Shown: positions 1 to 64,000, numbered from the stretch's first letter. The stretch: DNA of 64,000 nucleotides from Tubiluchus corallicola (GCA_030141605.1 JAQGDQ010000546.1:81217-145216); one strand, 5' to 3'. Notes: generated by a model not told the origin, from the letters alone. Made by a program: numbers and translations.

Positions 1-19144
<19,144 letters not shown>

Positions 19145-19619
19145 TATGTCATTCTATATTTTCTACTCAGCCACGAGAATTGATTATCAAACAAAGCTGA
19201 TTGACGGCATAACGACGGCAATGAAGCGGGAGTCCAGTCACCAAGTGATCCAGTCAATCTGCAAACAAAACGATTATAACTACAATAAGGACAGTTAAAT
19301 TCAGTATGCTTTTATTTATGAAATAGCAAACTCAATTAAATGTATTTGCGCAACTAACTCTATTGGTATATCAAGTTATCAACAAACAAACTCGATCTTT
19401 TTTTATGAATTAATAAGCCTCTTCACAGTTTCGTTGTGTAGTAGTAGTAAATCTCCAGTAGTTATACATATAACTTTCGACACAAATAGTTCTTCGACTG
19501 TAATTGCAACAAATTGCACATACATTAGATGGTCATCAACACCTAGGTGGCTCCACTGGCAGGTTTTCTCACTATAATATGTAATCCAGCATCCTTGTTA
19601 TAGGCATATTCCAATTAGC

Positions 19620-21140
19620 ATGATGATTAAACTTCAATGGATGATGTTTATAGTGTCTATCTAATTTTGATTTAAATGAATTTACAGATGTTACTGTTTT
19701 CACATCACAGGGCAATCTATTCCAGATCTCTGTCATCGCACAAGAAAAATAGTCGTATTTACCAGTTTTGTGTGCAGTTCTTCATTTATGAAGAATAGGG
19801 CCTGATCTTGCTGTGCGATGTACTTCTAATTTAACAGGACAATCATTATCACAGCTGTAAACTCTAGATACATATTTGTATGCATCAATTAGTTGGCCAC
19901 GTAAATGTCTAAAAGTTAATGTAGTTAAGCCTATTCGGTCTAACTGTCTTTCATATAACAAGTTCATTAATTCCGGTAACGTATTGAAACATATTGGACA
20001 GCTTCGACAGGTCCACTATATATGCTCTAGGACTATTACTTCCATACTCCACTTTTGATCGCACAAATGCCACACACAGAAGTTTAAAAGTTTGCAGATC
20101 TAGGTACTTGAAATTCCTCCTTATTAAAGCATTGTTTCGTTTGGCATTCTTTGTGATTTCAGCTATGTGATCTTTAAAATTTAGTTTATTATCAAGTAAT
20201 AATCCAAGGTCTTTCTCACAAGCACTAAAGTCCAATTGTGCCAGAATGCCACTTGCATCACACATTTTGTATTTATACTCACATCTTGCTCCCACAGATA
20301 CAACCTTACACTAGTTGGGATGGAACTGCATGCAATTTTCAACTGCCCAATCACAGAGCCCTTCTCAATCCAATTGAAGATCATTATAGCTGGTAAACGA
20401 ATCAGATTCAGACGAGATTTTGCTGTCGTCAGCAAAAAGACGAAGAGAGTTTCTCACACAAATAGGCAAGTCATTAATAAATATCACAAATAAACACGAA
20501 CCTAATACCGAGCTTCATGGTACACCACTAGTAATCAAGGACTCAGTCGATTTATAACCATCAACAAACGTACATTATCTTCTATTTTCTAAGAAGTTAA
20601 CTATCCACTGTAAAACTGAACTAGTTATACCATAGTTTTTAAGTTTCACAAACAGGAAGTGACGAGGTACAACATCAAATGTCTTTTTCAGGTCCAGTAA
20701 TATTATATCAAAAGGCTTATTAGCATCTTTTAACTCACACCATGCATTGTAACATTGTAGCAGCTGTGTAACCATTGTTTTACTCTTAACAAACCCATGT
20801 TGTTCTTCACAAATAATGTTGTATCTTATCAGATGGTTCATTATATGCTTCTGCATGATTTTTTCTGTCACCATATCAATTGTATTGAGTAAGCTAACTG
20901 GCCTGTCGTTCGATGGATCTGACTTGTCCCCTTTTTTATGAATGGAAGTAACCTGTGTCACTTTTCATTGTCCAGGTAACAGACAATCAGCAAAAGACTA
21001 ATCTGGTAAGGTGTATATAGGCTTGAAAGCACAATTCTATATTTATTTAAAATACGTGAATGGTAACTATCTGTAGCAGATTTGTTTACATTGAGATTTT
21101 ATAACTCATAAAGCACTTTTTCTTCAGTTTGGAAACATTG
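19620..21140 (-). mobile_element. Decayed CR1/L2-type LINE, reverse transcriptase region
   Basis: Broken frames: IHKKGDKSDPSNDRPVSLL, QHGFVKSK, LDLKKTFDVVP, ITSGVP, FADDSK (~20418-20437), EKDLGLLLDNKLNFKDHI, IWNRLP...NSFKSKLD; many stops and frameshifts. Confidence 0.9.
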
Positions 21141-21479
21141 TTGATATCAGGATATTGTTGCACTGTAGTTACTTCATAGTATGTTTTTGTGTTTTTCCTG
21201 TATGTTTACAGTTATTATGTGGTAGTGTAACAAGTTATGATAGTGACTGCCAGAGTACGTGTGATCCACTGTTTGTGAGGCGAATGCTAAAGAGGCATAT
21301 GTTACTACATCCACTACGTGTCGCATTGGCTAAATTTTGACAAAAAACTAATGGGGCACCTACTAATTGCTAATGTAAAAATAGAGTATTCACAATGTAA
21401 ATGAATCTGCACAGAAAATGTAGACATTTACAAATTGAATTATGAAGTATATTAAACACAGTAATTCTAGCTATTGGCA

Positions 21480-22708
21480 TAATTGTAGAACTATGTAGTG
21501 GCCCCACTGACCAACGACTTAAACTGGTCACATGGGTCAGGTCAAATGCTTCAGATTAAACTACAAGCCTCAGAAGTGTCCGAGTACTTGCCATCAGGAA
21601 AACCAGGAAGTGCAGGAATGATTACGAGGTGAGACGCTGAGGATGCTGGATCGAATTGAGGAAGCTGGCAAAAATTAAGCAGCAGAGACTGCCAATGATA
21701 CTTTCTCAGCATGAGCAAGCTTCTGTAACAATGTTTACAATGCGTCCTTAGATTCCAGTGAAAGGAAGGAGAAAAACAGATTGCTTCTCCCAAAATCTAC
21801 TAGAAATCTCTCACCATTTGTAACAGCTAAGATGGCAACTCAAGAGAAGCTACTCCAGTGCCTTGTTCTAATCTGAGAGCAACTTTGCAGAAAACTACTA
21901 GATCTTGAAAGATGAATGAATGAAGAGTAAGACAGTTGAAATCTAGCACTCTGTGACATTCAGGATAATTATAAAGAGATTTTGTGAGGCTATGAGTTAG
22001 GCCAAGGAAGAAATCAGCATTCATTACTGGGCTAAGATTGATAGTAGATCATTCCACATTGCAAGTCTGGTAGGTGATATTGAGAGACCTCCTCCATTCG
22101 GATGCGCACTTCTTGCACATTCTAAGGAGAAATGGCAGATCACGACGACTCTGTCTGCATGTGTGACAAGAAACTTTGATCTAATGGTGAGTGTTAAAAA
22201 GTCAGTGGTAATATTCCAGTCTTCTCCCCAAGCTGTTCTACCTCTTGCTGTTCCACTCAGCATTCTGTAAAACTTAAGAATAGAATTGAAAAGTCTGGGC
22301 ATGATTTGGTTGTCTTTAGGAAGAGTGTCAGACAGGTATGGCTTGTCCCTCAATATAAAAATAAAGGTGTGCTATAAAGAGTCATACTGAGTAGTAATAA
22401 GAGACATGTCAGAAAGTTGGAGGCATGTCGACATATGTGCCTGTGGACAATAACAGAAATCACTCAATGAGATGAAGTCCAAAACAAGAGACACATGAGA
22501 GAGCAAGCTGCCCTTTGGCACTTTGGGCAGATGGAAAATCATAAGATGCCCAAGCAAGTGCTCTTTGGTGAAATGACTGGAAATTCAAAATATAAGACAT
22601 CCCAAGGCTTCTGTAAAAGGGTCTCATTAAAGCTGAACCTCAAGAACACCGGAATTGCACAAGACAACTGGTAAACTCTGCCAGAAGATTGCACTGTTTG
22701 GAGTATCA

Positions 22709-22710
<2 letters not shown>
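21480..22710 (+). mobile_element. Decayed RTE-like LINE, 3' portion, followed by an (ATT)n tract
   Basis: Plus-strand fragments LRDLLHSD.ALLAHSKEKWQ...NFDLMVSVKKSVVIFQSSP (degenerate LFADD region) and KMPKQVLFGEM...LKLNLKNTGIAQDNW*TLPEDCTVW, resembling RTE ORF C-termini. Left boundary approximate. Confidence 0.7.
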
Positions 22711-22800
<90 letters not shown>

Positions 22801-22822
22801 GTTGTTGTTATTATTGTTATTA
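22711..22822 (+). repeat. (ATT)n microsatellite
   Basis: About 30 perfect ATT units followed by GTT/ATT variants. Confidence 0.98.
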
Positions 22823-23041
22823 TAGAAATAAGCGAAGCGCAAGTTAAAATCTTTGGTTTATTTCTTATCAGTTATCGGGCCAGGCAAGAGCCCTAGAAAA
22901 GAGCGTGCAGAAACACGAAATCACAATTTCAGACGTTATAACCGTTTTGCAGCCCGGCCGACATGTTCGCGTATCCCGATTGAGAAGTCGTTGTTCATTA
23001 TGTTGCATTTTCAAATTTGTTTCGTGTAGGAAATAATTATT

Positions 23042-24406
23042 ATGGATAACGCTGCAACTCAACCCACGTCTACTACCGAACGAAAGTACGGCAAGATAAT
23101 TATTACCTTAGAAAATTCAATTATACCAGAAGATAGATTAGATTCTACACCTTCCATGCAAGATGGTCTTGATAGAGAAGTCGAAACAGATTTGCGAATT
23201 TTGGGATGTGAACTTATCCAGTCGTCGGGTATTTTATTAAAGTTGCCCCAAGTGGCAATGGCAACCGCTCAGGTTTTGTTTCAGCGGTTTTATTATTCAA
23301 AGTCGTTCGTTAAACATCAAATGGAGCATTTGGCCATGGCTTGCATTAATTTAGCTTCTAAAATAGAAGAGGCGCCGAGAAGAATTCGAGATGTGATTAA
23401 TGTGTTTCACCACATTAAACAGATCATGGGACAGAAAAAGATACAACCACTTATTCTTGATCAAGGTTATGTAAATTTGAAGAACCAAGTGATTAAGGCA
23501 GAACGGCGTGTGTTAAAAGAATTGGGATTTTGTGTTCATGTTAAACATCCTCACAAAATTATAGTAACTTACTTGCAAGTACTGAAATGTGAGCGAAACA
23601 CGAAACTTATTCAAACTGCTTGGAATTATATGAACGATGGACTTCGAACTGATATATTTGTAAAATACGATCCGGAAACTATAGCATGCGCTTGCATATA
23701 TTTGGCAGCCAGGCAGCTGAAGGTAGTTCTTCCAACAAAGCCTCCGTGGTTTTCAATTTTTACTGATAATTCTGAAGAAGATATTCACAATATATGTCTG
23801 ACTATCCTTCGCCTTTACGCGAGACCGAAACCAAACTACGAAGATTTGGAGCGTAAAGTCTCCGAGATGCGCAGGATTTTGGGTGAAGCAAAACTAAAAG
23901 CAAAGGGTCAGAGTACCTCAGCAGCAGCCACTCCTAATCCGGGAGGTTTTTCTCCTGGGTCCAGAACCGGATCCCCATCGAAAGACGACGAAAAGAAAAA
24001 AGATGGAAACAAATCGAAAACCCGAGATGTATCAAATCAGAGAGATGTTAGTAATCATCACAAGAAAAAGCGAAGCCGCTCAAGAAGCCGACACAAAGCA
24101 TTGCGTCACAGCAGCTCACGAAGTCCGTCTCCTAAGAGAGACAAAAGAGAAAAAGTATTGCCACGGGGTTATCAGCACTTAGAAAAGGAGCGAAGGCGAG
24201 TGGAGGGCCGGAGCAGGCAAGACGAGCATCGCCCGCGAAAGAAGAAACGGTCACATAGTGTGAGCAGATCGAGAAGCAGGACACCAGAACGACGGTCGCA
24301 CAAAAAATACAAGGAGAAATCGCGACACCACAAGTCGCACTCTCCTTCACACGAATCCAGGCGACACAAGAATCGTAGCGAGTCACGTGACCATTATAAA
24401 CGCTAG
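23042..24406 (+). CDS. CCNL1: Cyclin L (CDK11 partner), intronless, 454 aa
   Basis: Uninterrupted ORF with cyclin L boxes ([84 protein letters not shown]) and a C-terminal RS-rich domain; AATAAA at 24673. Invertebrate co-orthologue of CCNL1/CCNL2. Confidence 0.97.
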
Positions 24407-25102
24407 ACTGCGAGTAACATTGCCATTACAGTCGTTGATGTTTAAGTGGATGTATACTTGTATGTTTGTAAATTTAGGTCACTTATAAAACATGGTTAGG
24501 ATATTGCAGGCAACATATATAGAATTAAATTGATTCACTTATTTTTTCAGTAAGTGCTGTAAGCTACTTTACTTTGCCTTCACTTTGAATTAATTGTAAA
24601 TATAGAAATTTGAAATTGTATTCTCAACAAGATTTGTTTGTGCTAGCTTGTTCTCAAGTTTTTTTACTTGCAAATAAAAATTGATTTGCAAATTATTCAC
24701 TGTAAGAAGTGCTAATATAATTTTTGTGCTGATTACAATACACAGTAGATTTTGTTTATTTATGGATTTGGCAATAGATAAGCTAACAGATAATTTAAAG
24801 TTCTGATATTAAAAGCAAAAATTTCATTTTTACACAATTTGGTGTAAATATAATAAATACTATTGATTGTCATCAACATAAATGGCAAAGCTATAGTGGT
24901 CTCACATGTGAATATTTACAACAGTGTCGTATAGCCATCAGTACTCCTGTTTTTAACTTTTTAAATGTGTTGTAAAATCTGCCAGAGAGAGCATTTGTGC
25001 ACCATTACGGTGGCATTCTGATTTAAATAAAATAATTTTTCAGCACGTGAAGACAGAATTTTTCAATTTGCGTTTATGTGATTGTTGAAAAATAAGAGAA
25101 GC

Positions 25103-28100
25103 ATGTCTAACTGTACTGCTCACCAACACAAGTAAGTAAATAAATTTCAATGTTTGAACTTCTTTTCTGTTTTTACTGTATTTAGTTCAAAATTTGGCAA
25201 CTTTGAAAAGTGCACTTTGAGCCTTGTTCACAATTATTTTTGCTTGCTTTGCATGTAAATGGGTGGCTTGTTTTTTTGTTGCCTGTTGTTCCTTTGAATG
25301 AAAATTTTTAGATTGTTATTGTTGAAACTTTTGTGCTTTTCTAACGATTTCTGAAATTCTGGTATATAAATACTGGTATATTTCCAGTACAGTCAATGAA
25401 GCATTTGTGGACTCTGTTGATGATAGCTTCTGTCCTCGCTTGGTCTACAAAATTACAGAGAATCCAGGATGGTTGTCTTCTTTTATCTTTGGGCTTCAGG
25501 TGATTGCTGAACAGATGCTTTCATTACCTTTACACTCTCATACTGGTGCTTGCCATAGTTATTACAAAGCACATATGAAAAATTTCTATTGAAATACAAC
25601 ATTATGTTACATCTTATATACATGTTATTTTCTATATTAAATCTAGCTTTAGCTATGATAAAATGTCTGTGAATTTTAAATCTCTGCCATATTGCATATC
25701 AGCAATTAGTACAGTTATTATTTACCTTTAATTTTATAAGTTGTACAGGATATACTAAAAGAAACAGTGTACTAACAATTTAACGTACATTCAAAGCTCT
25801 TTATTTTGCCAGTCTTGGGACTCCAAAAAAAGTTGTCAGAAACAAGTTTTGACATTATAATGATATGCATTAATACATACATATCTATGCAAATATATCT
25901 AAGTACTTTGTTTTACCAGAAATTTGCGAGATTCGTGCTATTACGCATGGGGGGGGGGTAATAAGGTTTGTCTGTACTATAAGTATAACCACACCAATAT
26001 TACACCATCACAAAATACAACAAGTGTGACCAAACTAAGTTGTAAGATATGAAAATTGGAATAGTGGCGTAAAAATAGAATTCATTTTAAATCATGCTAT
26101 CATAACATAGATATCTTGTTCGTTTTATATTATTACTGCACCATTTCTTTTGGAACAACCTGTATAATGTATAACTAGCTGACTGTATCACTAGATGTCT
26201 AATGTGCTGAAGTACAGGGTGTATAACTTTGTGCTTCTATGTGTAGTTAGTATTATTATTATTCAATTTAATTTATATTTTTACGTTTTGACATTTTGCA
26301 AACCAGATTAAGCAGTCAACTGTAAAGCCTATTGAATGTTGACGTTTATGCCTGGTCGGGATGGGCTTTACATATCTCATCGTGAAGGATAATCCTTTAT
26401 GATGAGCCAGTTAATCAGAAGACATGCCTTAACCATGTCTGAAACTGGTGAAGTAAATAGCCTGCAGCACTATGGTAGATTAAGTTATGCAAAAACAGTT
26501 ATCCATCCATTTACTGGCCTAGTTGAGCATTCACAGTAGAGCACACATTGTGATCATCCTGCTAGTTGGCCTCACATTAAAATAAGTAATTGCAAAAATT
26601 AAACAATTGTGCAACTTTTCTTTTGCAGCATTTGCTAGTTGCCATTGGCAACATCATCACCTGTTCAGTTGTTGTTGCGGAGACCATCTGTGCAAATGAA
26701 GATGCTTACGTCTCAATATTCTGCAGTGTGTTGTTTATGTGTTCCATTTCTACTTTTCTCCAGGCCTCCTTTGGGTCTCGGTATGAAAAATTCTGTAGTG
26801 TTGTGCATTTCCTCTTGATATACATAGCTATCGTCAAACAAAAGTAACGCAGTTATGCTGTCTGAGTTTTCACTTAATTTTCGGAGAAATGTGCCTTCTT
26901 AAATGAATTTCAGGGTAAATTGTCAAGAATAGAATAGAATAGATTAAAAATTTCTTTTTTCCTTAGATATTTAAGATTGTTGTGGCAAAACAGTTTAAGC
27001 TGTGTTTCTCACATTTTAAACCTGAGATTGTCGTTGACGTTGTACAATAGTGCACCAGAATACTGTAGTTTAGTTTTGCTTTTCCATTGCCTGTTGTTGG
27101 TTTCGGTAATAAAAGTTGGCCTCCTTCCGATTGTCTTGTGTCTTGTTGCTCAATTTTTCTATCAAATCTTTGGTTTAATTTAGTTGGCTTTGAATCACCT
27201 GTTACAATTCGGTTTACCAAAAGAGTTTTTCTAAAATCTGTATGCTTATCAATAGGAGTTATTTAGTTTTAATCTTTCTTCTGCATCTGATTTGCCATTT
27301 TGAAGTAATTTTTATTTACATGTGGAAGAAACGTTGTCACGTTTTCTGTTTGTGTCCTTCGCATGTCATTGTTTGTTTTTGACAAGGTATTCTTACCATT
27401 CAGATCTATAGTTATACTAAGTGTTCAGTTAATCTTGAAAGTAGAGTGATTTTCTTGATTCTGCAAATTAGTAACTAGTATTGGTTGAAACAGTAGTATG
27501 TATTATGCCAAACAAACGGCAAACTTTTACGTAGTGTATGCGTGCTAATAGAACACTGTGTGTTGTACATTTGTGTTTTAATTTTGTATTCGCTGACTAG
27601 TCCGGTCCTAGTCTCGCAAGCATTTCGAAGACAATAACAACATTCTATATTAGTTTTGATATAATTGTTGTTTCAAGTATTTGCCTTTTAATTTCTACAA
27701 ATCAAAATATTCGTGCATTTCGGCAACATTTGTGTGGCAACTGTACATGATTGTGTGTGCACAAATATAAGTATACAAAGATATTTTAGTTGAGCAGTTT
27801 AAATTTAGTGTTTAATTGTGCAATGTTTTAAAAAATAAACGTTTTTTAAGTATTGTGGGATACATTGCTCAAAACTGAAAATGCATGTTTTTGAATATTA
27901 TTAAAATTCATAATAATTTTCTTTGGGTTTGTTATTGATAAGACATACTGAATAATGAGTCTGGTCATTGGAGAGCTCTCATTATTTACGTAGGTACATT
28001 ACACGTATTTCTAATACACGTACTAGAGAAACCAAACTTTATGATTTCTAATATTAGGAAGTATTTTTTTTAGTCTCCCTGTATTTGAAGGTGCAAATAG

Positions 28101-31100
28101 TATGAGCATGCAAGTTGTGACGGCATTGATGATGTTACCTGAATGGAAGTGCCCGGCGTTGTCCCCAGTAGGAGGTAACACATTGTGCACCTTGCTGTTT
28201 TATGTGTCATTTGAAATAGTTTATCTAGAATTTATTTAATTTTTATTACAAATACTTTGTACATATTGATCAAAATTTGTGCAAAAGTTATAAAAATCAG
28301 AAAATTACTCAGATGAACATTTTGTTAAAGTGTTGAAGCACACGTGCAATGCAATGCAAATGTGCATGGCACAAATCAGTTCATATTAGTTTTTGCAAAA
28401 CAAGTTTTGTGACCGTACTTAAGGGTTTATATAAAATGGAAGCCTTGGACACAATAGTACATGTTCAGAACTGTTCTGACTAAACATTCTTAATACAGTA
28501 AATAAGAAACGGGAAAGAATGAAAAAAGGTTGTAAAGAAAGAAGATAAGTAGAGAAAGAAGACAGAGTGGGAGGGAAGAGAGTTTTAGGAAAGAGAAGCA
28601 TGATTGAGAGTGGGAGGCAGAAGTGATGAGAAGGAGCAAAAATGGGCAATTTTTGCAATTTGCTCAAGAATATTTTTACCTTTTTAACTGTAGCAATATT
28701 CTTGAGTGGTTATTCCAGAAAATGAGAGTTTTGGCAGGCTATATAAGCAATATTTCGTACATCTAAATTCTGACCTCGTCATTAAAGTACCTGTTGTTTA
28801 ATTTGCTGTTGATGTTGTAGATAAAGTGTTGGATGAAACCCTTGATAATATGATGGCACGTAATTCAACTGATAGTCCAGTAGTCAATGAAGTGGAACCT
28901 TGGATTGTACGACTCAGAGAGGTATATCAAAGTATTCCAATGGTCTATATATCTGTAAAGTACTGCGACAAGTACGGCTGATTTATTTCATATCAAAATC
29001 TGGCTGATTAATTGTTGAGAAAGTAGTGTGTTTCAATTGATACTGAGTCTGAAACAGAATTATAAAAACTAAAAAAGGAAAGTATGTAATATGTTGTCGG
29101 GGGAATGACCAAGTGATCGTACTGTGCTTAGCAGTGGAAGTCAAATAATACTGCCAGTGAATGGGTAGATGACCGCCATGTTCAATATTTTCTTCTAGTG
29201 GTTTTATGTGCTTTGTTGGTTCTGCTTGTTTACTTTATTGTGGGAGGAATGCATACAAATCAGTATATGTCTAAGATACCTCTGTAGGCCCAGTGTCTCA
29301 TCTTGGAAGATTATCCTTAATAATGTACTAGATTTGGTCTTGCCACAAGCATCCACATTATGTAGGGTCTTTCACCAAGTGTTGTTTTCCAGTTTTCCAG
29401 ACGCTTAATTGTATAAAACGACGCCTAGAAACTCTTGAATATTTTTACACAAAGCAGAATGTTCACATTTCATTGCAAGCATACAGCCAAACCTCGTTAT
29501 AATGTTAATGTTACCACTTAAAACGGATATTCAGGAATACACTGTCATTTGTTACCAGTTCATTCAAGTTTACACTTGATGCAATTAAGGAAAAAGAAAA
29601 CTTTGCTAGAAGTTATTTGCAAAACAAATAGTGAGTTACCTTTATTTTTTTAATCAGGTTTTATTGAGGATTACATGGTTTTTACTAGCAGGTTGCACTA
29701 TAATACTGTAATATTGCACTTTTTATTATCTTATTGTCTACAGTCAATGTATTTTTAATTGTTAATGTAAATTTATTCAGTTTTTTAACTGTAATTTTGT
29801 GCATAAATAAACGTTTCTATCTATCATTCAGCTTTTGTATTTGTTTCAGCTGCAAGGTTCAACGATGGTTGCATTTGCTATACAGACACTTCTGGGTTTC
29901 TCAGGTGTTATAGGGTTTTTGCTTAAGTTTGTTGGGCCTCTGACTGTTGTTCCTATGATTTCGTTACTCGGATTGGGCCTGTATGACGTCATTAACGGAT
30001 TAGCTGAGAAGGAATGGGGAACGGCCATGCTGTAAGCTTACTTTATAAATTTCCTTATTACTGCCTCAGGGGAAGTAATGTTTTGTCAGTTGGTTAGTTA
30101 ATTTATTAGTTAACAAAAGAAGATTATGCAAAAATTAGTTCACCCTGTTTACCGATTTTGACGAAACTTCCTTTAGGGATGAGACAAGAAAAAGTGCTTG
30201 TTTGGTATATCAGGGAGAAACGGGGACGAGGGATGCCAAAGTGGCGGTTTTGAGAGAGTTTTGTAGCTCTTTAGAAAAGGAGTAATTGTGCTAGAAGATA
30301 CTTTAGCTCTTTTTTCTAAACATGTCCAGCAGAAAGAAGGACAATGATTTAACTAGTTGGTCGTTGTCAGTTTATTTGGAAGGAAGCAATTTGAATATAA
30401 GTTCATTGAATCATGTGAAATCGGCGTCATCAATTTTATTCTAAGATTGTGCATATTATATTTTTGGCAATATATTTGTGAAAAGGTCGTAATGTCGAAA
30501 AGTTGACATAAAAAAGAAAAATACACTAGATTTACTGCAACAAGTGTAATTTCCATGTTGCATTTTGGGGAATGATGCATTACTGTTGTTGTGACGTCAT
30601 CAGTTACTCTTTGTGTATAACCCTTTCTCATTATGCATGCAAATATGCTATAATTAACGATTAGGGCATTAGAACAATTACTGACAATGTCTTAAACTAA
30701 GCAGCTGAGTAGTTTAGTCAAGTATATTTGACAGGCCTGTACTAGTGTTTGTTTAGTTGTAGTTGCATCAGATTTCACAATTTCTTGCTGTTTTAATTGA
30801 GATCATGTATTAAACCTTTTAAAAGAGACAGTAATTGTTTTTAGAATTAATTAACCTACTTTTTTAATTTTCAGGGTTTCAATTCTGATGCCATTGTTTG
30901 CATTTGTGTTTGGCCGTTATGCCGTTCCATATCCTGCATATACCCAAATGAAGAAATGTCACATTAAACATAGCTACATATTTAAATTATATCCGGTAAC
31001 TTGAATTGTTTAAATTTTTACTGCTGTGTGCTGAGAAAGATTAGTACGTGTAGCACTAACAAAAAGGGAGTTTAGCAAATGCTATTGATGTTTTTATTGC

Positions 31101-34100
31101 ATTTGACTGGTTTGTTGTTGTCACTTAACCTTCAGTGGCTGTTGGCATTTAGGATGATTTGTATAAATAATAGCTTTTATGAACAAATATGCAAAAACAG
31201 ACATTTTTATGGAACTTTATACTGCTTGTCAAACACTTATCATAATATTATGTTGAGACTTTTTAATTTTCCTGTACTTATAGATGATTTTGGCAATCTT
31301 GGTGGCTTGGTTATTTTGTGGGATTCTAACCTGGACCAGTGTCCTTCCAACGAACTCAGGTGCTTATGGGTATTATATACGGACAGATATTTATACTGAC
31401 CGTGTCCAGAAAGCAGGCTGGATTTACCTCCCTTATCCAGGTAAATGTAGCGACTGGATCACAGGGTTTTTGGATTCCGGGGATAAAGACATTTAAAATG
31501 AGGTACCATAAAAAGAATGTTGTCCATTGTTTAACCACCACCAATGTGATACTCCCATTTTCCAGAATTATATTTATTGTTGAATAAGTTTTTTTGTTGT
31601 GTTTTGCAAAATAAATTGAAAACATGCTTTGAAAATCAGAATTAAAAACTGTTTTTAATTCAGGTCAGTTAGGTTGTAGGTGAGTGAAGACATCCCACTT
31701 CGCACAAATGACATGAGTTCGATACTCTCTGGGCATTATATATATATCACTTATAAACTTGGTTGTTCACCTCTTGGAGGAAGTTTGTATGCAGTGGCAC
31801 AGGAGCCACTGGGGCAGAGGGGCTGCAGCCCCTTGCCCTGTTTCAAGGGGGCAGTGCGGGAGCAAAACTTTGCCTTTTTGATGGAAAAATGGTGGTTATC
31901 CATGATTGCCCCAAACGTTTACGGGAACATTTATTTTAAAAGAAATATGTGATAGGCAGAAGGCATTTGGGGTGCCTTAGATATACCCTTATATATAAAC
32001 CATGTTGTTTTTAGCGTGGCCACAGAAATATGGGTAAACAAAATGTGCCCTTTTCATAAATTCTGCCTCCTGTCATTTGCTGCTGGCACCCCTGTATTAT
32101 GTATGTACAGCTGAACATGACTAAGGCACTTCTGCTGGTTCAGTGACTCATCTTAGGGTGTTATTTTGATAATGAGCTAGTATCCGGTGATGCCACAAAC
32201 ATCTCATTGTTGGTGGTGAGCAAGTGCAGAATTCTCGAGTGCTTATCAAAATAAACTCTTGTGGCTTAAGCAGAATCATAGCATATGTACCTTCGAGAGC
32301 AAAATCCTAGCTAATTAAAATGGAATTGTCACTTAGTGAATGCTCAGATTAGCTTAAAGAAGTTTTAGAATACGTGACATTCATTAGCCTGAGAAGCCTG
32401 AAATAAGTCTAATTTCACTAATGTAGATACATTTCTGTATATGTCAACTCTCTGAAAAACGTTTATGTTTTCACCCAATTGTGTATGTGATGTTTGTGCT
32501 TTTGTGTATTTTTCAGGTAAATATGGACGCCCAACAATCAGTGTTGCTGGTTTCACTCTTGGCATCATGACGTTTATATGCGTTATAGTGAAAGACATTG
32601 GTGATTATAATGCATTAGCTCAGATAACCAGAATACCTCAACCACCTAGCCATGCTGTTAATAGAGGTATAATATAATAGATTACTACATAGAGTATGTC
32701 ACAGTTTGAAGTGACAGTTTTGCAGTAACAACTTTATGTTTGTTGCTCTGCGATACCATTACATTGAAAAAAGTGGAACTTGTACTAAAATGATCAAATT
32801 TATTTAGCAACCTAAACTAGTATTGCGGTTACTACTGAAGAGATCGTTGCATTTTATTAACACTGCTGACTTGCAAACATCTTGTAAATGCTTAAAGATC
32901 TCTTCTGACAAAAACTTTTTTAAATCTTCTCTACTTTTATAGTGTGTGAAATGAATTTAAAAAATAATGAAACTTGCTGTAAATTGTAAAATTAACATGA
33001 AGTGAATTTATATGTTTTCCTCTGTGTCAATGCTTCAGTGTTTTCTGTAATGCTGGTGTAAATCTTTAGAATTATTTTGTTTTTGTTTATTTTATTTGTA
33101 AGAATTTATGCATACATAGTGAACAGCTAACATTTTATAATACGTGTAATTTTTTATTAAAAGCATTATATCAGCTACAAACTCCTAGTAGTTGAAATGT
33201 TACTTATCATCACAATTAATTCTTTTTTGCGTGATATTAAGCATTTTGCTTTTATTAAGAGTTTGATGACTTTAGTCTGTGTGTTTTAAGCAAGCAGTTT
33301 ATTTTAATAATATAGCAATGTAACTTTTGTTGTCACAGCTTTCCCTTTAATTTAGAAATCTGTAAAATTATCTATTTCTAAGTCATGGTTAACAATTGCA
33401 AAGCTGAATTTTGAATTTTAATTTGCAGTATTATATTTTGTAGGTGTGTTTGTCCAGGGAATCAGTGTTGTCTTGGGTGTGGCATGCGGCTCTCCAATTC
33501 CCTCAATACCATATGGTCAGAACCATGGTTTAATCAGCCTAACCAAAGTGTGCAGCCGAAGAGTCATGTACTGCACAGGCATCATTTTACTAGTCTTCTG
33601 TTTGCTGTCCAAAATTGCAGCTGTGCTGACATGTCTACCTGATCCAGTGATAGGTGGGTGTGCAGTTTGTGACATATCAGTGTGAACATGCCTTATTTGT
33701 TCAGCAGTGCAGTAATAACCTTTTATGGCAATTTCTCCGGCCAACGAAGAAACTCAAGACAATGCAAATAGTCTAGAGGTTTAATTTGTGTTATTAGCTT
33801 CTTAGATAGCAATAGGAGAAATCTTGACAGCAACTAGTAAACCAGGCAGATCGTTTTCATATCAGCAATGCCAGAACTATCTTATTGCAAGCAGTTTGCA
33901 CTGCTGAGATTGTTGTTGCTTTAGTATGTCATCAAAACTTTTAAAAGTAATAGTTCATTCAACAAAAGGTGGAGCGTCGATACTTGTTTGTATTTTTATT
34001 CAAAACTGCCTTATTAACTTATATTGTACATTAGTAATTGTCAAGCTTATCAGTTAGTTCAGCAGAGTAATGCATAAAATAATCAGGATTGCTCATTTTG

Positions 34101-36164
34101 GTTAAAATTTTGTACAATGGTATAGAGTCCATCAAACTGATTAATTTTGGATATGAAAATCATCCAATATGGCCATTCTCATGACCGCCAAATTGGTTTT
34201 AGCATATTACATAGGTCATGCCTTAGCTGTCAAAGCAGCTAAGATGACAGTACTGTTGTCTAAATATAGGTTTTCAAGGTCAAGCAATCCACGTCTGATG
34301 CTTAAACCACGACATACCTCATTTAGGGTCTAAAAACGGATGCCGAGATGAGCAATTATCCAAAACTAATCATATTGAATGGATTAGCCTTCTGCAAAGG
34401 TTTACAACTTTTAGGCAAAATGAGCAATTTTTTCATCATTTTGCAGAAGTAAATTATAAAAATTTGGCTATAATGGTTTGGGTTTTGAACAATTTTTATT
34501 TTGAAGGTTATGAAAGTTGTTGAAAGCAGCCAAAAGTATTTATTCTAATTTGCTTTAGAGGAATAGTCTGTATTTTTCATGTATTTGCACAGCCCCATTT
34601 TGTGTGCTAGACTATAGGAGTGATTCACGATGCAATCCATCAGTTGTGAACTACTAGAAAGCAGCAACTTTCTTTTTATAGCATATTCTTTCATAATTTG
34701 CAATTTTTACTCTAGGTGGAGTGATGCTCATTAGTATGGCTATTGTTATATCTGTCGGCTTGCTCAATTTAAAAAGACTGGAGTTGCAATCTGGCCGTAA
34801 TCAGTTTGTTTTAGGCTTTGCTCTGTTGCTACCTCTGTGTACCTCGTCGTGGTTACGTGAAAATCCAAATGCTATAAATACAGGTCAGTAACTGTACTGG
34901 GAAACGAGCAAACAAACTCCGTCTAGATCAGATTTTTGGGCAAGAGAATTTCTTGAAGTGCAAACAAATATTTTCCATATGCAAGACGTGTTGTGGTTCA
35001 GCCACATAAATTATTAAATCAAGTTTGCTAAAATGAAGTATTTATTATTTTACTTTTGGATTGTAAAATTCATAAGAAATATTTTGTCACCTAGCTTGGC
35101 AATTTCGCAGCCTGAAAAATTGTGAAAAGCTCTTGTGTTTTCCTTTGTTTCATTTCACAGCTGCGAGTTCATTTTTGGCATTGCCATAATTATTAAGAAT
35201 TGTGTGTAAGCTGAAAGCTTATTGGTTTAGTTATAAGTTGACTTACCAGAGGTATCATTTATTGGTGAGTAATTTTTTCTACAGGCACGTGTTGTAACAA
35301 ATTGATGTTAGAAGGTATTAAAAGCAGATTTGGTGATCGCTTTTGAGGCAAACTCACGTTTTTCGACATTTTGTTTTTATTATTGAGTTTAATAAAAAGT
35401 GAAGAAATTCAAAATAAAAAGAAAACTAGAGTTCAAATTGATGATATTTCTGCTTGGAATCATGTCGACGTACTGCATCTTCACTTTTGACAGTTGTGGT
35501 CTAGCCTCACGTTTTCAAGTGTTTGAAACTGTTTTGAAAAATCTTAGCTAATTGTTTCACCTATAATGTTACCTGACTACACAGAAAGCAAAACATCATA
35601 TCAGACCCCTGACTCTGTTAGTCTAGCTGAAATATATAAATCATTCTTTAAGATTTTGTTACACTAAGAAATGAGGGAGATTTGAGTTTTTTCTAATGCA
35701 TCCCAAAAAGAAGACCAAGCCTGTTTTATTTACAACTAGTAATCACGTGCTTGGCAATAGGTTTCGAGAGTATATTCGATTAATGTAATTAGAATACATT
35801 CTGGTTTATGTACTAATTTGTGTACTTAATTATTTGTATCAATCTGAAATGTTTTCTTGAAATTGACCTCTTCACAGGTGTTCCTGAAATAGACAATATT
35901 ATCAGCATCATTCTCAGCACGCCGATGTTTCTTGGTGCCATAGTAGGATGCTTCTTAGACAATATTCTACCTGCCACTCCTGAAGAACGAGGTCTTGTGC
36001 ACCAGAATTATAGCAGCTCTAAGAATGAACGTGAATGCGACGTTTATTCGTTTTCGTTTACGCACAAGTTAAGATCCATGAATTACAGGTGGTTACGGAA
36101 AGTTCCTGTTTCCTCACTGTTTCAGCATGAGTTTGATGACGACATTAGCTTGACCTCATTTTAG
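25103..36164 (+). CDS. SLC23/NAT (NCS2) nucleobase-ascorbate transporter family member, 12 exons
   Basis: Exons 25103-25131 (tentative), 25388-25499, 26629-26780, 28074-28174, 28821-28921, 29850-30031, 30875-30995, 31284-31440, 32517-32666, 33444-33653, 34716-34883, 35878-36164. Motifs: TM1 GLQH, FVGPLTVVPMISLLGL, PPSHAVNRG, NAT signature QNHGLISLTK, LPDPVIGG, FLDNILPATPEERGL. Confidence 0.92.
25746..26162. mobile_element. Tc1/mariner-like MITE in SLC23 intron 2
   Basis: Left end TA|caggatatactaaaagaaacagtg; reverse complement of right end TA|caggttgttccaaaagaaatggtg. Imperfect ~24 bp TIRs flanked by TA. Confidence 0.55.
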
Positions 36165-37679
36165 ACTGTGGCTGTTTATGTTACAACATTAAGACAGGTA
36201 AATGAAGTTTACATTTGTGATACATTAGATGTCTTGCTCACTGAGACTGATTGGTACTATGATTGGAGTATATATGGGAATTTCGCCATCATCGTTATTG
36301 TGTATGTGATACAATTATTTTTAATGATTCAGTGACTCAGGAAACATGACAGTATTGGATATTACAGCTTTGTCGCTCTATGACGACATGAGAGATATAT
36401 CTGCTGCAAGCCAGCAGGTTATAATAATAAATAATAATGTCGTTGTTTAATGAGTAGTAATGAAAAAGCCGTTTAAGAAATGCTTGTCTTGGATTCACTC
36501 ACCTGTGTTATCACTTTAAACTTATTATAGGGTGGATTTTCAAAATTTAATATTGAAACATGTGAAAATCTATATATTATCTTTGTGAAAGACAAACTTG
36601 TAAATAGTAGTGTGATCAGTATATTGAAATAATAGTTAGGGACTTAGAGTTTAATGTGGGTAATGTAGACAACGTCTTTTACAAAAACATAATTACAATT
36701 ATAAAACGTAAGTAATTTAATGCCTGGGTTTTGTTGTTAGTTTTGAAAATAATTTCCTGATTGATCGAATTTTGACCTACATTGTGCATGTTCACTGCTT
36801 TTGCCTTTTTTCAATATGTTCTTATGATTTAGATAAGAATGTGGACGAAAGTGAATGAGTCTTTCAAATGTTAGCTGGGCTATTGTTATGTGATAGCCGC
36901 TTGAAACTTGCTTTAAGTGCCAAAAAGGCACTGCTGATGCTTATACAGTATGGTAGCTGTATTTTCCGCTGCAGCAATTGTAAAATAGTTTCCTTTGTCA
37001 ATCATATTTGTGGTCGTTTTTTGTCTTATTATTTTTATGTTTATAATTGTGTATTTTGTGTCATGCCATCATGCAGCGTCTTCTGTAGAAAATTATCGAA
37101 AATCTGTGGGATCGCATATTTTTCTTATGTTACCATTTGAAGTACCAAGTAAATTATTCTTTTTCATACGTCTTTTTGAAAAATTAAGTCACTGACTGAC
37201 TGACTGACTGACTGACTGGCTGAACGAGAATGGCTATAGTTGTTACCTAATTGATGAAATTATTTTTTGATTTGTCTGGTTAACAGTATAAATTAGAAAC
37301 TAGATAATAACTGCTTGCCAGCAGAGCAAATATTGCATATCCAGCATGTCTTGTTAATACAATTAATGTGCAAGTTATATTGGCTCTACTTTTTATTAAA
37401 CTGAGCAAAACACAATTTTATGCAATTTTGTTATAATTGTTTTTACTATAAGCTCGTCATGCATTAATAATAATAATAATAATCAACAACAACACAACAA
37501 CAACAACAACAACAACATCCTGACAATCGTCAGTGTAGACGAAATATAAAAGGTAAAATCCTATGAATCAGTGCAACTGTCTGTGATGTGTTAAGTTACC
37601 AATGGCACCACTTCGAAAATGATTAGGATCTTTATTTTTGACCTTTAACATGTGACAAGTTTTGCAATATCAAGTCTTA

Positions 37680-38388
37680 AGGCCCGTTTTGACTACCGTT
37701 TTTCTTGCTGCTTTTAACGTGTTAATGTGAAAATTAACATCGCTCTCTATATCGCTCCAGTGTTTTCACTAGCAGCTTTCTCGCTGCGATTATCGCTACC
37801 TTTTTTATGGTCCGTGAAAACAGACACCACTGCATGATAGCTGCGTGTACGGTTGTACAAGTACACCATATACTTGCTTCTTAATTCATTGATAGATAAT
37901 ACATTGCCTACAATTATGTATGTTATTATTATTATTTTCCCACTCACACGCCTTGTTTTTCTTGGCATGTTGAATCAACAATCTGCAGTGAACTTCAGTT
38001 CACACTCATCTTCGCATCAAAAGCAAGTCATCAATACGTCATGCAATGGCACTTGTACTAGCTAGATTAAAGCAGTGACGTTATTTACTAGCCTACACCG
38101 TAATGAGTACAGGATTGTTTGATGGCTTGCGCATTACGCAACATGCACAAAAATGCTGCTATATAGCCATTTTCGCGGGCGTTTTTGTGGCGTAACATGC
38201 AAGAGCTTTTTTCTCGATCCGATTAACGTTTCCACGGGTTTTTTGTCGCTCCAGCATGGAGATGCCAAGAAAAAAGCGTTTTCTCGCCAGGCTGCCTGTG
38301 TTTTTTGCAAGAGCTTTTCTTCCTTGATCGATAAACGTTTTGCAACGATTTTGCCAACAGCGAGAAAAACGTTAGTCAAAACGGGCCT
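37680..38388. mobile_element. PIF/Harbinger (Tourist-like) non-autonomous element
   Basis: Perfect 16-bp TIR aggcccgttttgacta (37680-37695 and 38373-38388) flanked by TTA on both sides (37677-37679, 38389-38391). Confidence 0.8.
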
Positions 38389-40919
38389 TTAGGCTAAGTA
38401 TTCTTTGTCTATATTGAACTAAACATCACTGACCAGAAAAATCAAGCTGTGATGTAAAATTGAGTCTAATTAGTAGGTGATCTCCGCTTAAACTTAATTA
38501 ACGTTGCAGTTAGTTTTACCTTGATCTAATTAAGGTGCCGGAAATGATGCTGGGCATTTTTGTCTTTGAGAACCTGTCAAGGTTACATGCCAAAAAAGCG
38601 CAAAATGGTTTTGATAGAGGTTAACTAATGAACTGTATCAACTGACACACTATAATATCTGTAGTGCTGCTTGTTTCATTGAATGTGACAATTTGTATTG
38701 AGACATAGATCAGACGGCCTGTTTTTCTACCTATCTGCCTTTGTCTGTCCACCCAACCATCCCTCCATCTATCTGTCCAGTAGTTAATAGAAGTAGCTAG
38801 GATCTCACTCAAAATATCAGCTGTCAAATCTTGTTGGTTCTAAAAATCTTACTGGTTCTAGCAGAATCACCGCAGTAATAAGGTTTTGGCGGTTTCGGGA
38901 ACTGCTACTAATTTCACTGTAAATTCACGGTGTGAAATAAAGTAAAGCAAGTTGTAGTAACGTAATTTACAAGAGATTCAGCCACACTGGAAGTAAATTA
39001 AGTACATGTAGTTGCTATGCAAATTTAATAAATGAAGATGAAGAAAGTAAAACTTCCGAGTACTAATAATCAGTGGACTCGTGCTATTAAAAATACATTA
39101 ATCGTTTAAGTCACCTAATGTATAAAACTTAAATGTAGCAAATACAAAGGGAAGCTTATTTAGACAACTTTTAAACGAGTTAAGAAAGTCTCCATTTCAA
39201 ATGCAGACTGCCAAAAATGTGCTTAAGACAAGTAAACACAGCCAGTAAAAACTAGACTCTGCTATGAGTGCTTGAGTGATTTGATGTACAATGTATATAT
39301 ATATAATACAACTGCCTAACTAATTGTGCTGCGTTACGTTTCAGGCGGGATGACATGTACTGATAGCTAATTAGTTTTTTTAGTTCTTGTATGTCTTAGT
39401 TTCCTGAACAGACTGTGGATGAACCTGAATTTGAACATAAACTATACTATTACATAGAGTCATAGACCGATGGTTCACTCCCTGGTACACGCCTCCGTGC
39501 TGAAGTACTTGGCCGTAATAATAATTCGTGCTGTATATGATCTGCAACAGTCATGATACAGTTTACAAAAGATGCAAGCAAAGCATTCATAAAGCGAAGA
39601 CGGCTTCTGGTCATAGTAATCACCAGTATAATAGCTCTAAACAATGGCTTCGTCTTCCCAACGAACATCCTCTTCCGCAAGCGCTCAAATTACACGTTTT
39701 CGTTATTAACTTGGTAATTCCTGCTGGAGGCTATTAACAATGTGCGCTGAGCGTATATTACGCAATACTATGCGGTATAGAATGCTTTTTGTCCAAGTAC
39801 AGACTTTGTGGAGACAGCTGTATGATCTTAATAATGACATTTGAACGTCGTCAACACTTGCTGTTTTCTAAAGCAAAGTCAAGAAATATTTAGAAACGTT
39901 GTCTTATTAATGTGTGTGTAAATAGGTATTTTATTTTTTGGCACGAACGAAGTTCAATGTTGCTGTAAGTCCCAATTAGGCCTTTATTTATTGTCTTAAT
40001 TTGTGGTTGTTATAATTTTTAGCCGATTGAATGTCCCTTGTGGACTATTGTTTCTTATATGTAAGGAAATCGACGTAAAATAAACTTACTCAAAAGACTT
40101 AAACATAAAGTGTAAGATAAACAAAAAATTATATAAAACAATTGCAAATCTACATAAGCAACAGAGATCTTTTAATCAATATATTTCATGTCTTTGTTCA
40201 ATGGTAAATTTCAGCCTTGGTCGACTGTATGGTAGCATACCGCAAAGACTGGCACTGAGCTGTTGTTGCTGTTCGTCGCCGTTGCCGTCATCGTCGTGTT
40301 GTTGTTGTTGTTGTTGTTTATTAACCTTGATCAAGCACTTCAAGGAATACTAGGTACTGTTACAAAAATATGTACAAAAACTTACAAGATCTTTGAAGAT
40401 CTATGGAATTTTTTATCGGTATACTAATACTTCCTGCATGTCAATTAAAGACTATATTAACCACATTAACCTATAATAATTTGGAGTTTAATTATACTTA
40501 AAACAAGTTACTAGAGTTCAATATGAAATTTTTTGCTGTTGATAAAATGAAATCCCTTCTACACCCTTACGGCACACTCATTATGACGCATTTTCTTTCC
40601 CATACGCATCAGTGTCAGAAAAGAAAGCAAAGTTTGTTCTAATCTTACGTCTCTTTGGTCTACTTTTAGACAGACTTAGTCAAACATTGATAGACATCAG
40701 AAGATTGTGAATCGATAACTTTTACCACCTGTGCTTTAAGGTGTTCCACTTCACATATAAGCGGCTTCTATCTAACCATCATAAACCAAAAAACTCTCAC
40801 GACATGGTTTTGTATCAGAAGCTTTTACCTAACCTGGTTGTGCAATGTACATCAAAAGTTTTCACCACACATTGTTGAATGTCAGTAGCTTCTACTTTTC
40901 ATTGTTGCGCATTATTAGT

Positions 40920-43919
40920 TTACATGTCACATGGTTGTGTATCAGCAGCTTTTATCACAAGTGGTTTTGCTAGTTCCATCTCAATAGGCTGAATGGCAGT
41001 AAACTGAATTTCACATGGTTGTTCGTCTTTTTCAACGAATGCAGCGGCAACAGGAAATGACGGGACGTTCACATATACAAGTTTTTCAGGGCTTTTTTGT
41101 ATTGGTAACTCTAAAACAACCTTCGGTTCAGATGACTGTACTGCGATTTTCTCTAGCTCACTTAGTACCTGTAGCAAGTCCACCCACTCTTTTGATACTT
41201 TAGGCACCTTAAATGGAACTTGCCTGTCATGGAGCTCGTGGATGTCTAACATCATCAAAGGTCGTTTTGTTGGAATGTCAGCATTTTTAATATGAAGACT
41301 TATAGCATCGGCGCATTTTTCCCTCAAGTACAAAAGTGGGAAACGTGGCTCAAAGAACTTCATGTTCAAGCCGCATAGGATATTTACATCTTTCATGTAA
41401 CAGTGAGGCATGAAACCAGTTTTACAGCACTTCGAAATGTACTTGAAGATTTTAAGTATCTGTTCTTTGACGTTGTGTTCATTCCATGTTAGTGCTTTTG
41501 AATTGGCAACACACTCCAAAAATGCTGTCTTCAATGTATACGAATCTAGAAAGTCTCCGGGATAAGTCTGAGTATGTGAAAACAATTTATATACATTTAT
41601 CCCAGGATACCTTGCTAAGGGGAGAACAAGTTCGTTTTTATAGTATTCACTTAACTTATCTTCCAAGTATGATACGGTAATTCTGGAGTCAACATTGTAC
41701 AGTTGCTCCTTGGTCAATGTCTTTGCTAATATCATTATGTCCTTGTGTTGTTGAGATAATGCTTTGATATGTTCCTTCTCGGCAAAGCTAGTACTCACGA
41801 TCCATATGATGTCGCGTTGGTTTTCTTCAATTTCAGGATCGTTGGCAGGTTTTGGTACTACATGATAATATTTGACGTCTGGGTATTTTCTGCTGATTCC
41901 TAGGGGTTTACCACTAACTTTTAATGCTGGCGAAATGTCCACAGCTATCTTTAGTGGCTGATTAGTTAATGGACTACGGTAGAGCAGGGTGAACGTGGTA
42001 CAGACCTTGTTCCATTCTAATATTGCACCATCAGTAGATATTGGCTGTAGCTGTAAATCTGGTTCATTGAAAACAGTAAACATGGAGTCACACAGCAAAT
42101 CAACAAATTTGTCTTTCAGTTTGATCTGAAGATAGCCGTCTCTCGTATAATTTTTGAAGCTGTTATCTTTCATTCTGATTTTTACATATCCTGGTCGGTT
42201 TGCTTCTACCATAACTTTTTCAGACATTCGTGTTAAAACGAAGAAATAGTCAAATTCATCTGGCGACCAGCACTTGATGCCACATGAACTGCTTCCAACT
42301 AGAACATGATCGGTTTCATAATTTGGTGACCGTTTGCTCATTGTTCTGCAAACTTTTTCCATTAATTTATTTACGGCTTCTCTAATTTCATTGAATTCCT
42401 CTAAGCTACGTAACTGTCCAATTGGAAATAGATCAGTTATACCACCGTCATTTTTATCTGACAGAGATTTAATTTTATCAAATTTGTCTGCTTCGTGAAT
42501 CATTTCATAAGTATGTGGCACATCTTTAATTCCAGAAAGGTATTGCTGTTCATATAGAAACCCAATAATCTTCCGCAAAGGCTTGGTGCCACTTGTAATG
42601 TCTCCAAAGTTACCTTGTTCCACTATAAGATCCAGAGCTGTCCTGCCTTCACTGTTAACAACATTTATGTTAATGCCGTGACTAATCAATTCTTTCACAA
42701 TTTCAATGTTAAATGTATGATACAAACCTACGCAGTGCAGTGCAGTGTTGCCATTGCAGTCTGTTTGGTTTACGTTTTGTGCTTTTTTCAATAACAATTT
42801 GAGAATATCAATATTATTATGTTCAACTGCACCATGAAGTGGCCTGTACAGGTGTATGCAACTTTGTGCATCATGATGTTCCTCGACTGGAGTGTCATTG
42901 TCATCAAATTCTATCTTTGCGTCATATTGTAGTAGAAGTTTTACTACTTCAACATGAGTGTTATGAATAGCAATATGAAGAGGCGTCCACCAATGGCAGC
43001 TTTTAGCATTCATGTCTGCCCCTTTTTCCACCAGTAACCTTACCACATCTGCATGGCCCTTACCTGCAGCTGCATGCAGAGGAGTACGTCTGTCATAGTC
43101 TCTAGATTCTAGCCGTGCACCTCTTTCCAACAGCAGTTTCGCAACTTCTTTAAGACCTCTTTCAGCTGCAGTGTGTAAAGGTGTCTGCCCAAAACAATTT
43201 TTCGATTCTAAGTCTGCATCTAGTTCCAAGAATATTTCAACTTCTTTAGCATCTCCTCGTCTTGCTGCATAATGGAGTGGCGTATAACCATCATTGTCAT
43301 TTTCAATATTCACTTTCGCTTCATAAGCTAACAGCATTTTAACAATGGTCGAATGCCCCCTATGTGCTGCCGTGCATAAGGGTGTACGTCCAAAGTTGTT
43401 TTTCTGTTCTGTTTGTGCTCCCCGCCCGAGCAACAACTTAACAACTTCAACGTGACCATGCTCTGCTGCTTGGTGCAGAGGCGTCCATTCAGGAATACCT
43501 ATAGCATCTATTTCTGCTCCTGCTTCTAACAGTGTTTCAGCAACTGTATCGTGTCCATTTGATGCTGCTCTGTTTAAAGGTGTTTCTCCACTTTGATCCC
43601 TGGAATCTAATTGAGCTCCATTTTCCAGCAACAATTTAACCATTTCACAATTTCCCAGAGATGCAGCTGTGTGCAGAGGCGTTTCTCCAAACACGTGCTC
43701 TGTGACTTCTAACTGTGCTCCTTTCTCTATTAGCATTTTAACAATTTCAACACGTCCACTTGAAACGGCAGCATGGAGCAGTGTTGCTCCGAAATCGTCT
43801 TTGTTATTCACATCTGTTCCAGCATCCACAAGCGCTTTAACTTTATTAAAATCTTCTTTCTGAACTGCAGAGTGTAACAATGTATTTTGCTTAGATGTTT
43901 TTGTTAGACTTTTTCCCAT
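40920..43919 (-). CDS. Ankyrin-repeat / cGAS-like (Mab-21, cGLR) nucleotidyltransferase fusion protein, ~1000 aa
   Basis: 12-13 ankyrin repeats (GxTPLHxAA...L) at ~43890-42620, then VLVGSSSCGIKCWSPDEFDY (GS-x11-E-F-D), IAVDISPAL, WIVSTSFAEKEHI, LDSYTLKTAFLE and MPHCYMKDVNIL, in cGAS/Mab-21 motif order. First in-exon ATG at 43919; splice acceptor at 43952-43953; possible in-frame micro-exon at 44326-44317. Confidence 0.9.
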   Translation of the reverse strand: MGKSLTKTSKQNTLLHSAVQKEDFNKVKALVDAGTDVNNKDDFGATLLHAAVSSGRVEIVKMLIEKGAQLEVTEHVFGETPLHTAASLGNCEMVKLLLENGAQLDSRDQSGETPLNRAASNGHDTVAETLLEAGAEIDAIGIPEWTPLHQAAEHGHVEVVKLLLGRGAQTEQKNNFGRTPLCTAAHRGHSTIVKMLLAYEAKVNIENDNDGYTPLHYAARRGDAKEVEIFLELDADLESKNCFGQTPLHTAAERGLKEVAKLLLERGARLESRDYDRRTPLHAAAGKGHADVVRLLVEKGADMNAKSCHWWTPLHIAIHNTHVEVVKLLLQYDAKIEFDDNDTPVEEHHDAQSCIHLYRPLHGAVEHNNIDILKLLLKKAQNVNQTDCNGNTALHCVGLYHTFNIEIVKELISHGININVVNSEGRTALDLIVEQGNFGDITSGTKPLRKIIGFLYEQQYLSGIKDVPHTYEMIHEADKFDKIKSLSDKNDGGITDLFPIGQLRSLEEFNEIREAVNKLMEKVCRTMSKRSPNYETDHVLVGSSSCGIKCWSPDEFDYFFVLTRMSEKVMVEANRPGYVKIRMKDNSFKNYTRDGYLQIKLKDKFVDLLCDSMFTVFNEPDLQLQPISTDGAILEWNKVCTTFTLLYRSPLTNQPLKIAVDISPALKVSGKPLGISRKYPDVKYYHVVPKPANDPEIEENQRDIIWIVSTSFAEKEHIKALSQQHKDIMILAKTLTKEQLYNVDSRITVSYLEDKLSEYYKNELVLPLARYPGINVYKLFSHTQTYPGDFLDSYTLKTAFLECVANSKALTWNEHNVKEQILKIFKYISKCCKTGFMPHCYMKDVNILCGLNMKFFEPRFPLLYLREKCADAISLHIKNADIPTKRPLMMLDIHELHDRQVPFKVPKVSKEWVDLLQVLSELEKIAVQSSEPKVVLELPIQKSPEKLVYVNVPSFPVAAAFVEKDEQPCEIQFTAIQPIEMELAKPLVIKAADTQPCDM

Positions 43920-46208
43920 ATTGACTTGTAGTAACAAAATTAGACTTCCTCCTAAAAATAAATCAATTTTAGTGTCTAAATGACTAACACAGCGAATTGG
44001 AAATAATTGCGGCAACTTTTTATAAACTTACATGAACAAAGTTGCAGTTGTTCAGCAAAGGCAAATATAGCGCACGTTACACATATTTTGATAACAATTA
44101 CTGGAATATGTGGTCGGCAGATGAACAAATTTTTACTAAAGATTGTTTCTTTCAACAAGAAATAAACAACAAGAAGTTATGGTGTTCAAAAACTCGCTAA
44201 TTTTTTATCAATATTTCGAATTATCTCATCTTCAGGATTATAATTATAATACTGAAAAGACAAGTAAAAACTTTTCTTATAAAAATTATTTGGAATGTAT
44301 CAAGTAAATGGCTTACTCGCCATCATTTAAAGAATTTTCACATCTGCAATAAAATATAATCTGCTTATATACGCAGTCCACATAATGCGTTGCTACGTAT
44401 GCCGAACAGGTATGATATGTAACTTAATTTACTGAAAGCAAATGATAATATAACACACTTGTGCTTGCTAGACTATACTTTACCGAAACGTAAAAATGAA
44501 ATGGACTGTTAGACTTTAACAAAGCGAGTGCTTCGGTTCATTTCTTTGTTTTCTATGTAAAGTGTGTGCATAATTCTCTCATTCTGGCCATCACTATATT
44601 ATTGTTATCACTTATCTTCAGTAAATTAAGTAATAATTTCCAACTGTTCACCAAATGTTGCAACTCATATATTGACTGTATATATAATCAGATTATTATA
44701 CGTTACATATAATATTATATATTATATGTAAATATTCTCGAGCCTGATGAAAAGCAAGGCAATTGCAAATAAATTGCAAGCGAAACCTTGCAAATAAATT
44801 CATATAATTATGATTGTCTGAGCAGCATCATCATCATATATATATATATATATATATACATATATATATGAAAAAGAAGCGACAGACAATAGAATAGAAT
44901 AGAACAGAATAAGGTACAACTCAATTTAATATAACACAATATACAAAGGTAATAAAAGTAATGTTCCTTAGTTAATTAAAATTTAATATCAACGAACTTT
45001 TTAACAACATGACTTGGTCATTTCCAGTTGGAAGAAACAATTAGTAAAGCTTATTTTGTTAATGCTAATAAACTGGATACTGTACTATTGTATGTTTTGT
45101 TGTGTTGTTTGGTTTAAAAAGTCCTATATTGTCTGTAGAACTATTTAACTTTTGAAGCAATTTAGTTTATCTTACAGAAAGGCGGTAATTGAAGGTTAAT
45201 TGTGTGAAGAATTATTCTAGGTTAAGTAAACTAGCGCTAATGCTTGGGACTGTTGAATTTGAAGCCATGGGTGTGTCTCGTGGTCACTACATAATTTTCA
45301 TCTTTAAAGGATTTGTAATACACTAGGCAGAATGGTGATGGTGAACTAATAGGAACTATTTAAGTTTTAAGGGAAATTTTTACAAATAAATTAGTAGCAG
45401 GATAAAGCACAAGTTACAGAAAAGACAGAGAATCAAACGTTAGTCTACATATATCACACGAATATAAAAGATTACAAGCTATATATTTATCTTACCACTA
45501 CGCCGCTCATTATATACGTCCCAGATCTAATAAAAATTGTACTGTGGCAGGTAATCATTTAGTGCTAGACTACCTGTTTATCCACACTGTTCAAAATCAA
45601 ACTTGTTTAGTTTACAGACTATTCTACAGCCCGAAGCTAAAAGTTTGCTCTCATTGGCTGAGGTATTTGTAATGTCTAGTTGGTGACGTTAAACATCCTG
45701 TTCTTTAATCACTCTGAACAGGAATACTGTATAATACTTTGACTCAAACGTTAAACCAGTTGAATAGACTGCTTAATTACCAACACGGCCTAGAAAAACA
45801 GTAATGCAAAGACGACGAAAAGACAACGTTATCTCTATCAAAAGTTACGAATGCAAAATTAATAATTTAAAAAAATAATGTGTCAACCAATTAGTGTAAA
45901 TGTTAGATGTAGCTTTATCATATAATGCAATTTGTGATTTTACACGTGAAAGTAATTCTAGAAGTAAAATATAATTTAATATGCATTATTTTGTGTAATA
46001 TGTGTGATGTAATGTAATGGCATTCAGTGACAGAGCAGCTACCCAATGCGGGTAGTTATGGCAGGATTGGAGCCTGTCTTTTTACCAAGGTGATCTTCTA
46101 AGCTAAGATGAGGCACTAAATCAATAGAGGTGACTCAGTCATTTTTGGACTGTATGGTAGATAAGAACAGATGAATCAGTCCAAAACTTGTATTGAACCA
46201 GCGTTACC

Positions 46209-46210
<2 letters not shown>

Positions 46211-46294
<84 letters not shown>
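46211..46294 (+). repeat. (TAA)n microsatellite
   Basis: About 28 perfect units. Confidence 0.97.
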
Positions 46295-46296
<2 letters not shown>

Positions 46297-47034
46297 TTAT
46301 TTGGAAATACAAATACAATATCTAGAAACACTGAGAAAAATAGACATTAATAATAATGATTTAATGTTGATATGACAGCATGCATATAATAAATGGCAAG
46401 AACCAGAAGTAAAACTTGTTAGATGCTTGCACCATTGTAAACACGTCCAATAGCAATTGAAAAAAGAAGAAAAAACGAGGGTTTTTGGCAATTTTAAAAA
46501 AAAAAGTTGTGCAAAGCAAGATAGAAGTGATGGATAAAAGAATGTTCAAAAGGATAGGAAGAGTGGCTTGTGAAGATTCAGCTCATGAGATGGCGAAGTA
46601 CAGTACTCTGGATTCTACTCAAAAAGAACACGAGGTTTCACTGTTGCGTCACACAGGAACAATAGGTAGTTACCGAGACTAATTTATATAAGAAGCAAAC
46701 GGTAACATCCTTTTAGTGACCAAGCTTAGCTATGTTAAGCGCGTATACGTTATATGAAACCTTGAACATAAAGTTAGCAGAGTTTATGTCACCGAGCAGT
46801 ACCACATTTCAACTTTCATTTTCTCAAACACATGGCAAATGCTCATCTAAGCCTTCTGCAGGTTAAAAAATCTCTGATGTTTTCATATGTTCACTAAAGG
46901 GCCAGAAGTGGTGCTGAGAAACCAGTGACATAGCCGTGTCTAATTTTTTGCTGGTCTAACAGTTGTGTTTAACCGTCTTCTTTTATTTTAGAATTCTGCT
47001 TGCCCGACTGTTAGTTCTAGATGTAATAGTCGTT

Positions 47035-47196
47035 TGATGATAATGTTGATGATGACGATAGACTGACGACGATGATGTTGATGACGATCATGATGACGAT
47101 GATGATGGAGATGATGATGATGATGGAGATGATGATTATGATGATGGTGGTGATGATTATGATGATGATGATGCTAAGGATGATGATGATGATTGA
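47035..47196 (+). repeat. Degenerate (GAT)n tract
   Basis: GAT/GAC/GTT triplet run; explains the spurious poly-Ile ORF. Confidence 0.9.
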
Positions 47197-47573
47197 CATT
47201 ATCACTAGCTGAGCAATTTGTGGGATTTTCTTTATTAATTGTCATTATTCTTGGCAGTAAAGATTAAATATTTCTGCGGGTCGATCAGCATTGATTACAA
47301 TAAAGTACTCGTGCCTTCTTTGTTTATAAATGTTAGAGCATTTATTTCTATTTTATTATTACAATTCAGGTAATGTAATTTAAAACGAATTGTTATTTTA
47401 TGCTAATAAAATAATCTATCTGTCTAACAAAATGATTTCGGACACCAAGTCATAACGCAAGTGATCTGATAGTATGCTTAAATTACAATGCCGATTCAGA
47501 GTGTTCACATCAAGTTACGCTGCCATTTTTATTATCGGTTGATAACATGCATCTGTCTTGAGTGTCGGAACCA

Positions 47574-48593
47574 TTACCTGTACCCATTCTCAGTGTGCGT
47601 TGCTTGTAGCAACGGAGTAATCTGCTGCCGCTTCCAGAAGCATATAATACTCATGAGATTCAGTTTGATTCGTTCATCTTCAGCACCGTAGCAGATTGGA
47701 TTAATCGCAGCTTTCATATTGCTCACAGCTAGCAGTATAATGAGCAGACTCGCATAAACACAGTCGCAGATGATGTGAGATAAATAAGCGAAAAAGAACA
47801 GTACCCAAGTGACCAGAAATACTAGAATCAGAGCGAATATGGCGTGTGCCATCTGCTTGTCGTGCTTCAGCCATTGATCGGCGTCATCACTGACATTACT
47901 CTCGTCAAAAGCCCTCTGCCTGGCGCGTAAGTAAACGTAAATCTTCCACATTAGCACAAATAAAGCAACAATGAGTGACGATTGTTCAATGAGCAGTGTC
48001 GTCAAAGAAAACGCCATATTGGATAAAAAACTTGGCTGGCAATTTGCCAGGTCAGATATTTCGATATATTTCCATGCAGTAATGAAAGGTACGTAGAAGC
48101 AAGCGATCAACCATGAAACAGATATCTTTTGCAGAGCTCTGTATAACCTCTCTTTATCTCTGACGTCATCGTTGGGGTGAGCGGCCATCACAGAGCGGTC
48201 GTGAACCAGCAGAAAAAGAGCAAAATGTGACCCCAAAACGGCCACTGAAGCCAGACACATCCAAGCCTCACATGCGCTGATGAAGCGCCCCCCGTATTCG
48301 GCAAACAGAAAGAGGGCGTATCCTGTGGGAAGCACCACCAATGACATTATCAAATCAGAGATGGCCAAATTCAAAGTGTATAATTTATGCTGTGCTTTCC
48401 TGAGCTTTGAATCCGTGATATAGATAACAATGAAGACAATGTTCATGAAACCACCCGCTAGGATTATGAGCGCAAGCAGTACGCCAATCACAACAACTTC
48501 TGTTATTTTATAAGATGGCGGAGTAGGCGTTAAATTCGTCATAGCAAGTACACCTGCGCTCGTCTGATTCTCCATGTAATTAGTCGTTGACAT
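47574..48593 (-). CDS. Single-exon rhodopsin-like (class A) orphan GPCR, 339 aa
   Basis: Seven hydrophobic segments; TM1 Asn (GFMN), TM2 LNLAISD, TM3 Cys...HDRS, TM4 Trp, ECL2 Cys, TM7 NPICY; N-terminal sequons NQT and NLT. Confidence 0.92.
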   Translation of the reverse strand: MSTTNYMENQTSAGVLAMTNLTPTPPSYKITEVVVIGVLLALIILAGGFMNIVFIVIYITDSKLRKAQHKLYTLNLAISDLIMSLVVLPTGYALFLFAEYGGRFISACEAWMCLASVAVLGSHFALFLLVHDRSVMAAHPNDDVRDKERLYRALQKISVSWLIACFYVPFITAWKYIEISDLANCQPSFLSNMAFSLTTLLIEQSSLIVALFVLMWKIYVYLRARQRAFDESNVSDDADQWLKHDKQMAHAIFALILVFLVTWVLFFFAYLSHIICDCVYASLLIILLAVSNMKAAINPICYGAEDERIKLNLMSIICFWKRQQITPLLQATHTENGYR

Positions 48594-49251
48594 TTCTAGT
48601 TATATGTTACTCTATAGCTTTGTTAAATCATGAAGCTCTTTAATGCACGCTGAGCAGAACACTTCTTGGCTGATATTTTTCCAAAACCTTTTTTTCTAAA
48701 TTGCGCTAGTCTGATTTCATACAACTGTGACTTGAAAATGTCAACTCAAATTGCTCATCTGTTTTGTTCACCTGTATAAACAACAACAACAGCAACAACT
48801 ATTAGTTGTACGTCACGTATACAAGACAGATAACAAGCCCATCACAGCTACCGTATAGCAGCAAAAACATTTATTTTTAGATAATCTCCTGTGGCTGGTA
48901 GAAGACGGAAAGGTCTTCACTGTCTAAGAGAAATGTATTAATTAGACAGACAGAGAACAATATGGAAAAAAGATTTCAACAGCTGTTTTTGGGTGACCGG
49001 AATTTAGCTAACTTAGCTAAATGTCAGTCCTGTTTTTCATGCTTATTTTTTAGTTTTTTCCTTGAACTCTCAGTTTTAACTTTAATCACTAATCACATTC
49101 AAGATTTCTCATAATAAGACCTCGTTTTTAACTATTACTTACATTATTTCTAATCACCAAATAGTTTTCTATTCACTCAAGCAATTTTCCCTTAAAAACT
49201 GTAATAAATAAACAAAATTATTCTCGTCTTCTTTAGCCCAAACCATTGCCG

Positions 49252-49292
<41 letters not shown>

Positions 49293-50020
49293 TTTTGGGT
49301 CTATAAATTTTTGTTGCGTTTTTTATTTTTTGTTGTTCCCTCCAAAAATAATGGATTTTCATCATTTGTTTTTCTTCAGTTTTTCTCGCTTACAGACTTT
49401 TTATTGTTGTCATCAAAAAACGTTTCTTTCTGTGACAGTGATATATTGATAATGGCCATGTTATTTTTATTTGCAGTTACCGCTCATCAAACACTCATTT
49501 TAGTTCAAGCTAATGGTTTATTATGTTGCATACAAATCTTCTGATGTCCCCCAAATTGTGTTCTCTTGCTTAGATTATGTATTTAACTAATTTTATTATT
49601 TTTTCGGTTTTTGTTTATTGCCAATTAATTATTATTGTTTTATTATGTTTTTTCTTTATCGTTTTTGCTGTCCTACATCATCAATTTTTTACTATTGAAT
49701 ATTGTTCATTTTTATTAAACCTGCCATTTGTATGAAAGGACCGGAGACTAAAGACTAGGTGATCCTTTGGTCTCTCACTTTCCTACATAATTGCATTCAT
49801 TCAGTGCAATGCTTAACAAACATTATTGTTGTAAATGACACTTACCATTCATTTACTAACCAGGCCTAACGTTATCTATTCGCCTATCTGCTCATTTAAT
49901 TCGCACAATAAGTGACAATGAGTGAGCATTGTTTTGTCAGTTACCGTAGGATGGTTGATTAGCTGGTAAGTCAGTCGATCAGTCAGCACGTCGGTCAGTT
50001 GGATGGTAAAAAACTAATCA

Positions 50021-50770
50021 AACCAATTTCTTTCACACTCTTACCTCTAGGGAAGAAAAGCATGCTTTAGCTAACCTGGCTAGGACATAATGAAATGTTT
50101 ATAGCTAAAACCAACACAACTTTATTAAAAACTTTTACATTAAAAAGTTAAAATCATGCCAACCGTCTCGACTAGCTGGTGCTGTCATCATCAGTGGTAA
50201 ATTTATAAACACACAAACAGTTTATATAGGCAGAGCCTATTATGCGCTAATTAAGTGATTAACAGAAGTCAAATAAGTAATGAATAACCAGACCAGTAAA
50301 GAAAAGTTTGTCATTCGGTCAGTCACTCATTCAATCAATCAAACTGCTAGTCAAACTGCTAAGTTCTTGAAATCTTGAAATCTTGAAAGCAAAGTATTTT
50401 CCAACCAATTTCTTCCACACTCATATCCCTAGGGAAGAAAAGCATGATTTGGCTAACTTGGCTAGGACATAATGAAGTGTTTATAGTAAAAATAACACGA
50501 CTTTATTAAAAACTTTTACAATAAAAAGTTAAAAGTTAAAATCTAAAAAGTTTAACTTAAAAGTTAAAAGATTCTGGTCTAGTTATTCATTACTTATTTG
50601 ACTTCTGGTAATCACTTAATTAGCGCATAATAGGCTCTACCTATATAAACTGGTTGTATGTTTGTAAATTTACCACTGATGATGACAGCAGCAGCTAGTC
50701 GAAACATTTGGCATGATTTTAACTTTTTAATGTAAAACTTTTTAATAAAATCGTGTTGTTTTAAACTATA
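50021..50770. repeat. Local triplication: direct copies at 50021-50296 and 50403-50534, inverted copy at 50574-50770
   Basis: ctagggaagaaaagcatg...ggctaggacataatgaa is repeated directly; aatcacttaattagcgcataataggctct at ~50610-50638 is the reverse complement of agagcctattatgcgctaattaagtgatt at ~50232-50260. Confidence 0.9.
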
Positions 50771-51047
50771 ATGTAATGTCTCCATACGTTTTATAAGCAA
50801 ATCGCTATTTCGCGCCCCGTGCTCTTATGGGAGAGTGAGATGAGTGTGAATCTGGCAATGTGACATTTCAAGTGCGTACTGTAACATGTAAATAATTTAA
50901 AAAAGGTGTTGTTCGATTTTCACAACATTTTTGCATAATACTGAGGCGCTAGAAATAATTTGCCCTTATTTGCACACGCTAGGCGATCGATCTCAAGCCA
51001 ATTGTTGTGATTATTGTAAACCAACCGAGCCCTTTACATTACAGACA

Positions 51048-51460
51048 ACTGAATGAATGAATGAACGAATAAGTGAACGAACGAACGAACAAATGAATGA
51101 ATGAATGAATGGACGAATAAAAGAATGAACGAGTTAATGAATAAATGAGTGAATAAATGAATAATGAATGAACGAGTGAATGAATTAATTAATGAGTGAA
51201 TAAATGAATGAACGAACACGCAAACGAAGGAACGAACGAATAAGTAAGCAAATAAATGAAAAAATGAGTGAACGAAAAATGAATGAAAGAATGAATGAAT
51301 AAATAAATCAGTGAGTGAACAGACAGATGTGTTAATGAATAAGCGAAAAAACAGAAAAGCGAATGAATAAACGGAAGAACGAACAAACGCGTGAGAGAAT
51401 AAAAGAATGAACAAAAGAGTGAATAAACAAAGGAATGAACAAATGAACAATTAAATGAAT
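51048..51460 (+). repeat. Degenerate (GAAT/GAAC)n tetranucleotide repeat
   Basis: About 400 bp of gaat/gaac/aaat units; explains the F/H/S/I-rich spurious ORFs. Confidence 0.93.
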
Positions 51461-52751
51461 TGCAGAAATGAAGCCAATACGACTAAGTAGCTACTAATCG
51501 TCATAAAAATAAGATAATAATTGAATTTTTGAAATCAGTCTTGACCGGGTGTGAAAAATCGCGACAGAGCCTTGATTTGAACTGAAGACCTTTAGTATAT
51601 AAATTCAATGCAGCACCCCTCTAGGCCACACTTCCCTCTGTTATCAAAGTAGGTCTTGTTTCAAACCTAGTAGCTCATGAACCAATTTAATATTTTCAAG
51701 TTTTGAATTAAAAAAATCTCCCAATTAAAAAAGACAAAGAAAAGATATTAGTTATTGACGTGTCTCACTCTCTTCTGGCCAATGACTTTATGCTTCTATT
51801 TCTCGCTTGTATTTTATCTGCTGTGATTCTAAACACTTTTATTGCACAACTTTTGGACACACAGTACATGCATATAAAACTCCTCTGGTTACAGAGAATA
51901 TACAAAACACACAAGAAATAAAAAAATTGAAGTTAGTATCTACGTAACAATTAGGCAAGGGTATTATTAGTATAAGAAAGAGGCTATCTAGTAAGTATGA
52001 GGCAAATAAATGTATAATAATTCATAACATATCAGTTGAAAATATTGAATTTAGCTAAGGTTAAACGTTTACTTTCTTTAATATAATTATACACAACAGT
52101 AAATATCCTACAATTTCTTGAGATACTACTGTCCTAAAGTCTATTAAGTAAAATGTGTGTTTTAACACTATTATTCAAGTTTTCGTAACTTCCAAGGTCT
52201 TCGTTGAAAAATAGATTTGACATTGATAGTATCATGCAACGTCTGCAGGAATGTTTTGTGTTTCTTCTAGGCTTGTCTAGCAGCAAATTCTGGGTTTTTC
52301 TTCTGCGTGCTTGTAGCCCTTTTAGCGTGATGACGTCTTAACTGTATTGATGCCCTGATACTATAAACATAAACACCTCAAAAATAGTATTAGTAATTCT
52401 ATGTGATTTTTTGCCATTTTTCTTTCACAGGTAGATGGACTAATGGAGTTTGAAACGTCGCGTTTACTTTTTCTTTTTTTGTTTATTTTTTTAATTGTGA
52501 AATTTTTCTTAATTTTTTGTCACTATTCTTCACATTAATAATTAATATATGTTGTATCCAAGTATCAACTAGCAAAGTAATAATTATTTAAGAATATTGT
52601 AAGCATAATTATTAAATAATTAGATTAATTAGAATACAAATATTAAAAATGCTAATTAACAGATAACTAACTCTAGTGTGAATCAACTTCGTTTAACACT
52701 TCAAAAAGTTATAGTTGTTAGTGAGCTATTAAGACTTATCGTGATCATTAG

Positions 52752-52822
52752 GAGGCCGAGTGGTCTAATTGTTGCTGTGTTAGAATTACAATACAAAAGC
52801 CGTTGGTTCAAATCTAAATTTA
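52752..52822 (+). mobile_element. Possible tRNA-derived SINE head
   Basis: A-box-like ggccgagtggtct and B-box-like ggttcaaatc at tRNA-like spacing; no convincing cloverleaf. A similar minus-strand pair lies at ~51567-51630. Confidence 0.3.
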
Positions 52823-53883
52823 GTTCTGAATTTTTCACATTTCCCCTCTTTCAGCCAAGTTTGGCTTCAGAAAATCAATTATTGTGTGATCTACCCACCA
52901 ATAACTAAAATACTAAAATTAAGATTATAAAAACTAACAAACTGCATAAGAGCTTTTCTGAATTATCTATAAAATAATGTTGTGTTAGTTTCTTAAAGAC
53001 AACCATTATAGTGATTAAACGGCATTGGATGCTCTTATCTAATTCGAAGAAAAAAGTTTGATACAGCGAAAAAATGCTTTTATAAAAATCTGTCTCCCTT
53101 CACTCAGTCAGCGACCTCAGTTTATAGACAGTTTACTTTCCACTTCATGAGACTCTTACACTCTTTCAGCCTTAAAACAAACCTGTCATTTTCAGCAAAA
53201 TTCCATGTAAATCCCAGGCTCTTCTGAAACTTGCACACAAAATACCACATCCGTCTCACCGAGAGCAACTGACAGACTTATTACCTAGCGCTTTCAACTT
53301 ACCTGCGCAATCAATACCTGGTTTCATTGAGCGAGCAGGTGCGCTGATGACTTTAATCGCGTGCTTGCAGTCGTACAGTAATTATACAATTCTCAGCACA
53401 TACTTTTTCTGATTACTTACACACAGCAAACATTTGTTTATTGAAGCAATGTATAATTAGATATTTTCTGAAATAATTAGATTCGTGCTAATTAAATATG
53501 CCAGCGACTGACATTCTCATTTTTTCTGTAATTGGTTGGAATATTTGCCAGCTGCATGTGGCAACCTGATGAGATGGATATTAATAGGATTGAGTGACTT
53601 AATTGCTTCAAAAAGCGAATACGGAATTGTGAGATAGAAACAGGAAGAGACAAATTGAGAGTATGAGAGTGCGAAATGGGAGCGAATAGCTGAGAACAAG
53701 TTGAATAAAAAATAAAGGACGATATAGAGCGAGGATGGAAAGAAGAAAAAGAAGTGGACACCTGAAGCAAAATAGGGAGAAAGCAAGAGAGATAGGTGAG
53801 AGAAAGAAGAAAGAGAAAAAAGGAGAAAGGGAAAGATTACAAGACTACTACAGAGGTAAAAGGCGGACTACAAAACTACTACA

Positions 53884-53887
<4 letters not shown>

Positions 53888-53942
<55 letters not shown>
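53888..53942 (+). repeat. (GA)n microsatellite upstream of the glycosyltransferase
   Basis: About 27 GA units. Confidence 0.97.
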
Positions 53943-53944
<2 letters not shown>

Positions 53945-54291
53945 TTTTAAAATCTAAGGTTTCTTCTGTAACGCCATTTTCTCTCGTTTGTGTCAGGCCT
54001 TTCCCTTGTATTGTACAGCTAAACGTAGAAAAGTCGGTTAAACGATACTAAACATAGAAAATCTCTGTGATTCTCAGCTAAACATTTTAAAATCTCTAGG
54101 AAGCCATTTAGCTGTCAAAATGCAATATATCTCTTCAACGTACAAGGTGTGTGTGAACATCTTTCTTTGTGCATTTCTCACCTTGTTGTTGTGCTGCCTT
54201 CATTTTTCCTCTCTCCGCTGTCGCCTTTAACGTCGTAGTTGACCAGTGAAGGTTATACTTCGGGGGTGGGCGTAACAGCGATGTAGTGATC

Positions 54292-56166
54292 ATGGCCACC
54301 CTAAATCAAATCTGGTTATTATACACTGTTACTGTGACTTTAATGTTAGTGCTGCTAATGAACAGTTTTCTACAGCTCGGAAACTCAAGAAATGGAAACA
54401 TTCGTTCGCGCAGATTTGAGAATCGTCTACAAAATGGTGACTGTGAGAAATTCGGCAAACCAGTCGAAACAAAAGTCCTAGACGTTGTGACAAAAGATGT
54501 CGTTCGTTACCAAAAAATCATCAACTATCTGCCATCGACGAAGAAGTTTCCTTCAGAAAGCTCACTGACTTTGGCAACCCAGTGCTCTTGGCATTACGTC
54601 CACCACTTGATGAACTTACTGGAGAAGCATAATGGCCCAATATCAGCAGCTCTGTACGTGCCCGGCGACAGCTTCAACTTCCTCGTGAACGCCATCATGC
54701 AGATGAGGAAGTGCTTTCCAAAGTTCAGCGAGCAAGTGACAATTTCGTTGTTTTTCCCTACAGACGCCGCTCCATGTATCACTAGCAGAGAGTTTAAACA
54801 AGTGCCAAAGGTGAACTGTAGCAGTCTTTTGTCACCTCTGACTGGAGGTCCCGATCTCTCGAAATATGGTGGTTATCCAATCAACGTTGGTCGGAATGCC
54901 GCTCGCCTAGCAGTTAGCTCAGAGTATGTCCTCCTGCTTGACGTGGAGTTAGTGCCAACACCTAACCTGACAGAAAAATTCTTTGAAATGATGGACAAAA
55001 AGCGAGATTTGATTGTGGATAATGCTGTGTACGTACTTCCGGTCTTTGAGGTGGCGGAAACGGGAGAAGCCCCAACAGACAAACGGGGATTAGTGCGGCT
55101 TCTACGCCAGGAAAAAGCAGTTCCGTTTCACTACGTGAGTGCTTTTTAAAGTAGTCCTTTCATGTTTCTATGTTCTCTGCTATTTTTGCTTTTATATTTC
55201 GCAATAAATTTTTGCATTCCTCCCTCTTCTCTCTCTTTCTCTTTTTCTTTCTCTTTTCCTTCCCTTTCCCTGTCTCCTCTCTCTTGATTTTTCAGTTTCG
55301 CTTTTACTTTCTTCCCATCTCTTGGCAGACATCTCCCCTTTTATCTCCATCACACACGCTCATACACGCCCACACGCTCAGCTTTTCGTTTCTTTCACGG
55401 TGTTTTGAAACTCAGACTTCCTAAATTCGTGTTTACCTAATTGTGCTTTTTCCTTGGCAGCAGTATTAATAGCAATATTACAGGCTTACAGTCGTCGCTT
55501 GTATTTTACAGTCTTCGTGCGACTATTGTCACACTATTCCATACCTGGGACTGTGGATCAATGCCAATCCATCCCGCGATTTGAGAGAGTTCTTTATGAA
55601 TAAGTGGGTTCCACCTGCCTGGGAACCGGTATACATAGGTAACATTTTAACACTAAGTCTTGTATTAGTGGTATCAGTAGCAGCAGCAACAAATGATGGT
55701 GATTGCGAACATGACGACGACAATGTTAGTGAACAGTCATAGTGATGATGACAATGCAGATGTCAGTGTCGATGTTGGTGTTGAACTAATGCTTCTTTCT
55801 CTTGCAGGAGATAACACAGAACCTATGCACGACGAGCGGTTCAGAGGTTACGGGCGCAACAAAATACAGCAGGTGTTTGAAATGTGTCTGCAAGATTACT
55901 CCTTTCATATTCTCGACAACGCGTTTCTTGTGCATAAAGGCACATCGGATAAATCAAAGAAAACAAAAAACGAAACAATGATACAGACGAATTTGGAAAT
56001 GTATCGTCACTATCTGAATGATATACTAGGGAAGTATTCTAACAGGCCTGATTTGCATGCCTATTGTCTACACGATAATCCAGAGGCCAGATCTCTAACT
56101 GTTGGTTATTTCGCTACTAAATACAACGTATTGAACGCTTTGATTGGCGTAGTACCGATGTTTTAA
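54292..56166 (+). CDS. B4GAT1: GT49 family glycosyltransferase, beta-1,4-glucuronyltransferase 1-like type II membrane protein, 3 exons
   Basis: Exons 54292-55134, 55512-55638, 55808-56166 with consistent phases; N-terminal TM; LTLATQCS, GPISAALY, YPINVGRNAAR, LLDVELVP, VYVLPVFEV, WEPVYIG, HDERFRGYGRNKIQQ, LDNAFLVHKG. Confidence 0.88.
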
Positions 56167-57062
56167 AACAAAACTAGATTAATTCATGTTTATAGACTGA
56201 GCTTGTTAAAGTTCTGCTGCTCACAACAGATCTCTAATATAGCGAAGATAAACTATAAATTGTTTTACTGTTTTCTGCCTTCTGAGATGAAATTTATGTG
56301 TAAGAAAGTACAGAAACTCGGTAATCGCAAAATTTTCAAGAAATTGTTGCAACTCAGTTGAAATTTTTTTGATGGACGAAACTTTGTTACATCACGGGGC
56401 CAAACTTAACAACTTTGAACTTTCAAATAGCTTTCAACCAGATATATGACTTATCCCAGATTCTAATTTACATTCTAATGTTAGCCTTATCTATCTTTAA
56501 TTTTATAATTATGTTGTCGAACATTCAAAGAAAACGGTCGATAAAACTACTGATTGCTACCGATTACTTAAGTGCCTACATACACAAGTTATAGGAAACA
56601 ATTTTTTTCATAACAATTTTATGTTTGTTACACCTTTCGAAAATATTTTATCATAAGTGTCATACGAAATTAAGTATTGACTGAATAAGCTCATTCAACT
56701 AACCATCTTCTCAATAAATAATGCCATCTCTAACCAGCTTTCATGTACGTAACACAGAAATAATTTGTGTTATATGCCGCATTTTTTCCTGTTGCAATTA
56801 AATGGATTACAAATTGAATGTATTGACCAACTCACAATGTGCATCAGTTTTTTCTCAGCTCTTGTTTACTAAAGATGACAAAATGTGACTGGACATCAAA
56901 ATGATCCGGAGTTATCTGCAGTCACTTGATAGTTATAGGTATTTGGCAATAAAAAAGTAGTACCGCCTCGCAAAGCCTTGAATTCGAAAAGTGGCTAACG
57001 CTGATTTCAAGTGATATGGAACATGTAACGTTCTCTTTCTGTGTGAGCATCTTCATTGCAGT

Positions 57063-57957
57063 TGTTGGGAGCCGTTTGGACCACTGCGCCAAGTAGACCA
57101 ATTGGTCTACTTGGGCTAGCCCAAGTAGGACACTAGAGACAGGTCGTGAATTCAGTCGTTAAGTGTACTGACACCGTCCGTTGTGCTTGTTTATGTAATA
57201 ATAATAATTAAAAACGTTAACACACGTTGAATAATTTATTATACATCTAATAAAATAAAAGAATTTTATTCTGAGCTGGTAGAACGGACAATATTAAATT
57301 TGGTTTCGATATTAATGTTGTTGAAGTGAAAAAACCCCACTTTTTTGCGAATTCAACATTTGTTTAAGGTATATCATTTTTGATTTTGTCTCACTTCACA
57401 AACAGGTGATCCGTTTCAATACCTCTTGGGCAAATAATTGTTTTCTTGTAAGTAAACGTTCTAGCGATCTATGTGTTCTACATGGGCTAGCGAGCCATGT
57501 AGGACAGTGCCCTACATGTTACAATACTACTGATAATATTAAAACTAATTATCCTTGCTTTTCTTAAATGTTAAAAATTACTTTTCGGTGTTGTGAAGGC
57601 TTAGCAGCATTTGTCTCATTTTTAAATTTGCAATTATTTCTGTAATAACTGTGTGCAGAATTTCTCTCTTTAAAGCATTAGATACTAGGTTTAATGTTAT
57701 GATATAGTAATGGAGTTAATCATAATGATGAAATTATTGTAAGAAATGCATTTGTAAATTGCCAAGGAATATCCATTTCTAAAAGAAATTTTGTTTTATG
57801 CTTTATTATGTCATAACAATACTTATAAACAATGGTAATATAAACTGTAAACAAGTTTTGCCAGAGCAAGTTTCTCTACATGGGCTGCCCATGTAGGACA
57901 CTACTTTTAGCGCATCAAGTGGTCTACTTGGCGCAGTGGTCCAAACGGCTCCCAACA
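57063..57957. mobile_element. Non-autonomous DNA element with 38-bp perfect TIRs (TGT...ACA) and a 5-bp TSD
   Basis: tgttgggagccgtttggaccactgcgccaagtagacca at 57063-57100 and its exact reverse complement at 57920-57957; GCAGT flanks both ends (57058-57062, 57958-57962). Confidence 0.9.
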
Positions 57958-59301
57958 GCAGTAGCTAGGGGTGGGGGTGGAGGCGGCGGTCCGCCCCCAG
58001 CGGCACTTTTCAGAGGGCGGTACTTTAATCAAGTGCACTGAAAAAGTTGATTCTATCAGAATAGTAGAAAGGTACAGTACCTGGCAATTTAATTTTCGAG
58101 GAAAATGCCGCTTACAGCGTCTTCTGCTGATTACGACGAAGTAAGATAATTAGTAATATTAGTAATCGTTGTAATATTTGTCTTTGCTGTCAAAGTTTCT
58201 GCACAGTATAAGTTTTGAATTAACTCAACTTAACTGTGAAATACATTTATAATTTCTTGCGTTTACGTACGTACCTTAGGTATCGTAACATTTGAAGCAT
58301 GTAGGGTGAATTTATTTCTTCACAAAGATTTTTTTCAATAGTACTTAATTTATCAATTTATCTCCGCAATCCATCGCACCTGAGCGGCAACACTTTTAAA
58401 TTTATGAATCTAACATGAGGAGGAGGGGTTGGGAGAGGATGTCAAATTCAAGTACCGTAACAGGTGCTGCTCTCTAGCTACGACGCTGTGCGTCTTTCTT
58501 TTAGGGCTACCCTGGTCCCAACTGATGCAACAAATTAAATTTGCGATTCGCTGATACACACTATATCTCTTGATATTATTTTTCCTAGAGAGGCGAACGA
58601 CCTTTGAATCGAGGTCATAAAGCCTTTAATAAATTAAGACAAAATGGTTAGTTTATTAGTTAGACTATTGACTATAATTTCACCCTAATTCATTTATGTT
58701 CATGCCGCATTCTGAAGTGTTGCAATATATAAAAGTTGGCTAAAATTAACTAATAAAAGTTTAAACATTATTTCGATTTTTATCTTTCAAAGGATTTTCC
58801 GCTTCATTTCTTGAATTTTAAGCCACTCTTCTCGCAGAACAAAAAATATATCGTATTCTTGTCTTCCCACTGTTTAGAGAGGTTTTTAGCCTACGCAAAA
58901 GATAATAGCTTTTAATCAATGTACAAAAATGCATGTACGTGTACAATTTTCACATTTCTGCAAGTTTAATAACTGACTCATAACCTAAGCAGAGGACTAT
59001 AACTGAAAATGGGTTAAAATATTCACTGCAGATTTTTAATGCAGCTAATAATTGAGAAAAATATGTAACTAAGAAAAGCGCAATGGTGATATTTATTTAA
59101 AAGGCTTTCAGCTGGGATTATTTAAACGAGGTCTGGCTATTAATCAAGCTGTAAAACCTTTTTCATTTTTGCTAACATGCAAACATACGACTTGATCTTT
59201 CGACTTGAGTAGTCACACGGCTAAACTTCAGAGATAAGGTATTTATGCATTTATGGTCAACGTGGTATGTGAAATCGGTTTGTATATCAAGTGCCGTGGC
59301 A

Positions 59302-61626
59302 ATGGGGAGTCTCATAACTTTCGTATTTTGTGTTATCACGTCTTGGGTAATATGGTTGGCCTGGAAGATCTCCTATGTGCCCGGTAGGAGGAAGGATTAT
59401 GATGTGATTCCAGCAGGACCTCGTGTGCCCATTCTCGGGAACTTCGCCCAGCTATACCGGAAATACTCAGCAGGTAAGCAGTACTCTCAGTGCTGTGAAT
59501 GGCTCAGTCCTTTCAAACCAGGAATGTAAGTAAAAATGGCACAGGAAAACTTGTCACGGTAACAAAAGGCACTAAGAAGAACAGAACAGGGAAAAATGAC
59601 ACAAATGGAAGAGTAGGAAAAATGGCACGTGTTGTCTTAATGTAAATAATTTCTATAACGAACTAGAATGCGCTTAATAGGAAGTAGATTTCCGCCAAGA
59701 TCGAAAAATCCTAAACATCGTGTGATTATTTTGAATGAAAAAACAAAACAAAAATAAACAAGCAGTATTGGTACTATATAGACTAGCAAAGGATTCGTAA
59801 AATAGTTTGCTCATTAAATAGAATTATAATCAATAATGCACGAACATTTCACATAGCGTTTGTCTACCATATGGCGATGTTAACAGTCGGACAAATATTC
59901 ATATTTATATATCAAGTCAGCTTACAAGTATAAACACATGTATAAACAAAGGTTACCAACAGCGTTGTTCAGTTTTCAAAGCGAGAATTTCTTGAAATCG
60001 AACCTGGAACTTAGTCGTCGTTGCTTGTTCTGGTCGAGATCATAAAAAGGAAGTACGGTATCTTGTAGCCAAGTCCTCTACTTTTGAAAGGAGTTATAAC
60101 ATTCCGTCAGAGATATCAACGAAGTGCTTCACGAATGTTTTTGCACGTGGTGTTGGGTCAAGTTATGTGAAAACCGATTTTGGCAACTAAACAAACAACT
60201 AAACAAATAGTGTTGAAGCACCATTCACATGCAAGCACCATGATCGAAATTGTATTGGCATCACACCTATCATTTGTTAGCTTTTTGTTCTTTTTTTCTA
60301 GTGACTTATGCCTTAAATACATGCTATTTACTTGTATACTTATTTGCGAGTGTTAATTCTGTGAGCAAGTCTACCTTTTTGTCTTTTGTTAAACATTTTA
60401 TAAAGATATATAACCAATATTCCTTGTCTTAAGAAAATTTCAGAGCTTTCTTGATGTATGTGGCAAAGTACACCAGGGACGGATTGGTACTGAGTCAGAT
60501 GATGAATTACCCTGTCCTGTTCGTAAGCAGTGCAAAAACAGCTGAGGTGCGTACTGCTTGTTCTTCTTTTATAGTATATTAGTTAGTCGTAAACTTGATT
60601 TTTGTGGCATTATAAGATTTTAAGATGATTGTTTAACAATAAAAGTCTCAAAAAGTGTTAACAACGTTAAAAGCGCAAATTCCATAAATCAGTTTAATTA
60701 CTCAATTACCAACCTGCATGATGGATAGATGCTGCCTTACAAAAATGAACATCGCAATATTCGTTTTGCTTGCAATTCTAACTGAAAAGGACAGTTAACG
60801 ATCAAACAATTTTTAGTGCATTTAACTGTACAATTAGAAGTATTGAAATTACCATACAAAAGCCTTGCTTGAAAATAAAAGAGGCATTTCCTTTATCACA
60901 CCATATAATCAATATAATTACACAAGGGAAATTATAATTATTTTTACCTTTTGCCAAACTAACCGGGCTGCGGATATCTTTGAAATGTATGATGTAATTA
61001 GCCAAATTAATGCCGCCCCGCTTCCTCAAATGCTTCCTCATATATGACATATTTTTAGTAAAAAATTAACTTACCTTTACGGCATTGATAGTGCATGTTT
61101 CCTTCTGCTATACTCATGATATCATTGTTCATTCAAAAACGACCGTGTCTAGGTGTGAAATGATTACTAATTATTACACCAAGTATTGAACGCACCTTTA
61201 TTGCTGAAATAATAGTTCTTAACAGACAATACAAGCTTGCCATGAGGTTTTTATCGTCAACTGTAAATAACAATCCTACAACTACATATCAGAGATTATT
61301 ATTACCCACTTTTAAGGTAAATACCACGCGATAGGCTGGGCAAGAGCAGATACAATTTTTAGTCTTTGGTATGACCACTAGGCTGTGCCGTCTGGTTGAA
61401 GTTTCTGATTTTTACTTGAACATTGAAAACAAGCCTAATGTCCTAGGAACCTTAAACGTTATTTTGTTATGACTGAGTCTCTTACAGCGTATAACGCCAG
61501 AAAATTAACCATGTGAAATGTCACTCATTTTTGTTAACAGGTTATTCTCAGTTCAAAGAAGCACATGGATAAAGCACCAGAATACAAGTTTCTTCAACCG
61601 TGGTTAGGAACAGGGTTATTAATCAG
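59302..61626 (+). CDS. Cytochrome P450, CYP4 clan (CYP4V/4C-like), first three exons; gene continues past the right edge
   Basis: Exon 1 59302 (or 59245)-59473: TM anchor and Pro-rich IPAGPRVPILGN; exon 2 ~60434-60546 (...LFVSSAKTAE); exon 3 61541-61626 [29 protein letters not shown], the CYP4 PWLG.GLL.S motif. Confidence 0.85.
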
Positions 61627-61738
61627 GTATAGTAATTATTAATTACTGGTTACTAATTAGTGATTTGATGCCTTTGTCTGTTCGATTAAAAGTTTAACAT
61701 AGGCAGGTGAGCTACACCACAATACTTACAAACTTAAA

Positions 61739-62030
61739 ATGCGTATAAGCGTACAAGATGAATTGCATGTAGTTCTGACCTGTAAGAAAACGGATTGTAT
61801 AAGAAGCAAGTGTAACGCAACTTTAAATACTTTGAATGGTTTTTGTAATCTTGATAATGAAGTATTAGCTAATTTTTTAAAGTTATGTTTTACGCCTTTT
61901 CAGCTGAATTGTTTGGTATTAGTACTAATTTTAATGTTGTAAATATGAAAAATTGTTTTTGCGGACTACTGTATTATAATTACGGTAATAACATGATGAC
62001 GGACGTATTATAATTATGTGGCAATAAACC
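61739..62030 (+). mobile_element. Extreme 3' remnant of a LINE in CYP intron 3
   Basis: VQDELHVVLTCKKTDCIRSK resembles the DExHxxxxC..R motif at LINE ORF2 C-termini; AATAAA follows at ~62023. Confidence 0.45.
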
Positions 62031-62944
62031 AATAGTCCTACTGCTATACTATTATTCTTTAATATTTAAAAAACCAACATCACGTGGTTTAATAAAAAGT
62101 CATTTTATGACTTAGGGACCTTGGTTTTAGTAACCCTGTTATTTCAGGTTACAAATACAATGTCATATAATTTTTGTATTTTAGGTTGGTAAAGAAAGCT
62201 TCTAGTAAGGGGGGTATATCTAGAACAAATTGCCTAGGACCTAGAATTTCTTCAAGTTCTGTTAGAACATGGTCTCAGGACCCTCTACAAAAATCGGTCA
62301 AAATCGGCTTTGAGTTATACGCATAAATCCAAAATGGCGTCTATTGGAGTCAAAAATCAGTTATATCTCCTAAATCATCGAGCCTAGATGAAAAATATGT
62401 ATTATCGACTGACAGGAAAGTGCACCCGGGGATTCCTAAAATGGGTTGTTTTTCATCTGTGACGTCACGATTACGTCACAATACTATTATGGCGTAATTA
62501 AGAACATCACATTCTTCACTGTTGGTGAAAATGGGTCATTCGAATTGATCTTTCAATATCAGTACTTGCAATAGCGTTCAAAATCAGTTACATATTGACC
62601 TAGCATGTCATCAGCGTCCATTCACATTATTTCATTAGCATCTAGATGGTGCCTATGGGGGTTAAAAGCTGACTGCTTCTCCTAAACAATTGACCTAGCC
62701 GATAATGATGTGTTAATGACTAATCGAAAAATGCAATAATTGAAAAATAAGAATTCAAAAATGCTGCCATTTTTTAACTATGATGTCAAAATACCACTGT
62801 CAGGTCACTCAGAGCATTATTGCTGTTCATTTTATTTTGAGTGCTTGGGAGTGGCAACTAGCACATGGAAGGAAGCAGCTCTGCCGTTAGCTAGGTCCAT
62901 CATTTTGGTAATGTGTTACACTGAAGACAATTGGTGAGCTGTGG

Positions 62945-63620
62945 AGGGGGATGGATGAGACAAGTTTGTTGGCAAACGGCAGGAGGCAGCGGGAAGGACG
63001 CCGGGCCGAGACAGACTCGTCCATGCATGCCACATGTGGCAGAAGGGACTAAGACGTTGCTTGATAATAATGATTCAGTGGAAGGAGTCCAGGCAGCTGA
63101 GGCATCAACATGTATCGCTGCCAACAACAGAATCGACATCACATAGGTGTCCAGTAGATGGAGTTTGGTCATCGAGCGGATACATGAACCAACCCTCACC
63201 AGGCGGCCAAAAGTGCTCCTTGTTAGCTGGAGGAGTCTGACATTCAAGTGGTTGGGAAGAGTTGGTGCATGATGTATCTTCTCAGTTCGTTAGAAAAACA
63301 GCAAACACACAAATAGGCCACTGTACAGTGCACAAAGACGATACAGGACATCGTAATATTAGAAGAAGTTTGGATGAAAGGGATGGCCAACCCGTCACTG
63401 TTCCTCTGAACTGTATCTTATTTTGCACCCGCTAGTTTCATTTTGACACCAAAGAAGACTTATACTGGAGAACGAGTAACACAATTCCAGTGATCACCAT
63501 TGTCAAGCCATGCCATGTTAGTCTTTTCCGCCACATGTGGCATGCATGGACGAGTCTGTCTCGGCCCGACGTCCTTCCCGCTGCCTCTTGCCGTCTGCCA
63601 ACCAACTCGTTTCACCCCCC
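62945..63620. repeat. Fold-back element with ~105-bp GC-rich inverted arms
   Basis: gaggcagcgggaaggacgccgggccgagacagactcgtccatgcatgccacatgtggc (~62982-63040) is mirrored with few mismatches at ~63530-63588. Confidence 0.88.
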
Positions 63621-64000
63621 TTCTGATTTTGGACAAAATTTTTAGTCAGCAGAACACGTTCTATACAATAACCACTCATGAGAAAAACAAATTGATCATT
63701 ATTATTATTAATAAAACTAAATTCTATTGCTACTTCATTACCTCTAGGAAGCTCACTAGTTTAGAACAGGTGTCACCTCACCTTTGACTCAAAATTACAT
63801 ACCAATATATTGATATACACGCACATAACTTTCATTTGTTTTCTTGTGATCTATTATTTTTACAGGTATAAGGCAGCTTTAAGATTTAGCAAATCGTTCT
63901 AATGCTTATTATTCAGAGAAAACATTAATTTGGTGTGTTGTAACTGTTACTGCAAAGGGGACTGTTACCGCCTAAATCCGCCACTGATAACCTTAATTAA

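What the first reader, a model, noticed from the sequence alone, without database searches (positions are those of the whole stretch)
40920..43919. Ankyrin-array sensor fused to an apparently catalytically intact cGAS-like receptor (ANK-cGLR)
Seen: 12-13 ankyrin repeats followed by a domain with GSSSCGIKCWSPDEFD (42296-42249), IAVDISPAL (Asp at 41939-41937), WIVSTSFAEKEHI, DSYTLKTAFLE and PHCYMKDVNIL. Established: human cGAS, from recall, has GSYYEHVKISAPNEFD, ISVDITLAL, SFSHIEKEIL, SSYHVKTAFFH and NYFIPEFNLF. Spacing matches and all three metal-binding acidic residues are present; such enzymes make cyclic dinucleotides that signal through STING. Inference: the ankyrin solenoid may replace nucleic-acid sensing with protein-ligand sensing or autoinhibition, giving an NLR-like sensor-enzyme. 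Automated annotation would probably label it only an ankyrin protein. Repeat-domain cGLR fusions exist in some invertebrates, but I know of no ligand or product assigned to this architecture.
Basis: partly seen in the sequence, partly recalled or inferred. Interest (0 to 1): 0.9.

Follow-up and report, generated by a model that had tools for sequence, protein, structure and literature searches.

The report
Ankyrin-fused cGAS-like enzyme, rebuilt pocket
This gene joins 13 ankyrin repeats to a cGAS-like enzyme domain that keeps its three catalytic residues, a layout already catalogued in invertebrates, but it belongs to an untested subgroup whose changed nucleotide pocket likely makes an immune signal other than the usual cGAMP, likely switched on through the repeats.

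Summary
One 999-codon ORF (43919-40920, minus strand) encodes 13 ankyrin repeats and a Mab-21/cGLR domain. Pfam passes both Mab-21 cut-offs, and the model (pLDDT 86) matches cGAS at Z 29. G542-S543, E555, D557 and D661 are present. The layout is not new: Li et al. 2023 name ANK-cGLRs and list at least 87, including two Priapulus caudatus members of this gene's own clade. What I add is a clade signature. Its 11 tree rows (support 100/100) all carry ankyrins. They keep the triad but lose the Arg364-equivalent (Arg in 1 of 12, against 35 of 44 outside) and the activation-loop acid (0 of 11, against 42 of 44). All 12 full-length members carry WNKVC in a pocket-lining loop. This protein and its closest homologue also share a myristoylation-type start. 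Best reading: an active, ankyrin-gated second-messenger synthase, likely not making 2'3'-cGAMP. Activity, ligand, expression and a STING partner are untested. The scan's notes showed no earlier ANK-cGLR finding.

The parts
40920..43919 (-). Single open reading frame, 999 aa, ANK-cGLR (P0001); no intron needed in the coding part
   Evidence: no indel in 9 contigs of run X1
43899..43919 (-). N-terminus MGKSLTK, fits the MGxxxS/T N-myristoylation signature (predicted, untested)
   Evidence: the closest homologue P0002 has MGASVTK at its second Met; signature from PMC4910163 passages
42600..43895 (-). 13 ankyrin repeats, residues about 9-440; repeats 30-64% identical to each other in protein, so not a recent tandem duplication
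   Evidence: pLDDT mostly 70-95 in the full-length model
42534..42599 (-). Capping helix after the last ankyrin repeat, conserved in all 12 full-length clade members
   Evidence: alignment; helix 445-457
42423..42533 (-). Poorly conserved linker (29% identity to P0002)
41760..42422 (-). cGLR nucleotidyltransferase lobe, residues about 500-720
   Evidence: Pfam PF03281 547-716; model and fold searches
42249..42296 (-). GS activation loop (G542, S543), Cys546 at the usually acidic position, K549, catalytic E555 and D557
42000..42014 (-). Clade signature WNKVC (636-640), in the loop that is Gly290-Ser-Pro-Ala in mouse cGAS
   Evidence: loop before strand 178-185 of the model; Gly290 lines the pocket per PMC5622107
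41937..41939 (-). Third catalytic acid, D661
41799..41801 (-). I707, at the position of mouse cGAS Arg364 (human Arg376)
   Evidence: motif register against Table S3 rows
41265..41759 (-). C-terminal helical bundle with K733 and S793-Y794-x-x-K797
   Evidence: Pfam PF20266 791-852; invariant in the clade
40923..41264 (-). Acidic C-terminal tail of about 114 aa (pI 4.9), largely absent from homologues, low model confidence

Best explanation
The gene encodes 13 ankyrin repeats fused to a cGAS-like receptor domain with its catalytic triad intact; it is likely an active enzyme that is likely switched on when the repeats bind a ligand, likely a protein, and that likely makes a cyclic dinucleotide other than 2'3'-cGAMP, which would signal through STING. 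Shown: ORF, domains, fold, triad, clade and pocket signature. Inferred: (1) catalysis, about 0.75; (2) gating through the ankyrin array, coupled by the conserved last repeats and capping helix, about 0.5; (3) a product other than 2'3'-cGAMP, with invariant N637/K638 perhaps standing in for the lost Arg, about 0.55; (4) membrane anchoring by N-myristoylation in this sub-branch, about 0.45; (5) STING as receptor, by family precedent.
For: Fold: pLDDT 86, pTM 0.87; top Foldseek hits cGAS and Cv-cGLR1, E about 1e-15; VIA Z 29.0, rmsd 3.1 over 320 residues. G542, S543, K549, E555, D557, D661 are kept in 11 of 11 clade rows that cover them, and K690, K733, S793, Y794, K797 in 12 of 12, at 29-50% identity. 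All 11 rows of the 100/100 clade carry ankyrins, 2-15 repeats by my own profile, which undercounts. The capping helix is conserved. Domain pI across the clade runs from 5.3 to 8.6, while Li et al. report pI above 8.5 for nucleic-acid-sensing cGLRs, so a basic surface is not a clade trait. Arg at the Arg364 position: 1 of 12 in the clade, 35 of 44 outside (4 gaps). Among five active enzymes in Table S3 read by eye, the four with 2'3' products have Arg or Lys there and Sp-cGLR1, which makes 3'3'-cUA, has Cys. Priapulus caudatus, home of the named relatives, has 5 STING genes.
Against: No biochemistry exists for this clade: Table S3 has no Priapulus row and no ankyrin motif in its visible text. 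Mutating Arg364 leaves mouse cGAS unresponsive (PMC5622107 passage), so its loss could weaken catalysis. This protein's own domain pI, 8.58, is at the nucleic-acid-sensor threshold. The link between that position and the product rests on five enzymes, only one without a basic residue. The myristoylation signature is in 2 of 12 clade members, and in P0002 it lies at Met21 of the predicted protein. The host's STING genes could not be searched.
Confidence: 0.5

Rival explanations
1. An ordinary nucleic-acid-sensing cGLR: the enzyme domain binds dsRNA or dsDNA itself, and the ankyrin repeats only localise it or recruit partners.
For: Domain pI 8.58; nine of 15 active cGLRs in Li et al. respond to dsDNA or dsRNA; three other clade members have pI above 8.2.
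Against: The closest homologue P0002 has pI 5.29 and 6 of 11 clade rows are below 7; no zinc ribbon; ankyrins are kept in 11 of 11 clade rows.
Confidence: 0.27
2. A nucleotidyltransferase that no longer makes cyclic dinucleotides: the ankyrins recruit a protein substrate and the rebuilt acceptor pocket transfers a nucleotide to it, or makes a linear product.
For: The metal and triphosphate-side residues are invariant while three pocket features change together across the clade; Trp, Asn and Lys replace a small-residue loop.
Against: Sp-cGLR1 lacks the Arg and still makes a cyclic dinucleotide, and active Pd-cGLR lacks the activation-loop acid. The caged two-lobe fold is complete. I recall no protein-modifying animal cGLR (recalled, not searched).
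Confidence: 0.12
3. A pseudo-enzyme scaffold like MAB21L1/2, with the domain used for binding only.
For: Loss of the Arg364-equivalent and of the activation-loop acid; Arg364 is needed in mouse cGAS.
Against: The triad and five other catalytic-side residues are invariant over 29-50% identity; Li et al. accepted two clade members as having complete active sites.
Confidence: 0.08
4. A chance or artefactual fusion (mis-assembly, recent chimera or dead retrocopy).
For: The coding part has no intron; no listed contig spans the ankyrin-enzyme junction.
Against: The same fusion, with the same capping helix, occurs in 11 other full-length proteins; the frame is open for 999 codons.
Confidence: 0.03

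Closest known systems
Priapulus caudatus ANK-cGLRs XP_014668761.1 (P0005) and XP_014666123.1 (same locus name and length as P0064), listed in Li et al. 2023 Table S1
   Same: Same clade (100/100 for P0005), ankyrins N-terminal to the cGLR domain, same capping helix, triad, WNKVC and loss of the Arg364-equivalent.
   Different: Only about 31% identical in the enzyme domain; Asn rather than Cys at the activation-loop position; fewer repeats; no MGxxxS/T start; no acidic 114-aa tail. None has been assayed.
ANK-cGLR architecture class of Li et al. 2023 (bioRxiv 10.1101/2023.02.22.529553; Fig. 1C, S2A, 4C, Table S2)
   Same: Ankyrin repeats fused to a cGLR with a predicted complete active site; at least 87 distinct accessions in the first 2 of 41 parts of Table S2.
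   Different: Most ANK-bearing cGLRs among my hits fall outside this clade and, like other outside rows, mostly keep the Arg and the acid. WNKVC occurs in only 2 rows of Table S1's visible text, both Priapulus.
Sp-cGLR1 (Stylophora pistillata, PDB 8GJY), dsRNA-activated, makes 3'3'-cUA
   Same: Best sequence hit in the PDB (E 1e-5); non-basic residue at the Arg364 position.
   Different: Single domain, keeps the activation-loop Glu and a small-residue loop, no ankyrins.
Vertebrate cGAS (mouse 4K9B, human 7FTR)
   Same: Same fold (Z 28.9-29.0), triad, and residues equivalent to mouse K350, S366, S368, E371, Y421.
   Different: No zinc ribbon, no Arg364, 19-21% identity, ankyrin array in place of the cGAS N-terminus.

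Membership tests
cGLR (Li et al. 2023 criteria) | G[S/G] activation loop and [E/D]h[E/D]...[E/D] catalytic triad | tested here: met
   G542-S543, E555-F-D557, V-D661-I; criteria
cGLR (Li et al. 2023 criteria) | Literal pattern details: h[QT] before GS, and X50-90 between the second and third acid | tested here: inconclusive
   This protein has L-V before GS and a 103-residue spacer, outside the literal pattern; but two clade members that the authors curated as cGLRs have L-V and spacers of 99 and 96, so the literal pattern is not the boundary they applied
cGLR (Li et al. 2023 criteria) | Homology across both the NTase core and the C-terminal helix bundle | tested here: met
   PF03281 and PF20266 both above the curated cut-off
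cGLR (Li et al. 2023 criteria) | AlphaFold model matches known cGLR/CD-NTase structures | tested here: met
   pLDDT 86; Foldseek E 2e-15; VIA Z 29.0 to cGAS, 28.6 to Cv-cGLR1
cGLR (function) | Ligand-dependent synthesis of a cyclic dinucleotide | not testable with these tools
   needs biochemistry
cGLR (function) | STING receptor in the same genome | not testable with these tools
   no genome is held; Priapulus caudatus has 5 STING genes
ANK-cGLR architecture class | Ankyrin repeats and a cGLR domain in one polypeptide | tested here: met
Vertebrate-type cGAS (dsDNA sensor making 2'3'-cGAMP) | Zinc ribbon between the E371 helix and the following Lys helix | tested here: not met
   E714 to K733 spans 18 residues with no Cys; the mouse and human rows of Table S3 carry the His/Cys insert there. 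That the ribbon defines cGAS is recalled.
Vertebrate-type cGAS (dsDNA sensor making 2'3'-cGAMP) | Base-stacking Arg364 (mouse) / Arg376 (human) | tested here: not met
   I707; role from PMC5622107 and PMC10855445 passages
MAB21L-type pseudo-enzymes | Lack of a predicted functional active site | tested here: not met
   triad complete; definition from the Fig. 1A legend
   no such Pfam hit at E up to 1; the analogy concerns only the repeat-sensor logic. The defining feature is recalled.

The most novel reading that the evidence does not exclude
A so far unassayed ANK-cGLR clade has rebuilt its acceptor pocket (WNKVC gained; Arg364-equivalent and activation-loop acid lost) and works as a protein-sensing, in this branch membrane-anchored, receptor-enzyme that makes a nucleotide signal not yet known in animals, or transfers nucleotides to proteins caught by its ankyrin array. 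It would be the first cGLR switched on through a variable repeat sensor rather than by nucleic acid.
Probability: 0.2. Interest if true: 0.85.

Novelty: new variant of a known kind. Interest (0 to 1): 0.48.

Why it matters
All cGLR activators named in Li et al. are dsDNA or dsRNA, and the authors argue that non-nucleic-acid ligands exist but identify none. Repeat-fused cGLRs are the obvious place to look, and I found none assayed with its repeats. This gene is one more such candidate among at least 87 listed, so the layout alone is modest news. The clade-wide pocket signature is the added value: it predicts a different product and names the residues to mutate (C546, N637, K638, I707, G2). The clade is also undercounted: 5 named Priapulus caudatus members came up here against 2 in the published table.

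Tried and rejected
Full-length model from a 3-row alignment: ankyrins folded, the enzyme domain did not (pLDDT under 50); not used for the fold claim. Ankyrin-to-enzyme docking: the complex tool gave no verdict, so an autoinhibitory contact is open. Expression: no RNA holder listed, which says nothing either way; run X2 covers none of the ORF. Host lineage by cyclin L: best hits 65-73% identical across hemichordates, arthropods, echinoderms, molluscs and vertebrates, none close, and only proteins of 497 aa or more were searched; the lineage is not pinned. PDB search with alignment A2 returned only ankyrin proteins in the 60 rows shown and was useless for the enzyme. My first ankyrin labels on the tree undercounted and were redone (31 of 56 rows, as Pfam found). 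No second cGLR or ankyrin gene in the window; no genome for paralogue or STING searches. Flanking repeats in 36000-50000 are mostly microsatellites and give no sign of a mobile element around the gene. A paper search for the role of the activation-loop Glu gave nothing relevant. The published Cell version of Li et al. is not held. Six ankyrin-bearing coral, anemone or bivalve accessions of Table S2 were not found in the screen table S3; the other 81 were not cross-checked by accession. No CaaX box: the last Cys is third from the end.

Full report
1. Observation. The minus-strand ORF 43919-40920 is open for 999 codons from ATG to stop. Pfam finds 12 ankyrin stretches, Mab-21 at 547-716 (33.1 bits) and Mab-21_C at 791-852 (33.9 bits), both above the curated cut-off of 24.1. 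Thirteen repeats line up in register. Nine contigs of run X1 lie on the region at 99% identity or better, with no indel and two substitutions, one silent and one E136D. X1 may be the source sample, so this checks the letters and is not independent support.

2. Setting. Neighbours are SMC-hinge exons, a reverse-transcriptase fragment, an intronless cyclin L, a rhodopsin-family GPCR and a glycosyltransferase 49 gene. Cyclin L is 65-73% identical to many bilaterian proteins and close to none. The window is therefore animal DNA of a lineage that I could not pin. No second cGLR or ankyrin gene lies in the window and no genome is held.

3. Fold. A model of residues 464-890 from a 56-row alignment reached pLDDT 86.2 and pTM 0.87. 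Foldseek ranks cGAS and Cv-cGLR1 first (E 2e-15 to 6e-15). VIA-align gives Z 29.0, rmsd 3.1 over 320 residues to human cGAS and Z 28.6 to Cv-cGLR1. E555 and D557 fall in one strand and D661 in another. Their convergence follows from the fold match; I could not measure it.

4. Relatives. The exhaustive search gave 62 proteins at E up to 0.001, 10 of them at 1e-30 or better. All 10 carry N-terminal ankyrins. Four are named, all Priapulus caudatus, and six are unnamed Logan proteins; a fifth Priapulus protein came. Alignment A2 holds the query and 55 of the 62 hits (left out: P0012, P0014, P0019, P0038, P0053, P0057, P0059). Four short rows were dropped for the tree. In the 52-row tree the query sits in an 11-row clade with support 100/100, all ankyrin-bearing, sister to P0002. 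Pfam finds ankyrins in 31 of the 56 rows of A2, most of them outside this clade.

5. What is in print. Li et al. 2023 (bioRxiv 10.1101/2023.02.22.529553; I read passages and sections 5-7) name ANK-cGLR as a domain architecture and show coral examples. In the PMC copy's supplements I read parts 1-2 of 41 of Table S2, which hold 87 distinct ankyrin-bearing accessions, part 1 of 8 of Table S3, and searched S1, S3 and S5. XP_014668761.1, which is P0005, is in S1 and S2. WNKVC occurs in 2 rows of S1, both Priapulus. S3, the screen, has no Priapulus row and no ankyrin motif. Cells are cut at 400 characters, so these searches can miss text. The figure file and the published Cell version were not available; they may give the share of ANK-cGLRs and discuss product-determining residues. 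Searches for cGLR + ankyrin (7 papers), Mab-21 + ankyrin (42 papers, 30 listed), cGAS-like receptor + ankyrin repeat + invertebrate (3 papers) and priapulid + STING + cGAS (0 papers) showed, from their listings, no functional study of an ANK-cGLR and no description of this clade. Most subscription journals are not searched.

6. The clade signature. Kept: G542, S543, K549, E555, D557, D661 in 11 of 11 clade rows that cover them; K690, K733, S793, Y794, K797 in 12 of 12; E714 in 11 of 12. Changed: position 546 is Glu or Asp in 42 of 44 outside rows and in 0 of 11 clade rows (Cys 4, Asn 6, Ser 1). Position 707 is Arg in 35 of 44 outside rows (4 gaps) and in 1 of 12 clade rows. WNKVC is present in 12 of 12 full-length members, and no outside row has Trp at 636. 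I mapped these to mouse cGAS by motif register against the Table S3 row, counted by hand from a recalled start of 147; the count reproduces Ala233, Phe234, Gly290, Lys350 and Arg364 as named in PMC5622107 (passages). I707 is then Arg364, K690 is Lys350, and N637-C640 replace the loop that starts at Gly290. That paper places Gly290 and Lys350 at the pocket and says Arg364 stacks on substrates and is needed for the response. Kin share residues, so 12 sequences are one evolutionary event, not 12.

7. Does the signature kill the enzyme? Probably not. Sp-cGLR1 has Cys at the Arg364 position and makes 3'3'-cUA; Pd-cGLR has His at the activation-loop position and is active. Of five active enzymes read, the four with 2'3' products have Arg or Lys there. 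This is a thin basis, but it points to a product other than 2'3'-cGAMP.

8. Role of the ankyrins. Repeat number runs from 2 to 15 across the clade, while a capping helix after the last repeat is conserved in all 12. Against P0002, the last repeats with the cap (52%) are as conserved as the enzyme (53%), the middle repeats less so (37%), but the first three also reach 53%, and repeat-to-repeat matches are ambiguous. Domain pI ranges from 5.3 to 8.6, so the basic surface that Li et al. link to nucleic-acid sensing is not a clade trait; this protein, at 8.58, is on the threshold. A variable sensor coupled to a fixed enzyme is the simplest reading, and it is inference. Whether the array touches the enzyme remains open.

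9. N-terminus. The protein starts MGKSLTK, which fits the MGxxxS/T myristoylation signature (PMC4910163 passages). P0002 has MGASVTK at Met21, just before the two sequences diverge. The window has no in-frame ATG upstream before a stop, and acceptor-like AG sites lie 5-65 bases before the ATG, which fits a non-coding upstream exon. The signature starts 3 of 179 stored proteins, this one included, and is absent from the other 10 clade members. It is a prediction.

10. Verdict. A real ANK-cGLR with an intact triad. It passes the published cGLR criteria as their authors applied them and fails those of vertebrate cGAS, MAB21L pseudo-enzymes and NLRs. The undescribed, clade-wide pocket change and the untested repeat sensor make it a variant worth an assay. 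Interest 0.48.

Noticed in passing
window 23042-24406 (+): Cyclin L gene with an intact, intronless coding frame including the RS-rich tail; animal cyclin L genes are usually multi-exon (recalled), so it may be a retrocopy or an intron-loss case.
   Followed up: partly
window about 3071-12860 (-): Short exons of an SMC protein, SMC1-like by eye; hinge domain confirmed at 5536-5931.
   Followed up: partly
window 19951-20964 (-): Broken non-LTR reverse-transcriptase fragments (RVT_1, E 1e-12).
   Followed up: no
window 47574-48599 (-): Intronless rhodopsin-family GPCR next to the ANK-cGLR on the same strand.
   Followed up: no
window 54250-56166 (+): Two exons of a glycosyltransferase 49 (dystroglycan-type) gene.
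   Followed up: no
window about 46300-46700: High-copy dispersed repeat: contig depth 180-310 against about 5-10 around it in run X1.
   Followed up: no
window 37666-37710 and 38358-38402: 45-nt inverted arms, 84% complementary, 647 nt apart, possibly a small non-autonomous transposon.
   Followed up: no
proteins P0006, P0007, P0010: Three Priapulus caudatus ANK-cGLRs with intact triads that are not among the two counted by Li et al.; P0006 and P0010 get no Mab-21 Pfam hit at E 0.001.
   Followed up: partly
protein P0014: Ankyrin protein with a degenerate copy of this clade's domain: GS and the first two acids lost, WKNSC in place of WNKVC; a likely pseudo-enzyme or fragment.
   Followed up: no
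protein P0012: 2255-aa protein with two ANK-cGLR units and a MYND finger.
   Followed up: no
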